Shown piece after piece: positions 1 through 43,160 of a DNA stretch of 43,160 nucleotides; position 1 is the stretch's first letter, and every line of letters begins with the position of its first letter. Position numbers and translations under genes: made by a program. Under the pieces are notes generated by a model. That model ran no database searches, was not told the DNA's origin, and was given only the letters and a program-made list of their open reading frames with translations. The DNA comes from a bacterium. Its GTDB lineage: Bacteria > Patescibacteriota > Minisyncoccia > Minisyncoccales > PEYH01. The stretch covers positions 1 to 43,160 of the forward strand of contig JAGGVA010000031.1 in NCBI GenBank assembly GCA_021158195.1, read 5' to 3'.

Positions 1-218
1 CGAGCGTAACTCAATAAAATAATCGCTTTTTTATTTCGTCAAAATTCTTAAGAGAAAGCCAAATCCACCGGAAGACAAGGTTTCTGCTGGTTATTTTGCT
101 TTTATTGTTGAAAAATTTAGAGGAAACAGAAATTTTAAAAATACTCAGTTCCGTTCCAAAATAGGTTTTAATCTTTAAGTAAAAGGATAATTTAATCTTT
201 GGATTATATTCATAGTTA

Positions 219-1301
219 TCAATCCTTAAATAGTGTTCCGCGATATGTATGGATAAAAGTTTTTATGAAAGTAACCAGCCAAAAAATAACTAAAAGCCAA
301 TATAGGGCAAAACCGATGTAATCTATTAGTTGAATCTCAAATATCGATGAAATTGTATGGCTTGCGGCTACATATGCTCCGAGAGGAAAAGTGAAAGCCC
401 ACCAAGACATTGCATACGGAAGTTTTAATCTTTTTATATAATGTAAGGTCAACGCAATGGCCATTATAACCCACCATATACCAAATCCCCAAAATAGAAA
501 TCCAAATATAAAGAAAGGTTCTTTTATAGTTACAAACGATGAGTTTTTGATAAGATTAACCAATGCAACAGTTCCTGCTCCGATGGGTCCAAGGTTTATC
601 CATATGGTTGGAGCCAAGGTGTTTGGTAAAGGGTGGTGAAGGATAAAACGATACATTGCTATTGCCAGCAATGAGAGATAAATAAAAAAACCTGCCCCCC
701 ATCCAAAATAGTTAAGGAATATAACAAACTCCTGTGTTAGTCCTGAAAGATGTGGTATAATTAAACTTCCGGCAACTGGAATTACAATTAGTCCAACCGG
801 AGGAATAAACCATGCAGGATTTATGTGGTCAAGTTTAACATGTTCGCCTTTAAACATTATATATGGTGTTAATATGCCGAAAAATATTGTGAGAAGCGTT
901 CCTATAAACCAAAAAATCTCTCCTATCTCCATATTTTTGCCGATTACGATAAAATCCGCTGCCAAGACAAGCATACCTATTGCTATTGTAGCGTAAAAGT
1001 TTGAGATTACTGGATGCTCTAAATCATTCAGTGCCTCTTTTCTGAAAAATATCCACCTGAAGGTCCAGGGGATTAATAAAATAAAAAAGAGAGCGATATT
1101 GAAGTAAAACAGGATATAGGCTAGATTTTTTAGAAAGGGAATATACTGAGAATAAAATGAACTGGTTATAGCCAGTATTCCCGTTCCCATAATACTCGCA
1201 AACCAAGAGGGCGAGAAATTCTTTATAATTTGAAATTTGTATTGTATCTCTTTCAAGATGCCAGCCCGATTTTTTATATTTGTTGATAAATTTTGAATCA
1301 T
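219..1301 (-). CDS. TDT (TehA/Mae1/Ssu1) family anion transporter, polytopic membrane protein
   Basis: 360-aa ORF with about 10 hydrophobic segments. N-terminal 'FSPSWFASIMGTGILAITS' resembles the TDT family signature. Lies 14 nt downstream of the arsR-like gene on the same strand. Confidence 0.7.
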   Translation of the reverse strand: MIQNLSTNIKNRAGILKEIQYKFQIIKNFSPSWFASIMGTGILAITSSFYSQYIPFLKNLAYILFYFNIALFFILLIPWTFRWIFFRKEALNDLEHPVISNFYATIAIGMLVLAADFIVIGKNMEIGEIFWFIGTLLTIFFGILTPYIMFKGEHVKLDHINPAWFIPPVGLIVIPVAGSLIIPHLSGLTQEFVIFLNYFGWGAGFFIYLSLLAIAMYRFILHHPLPNTLAPTIWINLGPIGAGTVALVNLIKNSSFVTIKEPFFIFGFLFWGFGIWWVIMAIALTLHYIKRLKLPYAMSWWAFTFPLGAYVAASHTISSIFEIQLIDYIGFALYWLLVIFWLVTFIKTFIHTYRGTLFKD

Positions 1302-1315
1302 ATTTTATATCAATG

Positions 1316-1630
1316 TTAATCCTCTTTTAAGTTTAAAAATTTATTTAGTAAATTTAAGTATTTTTTGACAACCTTTTTATTTATTTTGTAAAAAATTTTT
1401 ACTCCTTCTTTTCTTGATGAAATTAGATCAAAATCTTTTAGAACTTTCAAATGGTGAGAGACAAGATTTTGGGGTAATTTTAAGTATTGCCAGATTTCAC
1501 AGACACATTTTTCATCTCTTTCCAAAAGGCGTAAAATTTTAATACGATTTTCTTCGGATATTATTTTTAAAAAATCTAACACTTGTCTTAATTTTCTTTC
1601 TGACTTATTTTTACAACGATCTGATTTCAT
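1316..1630 (-). CDS. ArsR/SmtB family metalloregulatory transcription repressor
   Basis: 104 aa. Winged-HTH 'RIKILRLLERDEKCVCEIWQYLKLPQNLVSHHLKVLKDFDLI' with a CVC metal-site motif in helix 3. Confidence 0.85.
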   Translation of the reverse strand: MKSDRCKNKSERKLRQVLDFLKIISEENRIKILRLLERDEKCVCEIWQYLKLPQNLVSHHLKVLKDFDLISSRKEGVKIFYKINKKVVKKYLNLLNKFLNLKED

Positions 1631-1642
1631 AAATTTAATTTA

Positions 1643-1658
1643 ATCAATCTACATTGAT
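1643..1658. promoter_or_regulatory. Candidate ArsR operator (inverted repeat ATCAAT-CTAC-ATTGAT)
   Basis: Perfect 6-4-6 inverted repeat 13 nt upstream of the arsR-like start codon. Confidence 0.3.
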
Positions 1659-1858
1659 ATATTATCTCCTTTCAATCTTTTTGTCAAGTCTGCTTTGCCG
1701 CGCCGAAGACGCGGACATCTTTCATTAATCAAGAATTTTTGATAAAATAAGAAGTATAATTGTCTTCGACAATCAGAACCTTGTTTCCTCAACAACTAAA
1801 GGTTGTTTGGGAAATAAGTTCGAGCAGAGTTGTATAACCACACCTGAAGTTAATCTCG

Positions 1859-3133
1859 ATGAGAAAAAAATTTTTTCTTCAAACCTACGGATGTAAATTA
1901 AATCAGGCGGATTCAGAAATTATTAGAGGGATTCTTTTAAAAAATTTTCAGGAGGCCTCGGAAAAGGAGGCTGATTTTGTCGTAATTAATAGTTGTGGAG
2001 TTATTCAGAAAACAGAAAACAAGATTATAAGGAAGATAAAATCTTTGAAAAAGAATAAGAAAAAGATTATCTTAGCGGGATGTCTTCCATTGATAAATCC
2101 GGAAATTATGAATATGGTTGAAGGAGTAATTGGTCCCGAAGATCTTCTTATGATTAACGAAGTGGCTTTAGAAGTTCTAAGAGGAAAAAAAGTAATAAAG
2201 ATCTCTAAAAGGAAAATTAATAAGGCAAAATATTATTCTTATAGAGTAATTGATAAAGATTCTTGTGTGGCAATTGTGCCGATTTCTGAGGGATGTATGG
2301 GAAATTGTTCCTATTGCGCTACAAAATTTGCCAGAGGCAAACTGAAAAGTTATAAAATTGAGGATATTATAAAAGAAATTAATTATTTTTTAGACGCAGG
2401 AGCAAAAGAGATTCATTTAACTTCCCAAGATTTGGGATGCTTTGGTTTAGATAGAGACAGTTTAGAATTGCCAAAATTATTAAAGGAAATCCTTAAAATA
2501 AACAAAGAATTTAGGGTAAGATTGGGAATGGCTAACCCTTCTTATATCAAACTAATAATAAAGCCACTGATTAGTATTTTAAAAGAGGAAAAAATTTATA
2601 AGTACTTGCATATTCCAGTTCAAAGCGGATCTGACAAAATATTAAGATTAATGAAAAGGAGATATAGGGCAGATGATTTTAGAGAAATGGTTTCTCTTTT
2701 AAGAAGAGAAATTCCAGAAATTACTATTGTCACCGATTTCATTGTTGGGTTCCCTCAAGAAACAGGAAAAGATTTTCAAAAAAGCGTGCAATTAATTAAA
2801 GAGACCAAGCCAAATATTATTAATATCACAAAATTTTCACCAAGAAAAAATACAGAGGTATCAAAATTAAAGGATTTACCTGAGAGAGTTAAGACAGAGA
2901 GATCTAGATTTTTAAATTTAATTTCTCAAGAAATAAAAACAAAAGATCAGAAGAAATATTTAGGCAGAATTTTCAAAAAAATTCTAATCGCTCAAAAAGG
3001 AAAAGATAATACTTTAATTGCTCGTTTACCTAACTTTAAAGCAGTTATTTTAAAAAATGGTAAAGTAGGGGAGTGGGTTGATGTAAAAATTGTTGATTGG
3101 AGAGAAAACTATCTTCTGGGAGAAATTGTCTAA
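1859..3133 (+). CDS. Radical-SAM tRNA methylthiotransferase, MiaB/MtaB (CDKAL1-like) family
   Basis: N-terminal UPF0004 'FLQTYGCKLNQADSE', radical-SAM 'CMGNCSYCATKFARG', and a C-terminal TRAM-like domain. Confidence 0.85.
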   Translation: MRKKFFLQTYGCKLNQADSEIIRGILLKNFQEASEKEADFVVINSCGVIQKTENKIIRKIKSLKKNKKKIILAGCLPLINPEIMNMVEGVIGPEDLLMINEVALEVLRGKKVIKISKRKINKAKYYSYRVIDKDSCVAIVPISEGCMGNCSYCATKFARGKLKSYKIEDIIKEINYFLDAGAKEIHLTSQDLGCFGLDRDSLELPKLLKEILKINKEFRVRLGMANPSYIKLIIKPLISILKEEKIYKYLHIPVQSGSDKILRLMKRRYRADDFREMVSLLRREIPEITIVTDFIVGFPQETGKDFQKSVQLIKETKPNIINITKFSPRKNTEVSKLKDLPERVKTERSRFLNLISQEIKTKDQKKYLGRIFKKILIAQKGKDNTLIARLPNFKAVILKNGKVGEWVDVKIVDWRENYLLGEIV

Positions 3134-3209
3134 TTCTTGCCAAAAAGAAAAATTTATTGTAAAAGAAAGATAGGACATTAAGAGTATAAAAGGAAAAAGG
3201 AGGCGGGAG

Positions 3210-3812
3210 ATGATAAAGGTTGGTTATATTGCGGCTCGTAGGCCAGGAAATATGGTTTTTCTTCCTCAAGATATTGTTAGAAAGAATGGCAGTTCTTTGC
3301 CCGGTGTTTTGAAAAATTTAGAAATTACTGCCGGGTTTCGCAAGAAAAAGGTAGAATTAACTCGAGGAGATTTTGTATTCAGCGTTGTTTTGAACCATGG
3401 GGTAAGATTTTGGGTGAGTATTTCTGCGGATTTTTTGGAATATTGTACTCGACCAATGTATTCTTTTTCGCCTAGATCTGATGCAGTTTATTATTTTCAG
3501 GGAATAATGAAGCCGGACTGGGGCATTTTAGTGCAAAAAATACCTCCCTTAAAGGAAACCTCTTGTCATTATCACACCGAAAGAGATGAATGGGTTTTCC
3601 CTCTTTTTGGATTTGGGAGGGCAAAAAACTGCGCTATTGGTGAGGATTTTCCTCTGCTTAAAAGGGAGATTATCTTTTTCCCACGCGGAATTTATCATTC
3701 TCTTGAGGCTGGTAAACACCACGGTCTTGTAACCGTAATCATCCTAAAGGGAGTTAAAACGGTTGAGGAAATACTTCAAAGTGACCATATCTTCTATCAG
3801 GGGGCAGGATAA
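3210..3812 (+). CDS. Cupin-domain protein (C-terminal half); N-terminal ~100 aa unknown
   Basis: 'CHYHTERDEWVFPLFG...GIYHSLEAG' is a cupin metal-site-like pattern. Strong SD GGAGG at 3199-3203, 6 nt before the ATG. Has its own terminator. Confidence 0.5.
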   Translation: MIKVGYIAARRPGNMVFLPQDIVRKNGSSLPGVLKNLEITAGFRKKKVELTRGDFVFSVVLNHGVRFWVSISADFLEYCTRPMYSFSPRSDAVYYFQGIMKPDWGILVQKIPPLKETSCHYHTERDEWVFPLFGFGRAKNCAIGEDFPLLKREIIFFPRGIYHSLEAGKHHGLVTVIILKGVKTVEEILQSDHIFYQGAG

Positions 3813-3832
3813 GCCCCCTGTTTATTTTTTTT
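3798..3832 (+). terminator. Rho-independent terminator
   Basis: CAGGGGG (3798-3804), 9-nt loop, CCCCCTG (3814-3820), followed by TTTATTTTTTTT. The stem overlaps the stop codon of the cupin gene. Confidence 0.8.
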
Positions 3833-3857
3833 AAAAAAAATAGTAGAATATTGTAAT

Positions 3858-4916
3858 ATGCGTAAGTATTTATTTTCGGGCATTCTTTTTTTGTCTGGTA
3901 TTGTTTTGTTTTTGCTAGCATTGGGGAAATCAGAGATTTTGAAGGTTTTAGAATCGCTTAAAAACTTCTGGTCTTTAAATCTCTTATGGGTCTTTTTGCT
4001 TATTTTGATGGGTAATGTGGTTGGTGGTTTTCGCTGGTATGTAATTTTAAAGACAAAATTTCAGAAGATTAGTTTTTGGAAAACTCTGTGGGCAAAATTT
4101 GTAGGATTTGCTTTTAGTTACATTACGCCAATGGTTTTTATGGGAGGCGAACCATCGAGGTATCTTGTGTTAAGAGAGGAAGAGAAGAAGAACGTAGGCA
4201 ATGATTCAGGATTTATTATTGTTTCTATTATTGTAGATAAATTGATTTTTCTAATAGCATCAACTACAATGTTTTTCGTCGGCCTGTTCTTTTTAATTTA
4301 TTATCTTCAGGCAGGATGTCTTTGGATTCTTTTCTTTTGTTTGGTTGCGTGTTTTGTCTTTATTGTTTTGCCGATTTTTTTAATCAAACTCAAAAGAAAT
4401 TTGAAAAAAAACAACAAAAATATTGTAGAATGGATTATTGAGAAACTTTATTTGAAAAAAATTAAATATTTTCGTCAAAAAGATAATTCTTTAAAAAATA
4501 TAGAAGAAGAAACGGTTAAATTTTTTAGCCAGAAGAGGAAATTTCTTAAAATTCTTTCACTTTCCTTTTTAGAACACGCTTTTACTCTTTCTGCTTTTTG
4601 GGTTATAGTAAAAACCATAGAAAATCGCTTTATTGAAGGAGGAAAAATATTAGCCATTGGCACGCTCTTACAACTTTCTTATGTGTTTCCGAGCCCTGCT
4701 GCTTTGGGAAGTTTGGAAGTAAGTCAAACATATGGTTTTCCTGTTGTAGGTCTTTTGAGTAGTCACGGGCTTGCTTTCACTCTAATTTTAAGGGGAGTAA
4801 ATATTGTCATTGTTATTTTTGGAATGATATTATTTTTATGGTTTGAACTACGTCTCTGGAAAAATAAAATTTTAGAATTTCTTTGTAGGTTAATCTATGA
4901 CAAAAAAGACCAATAA
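3858..4916 (+). CDS. Flippase-like / UPF0104 (lysyl-PG synthase TM-region type) membrane protein
   Basis: 352-aa polytopic protein. 'GGFRWYVILK...FSYITPMVFMGGEPSRYLVLRE' fits the LPG_synthase_TM-type pattern. Confidence 0.6.
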   Translation: MRKYLFSGILFLSGIVLFLLALGKSEILKVLESLKNFWSLNLLWVFLLILMGNVVGGFRWYVILKTKFQKISFWKTLWAKFVGFAFSYITPMVFMGGEPSRYLVLREEEKKNVGNDSGFIIVSIIVDKLIFLIASTTMFFVGLFFLIYYLQAGCLWILFFCLVACFVFIVLPIFLIKLKRNLKKNNKNIVEWIIEKLYLKKIKYFRQKDNSLKNIEEETVKFFSQKRKFLKILSLSFLEHAFTLSAFWVIVKTIENRFIEGGKILAIGTLLQLSYVFPSPAALGSLEVSQTYGFPVVGLLSSHGLAFTLILRGVNIVIVIFGMILFLWFELRLWKNKILEFLCRLIYDKKDQ

Positions 4917-6078
4917 ACATTTCTTAATTTTATTTCTATTACTTTTTGCCGTTCTTGGAGGAGCGGGTGCAGGTTTTTATTTTGGTTCAGATTACACACG
5001 TCAACATTATAATCAACTTTCTCAAAAAATCGATGTAACCGCTATTTTAGATGCTTTAAATATTATAGAAGAAAAGTATGTTGGCGATATTGATTATCAG
5101 AAAATGCTTTATGGAGCAATAAGGGGTTTAGTAAGGGGGGTTGGAGACGATTATACAGATTATTTTGATCCTCAAGAGGCGAAGTTATTTCAGGAGGATA
5201 TTTCGGGGTCTTTTGAGGGTGTAGGTATTGAGATAACTATGAGAGATGGCCAATTGGTAGTAGTGTCTCCTATAGAGGGCACACCTGCTTATAAGGCAGG
5301 AATTCTTCCTAAAGATAAAATTTTAAAAATAGACGATACCCTTACCAATGAGTTGACATTAGAAGAAGCCGCCTTGAGGATAAGGGGTAAAAAAGGAACA
5401 CCTGTTAAACTAACAATTTACAGAGAGGGATGGAAAGAACCAAAGGAAATAGAGATTATTAGGGATAAAATAATAATCCCCTGGGTGAAAGTGGAATTTA
5501 TTGATGACGATATAGCGCATCTAAGTATTCTCCAATTCCCAGAAAATGTTGATAGTCAGTTTAGGGAGGCAGCCCAAAAGATATTAGACAAAGGTGTTAA
5601 AAAAATTATTTTGGATCTCAGAAATAATCCCGGCGGTATTTTTAGTAAGGCAATAGATATTGCCGGTTGGTTTTTGGAAAGGGGAGATGTAGTTGTTTAT
5701 GAAAAACTTTCTGATGGTACAGAAATTCCATATCAAGCAAAAGGTAATAGTAAATTGAGCGATGCCAAACTTGTTATTCTTGTAAACGAAGGTACAGCCT
5801 CTGCTTCAGAAATTTTAGCGGGAGCATTGAAAGAGAACAAAAAAAATGTTAAGTTGATAGGAGAGAAGACATTTGGTAAAGGTACAGTTCAGGAGGCAGT
5901 TAATTTTAGAGAGGGCTTAATTAAGGTTACGGTGGCTTATTGGTTAACTCCCCATAAAAAAATGATAGAAAAATTTGGGTTGCAGCCTGACATTGAAGTA
6001 AAAATGACAGAAGAAGGTTTAGAGGCAAATAGAGACCCGCAATTAGAAAAGGCGATAGAAATTATCAAAAGTTTATAA
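4897..6078 (+). CDS. S41 family C-terminal processing peptidase with PDZ domain
   Basis: N-terminal TM anchor. PDZ '[40 protein letters not shown]'. Also 'LDLRNNPGG', catalytic Ser region '[15 protein letters not shown]' and Lys region '[11 protein letters not shown]'. Confidence 0.9.
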
Positions 6079-6082
6079 AAAT

Positions 6083-6553
6083 ATGAAAGTTATTCTTTTA
6101 AAAAACATAAAAAATTTAGGGCAAAAGTATGAAATTAAAACTGTAAAGGATGGCTATGCAAGGAATTATCTTATTCCCCAAGGTTTAGCAATTCCGGCAA
6201 CCAAAGAAAAAATAGAATGGGCATTAAAACAACAGGAAGTCTATGCTAAGAAAGCCGAAGAGAAATTAAAGAAAGTACAGGAAATGGCAGAAAGGTTAGA
6301 TGGTCAAGAGATTATATTCTCTGTAAAAGTCGGAGAGAAAGATCAATTATTTGAAAATATAAATAGCGCGAAGATAGCCCAGAAGTTAAAAGAGATGGGC
6401 TTCGAAGTAAAGAAAAATCAAGTTATTTTAGAAGAACCCATTAAAGAATTAGGAGAATATCAAATTAAACTAGCCCTTGAAGAAGGGCTTGAACCTCAGA
6501 TTACAGTAGTTGTTGTTGCAGAGGAAAATTCAAAAAAGGAAGAAGAATTATAG
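6083..6553 (+). CDS. rplI: 50S ribosomal protein L9
   Basis: '[40 protein letters not shown]' is a typical L9 N-terminus. Confidence 0.95.
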
Positions 6554-6820
6554 TACATTTACCACTTTTGCTTTTCTCTTCGTGCCGTCAAATCTGGTGA
6601 TTCGCTTTGTTTGAAATTTAACCACGCCCTCTTTTACAGCATAGAGAGTGTCGTCTTTTCCTCGACGGACATTTTTACCGGGTATAAATCTTGTTCCTCT
6701 TTGGCGAACAATAATCATTCCCGGTTTTACTTTTTGGCCATCAAAGACTTTTACTCCTAAATATTTTGGTTGAGAATCTCTTCCTAATTTTGTAGATCCA
6801 GCAGATTTTGTTTTCGCCAT
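6548..6820 (-). CDS. rpmA: 50S ribosomal protein L27
   Basis: '[24 protein letters not shown]...[16 protein letters not shown]' matches L27. Confidence 0.95.
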
Positions 6821-6850
6821 ACGATAAATTTAATAGTTAGACAATCGGCA

Positions 6851-7036
6851 ATGAATATATTACCAAATTTCTTTCTTAAAGTCAAAGATAAAAAAGAAGA
6901 ACTTCTGAGATTGGCAATTGTATTTTTATCTTTTCTCCTGGCTTTCGGGCTGGGTTTTTTAATTTCAAAAATTATTGATCATCAAGAATTAAAATTTGAA
7001 TATGAAAGTTCCCCAACATCTTGGAATTATTATTGA
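6851..7036 (+). CDS. Small hypothetical single-pass membrane protein (uncertain)
   Basis: 61-aa ORF with one hydrophobic helix. Overlaps the uppS start and has no recognisable motif. Confidence 0.3.
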   Translation: MNILPNFFLKVKDKKEELLRLAIVFLSFLLAFGLGFLISKIIDHQELKFEYESSPTSWNYY

Positions 7037-7688
7037 CGGTAACAGAAGGTGGGCGAGAAAACGTAATCTTTCTAGTTTTTTAGGTCACAGAAAAGGGTTT
7101 GAAAATGTTAGAAAGATTGCAAGATACGCTTTTAAAACAGGGGTGAAATATTTGACAATATTTGCTTTTTCTACTGAAAACTGGAAAAGAGATAAAAAAG
7201 AAGTAGATTACTTAATGAAACTGTTAAAAAATGCTTTTTCCAAGAAATATGTGGAAGAACTTATGGAAAACGAAGTAAAAGTAAATTTTATTGGTCAAAT
7301 TAAAAGATTACCAAAAGAACTTCAGCAAAAAATAAAGGAAGTTGAAGATCTTACCAAAAAAAATGAAAAATATGTATTTAACATAGCGCTTTCATATGGG
7401 GGAAGAGCAGATATTGTTGAAGCAGTAAAAAAAATTATTAAAAAGAGAATTGATGTTGAAAAAATAGATGAGGAGTTGTTTTCAAAATTTTTGTGGACGA
7501 AAGGAATGCCTGACCCTGATTTAGTAATTCGCACCGGAGGCGAACAAAGAATTTCCAATTTTTTGATATGGCAGATGGCATATTCAGAACTTTATTTTTC
7601 CAAAAAATTCTGGCCCGAGTTTAGTAAAGAAGATCTTGATGAGGCTTTTTTAGATTACGCTAAACGCCAAAGGCGATTTGGGAGATAA
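6996..7688 (+). CDS. uppS: Isoprenyl transferase (undecaprenyl-diphosphate synthase)
   Basis: 'HLGIIIDGNRRWA' and 'RTGGEQRISNFLIWQMAYSELYF' are cis-prenyltransferase motifs. Confidence 0.93.
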   Translation: MNMKVPQHLGIIIDGNRRWARKRNLSSFLGHRKGFENVRKIARYAFKTGVKYLTIFAFSTENWKRDKKEVDYLMKLLKNAFSKKYVEELMENEVKVNFIGQIKRLPKELQQKIKEVEDLTKKNEKYVFNIALSYGGRADIVEAVKKIIKKRIDVEKIDEELFSKFLWTKGMPDPDLVIRTGGEQRISNFLIWQMAYSELYFSKKFWPEFSKEDLDEAFLDYAKRQRRFGR

Positions 7689-7698
7689 TTGATAATTT

Positions 7699-9081
7699 AT
7701 GAATTTTAACTACCCAATTTATTTTGTTCATTATGGCATAGGATGGAGAGATGGGGTTAATACAGCATTAAGGAATTTAGCAAAAGGAATTTTAAAAATA
7801 TCTCCCAAAACAAAAATTATATTTATCGGCGGAGAGATAAAAGAGAAGATTATAAAAGGTGCAGATTACTTGGAAATTCCAGAATTAAAACCACCTCCAA
7901 AAAGAGGATCTACAGATAAGAAGAAAGCGCAGGCATTAGGAGAAAAAATTGCTCAAAAACTGGCTTTAGCAACAGAGAAGGGAGGAAGAGTGATAATAGA
8001 AAACCCCTTTTTGGGAAATTATCATCTTCCGGCAATGCTGGGTTTCTCTTTTTATGCTCAAAGATACAAGCCCCAAAAAATAAAGTTGTTTTTTAGGATT
8101 CACGATCTTTATCTTAATTCTTCAAAATATAGACAACCCCTGCGCTATTTCTCAAAAAGTGAAATAAAAGGTTTAATTAACAACAGGGGAGTTGATAAAT
8201 TTTTTGTGGTTAAAAGTTTAAGAAAAAAAGAACTGATTTCTTTGGGTGTTTCATCTCAAAAAATTTTTTATCTTCCCAATGGTGTAGATGCAGAAGTCTT
8301 CTCTTTCAATTTAGCGCAGAAAGAAAAGGAGAAAATATACAGACAAGTTTTTCCTAAAAATTATCAAAAAGAAAGATTTGAGATTATTCTTTATCCGGTA
8401 AGAGTAGTGCCAAGAAAGAATATAGAAGAAGCAATTCTTTTGGTTTATCTATTGAGAAAAATAACAGGTATAAATTATGCTCTGGTAATTTCGGGCAAAA
8501 TTGATGCCAACGATCCAAGATCTAAAGAGTATTATCAAGATCTTTTGAAACTAAAAAGAATGGTAGATTATCCAGTAATTTTTTGCAAGGGAAAATTTCC
8601 TTTTGAGCGGGCAGAAAATAAATACGGAATAGGGAACTTGTATCAAATATCTAGCGCCATCATAATGACAAGCATAGAGGAAGGGTTTGGATATCCTTAC
8701 CTGGAAGCATGGTTTGGGAGGAAATTTTTAATCGGCAGAAAGATAAATGATATCATTAACGATTTTAGTCGATTTGGTCTTGATTTTAGTTGGCTTTATT
8801 CTGCGCTGAAATTTAATACAATAAAAGATATAGGTAAGTGGGGAGGCAAAACTTCAGATTTATATAAAAAAAGGATAAAATTAATTATGAATATTTTGGG
8901 GTCAGAACAAAAGCAGAAAGATTTTCTGAACTTAAACAGAAAAATAATTCTTCAGGCAAAACTTCTTCAAGATCCTTGCAAGCAGCAAGAAATTATTTTA
9001 AAAAACTTCAAGGCGGCTCAAAAGCATTTTAGTATTAGCGAAGTTGCTAAAAAGTTTCTAAAATTAATTTCAAAAAAATGA
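7699..9081 (+). CDS. GT-B fold (GT4-like) glycosyltransferase
   Basis: 460 aa. C-terminal 'TSIEEGFGYPYLEAWF' resembles the GT4 E-x7-E region. Acceptor and donor cannot be assigned by eye. Confidence 0.5.
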   Translation: MNFNYPIYFVHYGIGWRDGVNTALRNLAKGILKISPKTKIIFIGGEIKEKIIKGADYLEIPELKPPPKRGSTDKKKAQALGEKIAQKLALATEKGGRVIIENPFLGNYHLPAMLGFSFYAQRYKPQKIKLFFRIHDLYLNSSKYRQPLRYFSKSEIKGLINNRGVDKFFVVKSLRKKELISLGVSSQKIFYLPNGVDAEVFSFNLAQKEKEKIYRQVFPKNYQKERFEIILYPVRVVPRKNIEEAILLVYLLRKITGINYALVISGKIDANDPRSKEYYQDLLKLKRMVDYPVIFCKGKFPFERAENKYGIGNLYQISSAIIMTSIEEGFGYPYLEAWFGRKFLIGRKINDIINDFSRFGLDFSWLYSALKFNTIKDIGKWGGKTSDLYKKRIKLIMNILGSEQKQKDFLNLNRKIILQAKLLQDPCKQQEIILKNFKAAQKHFSISEVAKKFLKLISKK

Positions 9082-10268
9082 GAATTATAAATCCAGACAA
9101 TATCAATGAAGCGGAAATCGTGATAGGGATTCCTTCGTTAAATGAGGCAGACAGCATTGGGTTTGTAGTAAAACAAATAGATCAGGGATTGGGAAAGTAT
9201 TTTTCTGATAGAAAATCTGTAATAGTGAATGTTGACAACAATTCTCAAGACGGCACAAAAGAGGCCTTTTTAAATACCCAAACTCATACTCCAAAAATTT
9301 ATATTTCAACTCCGGAAAACGTAAAAGGCAAAGGTAATAATCTGCGAAATTTATTCACAATAATGAGAGAACTAGGAGCAAAAGCAGGGGCGACTGTTGA
9401 TGCAGATCTCAAAAGCATTACTCCTAAATGGATAAATTGTTTGATTTCTCCGATATTAAAAGAAAATTATCATTTTCTAACACCTCTATATTACCGACAT
9501 AAATATGATGCCACTATTACTAATCACATCTGCTACCCTTTAGTTTATGGGATTCTTGGTCATAATATACGCCAGCCGATTGGAGGTGATATGGCTTTTT
9601 CTCGAGAAATGACTGAATTCTGGTTGAATCAAGGTTGGCCACCAGAAGTATCTCAATACGGGATAGATATTTTTATGACTTTAAATGCTATTAAATCTCA
9701 GTTGAAGATTGGTCAAGTAAATTTAGTAGCAAAGATTCACAAACCAAGCGCTCCAAAACTGGGACCAATGTTTTTAGCCGTAGCCAAGACACTTTTTGAT
9801 TTTTTATCAGCCAATAAGGAAATTTGGAATGATAAAGAAGTGATAGATGTGCCTGTAGTTTGTAGTGTTGATTATCAAATTCACAAAGAAGATCTTTTTG
9901 TAGATAAAAATAAGATAAAAGAAACCGCTGTTGCAGAGTTTCGAGAAACTTACAAGATGTTAGAACCAGAACTCGATAATGAAATCAAAGAGGTTTTAGA
10001 AAATATATTTATTAAAAAAGAATTTGAACTTTTGAGAGCATCTAACTGGGCAAAAGTGGTGTATCATCTTTTAAACATCTATTGTTCAGCCCAAGCGCCA
10101 AAAAGGGGAGAGATAATAAATTTTTTGAGGGCTCTTTATTTCGGAAGAATTGCAGCATTTATTTCAGAAGTCGAAGATTTAGATGATGAGAAAGCAGAAG
10201 AAAGTATTTTAAACCAAGCAAAGATTTTTCGAAAAGAATTTCTTTCTCAGAAAAATTCCTTCACATAA
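9078..10268 (+). CDS. GT-A fold glycosyltransferase (GT2/GT81-like, glucosyl-3-phosphoglycerate-synthase-like N-terminus)
   Basis: 'VIGIPSLNEADSIGFVV...VNVDNNSQDGT' plus DxD-like 'VDADL'. Start overlaps the upstream GT stop by 4 nt. Confidence 0.5.
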   Translation: MRIINPDNINEAEIVIGIPSLNEADSIGFVVKQIDQGLGKYFSDRKSVIVNVDNNSQDGTKEAFLNTQTHTPKIYISTPENVKGKGNNLRNLFTIMRELGAKAGATVDADLKSITPKWINCLISPILKENYHFLTPLYYRHKYDATITNHICYPLVYGILGHNIRQPIGGDMAFSREMTEFWLNQGWPPEVSQYGIDIFMTLNAIKSQLKIGQVNLVAKIHKPSAPKLGPMFLAVAKTLFDFLSANKEIWNDKEVIDVPVVCSVDYQIHKEDLFVDKNKIKETAVAEFRETYKMLEPELDNEIKEVLENIFIKKEFELLRASNWAKVVYHLLNIYCSAQAPKRGEIINFLRALYFGRIAAFISEVEDLDDEKAEESILNQAKIFRKEFLSQKNSFT

Positions 10269-10288
10269 CTTAAAATTAATTTATTTTT

Positions 10289-10825
10289 ATGAAAATTCCT
10301 CAAAAATTTTCTTCACTTCAAAAAGAAAATGCTTTTATAATTGTGGCTGGAAAAGAGGGGGCAATTTTCTATGAGATATCCAATGAAGAGATATCTAAAA
10401 AATTAGAAATTAGATTGCCTAAAGAAAGAGAAGAACGAAAAGGGTTTTTCGCAAGAGAAGGAAGGGGAAGAATTTTTGAGATGGGAGGCGTTTTTGAACC
10501 TAAAAAAAGAAAAAAGATAAGAAAACTGATTGAGGAGATAGAAAAAAACCTCAAAGACATTTTGGAAAAAGATGCTAAAGAAAAAATTTATCTTTTTGCA
10601 CCGGCTTATCTTTCTAAAAAGTTGACTTCAGCAATTGAGAAGAGAGTAAATAAAAAAGTACAATTGATAGAAAAGGGTAATTTTTTATCAAGCCATCCGT
10701 TAGAACTCTTAGAGTTGATTGCCAAACAACGCGAAGCAAAGAAGGTTGTTCCTATTTCTGAAGAAGCAAAAAAGTTATTAGATAAATTTAAGGCAGCAAG
10801 ACACTTTTTCAAAAAACGCAAATAA
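10289..10825 (+). CDS. Host_attach / bacterial eRF1-like (baeRF) family-like protein
   Basis: 178 aa. The layout 'FIIVAGKEGAIFYE...GFFAREGRG...FEP...RKLIEEIEKNLKDIL...IYLFAPAYLSKKLTSAIEKRV...' resembles the Host_attach/baeRF pattern as I recall it. Confidence 0.4.
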   Translation: MKIPQKFSSLQKENAFIIVAGKEGAIFYEISNEEISKKLEIRLPKEREERKGFFAREGRGRIFEMGGVFEPKKRKKIRKLIEEIEKNLKDILEKDAKEKIYLFAPAYLSKKLTSAIEKRVNKKVQLIEKGNFLSSHPLELLELIAKQREAKKVVPISEEAKKLLDKFKAARHFFKKRK

Positions 10826-10869
10826 AAATTGCAAGGTTGGATCTGCAATAACTTCGCAAAAGTTTCTAC

Positions 10870-10898
10870 TTGACATTTTTAAGATATTATTTTAAAGT
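10870..10898 (+). promoter_or_regulatory. Candidate sigma70-type promoter for the 169-aa membrane protein gene
   Basis: TTGACA (10870-10875), 17 nt spacer, TAAAGT (10893-10898). Confidence 0.35.
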
Positions 10899-10937
10899 TT
10901 TTAAAGCACTTAAAAAAAACTTCATAAGGAGGGATAG

Positions 10938-11447
10938 ATGGTAAAAACGCTTGAAGAGTTTGCAGAAGAAGAAAAAACATTGGGAGCGGGATTGGTAATT
11001 GTTGCCTTGATGTCTATCTTCATAAAAATTGGGTTTAAATTCGCGCTTACTCAGGAATTAACAGATATTGTTGTTTATCATAGAACAGTTTATCCTCTTG
11101 CTGGAGGATTGGGGATGGTAGTATTTGGATATTTTATGAGCCGAAGGTATCCAAAAACAGCAAATATCATATTAGGTATTGGCTCAGTAATAGCAATTTT
11201 GATGTTTTTTATTTTGGCTTCATTGGGAGGATGGCTTCTTTTTGTTATTTTTTGTTCTCTAATACCGAAATTACCATCTTTTGTTCTTACGCTGATGGTT
11301 TTTTCTGGATTGGGATTTTTGCTTGCAAAAAGTGTAGAGAAGATCGTCCCGGAATTCCTGAAATATGATTTTGCTACAAGAAGGCAACTCGTCTTGTCTT
11401 GGACAGTTGTTTTTATACTACCTCTTGTTTTGGTAAGTGCAAATTGA
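10938..11447 (+). CDS. Hypothetical polytopic membrane protein
   Basis: 169 aa with 4-5 hydrophobic helices. SD GGAGG at 10928-10932, 5 nt before the ATG. Followed by a terminator. Confidence 0.5.
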   Translation: MVKTLEEFAEEEKTLGAGLVIVALMSIFIKIGFKFALTQELTDIVVYHRTVYPLAGGLGMVVFGYFMSRRYPKTANIILGIGSVIAILMFFILASLGGWLLFVIFCSLIPKLPSFVLTLMVFSGLGFLLAKSVEKIVPEFLKYDFATRRQLVLSWTVVFILPLVLVSAN

Positions 11448-11453
11448 ACAATC

Positions 11454-11487
11454 AAAAGATGCACGAAAATTTTCGTGCATCTTTTTT
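11454..11487. terminator. Bidirectional rho-independent terminator between convergent genes
   Basis: GATGCACGAAA (11458-11468) pairs with TTTCGTGCATC (11471-11481). Flanked by AAAA on the left and TTTTTT on the right. Confidence 0.75.
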
Positions 11488-11520
11488 ATTTAAAAGCCCG
11501 AAAAAAGTAGGGGAGGGGGA

Positions 11521-12471
11521 TTATTCTTTTAGGGGGTGATATTTTCGGTGAACCTTTTCAGCATATCTATCAGAGGCATGGACATATCTTGTAGTTGTGT
11601 CTAGTGATTCATGTCCAAGTAATATTTGGATAGCCGCCGGATTGGCACCGCTTTCAGCAAGATAGGTAGCAAAAGCATGTCTTAGGGTATGACAGGATAT
11701 TGGAACATTGATACCTAAAAGTTCCCGATATCTTTTAACACGCTCTTGAAGGTAATTAGGAGCAATTTTTTTGTCTTTTTTATGTACATTTCTGCCTCTT
11801 TTTGGGATAAATAAATAGGGGAAATTATCTTTTCCGCGATAATCTAAATATTTTTTAATATGTTTTATGGCTCTGGGTGTTAGATAGACAAATCTTTCTT
11901 TTTTGCCTTTACCTTTTATGAAAATTCTACCGCTTTTATCTAAATCAACTTTCTTTAAATTCAAAAGTTCAGAAATTCTCATACCTGTTGCAAACAATGT
12001 TTCGAGCATTGCTCGGTTTCTTAAAGCCACAAACTTATCTTTTTCTATGTTTGTAGGCGACTCAATAATCTTAATGATGTCGTCAAATTCTGGTACTCGG
12101 GGATGTTTACGATCTGTTTTTATCAATTTAACTGTTTCTGGAGCAACAGGTACAGGATAATCCATATCTATAAGGAATTTTAGATACGAGCGTAACGAAG
12201 AAAGCATTCTATTGATAGAAAAACTGCTAAGCCGCTTTTGGGCTTTGGAATTTTTGGGCGTTTTTCTATCAATAGAGGTTAGATATGCCTTATAATTTAG
12301 AATAGTTTTTTTATTTATTTTATCAAAAGGAATTCCTATCTCAGTTAAAAAAGTTTGAAAAGTTTCTAGATCTCTTTGATAATTATAAATGGTCTCTTCT
12401 GAATAATTGTTAGTTTGAAGAGAAAGTAAAAATTCGTCCAGTAAGGGTAAAAATTCTTGTTTTTTTGGCAT
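11521..12471 (-). CDS. Tyrosine site-specific recombinase, XerC/XerD family
   Basis: N-terminal SAM-like domain. C-terminal 'HTLRHAFATYLAESGANPAAIQILLGHESLDTTTRYVH' carries the R-H-R-Y catalytic pattern. Confidence 0.9.
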   Translation of the reverse strand: MPKKQEFLPLLDEFLLSLQTNNYSEETIYNYQRDLETFQTFLTEIGIPFDKINKKTILNYKAYLTSIDRKTPKNSKAQKRLSSFSINRMLSSLRSYLKFLIDMDYPVPVAPETVKLIKTDRKHPRVPEFDDIIKIIESPTNIEKDKFVALRNRAMLETLFATGMRISELLNLKKVDLDKSGRIFIKGKGKKERFVYLTPRAIKHIKKYLDYRGKDNFPYLFIPKRGRNVHKKDKKIAPNYLQERVKRYRELLGINVPISCHTLRHAFATYLAESGANPAAIQILLGHESLDTTTRYVHASDRYAEKVHRKYHPLKE

Positions 12472-12555
12472 AAAATCTTTAGGGGAGTATTAATTCTCTA
12501 TTTTCGCGGAAAACAAGATATTTAATTGAGTGTAAGGGATATTATACTCAATTTC

Positions 12556-12583
12556 ATTATAGCGTATCAAAAAGGGAAGTCAA
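12556..12583 (-). promoter_or_regulatory. Candidate promoter for the Xer-type recombinase gene
   Basis: Minus strand reads TTGACT (12583-12578), 16 nt spacer, TATAAT (12561-12556). Confidence 0.5.
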
Positions 12584-12616
12584 GATCCCTAGTACCAACT
12601 TTTAATTTCTAACTGC

Positions 12617-12651
12617 AATTTTTAATTTTTAATTTTGAATTTTTAATTTTT
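12617..12651. repeat. Five tandem heptamers AATTTTT (one AATTTTG)
   Basis: Read directly at 12617-23, 24-30, 31-37, 38-44 and 45-51. The array abuts the stop codon of the 112-aa ORF. 12621-12642 is identical to 42850-42871. Confidence 0.8.
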
Positions 12652-12988
12652 ATAAATATATCTCTTTATTCATCAGTTCGAGTAGTTGATTCCATAGCGA
12701 GAGTAAATATGGTTTAGCCCGGAGATCCCACCATTCTACAAGTTTTTGAGTAAGATTATTTCTTATCCAAGATCCTGTTTTTCTGAGAGTATCAAGAAAG
12801 CCGCTCTTGATTGTTTCTTTTGTGGAACTTACTTGATCTTTAATGTTACTCTCTATTCGTTTTTCTATTCGTTCTTCAATTTGTTTTTCGATTTTTTCGA
12901 TAGGCTGGTCTTGGGCAAATATAAAAAGCGGGTGAAAATAAACTGTTAGTAGGCCTAAAATAATTAATGTAGCCACTCCCCTTTTCAT
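12650..12988 (-). CDS. Small secreted/membrane-anchored hypothetical protein
   Basis: 112 aa. Signal-like N-terminus 'MKRGVATLIILGLLTVYFHPLFIFAQ', then 'IEKIEKQIEERIEKRIE' repeats. Start overlaps the gltX stop by 4 nt. Confidence 0.45.
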   Translation of the reverse strand: MKRGVATLIILGLLTVYFHPLFIFAQDQPIEKIEKQIEERIEKRIESNIKDQVSSTKETIKSGFLDTLRKTGSWIRNNLTQKLVEWWDLRAKPYLLSLWNQLLELMNKEIYL

Positions 12989-14595
12989 TTTTCTTCTTTT
13001 TTAATTAAGATTTGGGCTGCTTCTATTCTTTTTAAGGTTTTTTCTTTACCCAAGATTTCGGCTATTTCAAAGGGACCGGCTGATGCTTTTTTACCTGAAA
13101 GAGAAACCCTTAAGGGCCATAAAAGATATCCCCTATTTTTTTCATTAAATCTTTCTGCAGCCGGCAAAATTATTTCGGCTAATTTTTCTTTGTGCCATTC
13201 TTCTTTTTTGATTTTGGAAAGCAATGTTTTAAGAGTTTTTAATGCTTTAAGTGTCTCTTTTTCTCGTGCTTCTTTCCAGAAAAGCAATTCTTTGGGATAT
13301 GAAAGTTCTTTTTTGAAAAAGAAATCTACCAGTTCTGGAATTTCAGCAAGATATTTTAATCTTTCCTGGTATATTTCAATTATTTTTTGAATATAAGAAA
13401 AACTGATTTTTTCCTGGGTTTCTACTACAATGTAAGTATCTTTAATTTCGTCAGAATGGTTATAATGATTATTATTGATAAGTTTCGCTGTGGCTTCATA
13501 AAGCGGCTTTATAAGGCCGGCCTCTACCAAATAAGGAATACATAACCTTGTGAGAGATTTAATTGGTTTTTTGCGAATGTAATGACCATTGAGCCATATG
13601 AGTTTTTGGATATTAAATATTGCCGGCGATTTTTGACATCTTTCAAGCGAGAATTCCTCTATAAGTTGATAGAGATTGAAAAATTCTCTTTCGTCTCCGG
13701 GATTCCAACCCAAAAAAGCCATAAAATTAAGCATTGCTTCGGGTAAAAACCCTTTTTTGATATATTGAGAAAAAGCCACATCGCCGTGTCTTTTACTCAA
13801 TTTAGATTTGTCAGGGCCTAAAATTAAAGGAAGATGAGCGTATTGAGGTCTGGGCAGGTTAAGGGCTTCTTGAATTAATATTTGTTTTGGCGTGTTTGGA
13901 ATATGATCTTCGCCCCGAATGACATGAGTAATTTTCATTTCATAATCGTCTATTACACAAGCAAAATTATATAATGGTTCCTCAAAACCCTTGGCAAGCA
14001 CAAAATCTCCTAAAAGAGATGTGTCTATTTCAATTTTTCCATGGATAAGATCAACAAAAGAAAGTTTCTTTTCAGGGGTTTTTATTCTTATTACAAACGG
14101 TTTTCCTTCTTGAAATTTCTTTTCTACCTCTTGTTTAGTTAGATTTCGACAGGTTCCGTCATAGCGTGGAGGTTGTCCAATACTCATAAAGTATTGGCGT
14201 TTCGCTTCTAATTCTTCAGGCGAACAGAAACAATAATAAGCTTTCCCTTCTTCTATCAGTTTTTTAAGATATTTCTTATATATCTCCTTTCTTTTGCTTT
14301 GATGATAAGGCCCAAAGGAACCTATTTCTTGGTTAGTATCTTTAGGGTTTGGTCCCTCGTCCCAAGTTAGACCCAGCCAAAGAAGAGATTTTATAATATC
14401 ATCTTCCCATTCTTTTTTTGATCTTTCTTTGTCGGTATCTTCTATGCGTAAAATAAACGAACCTTTGTTTTTCTTGGCAAAGAGATAGTTAAACAAAGCA
14501 GTTCTTGCGGTTCCAATGTGAAACGGACCCGTCGGAGACGGTGCTATTCTTACTCTTGGTTTTTCTTTTATTTCTTTCATATTCTCAACAATCAC
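12985..14595 (-). CDS. gltX: Glutamate--tRNA ligase
   Basis: 'RIAPSPTGPFHIGTARTALFNYLFA' (HIGH) and 'KLSKRHG' (KMSKS). Confidence 0.93.
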   Translation of the reverse strand: MIVENMKEIKEKPRVRIAPSPTGPFHIGTARTALFNYLFAKKNKGSFILRIEDTDKERSKKEWEDDIIKSLLWLGLTWDEGPNPKDTNQEIGSFGPYHQSKRKEIYKKYLKKLIEEGKAYYCFCSPEELEAKRQYFMSIGQPPRYDGTCRNLTKQEVEKKFQEGKPFVIRIKTPEKKLSFVDLIHGKIEIDTSLLGDFVLAKGFEEPLYNFACVIDDYEMKITHVIRGEDHIPNTPKQILIQEALNLPRPQYAHLPLILGPDKSKLSKRHGDVAFSQYIKKGFLPEAMLNFMAFLGWNPGDEREFFNLYQLIEEFSLERCQKSPAIFNIQKLIWLNGHYIRKKPIKSLTRLCIPYLVEAGLIKPLYEATAKLINNNHYNHSDEIKDTYIVVETQEKISFSYIQKIIEIYQERLKYLAEIPELVDFFFKKELSYPKELLFWKEAREKETLKALKTLKTLLSKIKKEEWHKEKLAEIILPAAERFNEKNRGYLLWPLRVSLSGKKASAGPFEIAEILGKEKTLKRIEAAQILIKKEEK

Positions 14596-14632
14596 TATTG
14601 ACAGATAATGTAATTTATTTTCTGATATATTA

Positions 14633-14660
14633 AAATTTCAAAATATCGAAATTTCAAAAT
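14633..14660. repeat. 12-nt direct repeat AAATTTCAAAAT separated by ATCG
   Basis: Copies at 14633-14644 and 14649-14660, in the murG-gltX intergenic spacer. Confidence 0.7.
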
Positions 14661-15806
14661 TTAAATTTTATTAGATCCTGAAAGATATTCTAATAAATAC
14701 TTAGCAATTATTAAAGAGGCATCTTTTCTTATAAAACTTTTAGCCGCTTTTCCCATTTCCATAAGTTTTTTTGGTTTTGAGAACATTTCTCTTAAAACTT
14801 GTACAAGAAAATTTGGTTTAAAACTTTCCTCTTCTATTACTTTGGCTCCTCCAAATTTAGCATAATAATAAGCGTTGGCTCTTTGGTGATTTTGAGCAGA
14901 TTCTGGAAGAGGTATCAATATACTTGGTTTGCCATTACTGGCAATCTCAAAAATAGCTCCTGCTCCTGCCCTACTTATTATTAAATCTGCTACCTTGTAT
15001 GCATTCTTCATTTGTTTTTCATCTAAAAACCCAAAAAGATGATAATATTTTCTTTGGTCGGGAGTAATTAAAAGTGGAATACTTTCTTTTATCAGTTTTT
15101 CATTTTTTTTGCCACATTGGTGGATAATTTCAAACATCTCTAAAAGTTTGGGCAAGGCATTAATAATAACCTCATTAATTCTCTGCGCTCCTTGAGATCC
15201 GCCTATTATTAAAATGATGGGGCGTTTCCCAACAATTTTAAACATCTTATAACCTTCTTCCTTGTTACCTTCTATTACTATTTCTTTGCGGATAGGATTA
15301 CCAGAAATAATGACTTTTTCTTTAGGGACACCTTTAGTATAAGGAAAGGCAGTAAATATTTTATTTGCATATTTTGAGGCAATTCTGGTAGAAAGTGAGG
15401 CAATTTTATCAGATTCATGCACAAAAAGAGGTATTTTTAAGAATTTGGCAGCAAAAATTACTGGAATTGAACCATATCCTCCTTTGCTAAATATTAAAGA
15501 AGGATTGATTTTTTTTAAAATTTTATAACTTTGAAAAATACCTAAAGGAAGATTCCAACAAATATCTTTAATATTTTGAATTATAGAAGAAAAAGTAAAA
15601 TATCTTCTTAATTTGCCCGATTTTATTGGAATTATTAAGACATTTTGTTCTTCTAATTTCTTGAGTTCGGGATGAGGTGGGCCCAAGAAATAAAACTCTA
15701 AATCTAAAGAGGGATCAGAGAGTTTTTTCATCTCTTTTACCACTGCAATGAGCGGATAAATATGACCGCCGGTTCCTCCTCCTGTCAAAACAATTTTGTG
15801 TTTCAT
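14661..15806 (-). CDS. murG: UDP-GlcNAc:lipid I N-acetylglucosaminyltransferase
   Basis: 'LTGGGTGGHIYPLIAV' and 'IGGSQGAQRIN'. Confidence 0.93.
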   Translation of the reverse strand: MKHKIVLTGGGTGGHIYPLIAVVKEMKKLSDPSLDLEFYFLGPPHPELKKLEEQNVLIIPIKSGKLRRYFTFSSIIQNIKDICWNLPLGIFQSYKILKKINPSLIFSKGGYGSIPVIFAAKFLKIPLFVHESDKIASLSTRIASKYANKIFTAFPYTKGVPKEKVIISGNPIRKEIVIEGNKEEGYKMFKIVGKRPIILIIGGSQGAQRINEVIINALPKLLEMFEIIHQCGKKNEKLIKESIPLLITPDQRKYYHLFGFLDEKQMKNAYKVADLIISRAGAGAIFEIASNGKPSILIPLPESAQNHQRANAYYYAKFGGAKVIEEESFKPNFLVQVLREMFSKPKKLMEMGKAAKSFIRKDASLIIAKYLLEYLSGSNKI

Positions 15807-15813
15807 ATTTATT

Positions 15814-16923
15814 TTATGACTTATGTTTGGAAATATTTAACAGAATAGATAAGGCGATAAATTCTGCTATTAGAGCGGAGTTTCCATAACTTATAAATGG
15901 TAAAGGAATACCTGTTAGAGGAAGAATACCGATATTGGCACCTATATGTACAATTGCTTGAAATGTTATCCATGTTACAATTCCGATCGCCAAGAGAGAT
16001 TTAAACTTATCATCAACATTTTTTGTATTATATCTTTGAGAGATCATTAAACCCCGGACGGCAAAGATAAAGAATAAAGCAATAACGCACAGAGATCCTA
16101 AAAAACCCGTTTCTTCTGCTATTACCGCAAAGATTGAATCACTAAAAGGATGAGGTAAATATCCGTACTTTTGATCACTTAAACCCAACCCTTTTCCTAC
16201 AATACCACCAGAGCCCACAGCAATCAAGGATTGTTTAATTTGATATCCCCTACCTAATGGATCGGCTTCGGGATTTAAAAATATCAGCCACCTATTTAAG
16301 CGGTAAGGTGCAATTTTTATTAAGATAGCCAGCGCTACTATGACGATCAGAGCCAAAATAATTAGATTTTTTGGGGGAGCGCCGGAATATAGATATATAA
16401 CAGCAGCCATTACTATAATCACGCCTAAGGTGCTAATATCTGGCTGTAAAATTAATAATATTGAGGGAGCGCTGATAATAGCCAAAAAAGGAAAAAAACT
16501 CTTTTTGATTGAAATTTTTTGGGGAAGAGTTGCAAGCCAGGCCGAAAGATAAACCAAAAACCCCAGTTTTAGAATTTCTGATGGCTGAAAACTAAAAAAT
16601 ACAAAATTTATCCAGCGTCGCGCTCCACCAATTGTAATTCCTATATGAGGGATAAGCGTTGCTGCAGTTAGAATAAGGGTAAAAATGAAAAACCAAAGAG
16701 ATTTCTTTCTTAAAGATTTAAGCGAAATTTTATAAAAGATAATTCCCAGAAGAATTCCAGGAATAATTCCCAAGAAAAAATGTTTTTTAATGTAAAACAG
16801 AGGGTCAGATATTTTTTTAGTCGCCACTGGGATAGAAGCACTGGCAATAGCAATAATTCCCAAAAGAATCATTAAGAGAGCCGATATGGAAAGAATAAAA
16901 TCAGGTTTTGTTTTCTTTTTCAT
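15814..16923 (-). CDS. ftsW: SEDS family peptidoglycan polymerase (FtsW/RodA)
   Basis: 10-TM protein with 'FQPSEILKLGFLVYLSAWL' and 'GIPLPFISYGNSAL'. Sits between murD and murG. Confidence 0.85.
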   Translation of the reverse strand: MKKKTKPDFILSISALLMILLGIIAIASASIPVATKKISDPLFYIKKHFFLGIIPGILLGIIFYKISLKSLRKKSLWFFIFTLILTAATLIPHIGITIGGARRWINFVFFSFQPSEILKLGFLVYLSAWLATLPQKISIKKSFFPFLAIISAPSILLILQPDISTLGVIIVMAAVIYLYSGAPPKNLIILALIVIVALAILIKIAPYRLNRWLIFLNPEADPLGRGYQIKQSLIAVGSGGIVGKGLGLSDQKYGYLPHPFSDSIFAVIAEETGFLGSLCVIALFFIFAVRGLMISQRYNTKNVDDKFKSLLAIGIVTWITFQAIVHIGANIGILPLTGIPLPFISYGNSALIAEFIALSILLNISKHKS

Positions 16924-18301
16924 AAGATATTTCTTTTATATATTTTTTAAAGAGATTACCCCGATGTTTGTAGTCTTTAAACAGGTTGAAACTTGCTGCC
17001 GCCGGTGAAAGAAGGCATATTTTTCCTTTCTTGGTGTTTTTAAACGCTTCCTCTACTGCTTTTTTCATATTTTGAACCAAGAAAACTTTAATTTTACGAA
17101 AGTTTTTATCCTCTAAAATTTTTAAAATTCTTTTATCAGTATCGGGAAAGAGAATCAAATTTTTTACTTTATATTTTGGAAGCAGATCTATAAGATTTTT
17201 GAAATTTTGCCCCCTATCATATCCGCCCAAAATGAGCGTGTTAACCTTTTTTAAGGTTTCTAAAGCCAAAATAGTTGCCTCTGGAATAGTTGCTAAAGAA
17301 TCATTATAAAATTTGATGTCTTTAAACTCCCCCACAAATTCTAAGCGATGTTTCAAGGGAACAAAAGTTTGCAATCCTTGTTTTATTTTGTCGTTGGTTA
17401 TTTTTAAAATTTTTGCCACTGCTATAGCAGCCATAATATTGTATAAGTAAGGTCGCAAACCTACAGGTATTTCTTTTAAAGGAATTACCTTTTGAGAGTT
17501 AAAGAAAAAGACCCCATTTTTAAAGCAAACACCTTTTCTTTGACTTTTAAGAGAAATAGGCACTATTTTTGATTTTACATTTGATGAGAAATCTTTCAGT
17601 AAAGGAATGTCTATATTTACTACAAAAAAATCTTCTGCTTTTTGCCATCGAGCGATATTCTTTTTAGCGCTGAAATATTCTTGAAAGTTTTTGTAATAAT
17701 CAAGATGCTCCCTAAAAATATTTAAAAATATTGCTATATGAGGGCTTGTTTTTAAGTCAGATAATTGATGAGAAGAAAGTTCATAAACAAAATAATCGCT
17801 TTTACTTTCAAAGAAATCAAGAGCAGGTTTGCCAATATTCCCTATCAACTTCACCTTTTTATTTGCCTTTTTTAAAATATGATAAATGAGTTTTGCCGTG
17901 GTGCTTTTTCCTTTACTTCCTGTTACGCCAATAGTTTTCTTTTTGTGCTTTTCTAAAAAAATATCTGTTTGCGAGGTAATAATTTGGTCTTTGGTTATAA
18001 AGGGAGCAATTTCTTTTTTGGGAATTCCCGGCGATTTTATGATAATTTCATAATTTCTTAAATATTGCAGATAGTTTTTTCCAAGATGTAGATTAATACT
18101 CTTATCTTTTTTAATGATTTTTTGAAAATTTTTTGAAAGTTGAGAAAAATCTTTCTGGTCTGCTAGGCCAATTTTCTTTTTTGGAAACCTTTTTCTCAAA
18201 AAGAAAAAAGTTGACTCCCCTTCTCTGGCAAGTCCTAAAATTATAGTTTTTTTCTTTTCTATTAAATCTAACCTCACTTTATTTAGAATATCATAAAACA
18301 A
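16901..18301 (-). CDS. murD: UDP-N-acetylmuramoylalanine--glutamate ligase (MurD family)
   Basis: 'IGVTGSKGKSTTAKLI' P-loop in Mur ligase architecture. The longest ORF starts at TTG (18301-18299), with no in-frame ATG nearby. Confidence 0.85.
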   Translation of the reverse strand: MFYDILNKVRLDLIEKKKTIILGLAREGESTFFFLRKRFPKKKIGLADQKDFSQLSKNFQKIIKKDKSINLHLGKNYLQYLRNYEIIIKSPGIPKKEIAPFITKDQIITSQTDIFLEKHKKKTIGVTGSKGKSTTAKLIYHILKKANKKVKLIGNIGKPALDFFESKSDYFVYELSSHQLSDLKTSPHIAIFLNIFREHLDYYKNFQEYFSAKKNIARWQKAEDFFVVNIDIPLLKDFSSNVKSKIVPISLKSQRKGVCFKNGVFFFNSQKVIPLKEIPVGLRPYLYNIMAAIAVAKILKITNDKIKQGLQTFVPLKHRLEFVGEFKDIKFYNDSLATIPEATILALETLKKVNTLILGGYDRGQNFKNLIDLLPKYKVKNLILFPDTDKRILKILEDKNFRKIKVFLVQNMKKAVEEAFKNTKKGKICLLSPAAASFNLFKDYKHRGNLFKKYIKEISYEKENKT

Positions 18302-18311
18302 TTTAGGTATA

Positions 18312-18351
18312 AAGAAAAAAGTAAAGAAAAGGGCGTCCTTAGCAGGACGCC
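18312..18351 (-). terminator. Rho-independent terminator ending the nuclease/129-aa module
   Basis: GGCGTCCT (18332-18339), TAGC loop, AGGACGCC (18344-18351). On the minus strand it is followed by CCTTTTCTTTACTTTTTTCTTT. Confidence 0.7.
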
Positions 18352-18361
18352 TTGGTTTTTA

Positions 18362-18751
18362 CTAAACAAGGAGTAGTTCTGTTTTCTTTTGAAGTTGTGC
18401 CCATTCAAAGATAAGATCAACGATAGCAATGATTGTTTGTGATGTTTGACAAGGAGCAATTTCGAACATTAAGGAATCTTCAATTATGCTAAATGCTAAG
18501 AGATTTTGAATCTTAATAAGATCTTGGGCTAGAGGGTGTGAAGATTTTTCATTGATCTCCTCTTCGGTGATTGTCCAGTTTACTGATCCCTTAATTATCC
18601 AAGGGTTTATTACCAAATAAGCAAAGCGAGAAGGCAATGGACGAGGAATCTTTTTAAGGACAACGACAAAACCCTTCTGTTTAAATACCATCTTTTTTCT
18701 TTTTGTTTTTATTGACCACCACACATATCGCCACCAATCTTTTATTTTCAT
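18362..18751 (-). CDS. Hypothetical 129-aa protein (no recognisable domain)
   Basis: The track ORF starts at GTG 18757, but that GTG is part of the SD GGAGGTG (18761-18755). ATG at 18751 has ideal 5-nt spacing. The N-terminus is W/K/R-rich. Confidence 0.5.
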   Translation of the reverse strand: MKIKDWWRYVWWSIKTKRKKMVFKQKGFVVVLKKIPRPLPSRFAYLVINPWIIKGSVNWTITEEEINEKSSHPLAQDLIKIQNLLAFSIIEDSLMFEIAPCQTSQTIIAIVDLIFEWAQLQKKTELLLV

Positions 18752-18764
18752 TTTCACCTCCTTC

Positions 18765-19739
18765 TTATAAAAGTCGGGGTTGCTTTACTCTTTGAAACCG
18801 GGCTATCTCTTCTAGTTCTGCTATCACCCTTTCGGGGTTTATCTTACCCCAGTTTAGTTCTCCTACCGGTAAGGGCACGCTTTTTCTCTTCCAGTGAGCA
18901 CATATTTCTAGATAATCACAGAATCTGCAGTGATCTCCGTAATTTTTAGGGAAAATTGCCAAGTCGCAATTTCGCAGAAAAGCCATTACCAAAAGAATGA
19001 GGTCTAAATAATCATCAATGGTTCTTGGAGTAATGATGGCGGATTTATCGATTTTTCTACCAGTAATTGGACATTTCCGCTTGTAACCTAATGGATATCT
19101 TATAATTCCAGCCTCTTTTCTGCCATAGAGTATTCTAAAAGCGAGACTGTAAATAGTGAATTGGTAACTATGATGAACAGGATATTGAAGTCGAGCATCT
19201 TCTAATCCATAATCTTGCCATCCGGTTTTAAGGTCTACTAGCCACCATTCACCGAAAATTTCTCTAATTTGATCAATGGACCCTACAATAGTCACCCCGT
19301 TTATTCCCGGCAAGGTTACAGAGAATCTTTTCTCTACTGCTACAGGAAAAGGTGCATCGTGGTTATCTTGCCAATACTTTCCTATCATTGAAGCCCCAAG
19401 TTTTAAAAATTCCTGAATCTGTTCTTGTGGATCTTTTCCAGAATCAAACCGGATATTTTCTTTACCTGTCTCCTCTATGATTCTTTGCCAGTTATAAATC
19501 CATAGTCTAATGGCACTCTTTTTAGTTTGAGGTAGAAGTTGAGTTTTTCCTTTGCGAATCCTTTTACTTCTTTGATTTTCGTTTAATCGGTAAAATCCAG
19601 CAATGGTGCGGTGTACTGCTACTCCAAAAATGGTTTTTATCCATTTGGGAGCACCTACTCTTTTTATATACGCAAGATAGTAAGAAAAGGGACAGGTTTG
19701 CCATCTTTCAAGTTTTGAGGCAGAAATTCTAATTGCCAT
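18765..19739 (-). CDS. Cas4/AddB-type PD-(D/E)XK nuclease with 4-Cys Fe-S cluster motif
   Basis: N-terminal Cys in 'LERWQTCPFSYYL'. Motifs 'GSIDQI', 'LVDLKTG' (D/ExK) and 'QFTIYSLAF' (QxxxY). C-terminal 'CRFCDYLEIC'. SD GGAGG at 19751-19747. Confidence 0.8.
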   Translation of the reverse strand: MAIRISASKLERWQTCPFSYYLAYIKRVGAPKWIKTIFGVAVHRTIAGFYRLNENQRSKRIRKGKTQLLPQTKKSAIRLWIYNWQRIIEETGKENIRFDSGKDPQEQIQEFLKLGASMIGKYWQDNHDAPFPVAVEKRFSVTLPGINGVTIVGSIDQIREIFGEWWLVDLKTGWQDYGLEDARLQYPVHHSYQFTIYSLAFRILYGRKEAGIIRYPLGYKRKCPITGRKIDKSAIITPRTIDDYLDLILLVMAFLRNCDLAIFPKNYGDHCRFCDYLEICAHWKRKSVPLPVGELNWGKINPERVIAELEEIARFQRVKQPRLL

Positions 19740-19776
19740 CCTTCCACCTCCTTTGGTAAGGTTCTTGAAATACTTT

Positions 19777-19805
19777 ATTTAACAAAAAATTTATTTTAAT
19801 GTCAA
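19777..19805 (-). promoter_or_regulatory. Candidate promoter of the nuclease module
   Basis: Minus strand reads TTGACA (19805-19800), 17 nt spacer, TTAAAT (19782-19777). It lies just outside the IS left end. Confidence 0.45.
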
Positions 19806-19818
19806 GTTAGTTTGGTAA

Positions 19819-20845
19819 TGTGTACACACATTTGGCGGTTTTTCAGGATAGGTTTATCCTGAATAATGTGTATAAAAATGTCTAAAAATATTAAAGAAGA
19901 AAGGTTAAGATGGATTAAACCCATCTATTACAAAAAGATAAAGCTGGTTGATGTAGCTAAGGTATGTCCTTACAGTAAAAGATCCTTAGAAAGGTGGCTG
20001 TCTAACTATCGGAAGTATGGAGAAAAAGGATTAGAGCCTAAATCCACCAGACCAAAAAGTAATCCTAAAGAAACACCTATTAGAATAAAACAAAGGATAA
20101 TTCAATTAAGAAAAGAGACTAAGCTTGGTGCTTTAAAACTTCATTGGAGGCTAAAGAAAGAAGGAATAGATATTCATCCAAGAACCATTGGTAAGATCTT
20201 GGTAAGATCTTAAAGAAAGAGGGATTAACTAGGAAATACAGAACAAAGAAGATTAAATACAAATATGTTAGATCTCTGCTTCAACCGGGTGAATTAGTAG
20301 AGATAGATGTTAAATATGTTCCTCAGAGAATAAAAGGTAAGAGATATTATCAGTTTACAGCCATAGATTCGGCTACCAGATGGAGATACTTAGAGGTTTT
20401 CGATGATATCTCTACTTTTAATGCTTTAAGATTCTTAAAGAAACTAGTTAAGATTGCTCCTTTTAGAGTTAGGGCTGTCAAAACAGACAATGGAAGCTGT
20501 TTTACTAATAGATATACGGGCTATCTTAGAAGTTCTGATCCTCTAAATCCAAGACTACATCCTTTTGATTTACTTTGTCAGGAGTTAGGTATTATTCATT
20601 ACCTCATAGATCCGGGTAAACCTCAGCAGAATGGCAAGGTAGAAAGAAGTCACAGAACAGATCAAGAGCAGTTCTATGATAGAACAACCTTTAAGAATAA
20701 AAGGGAACTAAAACAGAAATTAGAGATCTGGAATGAGGAATACAATAATCTAGAACATTGTAGTTTAAATGGAAAAACACCTAATGAAATGATACAATTA
20801 TTAACAAATCATGTTATTCAGGAACCGACAAAAGTGTGTGCCTAA
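19819..20845 (+). mobile_element. IS481-family insertion sequence (~1.0 kb), boundaries approximate
   Basis: Imperfect terminal inverted repeats: GTACACACATTTGGCGGTT (19822-19840) matches the reverse complement of 20823-20841 at 16/19. Contains an HTH plus DDE (rve) transposase. No clear target-site duplication found. Confidence 0.75.
19866..20845 (+). pseudogene. IS481-family DDE transposase disrupted by frameshift
   Basis: The HTH part (19866-20213) stops at TAA. The stop-free frame 20201-20845 encodes 'ELVEIDVKYVP..YYQFTAIDSATRW..VKTDNGSCF..NGKVERSHRTD' (D, D, E) and is absent from the ORF track because it has no Met. The break is an 11-bp tandem duplication at 20190-20211. Confidence 0.85.
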
Positions 20846-21528
20846 AACAGTTTTTCTTTAGAGGGATGGAAATCTTTATAACCGAGATAGATAAGATAAG
20901 CAACAAGAAGATAAAAAACATGAAAGAGTCTTCCTGCAGGAATATAAAGAACTCCTATAAGACCTATTCCTAAATAAATCACAAAGGCATAGAAAGAGTA
21001 GAAATTGGCGAGATTTTTTGAAGTGAACCCTTCTTTTTTTAAATTCCGAAAGATAAAGAGAAGTAATCCCAAGATAGATATAAAAATTATTCCTCCCAAA
21101 ACATAACCATGAGGAGGTGCTTTTGAGATATTATAATAAACTTCTTTTCTGGTTGAGATTTCCTGAGCCTTCATTAGAAATCCAAAATAATATAAAAAGA
21201 AGAGTATTATTCCCAGTAAAGAAGAGATAAAAAGAGTTATTCTTTTAGGATATACTTTCTGGACAACATAAATCAAACCTAAGATGCAGTGGATCCCAAA
21301 CCACACTCCTCCAAAAAAGATGATTGTTTGAGCAAAGGAAGGAAAAGTCTTCCAGCAGCCCAGAGCAACTCCATTGAAAATCCACCATAAAGCTCCGCTG
21401 AACCAGAAACTTGCATAAAGTAAATCTGTTAAAGATGGTTTTTTACATCTCGCGATCCACCAACAACAGAAGAAAGAAATCAAACCTATATAGACCGATG
21501 GTAGACCATCTGAAACAGAAAATACCAT
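20842..21528 (-). CDS. Hypothetical polytopic membrane protein (6-7 TM)
   Basis: 228 aa, W/F-rich helices. Start is 1 nt after the hydrolase stop (TAA-T-ATG). Its stop codon abuts the IS right end. Confidence 0.5.
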   Translation of the reverse strand: MVFSVSDGLPSVYIGLISFFCCWWIARCKKPSLTDLLYASFWFSGALWWIFNGVALGCWKTFPSFAQTIIFFGGVWFGIHCILGLIYVVQKVYPKRITLFISSLLGIILFFLYYFGFLMKAQEISTRKEVYYNISKAPPHGYVLGGIIFISILGLLLFIFRNLKKEGFTSKNLANFYSFYAFVIYLGIGLIGVLYIPAGRLFHVFYLLVAYLIYLGYKDFHPSKEKLF

Positions 21529-21529
21529 A

Positions 21530-22519
21530 TTAATAAATTTTTTTAATTGGATTTATTTTCTTTCCATCACTCCAAAATCCTATTTCTAAGGCCTTCTTGT
21601 TCTCACCTCTCACAATATCACAATTTTTATCAAAAAGAGCACAATCTATTGTAGCGTCAATAATCTTTCTATATCCATAATAACTCAAATTATTTTGGGG
21701 ATAAAAAGCCGAGACGTGATTACTCCATAAAGGAGGAGTTCCGTGAGTATCAGAAGGGATTAAAAACATATGTCTGTTTAGACCTTTTGTTTTTTGAAGA
21801 AGTTTTTTCTTCACATTTTCTCTTAAAATTAACCTATCGCTTTGAGAAAAGAGTGCAACAAACCAGGTATTAGGATTAAGATTGCTTAAATCTCCAAAGG
21901 GGAGTCCATAAATGGTAGTTGGAAGATAAGGAAAGGTTTCTCCCGGAGCAATCAAAATTATTGCTTTTGGCAAAGGGACTCCTTCCGAGAAAATATTTGT
22001 TGCTACTGCTCCACCCATTGATGTGCCAATTACAACAAATCGAGAGAGGTCATTTTTTGGAGCAATTTTTTTAATTTCTAAAATTGCCTCTTTTAGAACT
22101 TGTTTAGCGGTAAGAGGAAATGCTTTTGGCCGGAGTGAACTAAAAGTACCCTTTTGATAAGAAAGAAAAATAACAATATTCCCTCTCTTTACCTCGTGGA
22201 AAATTAAGGGAGAATACGTTTTGTAGTCTATAGGAGGATAGGAAGCCAATCCGTGCAAAAATAAAATTACCGGAGAAGAATTTAGATCTACCCCTTTAGG
22301 AATAAAGAGATAAAAATTGTTATCCTGGTGGGTGAATTTTTTAACTAAAACCTCCTTTGTTTTGTAATCACAAGGGTTGTTTAGAAGATTAGGCCACACA
22401 TTCTGATTCCGCCCTTTTGGATGATAAAATAAGGAATACCAAACAAAATAGAAATAATAGAAAGCCCCAAAAAAGACAAGAAAGATGATTATTAATTTTA
22501 TTAGAATTTTTTTTCTCAT
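21530..22519 (-). CDS. Membrane-anchored alpha/beta hydrolase
   Basis: N-terminal TM helix. 'VILFLHGLAS', nucleophile elbow 'VIGTSMGGAVA' (GxSxG), and candidate Asp 'SQSDRL' and His 'SDTHGTP'. Confidence 0.7.
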   Translation of the reverse strand: MRKKILIKLIIIFLVFFGAFYYFYFVWYSLFYHPKGRNQNVWPNLLNNPCDYKTKEVLVKKFTHQDNNFYLFIPKGVDLNSSPVILFLHGLASYPPIDYKTYSPLIFHEVKRGNIVIFLSYQKGTFSSLRPKAFPLTAKQVLKEAILEIKKIAPKNDLSRFVVIGTSMGGAVATNIFSEGVPLPKAIILIAPGETFPYLPTTIYGLPFGDLSNLNPNTWFVALFSQSDRLILRENVKKKLLQKTKGLNRHMFLIPSDTHGTPPLWSNHVSAFYPQNNLSYYGYRKIIDATIDCALFDKNCDIVRGENKKALEIGFWSDGKKINPIKKIY

Positions 22520-22529
22520 TTTAACTTAA

Positions 22530-22558
22530 CAAAAATCGGAACGAGAACAGTTCTCGTT
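22530..22558 (-). terminator. Hairpin with weak T-tract after the PP-loop gene (terminator/attenuator)
   Basis: AACGAGAA (22540-22547), CAG loop, TTCTCGTT (22551-22558). The minus strand continues CCGATTTTTG. One arm overlaps the stop codon. Confidence 0.45.
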
Positions 22559-23840
22559 ATTTTTTAATGTGTAATTCTTCAAATTTTTTTAAAAGAAATG
22601 GTATCTTGTTTCTTTTTTTTGCTTGTTTGAGAGCCAAAGAAAAAGCCAAAATTGTTTCTTTTTTTGTTCCTACACATTCAAAGGGCTTCTTCTCTTTTTT
22701 ACTTATTAATTTTAACATAAAGGGCAAAAGAGATCTATCTTCAAAAAGATTTTTCCCGAAAATCTTTATCAAGTTTTTTTCTTCCAAGAATGGATATAAA
22801 ACAGAAAATACAAATAAACATTTTGGACATTTTAAACACCATTTTGGTCTTTTTGCGGAAATTTTATAAGCATTATTACAACTTAAAAAGGCATTGTGAT
22901 ATTGGGTAAATTGAGAGAATATTTTTGCGATTTCTAAATCAGACAGGTTACGTATAGGGCTATAAATGCTGATATTCTGAACTAAAAATCTTTTTCTATA
23001 CTCATTAAAAATTTTTTCAAATTCACTACTTTTTGACCATTGATGGTTAATCCACCTCTTTTTGTATTTTAAATTGGGTTCGTTGGCGCTTTTTTCCCAC
23101 GCAAATGCCACTTTAGGATATTGAAATATATAAGCCGCAAGAAGAGTTAAAAATGACAAGAAGGCAGAAAAAGGCACATGGCCATTTAAATATCCTTTTG
23201 AGTTTAGTTCAAAAAGCCTTGGATCTATTTTTCTTTGAGCAACAATTATTTCTTTTATTTTTGATATTTTTGCAACTTTTCTTTGAGGGGTTTTAGGATT
23301 AAAAAGAAAAATTCCTATTTTTTTTGCCTTCGATTTTTCTGATTCTAACACAACTATTGAATCCTTCCCTCCTCCGATTGGAATAAGAATTTTACGAGAA
23401 TCTGCTTCTATTTTGCTAGCCCTGTATATCCTTTTTTGAGGATTGGTCTCAATTTTTAAAAAACCTCTTCGAGTAAAATCAATTTTATTTTCGTAAAAGT
23501 ACTGTCCCATTCCCTTCGAAATAATTTTTCTTAAAAACCTTTTTCCTTCAGTTGACAAATTTCCTGATTCAATAAAAATTTTTGGAGAACAAGTAAGTTT
23601 CCAGTAGTTTAACATTTCGATTAGCCCTAAATGAAAAACAAGATTTTCAAGAGTAGGTTCGTCAATTGTTTCGATTTTCTTTTGGGGTATGTTTTTTAAA
23701 ACAATATCTGTTTTAAACTTTAAATCTGGCTTGATAGAAAAATAAAAAGAAATCAAAAAGTTACCATTCTTGAACTTGTAAGAATAGTTTTCATAAACAA
23801 ACTCAGGGTATTTTTTTCGCAAAAGAGTTGTTTTTTTCAT
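22557..23840 (-). CDS. PP-loop (SGGxDS-type) ATP pyrophosphatase superfamily protein; possible MurL-like epimerase
   Basis: Start trimmed to ATG 23840 ('MKKTTLLRKKYPEF'), because the upstream 119 codons overlap mraY out of frame. 'ILIPIGGGKDSIVVL' PP-loop and 'WCLKCPKCLF' Cys motif. Located in the dcw cluster next to mraY. Confidence 0.6.
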   Translation of the reverse strand: MKKTTLLRKKYPEFVYENYSYKFKNGNFLISFYFSIKPDLKFKTDIVLKNIPQKKIETIDEPTLENLVFHLGLIEMLNYWKLTCSPKIFIESGNLSTEGKRFLRKIISKGMGQYFYENKIDFTRRGFLKIETNPQKRIYRASKIEADSRKILIPIGGGKDSIVVLESEKSKAKKIGIFLFNPKTPQRKVAKISKIKEIIVAQRKIDPRLFELNSKGYLNGHVPFSAFLSFLTLLAAYIFQYPKVAFAWEKSANEPNLKYKKRWINHQWSKSSEFEKIFNEYRKRFLVQNISIYSPIRNLSDLEIAKIFSQFTQYHNAFLSCNNAYKISAKRPKWCLKCPKCLFVFSVLYPFLEEKNLIKIFGKNLFEDRSLLPFMLKLISKKEKKPFECVGTKKETILAFSLALKQAKKRNKIPFLLKKFEELHIKK

Positions 23841-23852
23841 TTTTTTCGATAC

Positions 23853-23873
23853 GGGGAGATACCCAATCTCCCC
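23853..23873 (-). other. GC-rich hairpin in the mraY / PP-loop gene spacer
   Basis: GGGGAGAT (23853-23860), ACCCA loop, ATCTCCCC (23866-23873). No T-tract on the transcribed strand. Confidence 0.6.
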
Positions 23874-23932
23874 GACCCCCTCTGTGGATTTTGGGTGATT
23901 GATTTCTTTAGAATCGTCAATCCTTAAAACAC

Positions 23933-25024
23933 TTATCCCAGCAGCGCAATTGCTATTCCTACGATAGCAGCGACTACACCAATCACCCAAAAACGCATTG
24001 TTACTTTGTAGTGGGGCCAGCCTTTTCCTTCGAAATGATGATGAATTGGGGCTGCCAAAAATAATTTTCTTTTGAAGTATTTTTTCCAAAAAAGTTGAAG
24101 GATGACCGAAAGCACTTCTATTACTAAAAGAATGCCGATTATAGGCAAAACTAATACAGAATTTGAAAGAAAAGCCACTACTGTGAGAGCAGCACAAAGA
24201 GCCATTACTCCGGTTTCTCCCATATAAAAACGGGCTGGAGGAATATTAAACCACAAGAAAGCCAGAATGGCTCCGGCAATTGAAGCGCAAAAAGCGGCTA
24301 AGTCAATTTGTCCTCTAAAAAAAGCAATTGCTCCATAAGCGCCAAATATTGTTGTAAAAGCCCCTCCTGCCAACCCGTCTAATCCATCAATAACTCCTCC
24401 AGCATAAGTAGCCATCATTACAAGAATAAAAAATGGAATGTAAAGAACTCCCAGATAAATATCGCCATTGCCGGGAATATGTATTGTTTCCCAGCCAAGT
24501 TTATAGTAAAACCATAATCCTCCCACAAAGCCAATAAGAAACATTGAAAATAATCGGAATTTTAAACTTAATCCTCCACCAATATACTTTCCTTTACCTT
24601 TTGTTTGTAAAAAATCATCAACAAAGCCAACGATGGCTCCAGCGATAAGAGCAAAAAGTGGCAACCAAGTTTGTCCTCGGCTTAAAAAGTTTATTTTTTT
24701 AAAGATATCAACTCCTGTTTTTGAAAGAAGAAAGAAAAGAAAAATTACTATGGAAGGAATAACCCATACCAGAAGGCCCCCAAAACGCGGAACTTTTATT
24801 TCCTCTTCTTTGTGAAACTTCGAGACAACCGGGATTTCTTTTCCATCTATTGATTTTGTTCGAGCATTTTTTTTCCAGAGTTTATGTTTGTATAAAAAGT
24901 TAGTAAGAAGAGGAGTTGAAAAAAAAGCAATCAAAAAAGAAATGGTGCCGATAAAAAAAACTTTTAGAGTATTGATTACTAAAGCAGGATCTGACAAATA
25001 AAGTGGAAGATTGTTGTTTACCAT
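23933..25024 (-). CDS. mraY: Phospho-N-acetylmuramoyl-pentapeptide transferase
   Basis: 'VPRFGGLL', 'VGFVDDFLQ', 'DGLDGLAGG' and 'APIHHHFEGKGW'. Confidence 0.95.
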   Translation of the reverse strand: MVNNNLPLYLSDPALVINTLKVFFIGTISFLIAFFSTPLLTNFLYKHKLWKKNARTKSIDGKEIPVVSKFHKEEEIKVPRFGGLLVWVIPSIVIFLFFLLSKTGVDIFKKINFLSRGQTWLPLFALIAGAIVGFVDDFLQTKGKGKYIGGGLSLKFRLFSMFLIGFVGGLWFYYKLGWETIHIPGNGDIYLGVLYIPFFILVMMATYAGGVIDGLDGLAGGAFTTIFGAYGAIAFFRGQIDLAAFCASIAGAILAFLWFNIPPARFYMGETGVMALCAALTVVAFLSNSVLVLPIIGILLVIEVLSVILQLFWKKYFKRKLFLAAPIHHHFEGKGWPHYKVTMRFWVIGVVAAIVGIAIALLG

Positions 25025-26076
25025 ATATATGCTTTTTTAATCCATTGAGTTAGTTTTTTCATTTCTTCAAATCTGTTTTCTGACCCTAATATTACATTTA
25101 CCACAACTCCCTTTTTGTTCGGGGCTTCAATTACCAAAAGGAAACATTCTTTTGCCATAGGAGTATATCCTGTTTTCCCTCCTATAATTTTGTATTTCTT
25201 GACGAACTCTTCATCACTAAGAAGTTTATTAGTGCTAATCATTTTATGATGAAAGGACCCATCAGGTCTATAAAGATAGTATTCCTTTTTTCTGGTTATT
25301 TCCCAGATAAGATTTACTCTTGGATCTCGCCAACTTTCCTTTGTTAAAAAAATGGCAAACTTGGCTAAATCATACGCAGTAGAAAAATTATATTTTTCTC
25401 CGGGAAAATCGGGATCAACTCCTACAGGATCATTTAAATAAGTTTCTTTTAAGCCGATTTTTTTGATTTCTTGATTTAGGAGTGCTGTAAATTTATCCTT
25501 CCCTATTAAATCAGCAATAGCCATAGCAGCATCATTACTTGATTCAATAAGCACAGAATGTAAAAGATCTTCCAGGACAAACTTTTCTCCAAGCCAAAAT
25601 TGTCCTGTATCTTCTTCTGTGTCTATGGCTTCTTTAGTAATTTCTACTTCTCGTTTTAAATTGAAACTTTTTGTTGCATAATAGGCAGTAAATAACTTAC
25701 TAATACTGGCAATCGGGAGCGGCTGATTTATATTTTTAGCATAAAGAATTCTTTGTTCTCCTTGATCAGTATACAAAAAAGAAATAGCCGCTTTCGCATT
25801 AAGTTCTAATGGTTCTACATTCCAATTTCTGAAGGGTTTAAGAAAACTATAATCAACCGGCATTTGCATTAATGCTTTTTGATAGACATCTTTTGAATAT
25901 TGCCATTCTAAATAATTACTGAGTAATACATTAAGAAAATAAAAACTTCCGGCTACAATAGCCGCAATCAAAACAAAACCAAAAAACTTAAATGAGGGTT
26001 TCTTTTTGATATTTAAACTTTCTAAATTAGTGCTTAAAACTAATGCTCTTTTTTTGGTTTTTTGATTTCCAAACAT
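25018..26076 (-). CDS. D-alanyl-D-alanine carboxypeptidase (S11, PBP5-type)
   Basis: N-terminal TM anchor. SxxK 'ASISKLF', SxN 'ESSNDAA', KTG 'GGKTGYT'. Confidence 0.85.
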   Translation of the reverse strand: MFGNQKTKKRALVLSTNLESLNIKKKPSFKFFGFVLIAAIVAGSFYFLNVLLSNYLEWQYSKDVYQKALMQMPVDYSFLKPFRNWNVEPLELNAKAAISFLYTDQGEQRILYAKNINQPLPIASISKLFTAYYATKSFNLKREVEITKEAIDTEEDTGQFWLGEKFVLEDLLHSVLIESSNDAAMAIADLIGKDKFTALLNQEIKKIGLKETYLNDPVGVDPDFPGEKYNFSTAYDLAKFAIFLTKESWRDPRVNLIWEITRKKEYYLYRPDGSFHHKMISTNKLLSDEEFVKKYKIIGGKTGYTPMAKECFLLVIEAPNKKGVVVNVILGSENRFEEMKKLTQWIKKAYIW

Positions 26077-27446
26077 AATTCTTTGAGTTGTTCTTTAGAA
26101 ACTTCCGAGGGAGCATTCATCATTAAATCTCTAGAATCTCCAGTTTTTGGAAAGGCAATAACCTCTCTAATGTTTGGTTCGTTGAGCAATAAAGAAACCA
26201 GTCGGTCTAAACCTAAAGCAATACCTCCATGAGGTGGTACCCCATAATCAAATGCTTCTAATAAATGCCCAAATTTTTCTTTAATTTCTGATTTTGTATG
26301 CCCCATTACCTCAAAAACCGCCTCCAACATTTCTTTTTTATAACTTCTCAAACTTCCTCCTCCTATTTCGTATCCATTTAATACAAGATCATACTGATAA
26401 GCAAGAATTTTCTCCGGGTTGTTTTTAATTTCGGCAATATCTTCAGTTTGAGGCCTAGTAAAAGGATGATGGACGCTTTTCCACCTCTTTTCTTCTTCTG
26501 ACCATTCAAACATAGGGAAATCTATAATAAAGGCAAAAGCCAGTTCGTCTTGATCTTTTTTATCTTTTCTTAGATCTGGCCTATCTGAGCCATATTTTTC
26601 CATTGCTTCTTTGTATTGAAGTCGAGGAAAGGGAGTTTGAGAAATATGTTTTTTTGGGAAAACATTTTTCACCGCTTCAATCATCATTTCTTCTATTAGC
26701 GCCAAGATATCTTCTTGACTTACAAAGGAAAGTTCCATATCAATTTGAGTGAATTCTGCCTGTCTGTCTGCTCGGGGATCTTCATCTCTAAAGCATCGGG
26801 CTATTTGAAAGTATTTTTCAAAACCGGCAACCATTAAAAGTTGCTTGTATTGTTGAGGACTTTGAGGTAAGGCATAAAATTTACCCGGCTGGAGACGAGA
26901 GGGCACTAAAAAATCTCTTGCTCCTTCAGGAGTAGATTTAGTTAATATAGGAGTTTCTATTTCAAAAAACCCTTTTGATTTAAGAAAATCTCTAACAAAA
27001 TGGATAACCTCCTGTCTTAATTTGAGATTTTTTTTCAGGCGTGATCTTCTGAGGTCAAGATATCTGTATTTGAGTCGCTTTTCTTCACTTATATCGTAAC
27101 CATCTCCATCAATAGAAAATGGCAGTGTTTTAGCAGGCGAGAGAATTTTTAATTCTTTAGCAAGAAGTTCAATATTGCCGGTTAATAAATCTGGGTTTTC
27201 TGTTCCTTTTGGCCTTTGATTTACTTCTCCTGTGATTTCTATTACATATTCCGGCTTTAGTTCTTTTGCTCTTTCCATTAACTTGCTATTTTTGTCAGCA
27301 GCAAAAACTACCTGTAAAGTTCCAGAAATATCTCTAAGATCTAAAAAGATAATCTTTCCATGAGTTCTTATATTATTCGCCCACCCCATTACTTTTACTT
27401 CTTGGCCAATATTGTTCACTGTGTCTTTGATAAGAGTTCTTTTCAT
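26040..27446 (-). CDS. aspS: Aspartate--tRNA ligase, bacterial-type core lacking the GAD insertion
   Basis: 'RYLDLRR', 'TPEGARDFLVPSR', 'FYALPQSPQQYKQLLMVAGFEKYFQIARCFRDEDPRADRQAEFTQID' and 'GGIALGLDR'. Only 468 aa. Confidence 0.93.
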   Translation of the reverse strand: MKRTLIKDTVNNIGQEVKVMGWANNIRTHGKIIFLDLRDISGTLQVVFAADKNSKLMERAKELKPEYVIEITGEVNQRPKGTENPDLLTGNIELLAKELKILSPAKTLPFSIDGDGYDISEEKRLKYRYLDLRRSRLKKNLKLRQEVIHFVRDFLKSKGFFEIETPILTKSTPEGARDFLVPSRLQPGKFYALPQSPQQYKQLLMVAGFEKYFQIARCFRDEDPRADRQAEFTQIDMELSFVSQEDILALIEEMMIEAVKNVFPKKHISQTPFPRLQYKEAMEKYGSDRPDLRKDKKDQDELAFAFIIDFPMFEWSEEEKRWKSVHHPFTRPQTEDIAEIKNNPEKILAYQYDLVLNGYEIGGGSLRSYKKEMLEAVFEVMGHTKSEIKEKFGHLLEAFDYGVPPHGGIALGLDRLVSLLLNEPNIREVIAFPKTGDSRDLMMNAPSEVSKEQLKELCLEIKKPKKEH

Positions 27447-27811
27447 ATTATTTGTTGAATTTTTTGAACAATCTCTGAAGGAGTATAGTTTGCTTTTATT
27501 ATATAATCCTTCACTTTATATTTTTTTGCCTCATCGAAATAATTTTCTCCTTCAAGATTGGAAAAGATGATTACAGGAATATTATTTTTCTCTTTTCTTA
27601 ATTTTTTAAGAAAAGAGAGGCCGTCTTCTTTTGGAAGAATGATGTCTAAGATTATAAGATGGAAAGATCTTTTCCTTAAAATCTTTTTTGCCTCTTCGGC
27701 GTCAAAAACACAAGTAACATCAAAGCCCGCTTCTTTAAGTTTTTTTAGATAGATATCTTGAATTAAGGGTTCGTCTTCTACCAAAAGAATTTTTTTCTTC
27801 TTGGCAGACAT
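27443..27811 (-). CDS. Stand-alone response-regulator receiver (CheY-like) protein
   Basis: 'KILLVEDEPLI...HLIILDIILPKEDGLSFLKKLR...PVIIFSN'. No output domain. ATGA overlap with aspS. Confidence 0.85.
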   Translation of the reverse strand: MSAKKKKILLVEDEPLIQDIYLKKLKEAGFDVTCVFDAEEAKKILRKRSFHLIILDIILPKEDGLSFLKKLRKEKNNIPVIIFSNLEGENYFDEAKKYKVKDYIIKANYTPSEIVQKIQQII

Positions 27812-27817
27812 TTATCT

Positions 27818-27826
27818 ATTATACCA
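27818..27826 (-). promoter_or_regulatory. Extended -10 element (TGGTATAAT) 6 nt upstream of the response-regulator ATG
   Basis: Minus strand reads TTTTTGGTATAAT-AGATAA-ATG. This geometry predicts a leaderless or near-leaderless mRNA. Confidence 0.4.
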
Positions 27827-27856
27827 AAAAATTTTTATATTTCCAGTTTTGTATTC

Positions 27857-27890
27857 AAAAAGAAAAGAGGGCCAACCTTAAGGTTGGCCC
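27857..27890 (-). terminator. Rho-independent terminator of the candidate sRNA
   Basis: GGGCCAACC-TTAA-GGTTGGCCC (27869-27890, perfect 9 bp). Followed on the minus strand by TCTTTTCTTTTTG. Confidence 0.8.
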
Positions 27891-28042
27891 GCACAAATAG
27901 TATGGGAAAGCGCGGAAGTTCGGAAAAGGAGGTGACCAATTAAATTCGCAGCACTTTTGATCTTGGATCTAAGTAGGGGGTTCAACAAGTGGGCGGTTAT
28001 TCCCGCGCTTTCCCATTTTATGGCAGGATTTGTTAAGGTTCT
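27857..28042 (-). ncRNA. Candidate structured small RNA (~185 nt), family unassigned
   Basis: Bounded by a consensus promoter and an intrinsic terminator on the minus strand. A 14-bp perfect helix (27902-27915 with 28003-28016) closes a G+C-rich ~86-nt domain. Contains GGUCACCUCCUUUUCC. Confidence 0.5.
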
Positions 28043-28048
28043 ATTTTT

Positions 28049-28078
28049 ATTATATCCTTGGCTCAAAATATATGTCAA
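28049..28078 (-). promoter_or_regulatory. Consensus sigma70-type promoter (TTGACA-18-TATAAT) driving the candidate sRNA
   Basis: Minus strand reads TTGACA at 28078-28073 and TATAAT at 28054-28049. Confidence 0.6.
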
Positions 28079-28089
28079 GGGTTTGCGGT

Positions 28090-28117
28090 TTGAGTCAATT
28101 GGAATTTTTGTTATAAT
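28090..28117 (+). promoter_or_regulatory. Candidate valS promoter with extended -10
   Basis: TTGAGT (28090-28095), 16 nt spacer, TGtTATAAT (28109-28117). Lies 21 nt upstream of the valS ATG. Confidence 0.5.
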
Positions 28118-28138
28118 GAAAAATCTAAAAATTATTGT

Positions 28139-30499
28139 ATGAAAAAACAATACGATTTCAAAATTTCAGAAAAAAAGTGGCAGAAATTCTGGGAAAAAGA
28201 AAAAATTTTTAAATTCAATCCCAAAAAGAAAGGCAAACTTTTTTCTATTGATACTCCCCCGCCTACCTTGAGTGGCAAGATGCACATTGGTCATGCTTTT
28301 TCTTATACTCATCAAGATATTATTGCTCGCTATCATCGAATGAAAGGTGAAAATGTTTTTTATCCTTTTGGCGTTGACAATAACGGACTTCCTTCAGAAA
28401 AGTTGGTAGAAAAGTTAAATAAAGTGAAAATTTTTGATTTAGGAAGAAAGAAATTTGTTCAACTCTGTCAAAAAACCCTCAAAAAGATTCTTCCAGAGTT
28501 TATTTCTGACTGGAAAAGAATAGGAATGTCTTGCGATTTTTCGCTTTTTTATTCTACTATAAGCCCTGAAGTTCAAAAATTAAGCCAGAAATATTTTTTA
28601 GATTTATTTAAAAAGAACAGAATTTATAGAAAAGAAACCCCTACTCTTTGGTGTCCGGAATGTCAAACTGCCATAGCCCAGGCAGAATTAGAAGATAAAG
28701 AAGAAGAGATTCTCTTTAATGATATAGAGTTTTCTTTAGAAGATGGTGGAAAGATTATTATTTCTACCACAAGGCCCGAGCTCCTGCCAAGTTGTGTGGC
28801 AATTTTTGTGCACCCCAAAGACAAAAGATACAGAAAATTTATTGGCAAGAAAGCCATTGTTCCCATATTCGGACAGAAAGTAAAAATAATGCCTGATAGT
28901 AAAGTTGACATAAAGAAAGGAAGCGGTGTAGTAATGTGCTGCACTTTTGGCGATACTACAGATATAGAATGGTATTTCAAACACAAACTACCTCTTAGAA
29001 TTTCTATTACTAAAGACGGTAGGATGAATGAACTAGCCAAAGAATTTCAAGGTTTACCTATAGAAATTGCCAGAAAGAAAATTATAGAACGCCTCAAGAA
29101 TGAAGGGCTTATTAAAAACCAAAAGAAAATAATTCATTCGGTTAATGTTCACGAAAGATGCGGCCATAAAATAGAAATATTGTCTACTCCGCAGTGGTTT
29201 ATAAAATACCTTGATTTAAGGCAAGAGTTTTTGAAGCAGTCATCGAAACTCCACTGGTATCCAAAACATATGAAGTCGCGCTTGGATAATTGGATTAAGG
29301 GATTAAGGTGGGATTGGTGTATCTCCCGGCAGAGATATTTTGGAATTCCTATTCCTGTGTGGTACTGTCAGAATTGTAAAAAGATAATTCTTCCCGATGA
29401 AAAAGATTTGCCAGTAGACCCTTTACACCAAAAGCCAAAAAAGAAATGTAGTTGTGGCTCTAATAAATTTATTCCCGAGAGCGATGTTTTAGATACTTGG
29501 GTTACCAGTTCGCTAACTCCTCAAATTGCCTTTTCTCTTTTAGGCAAGAACGTTTCTCGGAGCAAAATGCTTCCTATGTCTTTAAGACCTCAGGCACATG
29601 ATATTATAAATTTCTGGCTATTTTATACTCTTGTTCGTTCTTATTTACATTTTAAGAAGATCCCTTGGAAAGATGTGGTAATTTCAGGGTTTGTTTTAGA
29701 CCCAAAAGGTGAAAAAATGTCGAAATCCAAAGGCAATGTCGTTGAGCCGCAGATAATTATTGAAAAGTACGGGGCAGATGCTATCCGCTACTGGGCTGCA
29801 AGTGCAAGATTAGGAGAGGATTTACGATACTCAGAAGAAGAAATCAAGCAAGGAAAAAGAACAGTAACAAAACTTTGGAATGCTTCAAGGTTTTCTTTAA
29901 TGCACCTAAAAAGATATTCGCCAAAGAAAATTAGCCCTCAAGGGTTAGAAGACGAAGATAAATGGCTTTTGACAAAACTTTACAGAACCCTGAGAGATTA
30001 TCGGAATTTTATGGATAAATATGAATATTCAAAAGCCAAAGAAACTTTAGATAAATTTTTCTGGAGAGATTTTTGCGACAATTATTTAGAGATAATAAAG
30101 CCCAGAGTTTACAATCCAGAATCTTCCCAAAAATTGAAGTCAGCCCAATTTACTCTTTACACTTCCCTACTTTCTATTCTCAAACTTTATGCTCCTTTTA
30201 TGCCCTTTGTAACAGAGGAAATTTACCAGATGTATTTTAGAAAATTTGAAAAAGAAAAAAGCATCCACATAACTTTGCTTCCAAAACCAAACAAGAAATT
30301 ATATTTCCCAAGAACTGCTCACAATTTTGAATTTGTAATTGAGGCAATAGCCCAGATAAGAAAATACAAATCAGAACACAAACTTCCAATGAATGCAGAA
30401 ATTCAAGAGGTCTCGATTAAAACAAAAAATAAGAAACTTTTGGAGAAGTATTTTCCTCTTTTGCAAAGAGTTCTAAATGTGAAAAGGATTAAATATTAA
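28139..30499 (+). CDS. valS: Valine--tRNA ligase (compact, archaeal-like type)
   Basis: 'IDTPPPTLSGKMHIGHAFSYTHQDIIARYHRMKGENVFYPFGVDNNGLPSE', editing domain 'STTRPELLPSCVAIFVHPKDKRY', and 'KMSKSKGN'. Confidence 0.9.
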   Translation: MKKQYDFKISEKKWQKFWEKEKIFKFNPKKKGKLFSIDTPPPTLSGKMHIGHAFSYTHQDIIARYHRMKGENVFYPFGVDNNGLPSEKLVEKLNKVKIFDLGRKKFVQLCQKTLKKILPEFISDWKRIGMSCDFSLFYSTISPEVQKLSQKYFLDLFKKNRIYRKETPTLWCPECQTAIAQAELEDKEEEILFNDIEFSLEDGGKIIISTTRPELLPSCVAIFVHPKDKRYRKFIGKKAIVPIFGQKVKIMPDSKVDIKKGSGVVMCCTFGDTTDIEWYFKHKLPLRISITKDGRMNELAKEFQGLPIEIARKKIIERLKNEGLIKNQKKIIHSVNVHERCGHKIEILSTPQWFIKYLDLRQEFLKQSSKLHWYPKHMKSRLDNWIKGLRWDWCISRQRYFGIPIPVWYCQNCKKIILPDEKDLPVDPLHQKPKKKCSCGSNKFIPESDVLDTWVTSSLTPQIAFSLLGKNVSRSKMLPMSLRPQAHDIINFWLFYTLVRSYLHFKKIPWKDVVISGFVLDPKGEKMSKSKGNVVEPQIIIEKYGADAIRYWAASARLGEDLRYSEEEIKQGKRTVTKLWNASRFSLMHLKRYSPKKISPQGLEDEDKWLLTKLYRTLRDYRNFMDKYEYSKAKETLDKFFWRDFCDNYLEIIKPRVYNPESSQKLKSAQFTLYTSLLSILKLYAPFMPFVTEEIYQMYFRKFEKEKSIHITLLPKPNKKLYFPRTAHNFEFVIEAIAQIRKYKSEHKLPMNAEIQEVSIKTKNKKLLEKYFPLLQRVLNVKRIKY

Positions 30500-30500
30500 C

Positions 30501-30530
30501 AAAAAAGGACCGAGTTGGTACCCGGTCCCT
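30501..30530 (-). terminator. Strand-specific rho-independent terminator of the 139-aa orphan gene
   Basis: Minus strand reads GGACCGGG-TACCAA-CTCGGTCC (8 bp including one G-U), followed by TTTTTTG. On the plus strand the same position is an A-C mismatch with no T-tract. Confidence 0.7.
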
Positions 30531-30948
30531 ACTGGGTAAAGTAATCATCGGGTAGAGTTTGTAAAAACTTCCCAAATGCTACTGCATCTTCTTGCATTTC
30601 TTTCAAGGTGCGCGATTTTTTATCTTCGGGAAAAATTTTAACCGCCCTTGGTCCTGCTTCAATAACCCATCCAAGTGAACCGGCTTCTCTTGAAGCTCCT
30701 TTGTCCTTATCTTTCCACCAGATTGCAAGAATTTGAACGAGATTAAAAAGATCGTCAGGGCTTTCGATGTCAACCATTACCCATGGATATGGGTGGCGGT
30801 CATAATGCCCTTGGCAAGACATAGATGTTTTAACTCCCCATCTTCTTAGGCCAATAACAAGATCTCTAATTTTTGCGTCAACAGGCATACCGAGACCGTC
30901 TCTTAAACTTTCTACTTCTCTTTTAACTTCTTCTAAGTTTCTTGCCAT
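30529..30948 (-). CDS. Hypothetical soluble 139-aa protein (orphan)
   Basis: SD AAGGAGGT (30954-30961), 5 nt before the ATG. About 45% G+C in a spot count. No motif recognised ('SMSCQGHYDRHPYPWVMV'). Confidence 0.5.
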   Translation of the reverse strand: MARNLEEVKREVESLRDGLGMPVDAKIRDLVIGLRRWGVKTSMSCQGHYDRHPYPWVMVDIESPDDLFNLVQILAIWWKDKDKGASREAGSLGWVIEAGPRAVKIFPEDKKSRTLKEMQEDAVAFGKFLQTLPDDYFTQ

Positions 30949-31016
30949 TTTTACCTCCTTTTATTCTTTAAAATTATACCACAATTTATTAAAAAAAGCA
31001 ACATTTTGTAGAAAAT

Positions 31017-31835
31017 TTATTGTTTAGAGTTTGGAGTATATCTCACTCTCATTTTTTTTGGCGGATTATGTTTCAAGATACCGCTTAATCCAATTAGCCC
31101 TATGCCTATAAAGATAAAAAATATGATAAGTAATATTATTATATCTATTGGATGTGCAGGCGTAATGAGAAATAATATTATTCCAATAATTAAAAAAACA
31201 ATAGCAGCCCGTCTGTAATTTTTAACAAAAACTTCTGTCAAACCAAAAAGAGTCATTAATAAGGCAAGAAAGCCCATAAAGAATCCTCCTCTCCCTATTC
31301 CTCCATTTTCTATACGAGATGGAAAATAAAGGAAAAAAGATAAGAAGAGAATAAAACTTCCTATTATACTCATTCTTTTTAGCAACTTTTCAAAGAATAA
31401 TTTTTTTTCCTCCGTTTCTGAAGCATTTATATTTGTAATCTCTTTGCTTGTCTTTCTGGTAAAAATGATTGCGAGAATAAGACACAAAATGCTTGTTATA
31501 GCCACGGATATAATAGTATGAGACAGGATACAGATTAATAAAGCGGGTACGAGAACAAATCCCAATGAGGGGTGGAACAAAGAAAGGGCCTCTTTTGGTC
31601 TATTGTTTTGCAGTTTTGCACAGCTAACAAGCCCTAGAATACCTCCGATAATAAGACTAATTGCTCCAGGAAACACAAAAAAGAAATCAAATAGACCCTC
31701 TAATCCTACCGTTCCTTTCTCTGTGACAAGAAAACTATTATAAAGAAAAAATTTTGCTAATCCTAATGCAGACAATGATCCAATGACACCTAAAGTTGTT
31801 GCGAAAAGTTTTGTATTTTTTGGTAAATATGGCAT
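31017..31835 (-). CDS. Hypothetical polytopic membrane protein
   Basis: 272 aa with about 7 hydrophobic helices and no motif. Confidence 0.45.
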   Translation of the reverse strand: MPYLPKNTKLFATTLGVIGSLSALGLAKFFLYNSFLVTEKGTVGLEGLFDFFFVFPGAISLIIGGILGLVSCAKLQNNRPKEALSLFHPSLGFVLVPALLICILSHTIISVAITSILCLILAIIFTRKTSKEITNINASETEEKKLFFEKLLKRMSIIGSFILFLSFFLYFPSRIENGGIGRGGFFMGFLALLMTLFGLTEVFVKNYRRAAIVFLIIGIILFLITPAHPIDIIILLIIFFIFIGIGLIGLSGILKHNPPKKMRVRYTPNSKQ

Positions 31836-31845
31836 ATGAATAATA

Positions 31846-32637
31846 TTACATTGAAGTTTTTATTCTTTTTAAATTTTTGTAAAGCAGGAAGGAGTAAATA
31901 GTAGAGAAGGGATTTAAAAAGAATATAGTTATTAATGCAATTATTATACTTAAAGCCGTTTGTTCTTCTACTGATTCTTGCAAGAAACCAGCAATTATTC
32001 CTATAGCCGCGATTATAAAAAGCCGCCACAAAACTCCTTCAAAGAATCCTTTGACTAATTCTTTACTTCTTGAGAGGGCTTTGGAGCCTTTAATACCTTC
32101 ATCTATTAGTACATATTCTGAAAAAGCAAACCAAACAGCAAAGATAATACCGGGAATGATGAACAAAAGTGAGCCGCCAAATACACGTAATCCCACCAAA
32201 AAACCAATCCAGATAAAAGATAAAAGTACACTCCAGCCTTTTTTCAAAGATTTTTTAATTCCGATTTTCTGCCCCCTTTCTTTTATAAGATAGATTAAAC
32301 TGGCATTTATCCAAGATTGAAGAAAGGTACCTACCAGGAGAAGAAACAAAAAAATAATGATAAAGGCCGGCCATCCTTCTGGTGTAGTTTTAGTTCCCGT
32401 TTCTAACAGAAAAATGGTTCCTGTTCCGACACCAATTCCGCTAATAAGTCCAATAATTAGAAACGAGAGCAGCAGCGAAACTCCCATTAGTCCCACAATA
32501 CTCCAAAATCTAGATTTATAAACCTCCCAACTTTTTGATAGAAGTTCTCCAACAGACATTAACTTTTTTGGTGCATATTCTTGAGTAGATTGAGGCATAA
32601 ATGATCCAAAGGATTGATTTTGAGATTCTTGGTTCAT
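31846..32637 (-). CDS. Hypothetical membrane protein (DUF975 / GDPD-membrane-domain-like layout)
   Basis: 263 aa. A polar N-terminus, then 'ELLSKSWEVYKSRFWSIVGLMGVSLLLSFLI' and 5-6 TM helices. Confidence 0.4.
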   Translation of the reverse strand: MNQESQNQSFGSFMPQSTQEYAPKKLMSVGELLSKSWEVYKSRFWSIVGLMGVSLLLSFLIIGLISGIGVGTGTIFLLETGTKTTPEGWPAFIIIFLFLLLVGTFLQSWINASLIYLIKERGQKIGIKKSLKKGWSVLLSFIWIGFLVGLRVFGGSLLFIIPGIIFAVWFAFSEYVLIDEGIKGSKALSRSKELVKGFFEGVLWRLFIIAAIGIIAGFLQESVEEQTALSIIIALITIFFLNPFSTIYSFLLYKNLKRIKTSM

Positions 32638-32699
32638 AGGTGTAGATTAATTATTTATTTAATTAAGAACCTTTAGAAGCATAAAATTTGGCAAATTAT

Positions 32700-33527
32700 T
32701 TAATCAAGAAACAATTTAATTATTTTTCCAAAGAATTTATCAAGAATAGGAATAAATTTATAGAGTGATCTATAGAAAATGGGTAATTTCTTTGTGGAAG
32801 AAGGAATCTCAGGATAACTTATAGAAATTTGGGAATGGTTTGAATTTTTTTCTTGGGCCCCATTGACGATTTTCCAAGAATCGAGATTAAAGGTGGAGAT
32901 AATCGTCTCAACCTCTCTTTCTCGGGGATCTTCTGGAATGTTGAGGGTAGAAGGAATTAAACTCAATAAATTTCCTCTATGAAATACATATCTTATAGTA
33001 TGTGGAATGCCTATAAAATCCATTTGGTCTACTATTAAAACGGGCGTATTGTTTAGAATTATTTCTCTTACCTTCCGTACTTCGAACCTGTCAACACCCT
33101 TAATCCTAAATACATGATCTGCGGAATTCATACTTGAAAGAATAGCATTCTTGAAGGATTGATAATCAGGATACTCCTCCATTATTTCAGATTCTAATCT
33201 TACTTTAATCGAAGACGAAGGTTCATCAAGCGGACCAGGATAGCATTTTGTTTCTTTTCCTGATTTATTAGTTGTACTAACTATATAAAACAGATCATTT
33301 TCTTTCACCTTGCAATTTTTCCATGTGGGAGGATACTTAATTTCAAAACCATATTCTTCGTTTCTGTAAGTTTTCCATTCTGAAAAATCTTCTGAATACT
33401 GGTGGGCCTGTGTTTGGGATAATTGTGGTGATGGACTTTTCCAATCTTTCCACCAAAAAAATCCACCAATTTCAAGAAGAACTACAATAATTAAAATGAT
33501 GAGTATTGTTCTTTTTTGATAGGCCAT
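32700..33527 (-). CDS. N-terminally anchored extracytoplasmic hypothetical protein
   Basis: 275 aa. TM anchor followed by 'WKTYRNEEYGFEIKYPPTW'. Confidence 0.45.
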   Translation of the reverse strand: MAYQKRTILIILIIVVLLEIGGFFWWKDWKSPSPQLSQTQAHQYSEDFSEWKTYRNEEYGFEIKYPPTWKNCKVKENDLFYIVSTTNKSGKETKCYPGPLDEPSSSIKVRLESEIMEEYPDYQSFKNAILSSMNSADHVFRIKGVDRFEVRKVREIILNNTPVLIVDQMDFIGIPHTIRYVFHRGNLLSLIPSTLNIPEDPREREVETIISTFNLDSWKIVNGAQEKNSNHSQISISYPEIPSSTKKLPIFYRSLYKFIPILDKFFGKIIKLFLD

Positions 33528-33535
33528 TCTTTAGG

Positions 33536-34552
33536 TTAATTAGAATAATTAGAAATCATATACTCTATCCCCATTGCTTCCTTTGTCATTTTTAATGTTT
33601 CTCTTACCTTCCTTTGAGTCTTTGCCCTCCCCTCCTCTAAAATTTCCTTTATTAGTTTTGGCTTTTGTTCAAAATCTTTTCTTTTTTGACGAATTGGATC
33701 TAAAAATTCATTAAGCATTTTTGCCAGTTGTTTTTTGCATTCAACACAGCCAAGTTTTCCTGATTGGCACAATTCTTTTACTTCTTTTGCTTTTTCTGGA
33801 AAGAATGCCTGATAGTATTTGTAAATATTACAGATTTCTGGACGACCTGAATCACCTAAATGAATTTTTTTAGGGTCAGTAATCGCTCTCATTACCTTCT
33901 TTTCCACTGTTTTTGGATCGTCTTTCAGAAAGATGGCGTTTCCTCTTGATTTCGACATCTTTTGCCCATCAAGCCCAGGCAAAACAGGAGTTTTGCTTAA
34001 TATTGGCTCAGGAATTGGAAAAACTTTTTTAAATGTTCTATTAAAAGTCCTTGCAATCTCACGAGTCAATTCAATATGTGGTAATTGATCTTTGCCAACC
34101 GGCACAAAATTTGCTCTAACACACAAGATATCTGCGGCTTGAGAAACAGGATAACTGATAAATCCAAGAGATGGCTTTTTAATCCCTGATGATCTTATTT
34201 CTTCTTTAACTGTAGGGTTTCTTTTAACTCTTGCAAAAGTAACGAGCATTGAAAAGATTACATAAAGTTCTGCGATTTCCGGGATTTGGGACTGAACAAA
34301 AATTGTTGATTTATTTGGGTCGATTCCAACCGATAAATAGTCTAAAACAATTTCTCTAATGTTTTTTTCGATTTCTTTTGATTTATTTAATTGGTCAGTT
34401 AAAACCTGATAGTCGGCAATAATAAAATAGCACTCGTATTTATCTTGTAACTCAACCCGAGCCTTAAGCGAGCCAACATAATGTCCCAAATGCAGTGGTC
34501 CTGTTGGCCTGTCTCCGGTAAGAATTATTTTATTTTTGTTTGAATTAGGCAT
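33536..34552 (-). CDS. trpS: Tryptophan--tRNA ligase
   Basis: 'ILTGDRPTGPLHLGHYVGSL' (HIGH) and 'GQKMSKSRGN' (KMSKS). 338 aa. Confidence 0.9.
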   Translation of the reverse strand: MPNSNKNKIILTGDRPTGPLHLGHYVGSLKARVELQDKYECYFIIADYQVLTDQLNKSKEIEKNIREIVLDYLSVGIDPNKSTIFVQSQIPEIAELYVIFSMLVTFARVKRNPTVKEEIRSSGIKKPSLGFISYPVSQAADILCVRANFVPVGKDQLPHIELTREIARTFNRTFKKVFPIPEPILSKTPVLPGLDGQKMSKSRGNAIFLKDDPKTVEKKVMRAITDPKKIHLGDSGRPEICNIYKYYQAFFPEKAKEVKELCQSGKLGCVECKKQLAKMLNEFLDPIRQKRKDFEQKPKLIKEILEEGRAKTQRKVRETLKMTKEAMGIEYMISNYSN

Positions 34553-34616
34553 TTTATTTTTGTGCTAAGATATTAAATTTTGCGATTTCTAAAAAAGTTT
34601 TTTGCTAAATCATTAA

Positions 34617-36002
34617 TCAAAAATATTGCGAAAGATCTTCAAAAAGATTTCTGGGAGCTTCGGGATTTATGGAATAGAATTTTTCAGCATTTTTATTAAA
34701 CAACTCTTTAGCATATGTCTTTTCTCCTGCCAACATATAATTAATTATCGCCTTAATTAAATAAAGGCTCCATTTATGCGGATCGCTTGTTAAATTTAAA
34801 TCGTCCTCTGTTTCTTGAGCTTTTTTCAGATACTCTTTTTGAAAAAGTTGTTTTGCATTTTCTATTTTATTTTCCGTTAACTTATAATAGTTGTAATAAT
34901 ACACGTTATTAACATTCCTTCTATCGAATGAGTATGCGTTTGTTCCTATAAGAAAAATTTCTCCATTTTTCTGTATGTAAAATTTTTCTTCTGAGGAATA
35001 TTCATAAGTTATAATGTCTCCAATAAACTCTAATCTTTCTGGAGAATGCAAGTAAAAATATAATATGTAAGGACCATAGGCTCCTCCGATATAGACAGGG
35101 ATTAGGAGATAGTGTCTCTCATTGTATAAGAAATACCGCGGTTCTAAAATAGCAGAGCCATTATGAGAATTTATTTTTTGATTCTTGAAAAAAACTTCAG
35201 CTGTAGCCGGAAAACCTGGTAATCCTTCTCCTCGAAGAGAAATAGTAATATCTTGGAAGGAATAAGTAATTTCCCCCTCCTTTTGGGTTATATGAAATAG
35301 TTCTTTTTTTTCAATTATTTTCTCCTGCGAAGGCAGTAGTTTATTTTGTGAAGAGCCACTTTCTTCTAAAAAATGAAACGTTTTAAGAAGTTTATTTTTC
35401 GCAGAAACAACAAAGTCTTTTGTCCAACCCGCAGCGTCGTGAAAATCACCGGAGAGAGGATAATAATAAGCTATAAATTTATTATTTTCTGTCAGATATT
35501 TAGCCCAAATATACTCTCCATTAGATAGATATTTTTCTCGAGCCCTTAATTTTTCACAAAAATCTAGACCTTTTCCTTCTTTACAATATTCTATTGGACA
35601 TATGTATATTACAATCATATTGTAAAACTTTTCCGGATCAAGACTTTTTCCCCAATAAGGCTTTACGGGTCGAGTTTGAAATTCAATAGTGGCACAGACT
35701 TTATCGTCGAAGTAAGATTCAGATTTTTGATTTTCTGTTATTTTGTAGCCGTGTTTTACAAAGAAGGGAGGAATTTCCATTTGAAATCCGAAAGTCGAGT
35801 TTTTATATATTTCTTTCTTAGTTTCCGAAGAGCTTGAGATAGGAAGTGATGGTTGGGAAGTTGAAGGCAAAAACTGAGAATACGGAGTAGTTTGATTAGA
35901 AGGAATTGAAGCAAAAAAGGATTTCCAAATGAAAAAGCCTATAATTGCTACTGTAATAAACAAAAGCACAAATATTATTTTTTTCTTTTTAAAAATTAAC
36001 AT
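34617..36002 (-). CDS. N-terminally anchored extracytoplasmic hypothetical protein
   Basis: 461 aa. TM anchor, S/P-rich linker, then 'IYKNSTFGFQMEIPPFF'. Confidence 0.45.
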   Translation of the reverse strand: MLIFKKKKIIFVLLFITVAIIGFFIWKSFFASIPSNQTTPYSQFLPSTSQPSLPISSSSETKKEIYKNSTFGFQMEIPPFFVKHGYKITENQKSESYFDDKVCATIEFQTRPVKPYWGKSLDPEKFYNMIVIYICPIEYCKEGKGLDFCEKLRAREKYLSNGEYIWAKYLTENNKFIAYYYPLSGDFHDAAGWTKDFVVSAKNKLLKTFHFLEESGSSQNKLLPSQEKIIEKKELFHITQKEGEITYSFQDITISLRGEGLPGFPATAEVFFKNQKINSHNGSAILEPRYFLYNERHYLLIPVYIGGAYGPYILYFYLHSPERLEFIGDIITYEYSSEEKFYIQKNGEIFLIGTNAYSFDRRNVNNVYYYNYYKLTENKIENAKQLFQKEYLKKAQETEDDLNLTSDPHKWSLYLIKAIINYMLAGEKTYAKELFNKNAEKFYSINPEAPRNLFEDLSQYF

Positions 36003-36006
36003 AATT

Positions 36007-36846
36007 TTATGGATTAAATAAATTAATTTTAGTTGTCACTACTTTTTCTATTGCTGAAATTACCTTGGGTAAAATATTATAAGGCTTAACCGTGCCTCGA
36101 TGTTTTCTAAGAATTTTTTCTAGAGTTTCTCGCCACGCTATTCGAAGTTCTGTATTTACATTAATTTTTACAACCCCATTTTTAATTGTCTCTTTAATAT
36201 CCTTTTTTGATGTTCCAGAGCCACCATGGAGAACTAAAAATATCGGAATTGCTTTTTTGATTTTTTGAAGATGATCAATTTTTAAGCGAATCGATTTTGT
36301 ATAAACTCCGTGCAAATTTCCAATATTTACTGCTAAACTATCAATGCCTGTTTTTTTAACAAATTCTTTGGCTTTTTCAATGTCTTCAAGTAAAACTTCT
36401 TTTGGCAGTTCTTTATGAATTTCTGAACTTCCCTGAATTGATTTTATTTCTCCTTCAACCAGACAACCTTTTTTGTGGGCATATTTTACTATTTTTTTTG
36501 TAATTTTTAAGTTTTCTTGGAAATCTAAACCCGAGCCATCGAAATGAACGCAATCATAACCAAGATCAATTGCTTTTTTAATCAAATCAATATCTTTTCC
36601 GTGGTCTAAATTAAGATAAATATAGGGAAATTTTTTTCGATATAAATCTCTTAATAGTGTGGCTTCTTCTAGTCCAAAAAAATTAGCCTCTCCTTGGCTT
36701 GTGCCCAAAATTACCGGTGATTTTAGTTTCTTGGCAGCGCTGACTATTGCTTTAAGTTGTTCTAAAGTTGAAAAATTAAACTGCCCTATTGCCCACTTTT
36801 CTTTTTTTGCTCGTCCGAAAAAATATTTTAGCGATTTATTACTCAT
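36007..36846 (-). CDS. Class II fructose/tagatose-bisphosphate aldolase
   Basis: 'NLDHGKD', 'VHFDGS', 'LVLHGGSGTS' and 'KINVNTELR'. Confidence 0.88.
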   Translation of the reverse strand: MSNKSLKYFFGRAKKEKWAIGQFNFSTLEQLKAIVSAAKKLKSPVILGTSQGEANFFGLEEATLLRDLYRKKFPYIYLNLDHGKDIDLIKKAIDLGYDCVHFDGSGLDFQENLKITKKIVKYAHKKGCLVEGEIKSIQGSSEIHKELPKEVLLEDIEKAKEFVKKTGIDSLAVNIGNLHGVYTKSIRLKIDHLQKIKKAIPIFLVLHGGSGTSKKDIKETIKNGVVKINVNTELRIAWRETLEKILRKHRGTVKPYNILPKVISAIEKVVTTKINLFNP

Positions 36847-36847
36847 A

Positions 36848-36894
36848 AATTTACAATTTGTCCACCTGTCGAGCGGACAGGCAATTTACAATTT
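36848..36894. repeat. GC-rich hairpin (23 nt) flanked by a 12-bp direct repeat at the kinase/aldolase junction
   Basis: AATTTACAATTT occurs at 36848-36859 and 36883-36894. The core GTCCACCTGTCGAGCGGACAGGC contains stem CCTGTC/GACAGG. Confidence 0.8.
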
Positions 36895-37836
36895 TAAATT
36901 ATAAATTTTCGCTTTTGAGAAAATTTGATTTTTCTTTAAAAGTCCTTCTTTTGCTCCCCACTGTTTTAGACAAGCCGCTGAGTTGGCTGTGGCTAATTGA
37001 ATAGCAAAAATTGGGTCATTAGTTTTTATTAAGCCGGCTACAAAACCAGCCCCATAAGCGTCTCCTGCTCCAGTTCTATCCTCAACTTTTGTTTTTACAA
37101 TTCCTGCTTGAAAAATATTTTTTCCATCAAAGACAATCGACCCCTTTTTGCCTTTTGTAACTATTAAATAACCCCCAATTTTTTCTTTTAAATTTTTAAA
37201 TAAACTCCTCTCGTTTTTATATTTGCCAAAAAGCAGTTTTGCTTCATTTTCATTTACAATTAAGACATCTACCAAGCCAATCCATTTCTCTATTTTATTT
37301 TTTAAAATTACAATCTGCTCTTTACTTGGGTTTATCGCTACTCTAATTTTATTTTTCTTTGCAAACTTTATAATTTTAAGGGTATTTTTTGTAAATTGCC
37401 CAGATAAGGGAGCCAGATAATACCATTTTGATTTTAATTTTTCTAAGTCAAAATTTTGGGGAAGATACCTTGAGGCGTCTCGATAAACTAAAATTACTCT
37501 CCCCTTCTCTTTTTCGCTTAAAATTACAGAATGATTTGTTGTTTTATTTTTTAGAGTTTCTACAAAATCAGTTGCAATGCCAAATCTTTTTAAATCCATC
37601 AATACTAAAAAACCAGCATAATCTTTCCCAATACATCCACAATAAGCAGTTTTGAATCCCTGAAGCGAAAAAGTTGCAGCGGTATTCGTGCCTCCACCCC
37701 CTGTTTTTATCAAAATTTTATCAATCTCTATTTTTTCTCCAACGGGAAAACAAAGATTTCGTTGAAAAAAATCTTTCGAGGTAATAAATATATCCTCACT
37801 TGCTGACCCAAAAGTTATGACATCGAATTTTTTCAT
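36886..37836 (-). CDS. PfkB-family carbohydrate kinase
   Basis: 'KTGGGGTNTAATF' and 'DRTGAGDAYGAGFVAGL'. Confidence 0.85.
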   Translation of the reverse strand: MKKFDVITFGSASEDIFITSKDFFQRNLCFPVGEKIEIDKILIKTGGGGTNTAATFSLQGFKTAYCGCIGKDYAGFLVLMDLKRFGIATDFVETLKNKTTNHSVILSEKEKGRVILVYRDASRYLPQNFDLEKLKSKWYYLAPLSGQFTKNTLKIIKFAKKNKIRVAINPSKEQIVILKNKIEKWIGLVDVLIVNENEAKLLFGKYKNERSLFKNLKEKIGGYLIVTKGKKGSIVFDGKNIFQAGIVKTKVEDRTGAGDAYGAGFVAGLIKTNDPIFAIQLATANSAACLKQWGAKEGLLKKNQIFSKAKIYNLKL

Positions 37837-37841
37837 AAAAG

Positions 37842-38345
37842 TTATTTACATATTATTAATTTCGCCCATGGATGAAGAATGTAATCCCAGCTAGTTGTAT
37901 GTAAGGCGATTTCTAAAATTTTTATTCCTATCGTAGGATGTAAATATGAATTTGCTTCTAAATTAAACTTTGACGCAAAATACGAAAAGCCATACCAAAA
38001 TAAATTGAGGGTTATTATAAGTGTTAAAAATATTCCTAAAACCGACGCCCCACTCTTTAGTAAACCCAACCTTTTTATTACTAGAAAAAACAGCAGAAAC
38101 GAAAATAAGAAACTTCCTAGGCAAATGATTAGATTAAGGATAGGATTAAAACAGATATAGTAAAGAGCGTCTTTTATTCCCAACAGGATTAAAAATATAA
38201 CGAATTCATATAACAAAACTGCTTTTAGAGCTTCATAAAAACGAATTTTAAAATTTTTCTTTTTTATCCAGACATATAGAAGAAGAGTAGTAATACCTAT
38301 AGAGGATATTATTGCGACTATTTCCCATAAGATAATTCTCATCAT
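37842..38345 (-). CDS. Hypothetical polytopic membrane protein
   Basis: 167 aa, 4-5 TM helices, no motif. Confidence 0.4.
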   Translation of the reverse strand: MMRIILWEIVAIISSIGITTLLLYVWIKKKNFKIRFYEALKAVLLYEFVIFLILLGIKDALYYICFNPILNLIICLGSFLFSFLLFFLVIKRLGLLKSGASVLGIFLTLIITLNLFWYGFSYFASKFNLEANSYLHPTIGIKILEIALHTTSWDYILHPWAKLIICK

Positions 38346-38482
38346 ATTTTAATTTATTTTTAATTTATTAGTGAATATTTATTTAACGACCTTTGCGTCT
38401 ATAAGAATGAAATTTTATCCACTTTTTTCGGTTGTTTTTTTTGATACTACATCAATGCCGATTTTTGCTTAGTTTATAAATT

Positions 38483-38947
38483 TCAAGTTTTCGATCTAAA
38501 CCTCCACATCTCCCAGCCGATAGAAATGAACCAGAAAAGTAACAAACTGATTCCTATAACAATTAGATAAATCGAAGTTTTAGATGGAAGTGGCGTTTTG
38601 CAACTTAAAATACCACCTATAATTAACAAGATCAATCCGGAAACTAAGAAAAGCACTCTTAATAATCGAGAGCGTAAAGTGTTAGAAAAGTACCCTTTAG
38701 GAAGGGGAATTTTTCTGAGTGGGTAAATTTGTATTCGTTTTTGAATTTCTTGTATAATAGGAAGATCGCAGTTTCGTACAAGCAATGTATAAGCGGTCCA
38801 TTTAGCTTCAGCCGTAGTTTCTTTACCTATATTGGTACCAGGATAGAGGACTTTTACCGGGATTCCTTGTTTTTCTAACTCAGATTTTAAAATATCTGCT
38901 TGTTCAGCTGGATAGGTACCAATGTTAATGAAATCAGTATTATTCAT
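38483..38947 (-). CDS. Hypothetical protein: small soluble N-domain (DUF2007-like) plus two C-terminal TM helices
   Basis: 154 aa. Start overlaps the ppsA stop by 4 nt. Confidence 0.35.
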   Translation of the reverse strand: MNNTDFINIGTYPAEQADILKSELEKQGIPVKVLYPGTNIGKETTAEAKWTAYTLLVRNCDLPIIQEIQKRIQIYPLRKIPLPKGYFSNTLRSRLLRVLFLVSGLILLIIGGILSCKTPLPSKTSIYLIVIGISLLLFWFISIGWEMWRFRSKT

Positions 38948-41385
38948 GCTCTTGTTGTTAATTTTAGAATCGTCCTAATAACAGCATCAGGGCTTAAAGA
39001 CATAGCGCCAATTTTTTCTTTTTCCAAGAATTTTGCAAATTCAACAAAAGTAGAAGGGGCATCGCCACAGATTCCTACATATTTTTTCTTTTCTCTGCAT
39101 TTTCTAATTACTTCTCTTATGAGTTTTTTTACTGCTTCGTTTCTTTCATCTCCGATATGGGCAATTTGGGCGTTATCTCTGTCCATTCCCAAGGTGAGTT
39201 GAGTTAAGTCATTTGAGCCAATTGACATTCCGTCAAAAATCTTTAAAAATTCGTCTGCTAAAATTACATTTGAAGGAATTTCACACATCACATAAACTTT
39301 TACGCCATCTTTACCTCTTTTTAATCCATTTTTTGCCATTAGATCTAATACTTTTTTACCTTCCTCAGGAGTTCTACAGAAAGGAATCATCACTGAGACA
39401 TTTTTTAGGCCAAAAACATCTCTTACTCTTTTTATTGCCTGACACTCCATTGAAAACGCTGGAGCAAAACGAGGATCATAGTAACGGGAAGCTCCTCGCC
39501 AGCCAATCATCGGATTATCTTCTTCGGGTTCAAACAGATCTCCTCCAACAAGTTGGGCATATTCGTTTGTTTTAAAATCAGAGAATCTAACAATCACTTC
39601 ATTAGGCCAAAAAGCAGCAGCAATCTGCCCAATTCCTTCTGCCAACTCCTTCACAAAATATTCTTTTTTATCTTTATGTTCAACTGTTATTTCTTCTATT
39701 TTTTTTACAAGTTTTTGTATCTCTTTTTGGCTAACATTTTTTACTAAAGGCAATTTATCAATTCGCCCCTGCTTTAATTGCTTGTAATAATACAGAGCCA
39801 AGGGGTGAACTTTGATTTTTTGAGCAATGATAAATTCTTCTCTTGCAAGCCCCACTCCTTCAACTGGCAAAAATGAGGTTTTAAAAGCAATTTCCGGCGC
39901 TCCGATATTTACAACAATCTTTGTTTTGGGTTTTGGGAGTTTTTCTAAATTATACCGTTTAACTTTATAAGGAACCTTTCCCAAAAATACTCTTCCTTTT
40001 AGTCCTTGAGTACAATCAACAGTAACATATTGTCCGGTTTTTAAGATTTTTGTTGCTTTTTGAGTGCCTACGATGCAGGGAATACCCAATTCTCTTGATA
40101 CTATCGCCGCATGACAGGTCTTAGAGCCTTCGTCGGTAACAATAGATGATGCAATTTTCATAAGAGGGACCCAATCTGGGTCTGTCATTCTTGTGACCAA
40201 AACTTCTCCTTTCTTAAATTCGCTCATTTTTTTGACGCTTTCAATTACTCTCACTTTTCCCTCGCCAATTTTGTCTCCTATCGCAATTCCTTTCAAAATT
40301 GGCTCTTTTTTGGCTTTAATTTGATACTCTTCATAAATAGTCCCTTTTTTGTGGGCATGAACTGTTTCTGGACGTGCTTGAACTATAAAAAGTTTGCCTG
40401 TTTTTCCGTCTTTTGCCCACTCAATATCTTGAGGCATCCATTTACCCGCGAGTTTTGAGTAATGCTCTTCAATTAAGCACCCCCATTTTGCAAGGGTTAA
40501 AATTTCTTTATCTGTAAGCGAGAATTTTAATTGAAGTTTTGGCGAGACCGGCACTTCTTTTAGCCCTCCTTTTTTGCTGTAAATTAGTTTTTTTGTTTTT
40601 CGTCCAAGATTTTTGACAATAATTGATTTATAACCCTTTCTTAGAGCGGGCTTAAAGACAAAAAACTCATCTGGAGTAATTCTTCCCTTTACAATCATTT
40701 CTCCTACACCCCAAATTGAATTAATTAAAACAACATTGGAAAAACCAGTTTCAGTATCTAAGGTAAACATTACTCCAGATGAGGCGAGATCAGAACGAAC
40801 CATTTTTTGAATCCCTACAGATAAAGCAATTTTTAGATGGTCAAATCCCTTTTCCTCCCGATAAGCAATTGCTCTATCTGTAAAAAGAGAGGCAATACAT
40901 TTTTTAACTGCTTTAAGAAGTTCTTCTTCTCCTCGAACATTTAAATAAGTTTCTTGTTGTCCTGCGAAAGATGCGGTTGGTAGATCTTCGGCAGTAGCAG
41001 AACTTCTCACCGCTACATCAACACTCTTTTCTTTATAGATTTGAGAGAGTTTCTTGTAGTTTTCAATAATCTCTTTTTTTAATTCTTCCGGAAATTCGGC
41101 TTTTAAAATAGCATCTCTTATTGTTTTTCCTACTTTTTGCAGTTGTTTAATGTTACGCGAATCAAAATTTGTAAATAGTTCTTTTAATTTTTGCTTTAGT
41201 CCTGCTTTTTCAAGAAAATAAAAATAAGCATAAGAAGTAAGGGCAAATCCATTTGGGATATTAATCCCCTTTTTTGTTAAAGTTTGATACATTTCACCCA
41301 AAGAGGCATTTTTGCCTCCAACAAGTGGCACATCTTTATGGGTGATTTCTTTAAACCACAAAACAAATTTTTTCTCTTTTTCCAT
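38944..41385 (-). CDS. ppsA: Phosphoenolpyruvate synthase (pyruvate, water dikinase)
   Basis: 'VPLVGGKNASLGEM', phospho-His region 'TDEGSKTCHAAIVSRELGIPCIVG', and 'MSIGSNDLTQL'. Confidence 0.93.
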   Translation of the reverse strand: MEKEKKFVLWFKEITHKDVPLVGGKNASLGEMYQTLTKKGINIPNGFALTSYAYFYFLEKAGLKQKLKELFTNFDSRNIKQLQKVGKTIRDAILKAEFPEELKKEIIENYKKLSQIYKEKSVDVAVRSSATAEDLPTASFAGQQETYLNVRGEEELLKAVKKCIASLFTDRAIAYREEKGFDHLKIALSVGIQKMVRSDLASSGVMFTLDTETGFSNVVLINSIWGVGEMIVKGRITPDEFFVFKPALRKGYKSIIVKNLGRKTKKLIYSKKGGLKEVPVSPKLQLKFSLTDKEILTLAKWGCLIEEHYSKLAGKWMPQDIEWAKDGKTGKLFIVQARPETVHAHKKGTIYEEYQIKAKKEPILKGIAIGDKIGEGKVRVIESVKKMSEFKKGEVLVTRMTDPDWVPLMKIASSIVTDEGSKTCHAAIVSRELGIPCIVGTQKATKILKTGQYVTVDCTQGLKGRVFLGKVPYKVKRYNLEKLPKPKTKIVVNIGAPEIAFKTSFLPVEGVGLAREEFIIAQKIKVHPLALYYYKQLKQGRIDKLPLVKNVSQKEIQKLVKKIEEITVEHKDKKEYFVKELAEGIGQIAAAFWPNEVIVRFSDFKTNEYAQLVGGDLFEPEEDNPMIGWRGASRYYDPRFAPAFSMECQAIKRVRDVFGLKNVSVMIPFCRTPEEGKKVLDLMAKNGLKRGKDGVKVYVMCEIPSNVILADEFLKIFDGMSIGSNDLTQLTLGMDRDNAQIAHIGDERNEAVKKLIREVIRKCREKKKYVGICGDAPSTFVEFAKFLEKEKIGAMSLSPDAVIRTILKLTTRA

Positions 41386-41411
41386 AATTTTTATAAAAAT
41401 TAATTATTAAC

Positions 41412-41462
41412 TACCCACTACTCACTACCCACTATTCACTACCCACTATTCACTACTCACTG
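41412..41462. repeat. Seven tandem heptamers TAYYCAC (three 14-mers TACCCACTAYTCAC plus a partial)
   Basis: Read directly. On the minus strand it reads GTGAGTA GTGAATA GTGGGTA GTGAATA GTGGGTA GTGAGTA GTGGGTA. The upstream gene's stop codon (41453-41455) lies inside the array, which ends 26 nt before the ppsA ATG. Confidence 0.85.
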
Positions 41463-42820
41463 ATCATCGTTTTCATAGCCCTTACTGCCCGTAATGGATC
41501 CGGGTAATTTGGAATTTTGTTTTTCTCAAGTAATTTTACTGCTTTTTTAACATTTTTCCCTCCCATAAAAACACAAATAATTGGTTTTTCTTTCCATCTT
41601 TTTTTTGCCTCTATTATGATTTTAGCATTTTCTAACGGTTGGGTCATTATCTGTAGAGTTTGAATAACAATTAATCCATAGATGTTTTTTTGAGAGAGCA
41701 GGGCTTCAATTGCTATTTTGTATCTGTCAGATAAGGCATCTCCAATAATATCTACCGGATTGTTTTTTGACCAGTGAGAAGGAATTACTGAAGACAAATT
41801 TATCTTACGAATAGTTTTTTCTTTAAGTTTTGGAAGTTTAATTCCAAAACTTTGGCAATAATCGGTTGTTAAAATTCCTGCTCCGCCCCCATTTGTGATA
41901 ATCCCAATTCCATTTTTACATTGGGGAAGCCAAGATAAAGCCTTTGCTACATCAAACATTTCTTCTACTGATTCAACTTCAATCGCCCCTGCTTGTTTAA
42001 AAACTGCAGAATATATTTCTTTTTCGCCTGCTAAACTGCCTGTATGAGAAGAAACTGCTTTTTGAGATAATTTTGTTTTACCTCCTTTTAAGATTACAAC
42101 CGGTTTTTTTTGAGTGATTTTTCTTAGGGTTTGATAGAATTTTCTTCCCTCTTTGACACCCTCTAAGTATAAAGCGATTGTCTTGGTATTTTTGTCTTGA
42201 TAAACGAATTCTAAAAAATCGGTCAGGGTGATTCCTGCTTCGTTTCCATAAGAAATGATCCAAGAGAAGCCGTAATTTTCGTCGAGAGATTTATCAATTA
42301 CAGAATCAATTAATGCTCCTGATTGAGAAATAAATGCTATTTCTCCTTTTTGAGGAGTTTGCGGAGCAAAAGAAGCATTTAGTTTTATAAAAGGATTGAT
42401 TACTCCAAGACAGTTAGGTCCAACAAGGAATATATCTTTTAATATTTTTTTAACTTCATTTTGTAATTTTTTTCCTTGTTCTCCAGTCTCAGCAAATCCA
42501 GATGAAATGATAATAACCCCTAAAACTTTTTTTCTAGCACAATCTTTGGCTACCTCAGGAACAATTTTTGCAGGCACAGCGATTATTGCTAAATCAACCC
42601 TCTCTTTTATATCAGTAATTTTTGGATAAGTTTTAATACCAAAAACCTTGTTTTTAAAAGGATTTACAAAATAAATTTTTCTTTTATTTTTTCCCTCAAG
42701 TAAATTTTTACAAAGCCCTCTTCCAACAGAGCCGGGCCTGTCTGTTGCTCCAATAACCGCTACTGTTTTTGGATTGAAGAGTTTTTGTGTTTTTATTCTT
42801 TTTGAATTTTGAATTGTCAT
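41453..42820 (-). CDS. ADP-forming acetyl-CoA synthetase (acetate--CoA ligase), alpha subunit
   Basis: Start trimmed to ATG 42820 ('MTIQNSKRIKTQKLFNPKTVAVIGATDRPGSVG'). Phospho-His motif 'SSHTGSLAGE'. Confidence 0.85.
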   Translation of the reverse strand: MTIQNSKRIKTQKLFNPKTVAVIGATDRPGSVGRGLCKNLLEGKNKRKIYFVNPFKNKVFGIKTYPKITDIKERVDLAIIAVPAKIVPEVAKDCARKKVLGVIIISSGFAETGEQGKKLQNEVKKILKDIFLVGPNCLGVINPFIKLNASFAPQTPQKGEIAFISQSGALIDSVIDKSLDENYGFSWIISYGNEAGITLTDFLEFVYQDKNTKTIALYLEGVKEGRKFYQTLRKITQKKPVVILKGGKTKLSQKAVSSHTGSLAGEKEIYSAVFKQAGAIEVESVEEMFDVAKALSWLPQCKNGIGIITNGGGAGILTTDYCQSFGIKLPKLKEKTIRKINLSSVIPSHWSKNNPVDIIGDALSDRYKIAIEALLSQKNIYGLIVIQTLQIMTQPLENAKIIIEAKKRWKEKPIICVFMGGKNVKKAVKLLEKNKIPNYPDPLRAVRAMKTMISE

Positions 42821-43160
42821 TTTGAATTCCTGCCTGCCGGCAGGCAAGATTTAATTTTTAATTTTGAATTTGTGATAATCTTTACATCTACGACTTGGGC
42901 TTCTTTTTCATTGACAATGACAGGATTTAAATCAACTTCTCTGATATTTTTTTCTCTTGCAATCATCTTTGAGAGATTGGCTAAAATTTTTGATAAAGCG
43001 TCAATATCTACAGGTTTTTGGCTTCTATACCCCTTAAGAATCTTGTATCCTTTTATTTCTTTTATCATTTTTCTTGCCTCAGTTTTTGTTATCGGCGCCA
43101 ATCTAAAAGAAACATCTTTTAAAATCTCAACAAAGATTCCTCCCAGTCCAAACATAACTA
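42817..43160 (-). CDS. ADP-forming acetyl-CoA synthetase, beta (ATP-grasp) subunit, C-terminal part; gene runs off the window
   Basis: 'FGLGGIFVEILKDVSFRLAPITKTEARKMIKEIKGYKILKGYRSQKPVD...VDLNPVIV'. ATGA overlap with the alpha subunit start. Confidence 0.8.
   Translation of the reverse strand, partial: VMFGLGGIFVEILKDVSFRLAPITKTEARKMIKEIKGYKILKGYRSQKPVDIDALSKILANLSKMIAREKNIREVDLNPVIVNEKEAQVVDVKIITNSKLKIKSCLPAGRNSK
42819..42870. repeat. 32-nt unit with a GC-rich palindrome, flanked by a 10-bp direct repeat at the ACD beta/alpha junction
   Basis: ATTTTGAATT occurs at 42819-42828 and 42861-42870. The core contains the perfect 16-nt palindrome TGCCTGCCGGCAGGCA (42831-42846). Confidence 0.8.

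Follow-up and report, generated by a model that had tools for sequence, protein, structure and literature searches.

A predicted Fe-S RecB-type nuclease and a putative Nfu_N-like partner encoded by a conserved two-gene unit of Patescibacteria

Organisation of the two-gene unit

The stretch of DNA analysed here (43,160 nucleotides; referred to as the window) carries a self-contained transcription unit of two genes, in which a promoter-like site, a nuclease gene, a gene for a small partner protein and a hairpin terminator follow one another on the minus strand, as an earlier first-pass annotation had described. The nuclease ORF (19739..18765, 324 aa) and the partner ORF (18751..18362, 129 aa) both start with ATG. 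Each is preceded by a Shine-Dalgarno sequence, GGAGGTGGAAGG in the case of the nuclease and GGAGGTGAAA in the case of the partner, and the intergenic gap is 13 nt, with the TAA stop codon of the nuclease located 3 nt ahead of the partner Shine-Dalgarno, in agreement with the same annotation. A GTG at 18757, offered by the ORF listing as an alternative partner start, falls within the Shine-Dalgarno sequence.

The candidate promoter (19777..19805, minus strand) was read directly in the sequence as previously described, and consists of TTGACA (19805-19800), a 17-nt spacer and TTAAAT (19782-19777), located 37 nt 5' of the nuclease ATG. This site is absent from the output of the promoter scan because its second hexamer lacks an A at position 2; the three closest relatives contain TTGACT-17-TATAAT at the homologous position. 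The end of an IS481 element lies approximately 16 nt upstream. At the other end of the unit, the terminator scan detected an intrinsic terminator (18322..18351, minus strand) made up of GGCGTCCTGCTAAGGACGCC followed by CTTTTCTTTA, the stem (18351..18332) containing 8 pairs, 6 of which are G-C. All 14 related loci inspected contain a hairpin and T-run at the same position, downstream of the nuclease or partner gene, with a differing stem sequence. At every locus a promoter and a terminator are dedicated to the pair, and a further, conserved promoter serves murD. For murD itself, the TTG start at 18301 given by the ORF listing was dropped in favour of GTG 18277, as the latter agrees with the gene calls of the relatives and sits downstream of the conserved promoter element. 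A comparison with Rfam identified no known RNA within the window.

Family assignment and predicted folds of the two proteins

The first gene (18765..19739, minus strand) encodes a stand-alone PD-(D/E)XK nuclease of the AddB/AdnA/Cas4 type, as assigned from Pfam and PHROG matches, motifs, and AF2 and Foldseek analysis. It matches PF12705 (PDDEXK_1) with 85.6 bits (E=6.8e-24, gathering threshold 22) over model positions 1-246 of 247, its best PHROG match is the exonuclease family phrog_69 (E=7.9e-25), and its NCBI name is 'PD-(D/E)XK nuclease family protein'. Alignment of 13 homologues (A3, down to 43% identity) revealed that the RecB-type catalytic residues E136, D156, D169-L-K171 and Q193-x3-Y197 are invariant, as are C16 and C271-x2-C274-x5-C280. 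The full RecB/Cas4 motif set and the 1+3 Cys arrangement claimed at first reading are thus present in these homologues. One N-terminal and three C-terminal Cys form the pattern by which Fe-S nucleases of the Cas4/AddB type are recognised, and the protein is accordingly predicted to bind a cluster. Foldseek analysis of the AF2 model (pLDDT 77.5) placed AdnA chains at the top (7sjr_A, 9np6_A and 6ppu_A, E 3e-6 to 2e-5, the best at 2.7e-6), followed by 4cej/AddAB, RecE, RecB and Cas4. The predicted fold is most similar to that of the AdnA/AddAB Fe-S nuclease domain. Searches of PDB sequences with the nuclease and with the nuclease-family profile gave no significant match; the profile touches only ACE1 (9IAB/9IAC), in the D-x-K and C-terminal CxxC regions (E 0.2-0.6). 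The polypeptide ends in QPRL[FL]-COOH or QPRLK[FL] in 24 of 24 nuclease homologues, with Q, R or K varying in some. This tail is disordered in the AF2 model (low pLDDT) and, purely as a pattern match, resembles the sliding-clamp-binding motif Q-x-x-L-(x)-F/L.

The second gene (18362..18751, minus strand) encodes a protein that AF2, Foldseek and family searches suggest consists of a basic, Trp-rich N-terminal helix, an alpha/beta core and a long C-terminal helix. The N-terminal helix (residues 1-22) has a net charge of about +6.5 and four Trp residues; it is rich in both Trp and Lys, is moderately amphipathic, and is missing from several members of the partner family. The globular core is neutral in charge, and the family has no conserved Cys. 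A core motif, NW.I...EGEINE.S.HPLA....FSI..S, is conserved in homologues down to about 23% identity, which establishes the 129-aa ORF as a real, conserved protein. The first-pass annotation had recognised no motif in it, and Pfam, PADLOC, PHROGs and NCBIfam are equally silent, with zero matches in all four libraries. The partner family, which is tiny, unannotated and previously undescribed, numbers 18 representatives among 1.84 billion proteins and belongs to the CPR/Patescibacteria lineage.

When the confident AF2 model of the partner (pLDDT 84, pTM 0.75) was compared with the PDB by Foldseek, the top four matches were all Nfu_N-fold proteins (E 0.13-0.73), the first two with a probability of 0.91-0.92 and a TM by target of 0.53-0.56. 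Judged from the model, the partner probably has a divergent Nfu_N-like fold. At the sequence level, the window protein does not match PF08712 (Nfu_N) even at E<=10. Among 23 partner-family members, only P0047 reaches the PF08712 threshold of 27 bits (27.1), with P0043 at 19.3 bits; for both of these distant members the best PDB sequence match is the NFU1 N-domain. The partner-family profiles A6 and A7 found no Nfu_N chain among PDB sequences, and hhalign comparison of the family with a human NFU1 N-domain sequence was not significant (E 0.21) and is not taken as evidence. The Nfu_N link is thus weak for the window's own partner protein. A literature search on Nfu_N, SAV1430 and PF08712 returned no relevant papers. 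One MurD matched the partner profile marginally (15 bits), which we consider noise. P0043 and P0047 adjoin recR, an observation we treat as a lead as opposed to evidence because it stems from a single syntenic lineage.

In a different view, the partner has nothing to do with Fe-S biology and is a subunit for DNA binding or specificity, loading or orienting the nuclease via the basic N-terminus, with the Nfu_N likeness reflecting a shared small alpha/beta fold. The charge and Trp content of the 22 N-terminal residues, the recR-adjacent distant relatives and the indirect nature of the sequence link between the core family and Nfu_N would all fit this view. However, the globular core is neutral, the basic arm is missing in several members, the top four structural matches are all Nfu_N, and the Pfam Nfu_N model matches P0047 and P0043. 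We regard a purely DNA-binding partner as conceivable but unlikely, and favour an accessory subunit with an Nfu_N-like fold.

Conservation of the locus and inheritance of the pair

Neighbourhoods were compared for the 43-kb window and 39 loci; a search of GTDB species representatives with alignment A1 yielded four related loci only. The arrangement murL / nuclease, partner / murD-ftsW-murG is shared by many Patescibacteria contigs with nuclease identities of 45-95%, so that the placement within a conserved cell-wall cluster, as first reported, holds beyond the window. Even in relatives with just 45-64% nuclease identity, the pair, or the nuclease alone, keeps the murL-murD slot. The first-pass annotation had proposed asking whether the genes are neighbours elsewhere: nuclease and partner are adjacent in four clades of the nuclease tree, with a spacing of 11-13 nt. 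In one lineage the two genes overlap by 4 nt and are located upstream of rpsB-tsf, outside the cell-wall cluster. In another context (L010/L025) no more than 3 kb separates the two, and in L037 an inserted LAGLIDADG gene alone separates them. Eight loci (L005-9, L031, L033 and L038) contain the nuclease without the partner, while three (L022-24) contain the partner without the nuclease in the same murL-murD slot. Losses from the locus have affected each gene in some lineages, and pairing is therefore not obligatory in cis.

The near-constant position within the cell-wall cluster could reflect some further function. A functional tie to cell-wall synthesis or division, for example the clearing or resolving of septal DNA with the amphipathic basic helix of the partner binding the membrane, would have a parallel in the recU-ponA arrangement of Firmicutes. 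Most homologues are indeed found between murL and murD, the partner is retained by itself at exactly that slot in L022-L024, and its N-terminal helix has the Trp-/Lys-rich, moderately amphipathic character described above. Nevertheless, the pair is also encoded well away from dcw genes (L026/27, L010/11/25/36 and L037), promoter and terminator of the unit are its own in every locus with a separate, conserved promoter for murD, and several family members do not possess the helix. Such a tie appears unlikely.

The unit had also been proposed to be horizontally acquired cargo, on the basis of a G+C content of ~40% against ~23% in murD. The G+C content is raised, but these values overstated the difference (nuclease 38.5%, partner 34.9%, murD 29.8%; mean of the window genes 33.4 +/- 2.7%). 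The raised G+C recurs in all the relatives that keep the same slot at 45-64% nuclease identity and is a family trait. The neighbouring IS481-type element is real; it forms part of a variable region upstream of the pair, together with hydrolase and membrane genes, that is missing from the closest relatives of the window. The nuclease and partner are thus old and vertically inherited, as opposed to freshly acquired defence cargo. Solo Cas4-family genes in CPR have been reported as mostly vertically inherited, with an unknown role in repair or defence (PMC5704561).

These data bear on the suggestion of a minimal defence or conflict module built around a nuclease. Invading DNA would be degraded by the Cas4-like nuclease, with the partner serving as sensor, inhibitor or immunity factor. 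Cas4-family enzymes can serve defence, as reported for ACE1 with Argonaute (PMC12094033). CPR rarely possess CRISPR, and solo Cas4 has been suggested to act in defence or repair (PMC5704561); furthermore, an IS is located in the variable DNA directly upstream of the pair. A PADLOC-DB v2 run on the window gave weak Cas4-type matches for the nuclease only (Cas4 and Aga_Cas4-like), none for the partner and no complete system. On the other hand, neither the window nor any of the 39 loci contains a defence system or defence neighbours, and the position is fixed over deep divergence in contexts that are all housekeeping (dcw cluster, rpsB-tsf, rplJ/L). The composition likewise shows no sign of transfer. 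A defence role is in our view quite unlikely. The first-pass conclusion that this is not a CRISPR adaptation module is upheld: the window contains no cas genes, cas1 and cas2 included, and no CRISPR array-like repeats, its annotated neighbours are all housekeeping genes, and the nuclease scores 27.8 bits against TIGR00372 (Cas4), where the cut-off is 65.

An origin from the recombination module of a phage or plasmid, of which an exonuclease and an accessory protein would be left, could draw support from the phrog_69 match and the adjacent IS element. However, the surroundings contain neither phage genes nor attachment repeats, nor an island flanked by an integrase, and the partner has neither a PHROG match nor, by Foldseek, any match among viral structures. 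Synteny is moreover kept across 45% identity with all motifs intact, and we regard this origin as highly improbable. Overall, the genes, signals, pairing and non-CRISPR status proposed at first reading have stood, while acquired cargo, defence or conflict and prophage remnant have not.

Proposed role and comparison with known systems

We consider it moderately probable that the unit is a housekeeping operon of Patescibacteria (CPR, Paceibacteria-like) that combines a vertically inherited Fe-S repair nuclease with an Nfu_N-like accessory subunit. The product of the first gene would be an Fe-S-cluster nuclease domain of the RecB type that stands alone, most likely processing DNA ends or flaps during recombinational repair in a reduced genome. 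In AddAB and AdnAB, an Fe-S RecB-type nuclease domain cuts the 5' strand in double-strand-break resection. The AdnA nuclease domain carries an Fe-S cluster and handles the 5' strand (PMC8789073). The disordered, conserved QPRL[FL] tail may recruit the nuclease to the beta sliding clamp. The second gene would be expressed from the same transcript, probably by coupled translation, and we infer that its small, Cys-less product, with a predicted Nfu_N-like alpha/beta fold, is an accessory subunit that associates with the nuclease. For the NFU1 N-domain, a role in protecting and modulating a [4Fe-4S] cluster has been proposed (PMC10388178), and the partner could, by analogy, act as a shield or modulator of the exposed, predicted [4Fe-4S] domain of the nuclease. 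Another option is that the enzyme is tethered through the basic, Trp-rich N-terminal helix of the partner.

Taken further, Patescibacteria might replace AddAB/RecBCD with a two-subunit enzyme, made up of a stand-alone, clamp-docked (QPRL[FL]) AddB-like [4Fe-4S] nuclease and a dedicated Nfu_N-like 'cluster guardian' subunit. We hold this extension to be doubtful. If true, the partner would be the first Nfu N-domain homologue to serve as a permanent partner of a DNA-repair enzyme as opposed to a part of the Fe-S assembly line, and further repair proteins may follow the guardian principle, as the recR-adjacent relatives hint.

Ultra-small bacteria and archaea are enriched in solo Cas4-like nucleases, whose function has been a question since at least 2017 (PMC5704561). 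A partner that is conserved and probably co-translated offers a concrete handle on this function, and the tiny unannotated partner family gains its first functional context. The role of the Nfu N-domain fold has itself been described as unknown (PMC10388178), so the nuclease-partner context bears on that question also. The status of the pair as core rather than cargo corrects a tempting defence-island annotation.

The closest known systems are the AddB/AdnA nuclease domains, which share with the nuclease the RecB-type PD-(D/E)XK core and the Cys arrangement (one N-terminal, three C-terminal) of an Fe-S subdomain. Unlike AddAB/AdnAB, the nuclease is only 324 aa in length, lacks a helicase/motor domain, has a small non-helicase partner and carries a conserved peptide at its C-terminus. 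The window encodes no UvrD-like helicase, its sole ORFs >600 aa being those of a tRNA synthetase and PPDK, and no helicase-sized ORF adjoins the nuclease in the window or related loci. The solo Cas4-family/PF12705 nucleases of CPR and DPANN (Hudaiberdiev et al. 2017, PMC5704561) are similar in being stand-alone Cas4-like Fe-S nucleases, vertically inherited in small genomes without CRISPR. That survey described no conserved partner and treated PF12705 briefly, whereas a partner family and a fixed slot are seen here. CRISPR-associated Cas4 (TIGR00372 / COG1468) has the superfamily, four-Cys arrangement and QhxxY motif in common with the window nuclease, but the latter is about 120 aa longer, falls below the model cut-off and has no cas1/cas2 or array. 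For ACE1, the Argonaute-associated Cas4-family protein, the profile contact is non-significant, and no Argonaute gene lies near the nuclease.

The Nfu_N proteins (PF08712; NFU1 N-domain 2LTM and 2LTL; SAV1430 1PQX and 2FFM) gave the top Foldseek matches and resemble the partner model as small Cys-less alpha/beta domains; the motif region HPLA..L..I.gl..FSI..DS..v can be aligned with a stretch of 21 residues. In contrast to Nfu_N proteins, the partner scores below the Pfam model, lacks a fused CXXC NifU domain, carries an additional basic helix at the N-terminus and a long helix at the C-terminus, and is encoded with a nuclease as opposed to Fe-S assembly genes. Clamp-tethered nucleases exist, for example NucS/EndoMS and MutL. 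While these differ in nuclease architecture, they appear, at the level of sequence pattern, to share with the nuclease described here a short peptide of the form Q-x-x-L-(x)-F/L, placed at a disordered C-terminus or close to it.

The nuclease-partner transcription unit

Both genes of the pair, together with their signals, lie on the minus strand of the window. The nuclease ORF (19739..18765, 324 aa) starts at an ATG preceded by the Shine-Dalgarno sequence GGAGGTGGAAGG, and is tightly coupled to the partner ORF (18751..18362, 129 aa), with GGAGGTGAAA contained in the 13-nt gap between them. A promoter-like site, TTGACA-17-TTAAAT, is read from the sequence at 19805-19777. It is omitted by the consensus promoter scan because the second hexamer has no A at position 2; the closest relatives (loci L002-L004) have TTGACT-17-TATAAT at the homologous position. 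A terminator hairpin, GGCGTCCTGCTAAGGACGCC followed by a T-run, was matched by scan at 18351-18322, 3' of the partner stop codon. The two-gene unit described in the first-pass annotation, with its ORFs, Shine-Dalgarno sites, promoter-like site and hairpin, was thus correctly observed.

A G+C-rich hairpin and T-run were found to end the gene before murD, whether nuclease or partner, in 14/14 related loci inspected. The stem sequence varies among lineages, hence it is the structure rather than the sequence that is conserved. Approximately 25-35 nt beyond the hairpin, the nearly invariant sequence TGATATTCT can be read as an extended -10 element (TGn + TATTCT). In the window it occupies 18285-18293 (minus strand), with its end 7 nt upstream of the murD start codon (GTG 18277), which lacks a Shine-Dalgarno sequence. 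The element also occurs in loci L001, L002, L005, L008, L012, L019, L020, L022, L024, L031-34 and L038, and is kept among loci with proteins only about 50% identical. This suggests that the murD-ftsW-murG transcript is leaderless. With its own hairpin and a separate murD -10 element downstream, the nuclease unit is insulated from both neighbours, bearing out its earlier description as self-contained and weakening a purely operonic link to the cell-wall genes.

Conservation of the locus and variable DNA upstream

The window represents a typical stretch of Patescibacteria chromosome, with genes that include tRNA synthetases, MiaB-like, PPDK, aldolase, UppS, glycosyltransferases and dcw (cell-wall/division) genes; no tRNA, Rfam RNA or CRISPR-like repeats were found within it. 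At 41405-41461, the spacer between the PPDK and CoA-ligase-like genes contains about 4 tandem copies of a 14-nt unit (TATTCACTACCCAC). An ORF at 22557-24197 (minus strand) is listed as 546 aa from TTG, overlapping mraY; the real gene probably starts at about 23837 (MKKTTLLRKKYPEF...) and encodes a MurL-type epimerase of 426 aa. No Pfam match was obtained for this protein, which is 82% identical to relatives pre-annotated MurL_N/MurL_epimerase_C. On this basis the MurL / L-Glu-adding MurD route appears to be the one used by the lineage, and the nuclease unit stands between these two genes.

A comparison of related loci reveals the order response regulator - aspS - PBP - mraY - murL - [nuclease - partner] - murD - ftsW - murG - gltX - small ORF - xerC-like, recurring at 45-95% nuclease identity. 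In the murL/murD slot, nuclease then partner with an 11-13 nt gap are found in the window, L002-4/18/28, L001, L012/13/21, L019, L020, L032, L034 and L039, the nuclease only in L005-7/30, L008/9, L031, L033 and L038, and the partner only in L022/23 and probably L024. Elsewhere, nuclease and partner overlap by 4 nt 5' of rpsB-tsf (L026/27), or the partner is divergent from a 642-aa gene that is followed by the nuclease (L010/11/25/36). The 642-aa protein (L010 4668-6596; L025 1710-3638), lying between the partner gene and the nuclease, has a central hydrophobic segment and no Pfam match. In L037, a minus-strand LAGLIDADG/HTH gene splits the two; its product is a LAGLIDADG_2 endonuclease (304 aa, 1489-2403) in which several HTH domains are present, and it sits in opposite orientation exactly between them. 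Linkage of the pair thus recurs in three or more unrelated neighbourhoods, which is how a functional partnership usually shows itself.

A rough neighbour-joining nuclease tree nests the four nuclease-only lineages among pair-bearing ones, and both deepest branches carry the pair, suggesting that the pair is ancestral and that one or other gene has repeatedly been lost from the locus. At gene level, the nuclease has 38.5% G+C, the partner 34.9% and murD 29.8%, against a window mean of 33.4 +/- 2.7% (40 listed gene-sized ORFs), with two unrelated genes at 39.6% and 41.2%. The difference reported previously (40 against 23%) is therefore modest, its size having been overstated, and the raised value (35-40%) is common to the nuclease of every relative. 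On synteny, tree and family-wide G+C, the pair is old and vertically inherited.

The mobile or exchanged DNA is instead the insert upstream. While in L002-4 (core genes 92-97% identical) murL runs directly to the nuclease promoter, in the window an IS481-type element and genes for an alpha/beta hydrolase (329 aa) and a membrane protein (228 aa) intervene. The latter two genes (20842-22519, minus strand) are 83-90% identical to same-site copies in L019 (2212-3889), L020 (2144-3821) and L032 (147-1890), whereas identity to those loci is only 50-65% for nuclease, murD and murL; L033 has the hydrolase and lacks the membrane gene. The hydrolase and membrane genes resemble a two-gene cassette that was exchanged, or else a pair under unusual constraint. 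The left end of the IS481-type element (about 19821-20848, plus strand) and the nuclease -35 box are ~16 nt apart, and the terminal inverted repeats of the element are imperfect (...ACACACATTTGGCGGTT / ...CACACACTTTTGTCGGTT). An exact tandem duplication of 11 bp at 20188-20209 (TTGGTAAGATC x2) splits the transposase, and a 322-aa HTH_32 + rve ORF is restored when one copy is removed. The proposal of acquired cargo is thus not supported, since the pair stays in its slot while upstream items vary, and neither a defence module nor a prophage remnant finds support.

Nuclease and partner proteins

The nuclease matches PF12705 along the entire model (E=6.8e-24) as well as phrog_69 'exonuclease', and Cas4 models weakly (TIGR00372 27.8 bits vs a cut-off of 65). 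Across 13 homologues, with identities as low as 43%, E136, D156, D169-x-K171 and Q193..Y197 are invariant, as are the cysteines C16 and C271-x2-C274-x5-C280. The AlphaFold model (pLDDT 77.5) is nearest to chain A of AdnAB structures (E 2.7e-6 to 1.8e-4), followed by AddAB, RecE, RecB and Cas4. The C-terminal peptide, disordered in the model, reads QPRL[FL]-COOH, or QPRLK[FL] then basic residues, in 24/24 homologues, a few differing at Q, R or K. Bacterial beta-clamp-binding motifs take the form of a pentapeptide, Qxx[LM]F, or a hexapeptide, QxxLxF/L, and as a pattern match the tail fits both.

The partner, named hypothetical by NCBI and unrecognised by all four profile libraries searched, is nonetheless a genuine protein under constraint. 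Word-indexed searching gave 4 relatives and, with a profile, 8, while only 18 came from an exhaustive profile search covering 1.84 billion representatives. The conserved core is NW.I...EGEINE.S.HPLA....FSI..S. In the confident model (pLDDT 84, pTM 0.75), two beta hairpin-rich layers are accompanied by a long C-terminal helix and by an N-terminal helix of low confidence. The best four PDB matches of this model are all Nfu_N-fold (SAV1430, human NFU1 N-domain, yeast NifU-like N-domain and SeR13), the best two with probability 0.91-0.92, E 0.13-0.44 and TM by target 0.53-0.56. Two distant family members match Pfam Nfu_N at 27.1 bits (P0047, exactly threshold) and 19.3 bits (P0043), and the NFU1 N-domain is the top PDB sequence match for each. 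However, the partner-family profiles did not find Nfu_N chains in the PDB, and hhalign of the family against a single NFU1 sequence was non-significant. Weighing these, we lean towards a divergent Nfu_N-like fold. No conserved cysteine is present in the family, so the partner cannot itself hold a cluster. The genes of P0047 and P0043, which of all the family's relatives are the most distant, lie just 3' of recR in a dnaB...recR...rplU neighbourhood (L014 5001-5408, L016 5001-5351, also L015 and L017), with no PD-(D/E)XK nuclease nearby; the L014 DnaB holds an intein with a LAGLIDADG domain.

Proposed role and relation to known systems

In AdnAB, the Fe-S cluster sits in the AdnA nuclease domain, which receives the unwound 5' strand (PMC8789073). 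The nuclease could be a motor-less counterpart of AddB/AdnA whose substrates in recombinational repair are DNA ends or flaps, and its tail may recruit it to the sliding clamp. Partner residues 1-22 have a charge of about +6.5 and four Trp, the remainder being neutral. A shielding and gating role towards a [4Fe-4S] cluster has been proposed for the NFU1 N-domain (PMC10388178), and Nfu proteins are adaptors for [4Fe-4S] clients (PMC5014551). By analogy, the most economical guess is that the partner would bind the nuclease and stabilise or modulate its exposed Fe-S subdomain. The main alternative is that the partner's basic helix would serve in tethering to DNA or membrane.

By the membership tests applied, the nuclease belongs neither with CRISPR Cas4 nor with AddAB/AdnAB. 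It adds a new member to a known class, the solo Cas4-family/PF12705 nucleases of CPR bacteria, for which defence or repair functions have been suggested (PMC5704561). The partner family is undescribed, with a probable link to Nfu_N. In place of the cargo/defence reading, the pair should be read as a core nuclease of repair type accompanied by a novel accessory subunit.

Follow-up and report, generated by a model that had tools for sequence, protein, structure and literature searches.

A candidate structured non-coding RNA with a C-rich loop in the valS/response-regulator spacer of a Patescibacteria genome

Organization of the locus

The spacer between valS and a response-regulator operon in the window (the whole 43,160-nt stretch of DNA analysed here) carries a minus-strand unit that, on the evidence of its sequence, is an independent, orphan, structured and non-coding RNA gene (Table 1). 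Its promoter, which the sequence-only reading had placed on this strand as TTGACA-18-TATAAT, matches the sigma-70 consensus perfectly. It scores 12/12, is the top promoter within 3 kb and is the sole perfect sigma-70 promoter of the window. One perfect promoter per 43 kb is not rare alone (shuffle probability 0.12). Across 197 kb of related loci, eight perfect sigma-70 promoters were found versus 0.51 expected, and all eight precede RNA units. Transcription is predicted to start at approximately position 28042 of the minus strand and to yield a G+C-rich RNA of approximately 183 nt that is ended by its own terminator. This terminator, a hairpin (GGGCCAACC-UUAA-GGUUGGCCC, 27890-27869) followed by UCUUUUCUUUUU, is present as proposed earlier, with 9 bp and a U-tract. 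The RNA gene is probably highly expressed.

Two further promoters lie outside the RNA. In the response-regulator operon, the ATG is located 6 nt past the -10 element, so the operon mRNA should be leaderless; this promoter is kept in all relatives, including those that lack the RNA. The gene that follows the response regulator had been taken for a kinase and is in fact a class II aminoacyl-tRNA synthetase gene.

Table 1. Features of the RNA unit and of the flanking promoters (the strand is given relative to the window).
Feature	Position	Strand	Description
Sigma-70 promoter of the RNA unit	28049..28078	(-)	TTGACA 28078-28073, 18-nt spacer, TATAAT 28054-28049
5' leader AGAACCUUAACAAAUCCUGCCAUAAA	28017..28042	(-)	single-stranded, unpaired probability 0.7-0.99
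P1 clamp helix, 5' arm AUGGGAAAGCGCGG	28003..28016	(-)	pairs perfectly with 27902-27915
Loop closed by P1	27916..28002	(-)	87 nt, C 29%, G 15%; sequence and length vary among lineages
Weak inner helix P2	27947..27995	(-)	CGC-C-CACUU 27995-27987 with AAGUG-CU-GCG 27956-27947; minimum-free-energy fold
First C-run CCCCCU	27975..27980	(-)	mean unpaired probability 0.91
Anti-SD-like tract GGUCACCUCCUUUUCC	27922..27937	(-)	predicted unpaired probability 0.79
P1 clamp helix, 3' arm CCGCGCUUUCCCAU	27902..27915	(-)	exact reverse complement of AUGGGAAAGCGCGG
Linker between P1 and terminator ACUAUUUGUGC	27891..27901	(-)	conserved in alignment
Intrinsic terminator	27857..27890	(-)	9-bp stem, 7 G-C pairs, UUAA loop, tail UCUUUUCUUUUU
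Response-regulator operon promoter (outside RNA)	27811..27845	(-)	TGGAAA-16-TATAAT with upstream TG
Divergent valS promoter (outside RNA)	28090..28117	(+)	TTGAGT-16-TATAAT; 11 bp from the RNA -35 element

Predicted fold of the RNA

The predicted RNA folds with a minimum free energy of -58.1 kcal/mol (z = -5.2), and none of 200 shuffles folds as well; the related units reach z = -5.9 to -7.8. The RNA region has a G+C content of 0.49 compared with a window mean of 0.33 and ties for the richest 120-nt stretch. The perfect 14-bp pairing recognised from the letters alone recurs in the predicted fold as P1, a G+C-rich helix that closes a C-rich loop of approximately 87 nt. The second helix proposed in the same reading, P2, is present at its coordinates, but only 5 bp of it are conserved: the relatives retain CACUU/AAG(G)UG, and the helix is missing from the consensus structure and from the fold of the L165 homologue. 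Inside the loop, UCACCUCCUUUU is predicted to be unpaired, with a probability of 0.79 for CCUCCUUUUCC. Together with CCCCCU, the RNA thus presents at least two C-rich motifs that are predicted to be accessible. For the C-rich tracts of the units A, B, C and F, the predicted unpaired probability is 0.67-0.99, and the C/G ratio of the loop in these units is 1.7-4.2. For unit D1 of L005, the prediction places most of the CCUCC tail in a pairing with an internal GGGGGAGG.

Coding potential and search for known families

No conserved ORF was found in the six frames of the window locus, L004, L007 and L165; the frames are broken by stops or frame-shifting indels. The loop indels measure 4, 7, 8, 5 and 1 nt, none of them divisible by three. 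With a conserved promoter and terminator and with compensatory pairs, these observations bear out the view that the unit is an orphan, independently transcribed non-coding RNA.

The probability of a small protein on either strand, or of a type I toxin-antitoxin pair as a variant of this idea, is accordingly negligible. ORFs of 61-90 codons are present, among them a 90-codon minus-strand ORF at 27878-28150, and a plus-strand SD-like AAGGAGGUGA precedes an open frame whose ATGA stop overlaps the valS ATG. However, no canonical start codon lies 4-12 nt past AAGGAGGUGA, no plus-strand promoter is located upstream, and all frames are broken in L004, L007 and L165. Coding on either strand was rejected, as no frame is conserved across the four lineages.

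At the gathering thresholds of Rfam 15, no match was found in the whole window or in L004-L007, and ten related loci gave nothing except one tRNA. At E values up to 10, the best matches were SorY (0.25) and suhB/mmgR (0.28), in which essentially the terminator hairpin alone is aligned; such permissive matches are at chance level. The absence of SRP, 6S, RNase P, tmRNA and T-box likeness, which had been judged by eye, therefore agrees with the family search. The RsaE/RoxS, 6C and LhrC models gave no match at E up to 10, ARAGORN detected no tRNA or tmRNA, and blastn against a phage collection gave no match. Likenesses to 5S rRNA, to the 23S L11-binding region and to 16S helix 45 that were seen by eye were dropped, since no rRNA model matched at E up to 10. 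The RNA most likely represents a new sRNA family outside the curated families, although of a C-rich sRNA kind that is already known.

Conservation and distribution among related lineages

Homologous spacers were sought, as the earlier reading had proposed, and units in the same spacer were found. Five related lineages carry the RNA unit in this spacer between valS and the response-regulator operon, whereas five others with the same gene order lack it, which indicates that it is dispensable. It is present in L004, L007 and L165 (valS 89-92% identical) and in L176 (valS 71% identical), and two tandem units are found in L005, L084, L167 and L175 (valS 77-82% identical). A genome scan provided four useful loci and a metagenome scan with a valS alignment provided one, L084; the latter scan otherwise returned almost exclusively distant archaeal-type valS loci. 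The remaining relatives were gathered through exact-protein look-ups. The model R1 did not detect D1, D2 or F with default filters. With the filters off, its top non-self matches were F (E = 0.0015), the E unit (0.0035) and D1 (0.019), all of them weak, so D1, D2 and E can only be suggested as homologues of the window RNA. The alignment A4 from a model search was left out because it contained reverse-strand matches. A motif scan for GGGAAAGCGCGG-type arms yielded nothing beyond the known copies, and a generic scan for a long helix around a G-poor loop yielded no further members and was swamped by A+T-rich stems.

The four-fold sites of valS, which serve as the neutral reference, are 66-71% identical to L165/L004 and 42% to L176. 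Compared with these sites, the promoter, the 5' leader, P1 and the terminator are conserved far above the neutral level. The promoter is kept in L004, L007 and L165, and the leader, P1, linker and terminator are approximately 93-100% identical across these three. Even in L176, AAUAGAACCUU of the leader and the inner 11 bp of P1 are identical, and the outer 3 bp of P1 are all compensatory. The terminator contains one compensatory pair (C-G to U-A), and its loop varies in length among the relatives. Compensatory changes are thus present in both P1 and the terminator.

Conservation within the RNA is highest in the 5' leader and in the inner 11 pairs of P1 and not in the C-rich tracts. Within the loop, the three closest lineages (A/B/C) share UCACCUCC(U)UUU without change, although its flanks have diverged. 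The first C-run reads UCCUCU in L004 and CCUCCCC in L007/L165. The exact anti-SD copy is confined to the closest lineages; the L176 homologue keeps the leader and P1 and has CCCC/CCCCUU only, without CCUCC.

The C-rich tracts and the SD-led genes

The core of the tract, UCACCUCCUUU, is what we take to be the canonical 3' tail of 16S rRNA, which may differ from this organism's own. A strong SD was found in only about 5 of the 41 genes, at 18751, 19739, 30948, 3210 and 10938. All five SDs are long and complementary to the tract over 7-12 nt, at the positions where the sequence-only reading had placed them. Since any CCUCC complements SDs automatically, this complementarity is not independent evidence of targeting. 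One of the SD-led genes is annotated as a PD-(D/E)XK/Cas4-like nuclease and the others encode unknown proteins. The genes with very long SDs are mostly accessory genes of orphan, nuclease or transposase type. In a duplex scan, the CU tract paired best with a purine-rich site that is not an SD, and the scores were only modestly better than those of shuffles; with 41 genes, target prediction at the scale of the window is uninformative.

The targeting of SDs by C-rich seeds is well established among sRNAs, as in RoxS (PMC5419742) and IsrR (PMC9410917). Of the earlier proposal of a trans-acting anti-SD sRNA, the tract itself holds up, being invariant in the closest lineages and predicted to be accessible; anti-SD pairing is a candidate function of the tract, with the reservations that complementarity to SDs is automatic and that CCUCC is missing in L176.

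Relation to known systems

RsaE/RoxS, IsrR, LhrC1-5 and 6C resemble the window RNA in being separate genes, each with a promoter and an intrinsic terminator of its own. Both the Gram-positive C-rich sRNAs and the window RNA have at least two unpaired C-rich motifs (CCCC, UCCC, CCUCC) complementary to G-rich SDs, and the LhrC genes occur in tandem copies, as do the units D1/D2 in L005. However, RsaE/RoxS, IsrR, LhrC1-5 and 6C show no sequence or covariance-model similarity to the window RNA. The motifs of the known C-rich sRNAs are located in small hairpin loops and consist of a 4-nt C-run, whereas the window RNA has one loop of approximately 87 nt, a sequence-invariant 14-bp clamp and a full 11-12-nt copy of the 16S tail. 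The hosts also differ: unlike the Gram-positive hosts of these sRNAs, the Patescibacteria genome carries most of its genes without an SD.

The canonical 16S rRNA 3' tail (...GAUCACCUCCUUUCU-3'), which may not be that of the host, is identical to UCACCUCCUUU over 11 nt. Like this tail, the tract is predicted to be single-stranded and would pair with the same SDs. In contrast to the tail, it lies inside a 183-nt RNA, is not preceded by helix 45 and belongs to a sequence with no SSU rRNA model match.

A strong promoter, a U-rich GxxCUUUxAxA-like leader element and a long helix that flanks untranslated RNA form a layout that the window RNA has in common with boxA/Nus leaders. The boxA consensus is GYTCTTTAANA (PMC5725501); the leader element GAACCUUAACA agrees with it at 8/11 positions and GAACUUUAACA of L165 at 9/11, although the consensus may not be that of this phylum. 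Matches to GCTCTTTAACAA with at most three mismatches occur 91 times in the A+T-rich window versus 90.7 expected. Unlike in the boxA leaders of rRNA operons, no rRNA follows, and the boxA reading of the leader is a lead only.

T-box leaders are similar to the window RNA as structured RNAs with a terminator upstream of, and on the same strand as, a synthetase operon. They differ from it in that the window RNA has no T-box sequence, specifier stem, antiterminator or model match. In addition, the operon is served by a separate promoter, and relatives can do without the unit.

Proposed mechanism

The explanation that we favour, with slightly less than even confidence, is that the RNA is an independent sRNA gene whose C-rich tracts pair in trans with long SDs and repress the genes that bear them. 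The consensus sigma-70 promoter would drive a non-coding transcript of approximately 183 nt to its own intrinsic terminator. This transcript would comprise a single-stranded leader, the P1 clamp, a C-rich loop held open by P1 and the terminator hairpin. The loop would expose CCCCCU and UCACCUCCUUUU, the latter an 11-12-nt copy of the 16S rRNA 3' tail, and the exposed tracts may pair in trans with G-rich ribosome-binding sites. The putative targets in this genome are the few genes whose AAAGGAGGUG-type SDs are unusually long. Pairing would block 30S binding and repress the SD-led genes as a class, and the SD-less and leaderless majority would be spared. The expression, the target genes and the repression are features that we infer from the sequence. 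The strongest conservation, that of the leader and of the P1 sequence, is left unexplained by pairing and suggests a protein partner or a processing signal. A more elaborate form of the proposal, which we regard as unlikely, describes the RNA as a highly expressed mimic of the 16S tail that acts as a class-specific translational repressor and competes with ribosomes for no more than a few mRNAs with very long SDs, with P1 and the leader as handles for a protein or for Nus-type protection from Rho.

Alternative explanations

The invariance of P1 is an argument for a protein decoy or sponge, which would titrate Era, bS21, a maturation nuclease, NusB/NusE at the boxA-like site, or Rho. Both the inner 11 bp of P1 (GGAAAGCGCGG/CCGCGCUUUCC) and AAUAGAACCUU are invariant where neutral sites are saturated, and invariance at such divergence indicates that the sequence is recognised, not merely the pairing. 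Era, bS21 or a maturation nuclease are candidate recognisers of the 16S 3' tail, with which UCACCUCCUUU is identical in its canonical form; NusB/NusE is a candidate binder of P1 or the leader, and Rho could be drawn by the C-rich unstructured loop. A U-rich, boxA-like leader element (GAACCUUAACA, GAUCUUUUACA or GUUCUUUUGUC) is found in all unit types, and the perfect promoter implies a high copy number, which would suit a sponge. However, the boxA-like match has three mismatches and occurs at chance frequency in the window, no candidate protein partner is linked to the locus, and the anti-SD copy is missing from L176. We therefore judge a sponge unlikely. It is improbable that the unit is a functionless relic, whether a MITE-like insertion with P1 as its inverted repeats or a decayed SD-led 5' region or rRNA-operon-like unit. 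The distribution in relatives is patchy, conserved arms surround a variable interior, direct repeats of approximately 30 bp flank the L176 unit, and a related clamp element adjoins an IS110-type transposase in L005. In addition, the PD-(D/E)XK nuclease gene, which is SD-led, has in its 5' UTR a same-sense copy of the first 13 nt of the RNA (AGAACCUUAACAA). Against a relic, the conservation of promoter, leader, P1 and terminator far exceeds the neutral level and compensatory changes occur, which points to ongoing selection at the locus. Moreover, the 43 kb contain one copy and the copies in related loci occupy the same position, no target-site duplication was found in the window and none flanks P1, and the phage collection holds no match.

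The position of the unit could also suggest a cis-acting leader or attenuator, riboswitch- or T-box-like, that controls the response-regulator/aspartyl-type tRNA synthetase operon through regulated terminator read-through. Unit and operon share a strand, the terminator ends approximately 46 nt upstream of the operon ATG, the operon includes a class II aminoacyl-tRNA synthetase, and the leader AACCUUAA is able to pair with UUAAGGUU of the terminator. This antitermination pairing was rejected, since it is lost in L176. Every lineage, the five without the RNA included, has a separate conserved promoter for the operon and a leaderless ATG; no T-box or riboswitch matched at E values up to 10; the 14 bp of P1 are perfectly paired, and no antiterminator competes with this helix; and L005 carries two complete promoter-to-terminator units in tandem. 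These features make an attenuator quite improbable. Smaller still is the probability of a very divergent housekeeping RNA beyond the reach of Rfam, of which 6S RNA is the most plausible. The size of approximately 185 nt, the consensus promoter and the long helix around a large open region fit loosely, and no 6S, SRP, RNase P or tmRNA gene was found in any locus examined. Nevertheless, neither 6S nor another family matched at E up to 10, and the architecture is unlike that of 6S RNA: the 5' and 3' ends are unpaired without a long terminal stem, the leader is free, the terminator is separate, and the 'bubble' measures 7 nt versus 31 nt in the minimum-free-energy fold. Five close relatives with the same gene order lack the unit at this position and others carry it twice, a pattern not expected of an essential RNA kept in single copy.

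Implications

Regulatory RNAs are, to our knowledge, essentially uncharted in the candidate phyla radiation, whose members are uncultured and have minimal genomes; a literature search for sRNAs in this radiation found no paper. With its consensus promoter, selection on structure and lack of coding potential, the locus is a well-supported candidate, and a covariance model built from it could be run on all Patescibacteria genomes. If the anti-SD reading is true, the RNA would link rare SD-led initiation with a small set of genes that have abnormally long SDs, and it would offer a simple way to regulate the long-SD genes as a block, with one switch for the class.

Anatomy and predicted fold of the window RNA

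The minus-strand unit in the spacer between valS and the response-regulator gene (the window RNA, unit type A, ~183 nt) is very probably a genuine sRNA gene, non-coding and transcribed on its own, whose family is absent from Rfam. It comprises a leader, a clamp helix (P1) closing a C-rich loop, a linker and a terminator. The promoter, helices, tracts and terminator described by the sequence-only reading were all located at their positions. The promoter is a 12/12 match and the top promoter-like site in the scanned 3 kb. The minimum fold of the RNA is -58.1 kcal/mol versus a shuffle mean of -37.8 (z = -5.2), and 0 of 200 shuffles fold as well. The region ties for the highest-G+C 120-nt stretch of the window, which has 33% G+C.

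Features of the window RNA, the neighboring operon promoter and the SD-led genes
Feature	Coordinates	Strand	Size	Sequence and remarks
Spacer			327 nt	between valS (28139-30499, +) and response regulator (27811-27443, -)
Promoter of window RNA	28078-28073; 28054-28049	-	18-nt spacer	TTGACA; TATAAT
Transcription start	near 28042	-		predicted
Leader		-	26 nt	
P1 5´ arm	28016-28003	-	14 nt	AUGGGAAAGCGCGG
P1 interior		-	87 nt	
First C-run	27980-27975	-		CCCCCU; predicted 0.91 unpaired
Anti-SD-like tract	27937-27922	-		CCUCCUUUUCC, core of GGUCACCUCCUUUUCC; predicted 0.79 unpaired
P1 3´ arm	27915-27902	-		CCGCGCUUUCCCAU; exact complement of 5´ arm
Linker, P1 to terminator		-	11 nt	
Terminator	27890-27869	-	9-bp hairpin	7 G-C, UUAA loop, then UCUUUUCUUUUU
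Response-regulator operon promoter	27845-27818			TGGAAA-16-TATAAT
SD of gene 3210				AAAAAGGAGG
SD of gene 10938				UAAGGAGGG
SD of gene 18751				AAGGAGGUGA
SD of gene 19739				AAAGGAGGUG
SD of gene 30948				AAAAGGAGGU

No known family explains the fold. Rfam 15 at gathering thresholds gives no match in the whole window and, across 14 related loci, nothing except one tRNA. With E up to 10, the best matches in the region are SorY (0.25), suhB/mmgR (0.28) and the L20 leader (3.2), which align the terminator hairpin only; 6S, SRP, T-box, rRNA and riboswitch models are not among the matches. ARAGORN identifies neither a tRNA nor a tmRNA, and the phage collection yields no similar DNA.

Relatives and selection as RNA

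Relatives were found via a valS anchor and exact-protein look-ups, which yielded the spacer between valS and the response regulator in eleven distinct lineages. One unit is present in lineages B (locus L004, valS 90%) and C (L007 and L165, 92% and 89%), two complete promoter-RNA-terminator units (D1 and D2) stand in tandem in lineage D (L005, L084, L167 and L175, 77–82%), and lineage F (L176, 71%) carries a rearranged unit. The valS spacer is only 95–192 nt and holds no RNA unit in L164, L172, L174, L168/L169, L170/L171 and L177. All lineages lacking the unit keep the response-regulator promoter and leaderless start; the unit is therefore an insertion dispensable to the operon, and a cis-acting leader is strongly disfavoured for the same reason.

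The L005 tandem (5250-5920, minus strand) lies in the same spacer and recurs in L084, L167 and partly L175. D1 and D2 each have a perfect TTGACA-N17/18-TATAAT promoter and their own long terminator, and encode structured RNAs of ~270–280 nt (z = -7.7 and -5.9). At its 5´ end D1 carries a 14-bp hairpin, with a loop (AAGGAGGUAAG) of which 10 nt are complementary to the D1 tail (CUUACCUCCU). The L176 unit (5480-5950, minus strand) has ~30-bp direct repeats, CTACC[AT]CAGCCACCTCCCACC[AG]CCCTTA, on both sides, with a single copy upstream and two downstream. About 2.5 tandem copies of the response-regulator promoter region occur there, and the unit holds a second, truncated TTGACATATAT, which together suggest duplication or recombination at the site. 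Downstream of valS in L177 (a 72%-identity lineage; 4950-5230, minus strand), a separate orphan unit runs from a TTGACA-17-TATACT promoter to a terminator and encodes a highly structured RNA of ~250 nt (z = -5.5) that contains GGGGGAUCACCUUCUGCC; it has no Rfam match.

The valS four-fold degenerate sites agree with the window at 71% (L004), 66% (L165), 45% (L005) and 42% (L176). In A, B and C, the promoter hexamers, leader, both P1 arms, UCACCUCC-UUU, linker and terminator are near-invariant. The remaining loop is scarcely alignable (indels of 4, 7, 8, 5 and 1 nt), and the consensus structure keeps P1 and the terminator only, the latter with one compensatory pair (C-G to U-A). In L176, at saturating divergence, nothing differs from the window in the leader AAUAGAACCUU or in the 11 inner pairs of P1 (GGAAAGCGCGG/CCGCGCUUUCC), and both partners are replaced in each of the outer three pairs (A-U to G-C, U-A to A-U, G-C to C-G). 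A plus-strand ORF, which the sequence-only reading had named as a refuting outcome, is not favoured, as no reading frame is conserved on either strand in the four closest lineages.

A covariance model from A, B and C was searched, with filters off, against both strands of 73 kb. Its best non-self matches are F (E = 0.0015), element E (L005:10059-10231, E = 0.0035) and D1 (E = 0.019). Weak as the scores are, these are the very units chosen by eye. nhmmer gives no link between A and D. All unit types have a long G+C-rich clamp (14–19 bp) around a 45–100-nt loop, and all except E have a strong same-strand promoter and their own terminator. The loops carry runs of at least four C or C/U-rich tracts, with C/G ratios of 1.7–4.2 in A, B, C, D1 and F and 1.4 in D2 and E. 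The clamp arms are alike in sequence (AUGGG-AAAGCGCGG, AUGGGGCGGAAAACGCGG, AUGGCGGGAAGUGCGG), and element E, a tentative member, shares CCCACUU...UCACCUCCUUUU with the window RNA, carrying both motifs in a 60-nt loop within its 19-bp clamp (GGGUGGUUUUCGGA.../...UCCGAAAACCACCC). The sole strong promoter by element E (TTGACA-18-TAAAAT, 10250-10221) points the other way, and the opposite strand reads as an SD ahead of what may be a hydrophobic ORF of 29 codons; ~400 nt from it is an SD-led IS110-type transposase.

On the two strands of 197 kb from related loci, eight perfect TTGACA-N16-18-TATAAT sites were observed versus 0.51 expected from shuffles. Each is followed by RAAAAUR. All eight front RNA units (types A, B, C, D1 and D2), which suggests from promoter sequence that these RNAs may be very highly expressed.

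Genomic context and SD usage

The contig is part of a genome of the Patescibacteria (candidate phyla radiation). Its 122-aa response regulator is receiver-only. The next gene encodes a class II Asp/Asn/Lys-type tRNA synthetase, not a kinase, and is followed by a D-Ala-D-Ala carboxypeptidase. The response-regulator ATG lies only 6 nt past the -10 element, so its mRNA is leaderless; several window genes, this one among them, begin 6–7 nt past a -10 box and are leaderless for this reason.

The earlier claim on SD usage holds: listing 45 nt upstream of each gene confines strong SDs, all of them long, to 5 of 41 genes, and ~36 genes have no SD (gene starts such as 27811 and 28139). The five products are one PD-(D/E)XK/Cas4-like nuclease and four proteins without confident family assignment. 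In the window and in relatives, the few SDs are unusually long (9–12 nt), and the genes they lead are of the orphan, nuclease or transposase type.

Directly 5´ of the SD of the PD-(D/E)XK nuclease gene (19739-18765), its 5´ UTR carries AGAACCUUACCAA (19753-19765, minus strand), which is identical at 12/13 positions, in the same sense, to the first 13 nt of the window RNA (AGAACCUUAACAA); the orthologous 5´ UTR in L167 carries AGAAUUUUACCAA. The match could be a shared protein site, common origin or chance. The clade has an archaeal-type valS, 50–57% identical to DPANN/Woesearchaeota valS and only 24–26% identical to other Patescibacteria and typical bacterial valS; such identities suggest an old horizontal replacement. 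At 19866-20841 (+), a 115-aa helix-turn-helix ORF (HTH_32/HTH_28) precedes ~630 nt without an ORF of at least 50 aa, which by eye resemble an integrase-core (rve-type) C-terminus; the locus probably represents the decayed remains of an insertion sequence. A small G+C-rich hairpin, CCGCG-CCGAAGA-CGCGG (1680-1725, +), lies within the 228-nt spacer of the divergent genes 1316-1630 (-) and 1859-3133 (+).

Possible mode of action

In the best-supported reading the window RNA would act in trans, as an sRNA whose exposed C/U-rich tracts pair with G-rich ribosome-binding sites. In its favour, these tracts are predicted to be accessible wherever a lineage has a clear homologue, UCACCUCC stays constant while its flanks drift, and the anti-SD tract, which equals 11 nt of the canonical 16S 3´ tail, is complementary over 7–12 nt to all five long SDs of the window. 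Blocking of SDs by C-rich seeds is an established mechanism (RoxS, PMC5419742; IsrR, PMC9410917). Any CCUCC tract would show this complementarity automatically, and target prediction with 41 genes has no discriminating power. The sequence-only reading is borne out in what it observed and partly in how it interpreted it: the orphan non-coding sRNA gene is very probably real, and SD masking, in its full statement, is plausible but tentative.

The strongest constraint is on the leader and P1 sequence, which simple seed pairing leaves unexplained. CCUCC is missing from unit F, where CCCC and CCCCUU are the only such tracts, and in D1 an internal GGGGGAGG is predicted to mask the CCUCC tail. For these reasons a protein decoy stays alive, in which a protein would bind P1 or the leader, or a factor recognizing the 16S tail would be titrated. 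The leader is loosely boxA-like, with matches that good occurring at chance frequency in the window; a true boxA would fit shielding of an untranslated C-rich RNA from Rho. In kind, the window RNA would be a new addition to the class of C-rich base-pairing sRNAs. Three features are unusual: its clamp-and-large-loop architecture, the copying of the 16S tail at full length and a host genome in which most genes do without SDs.
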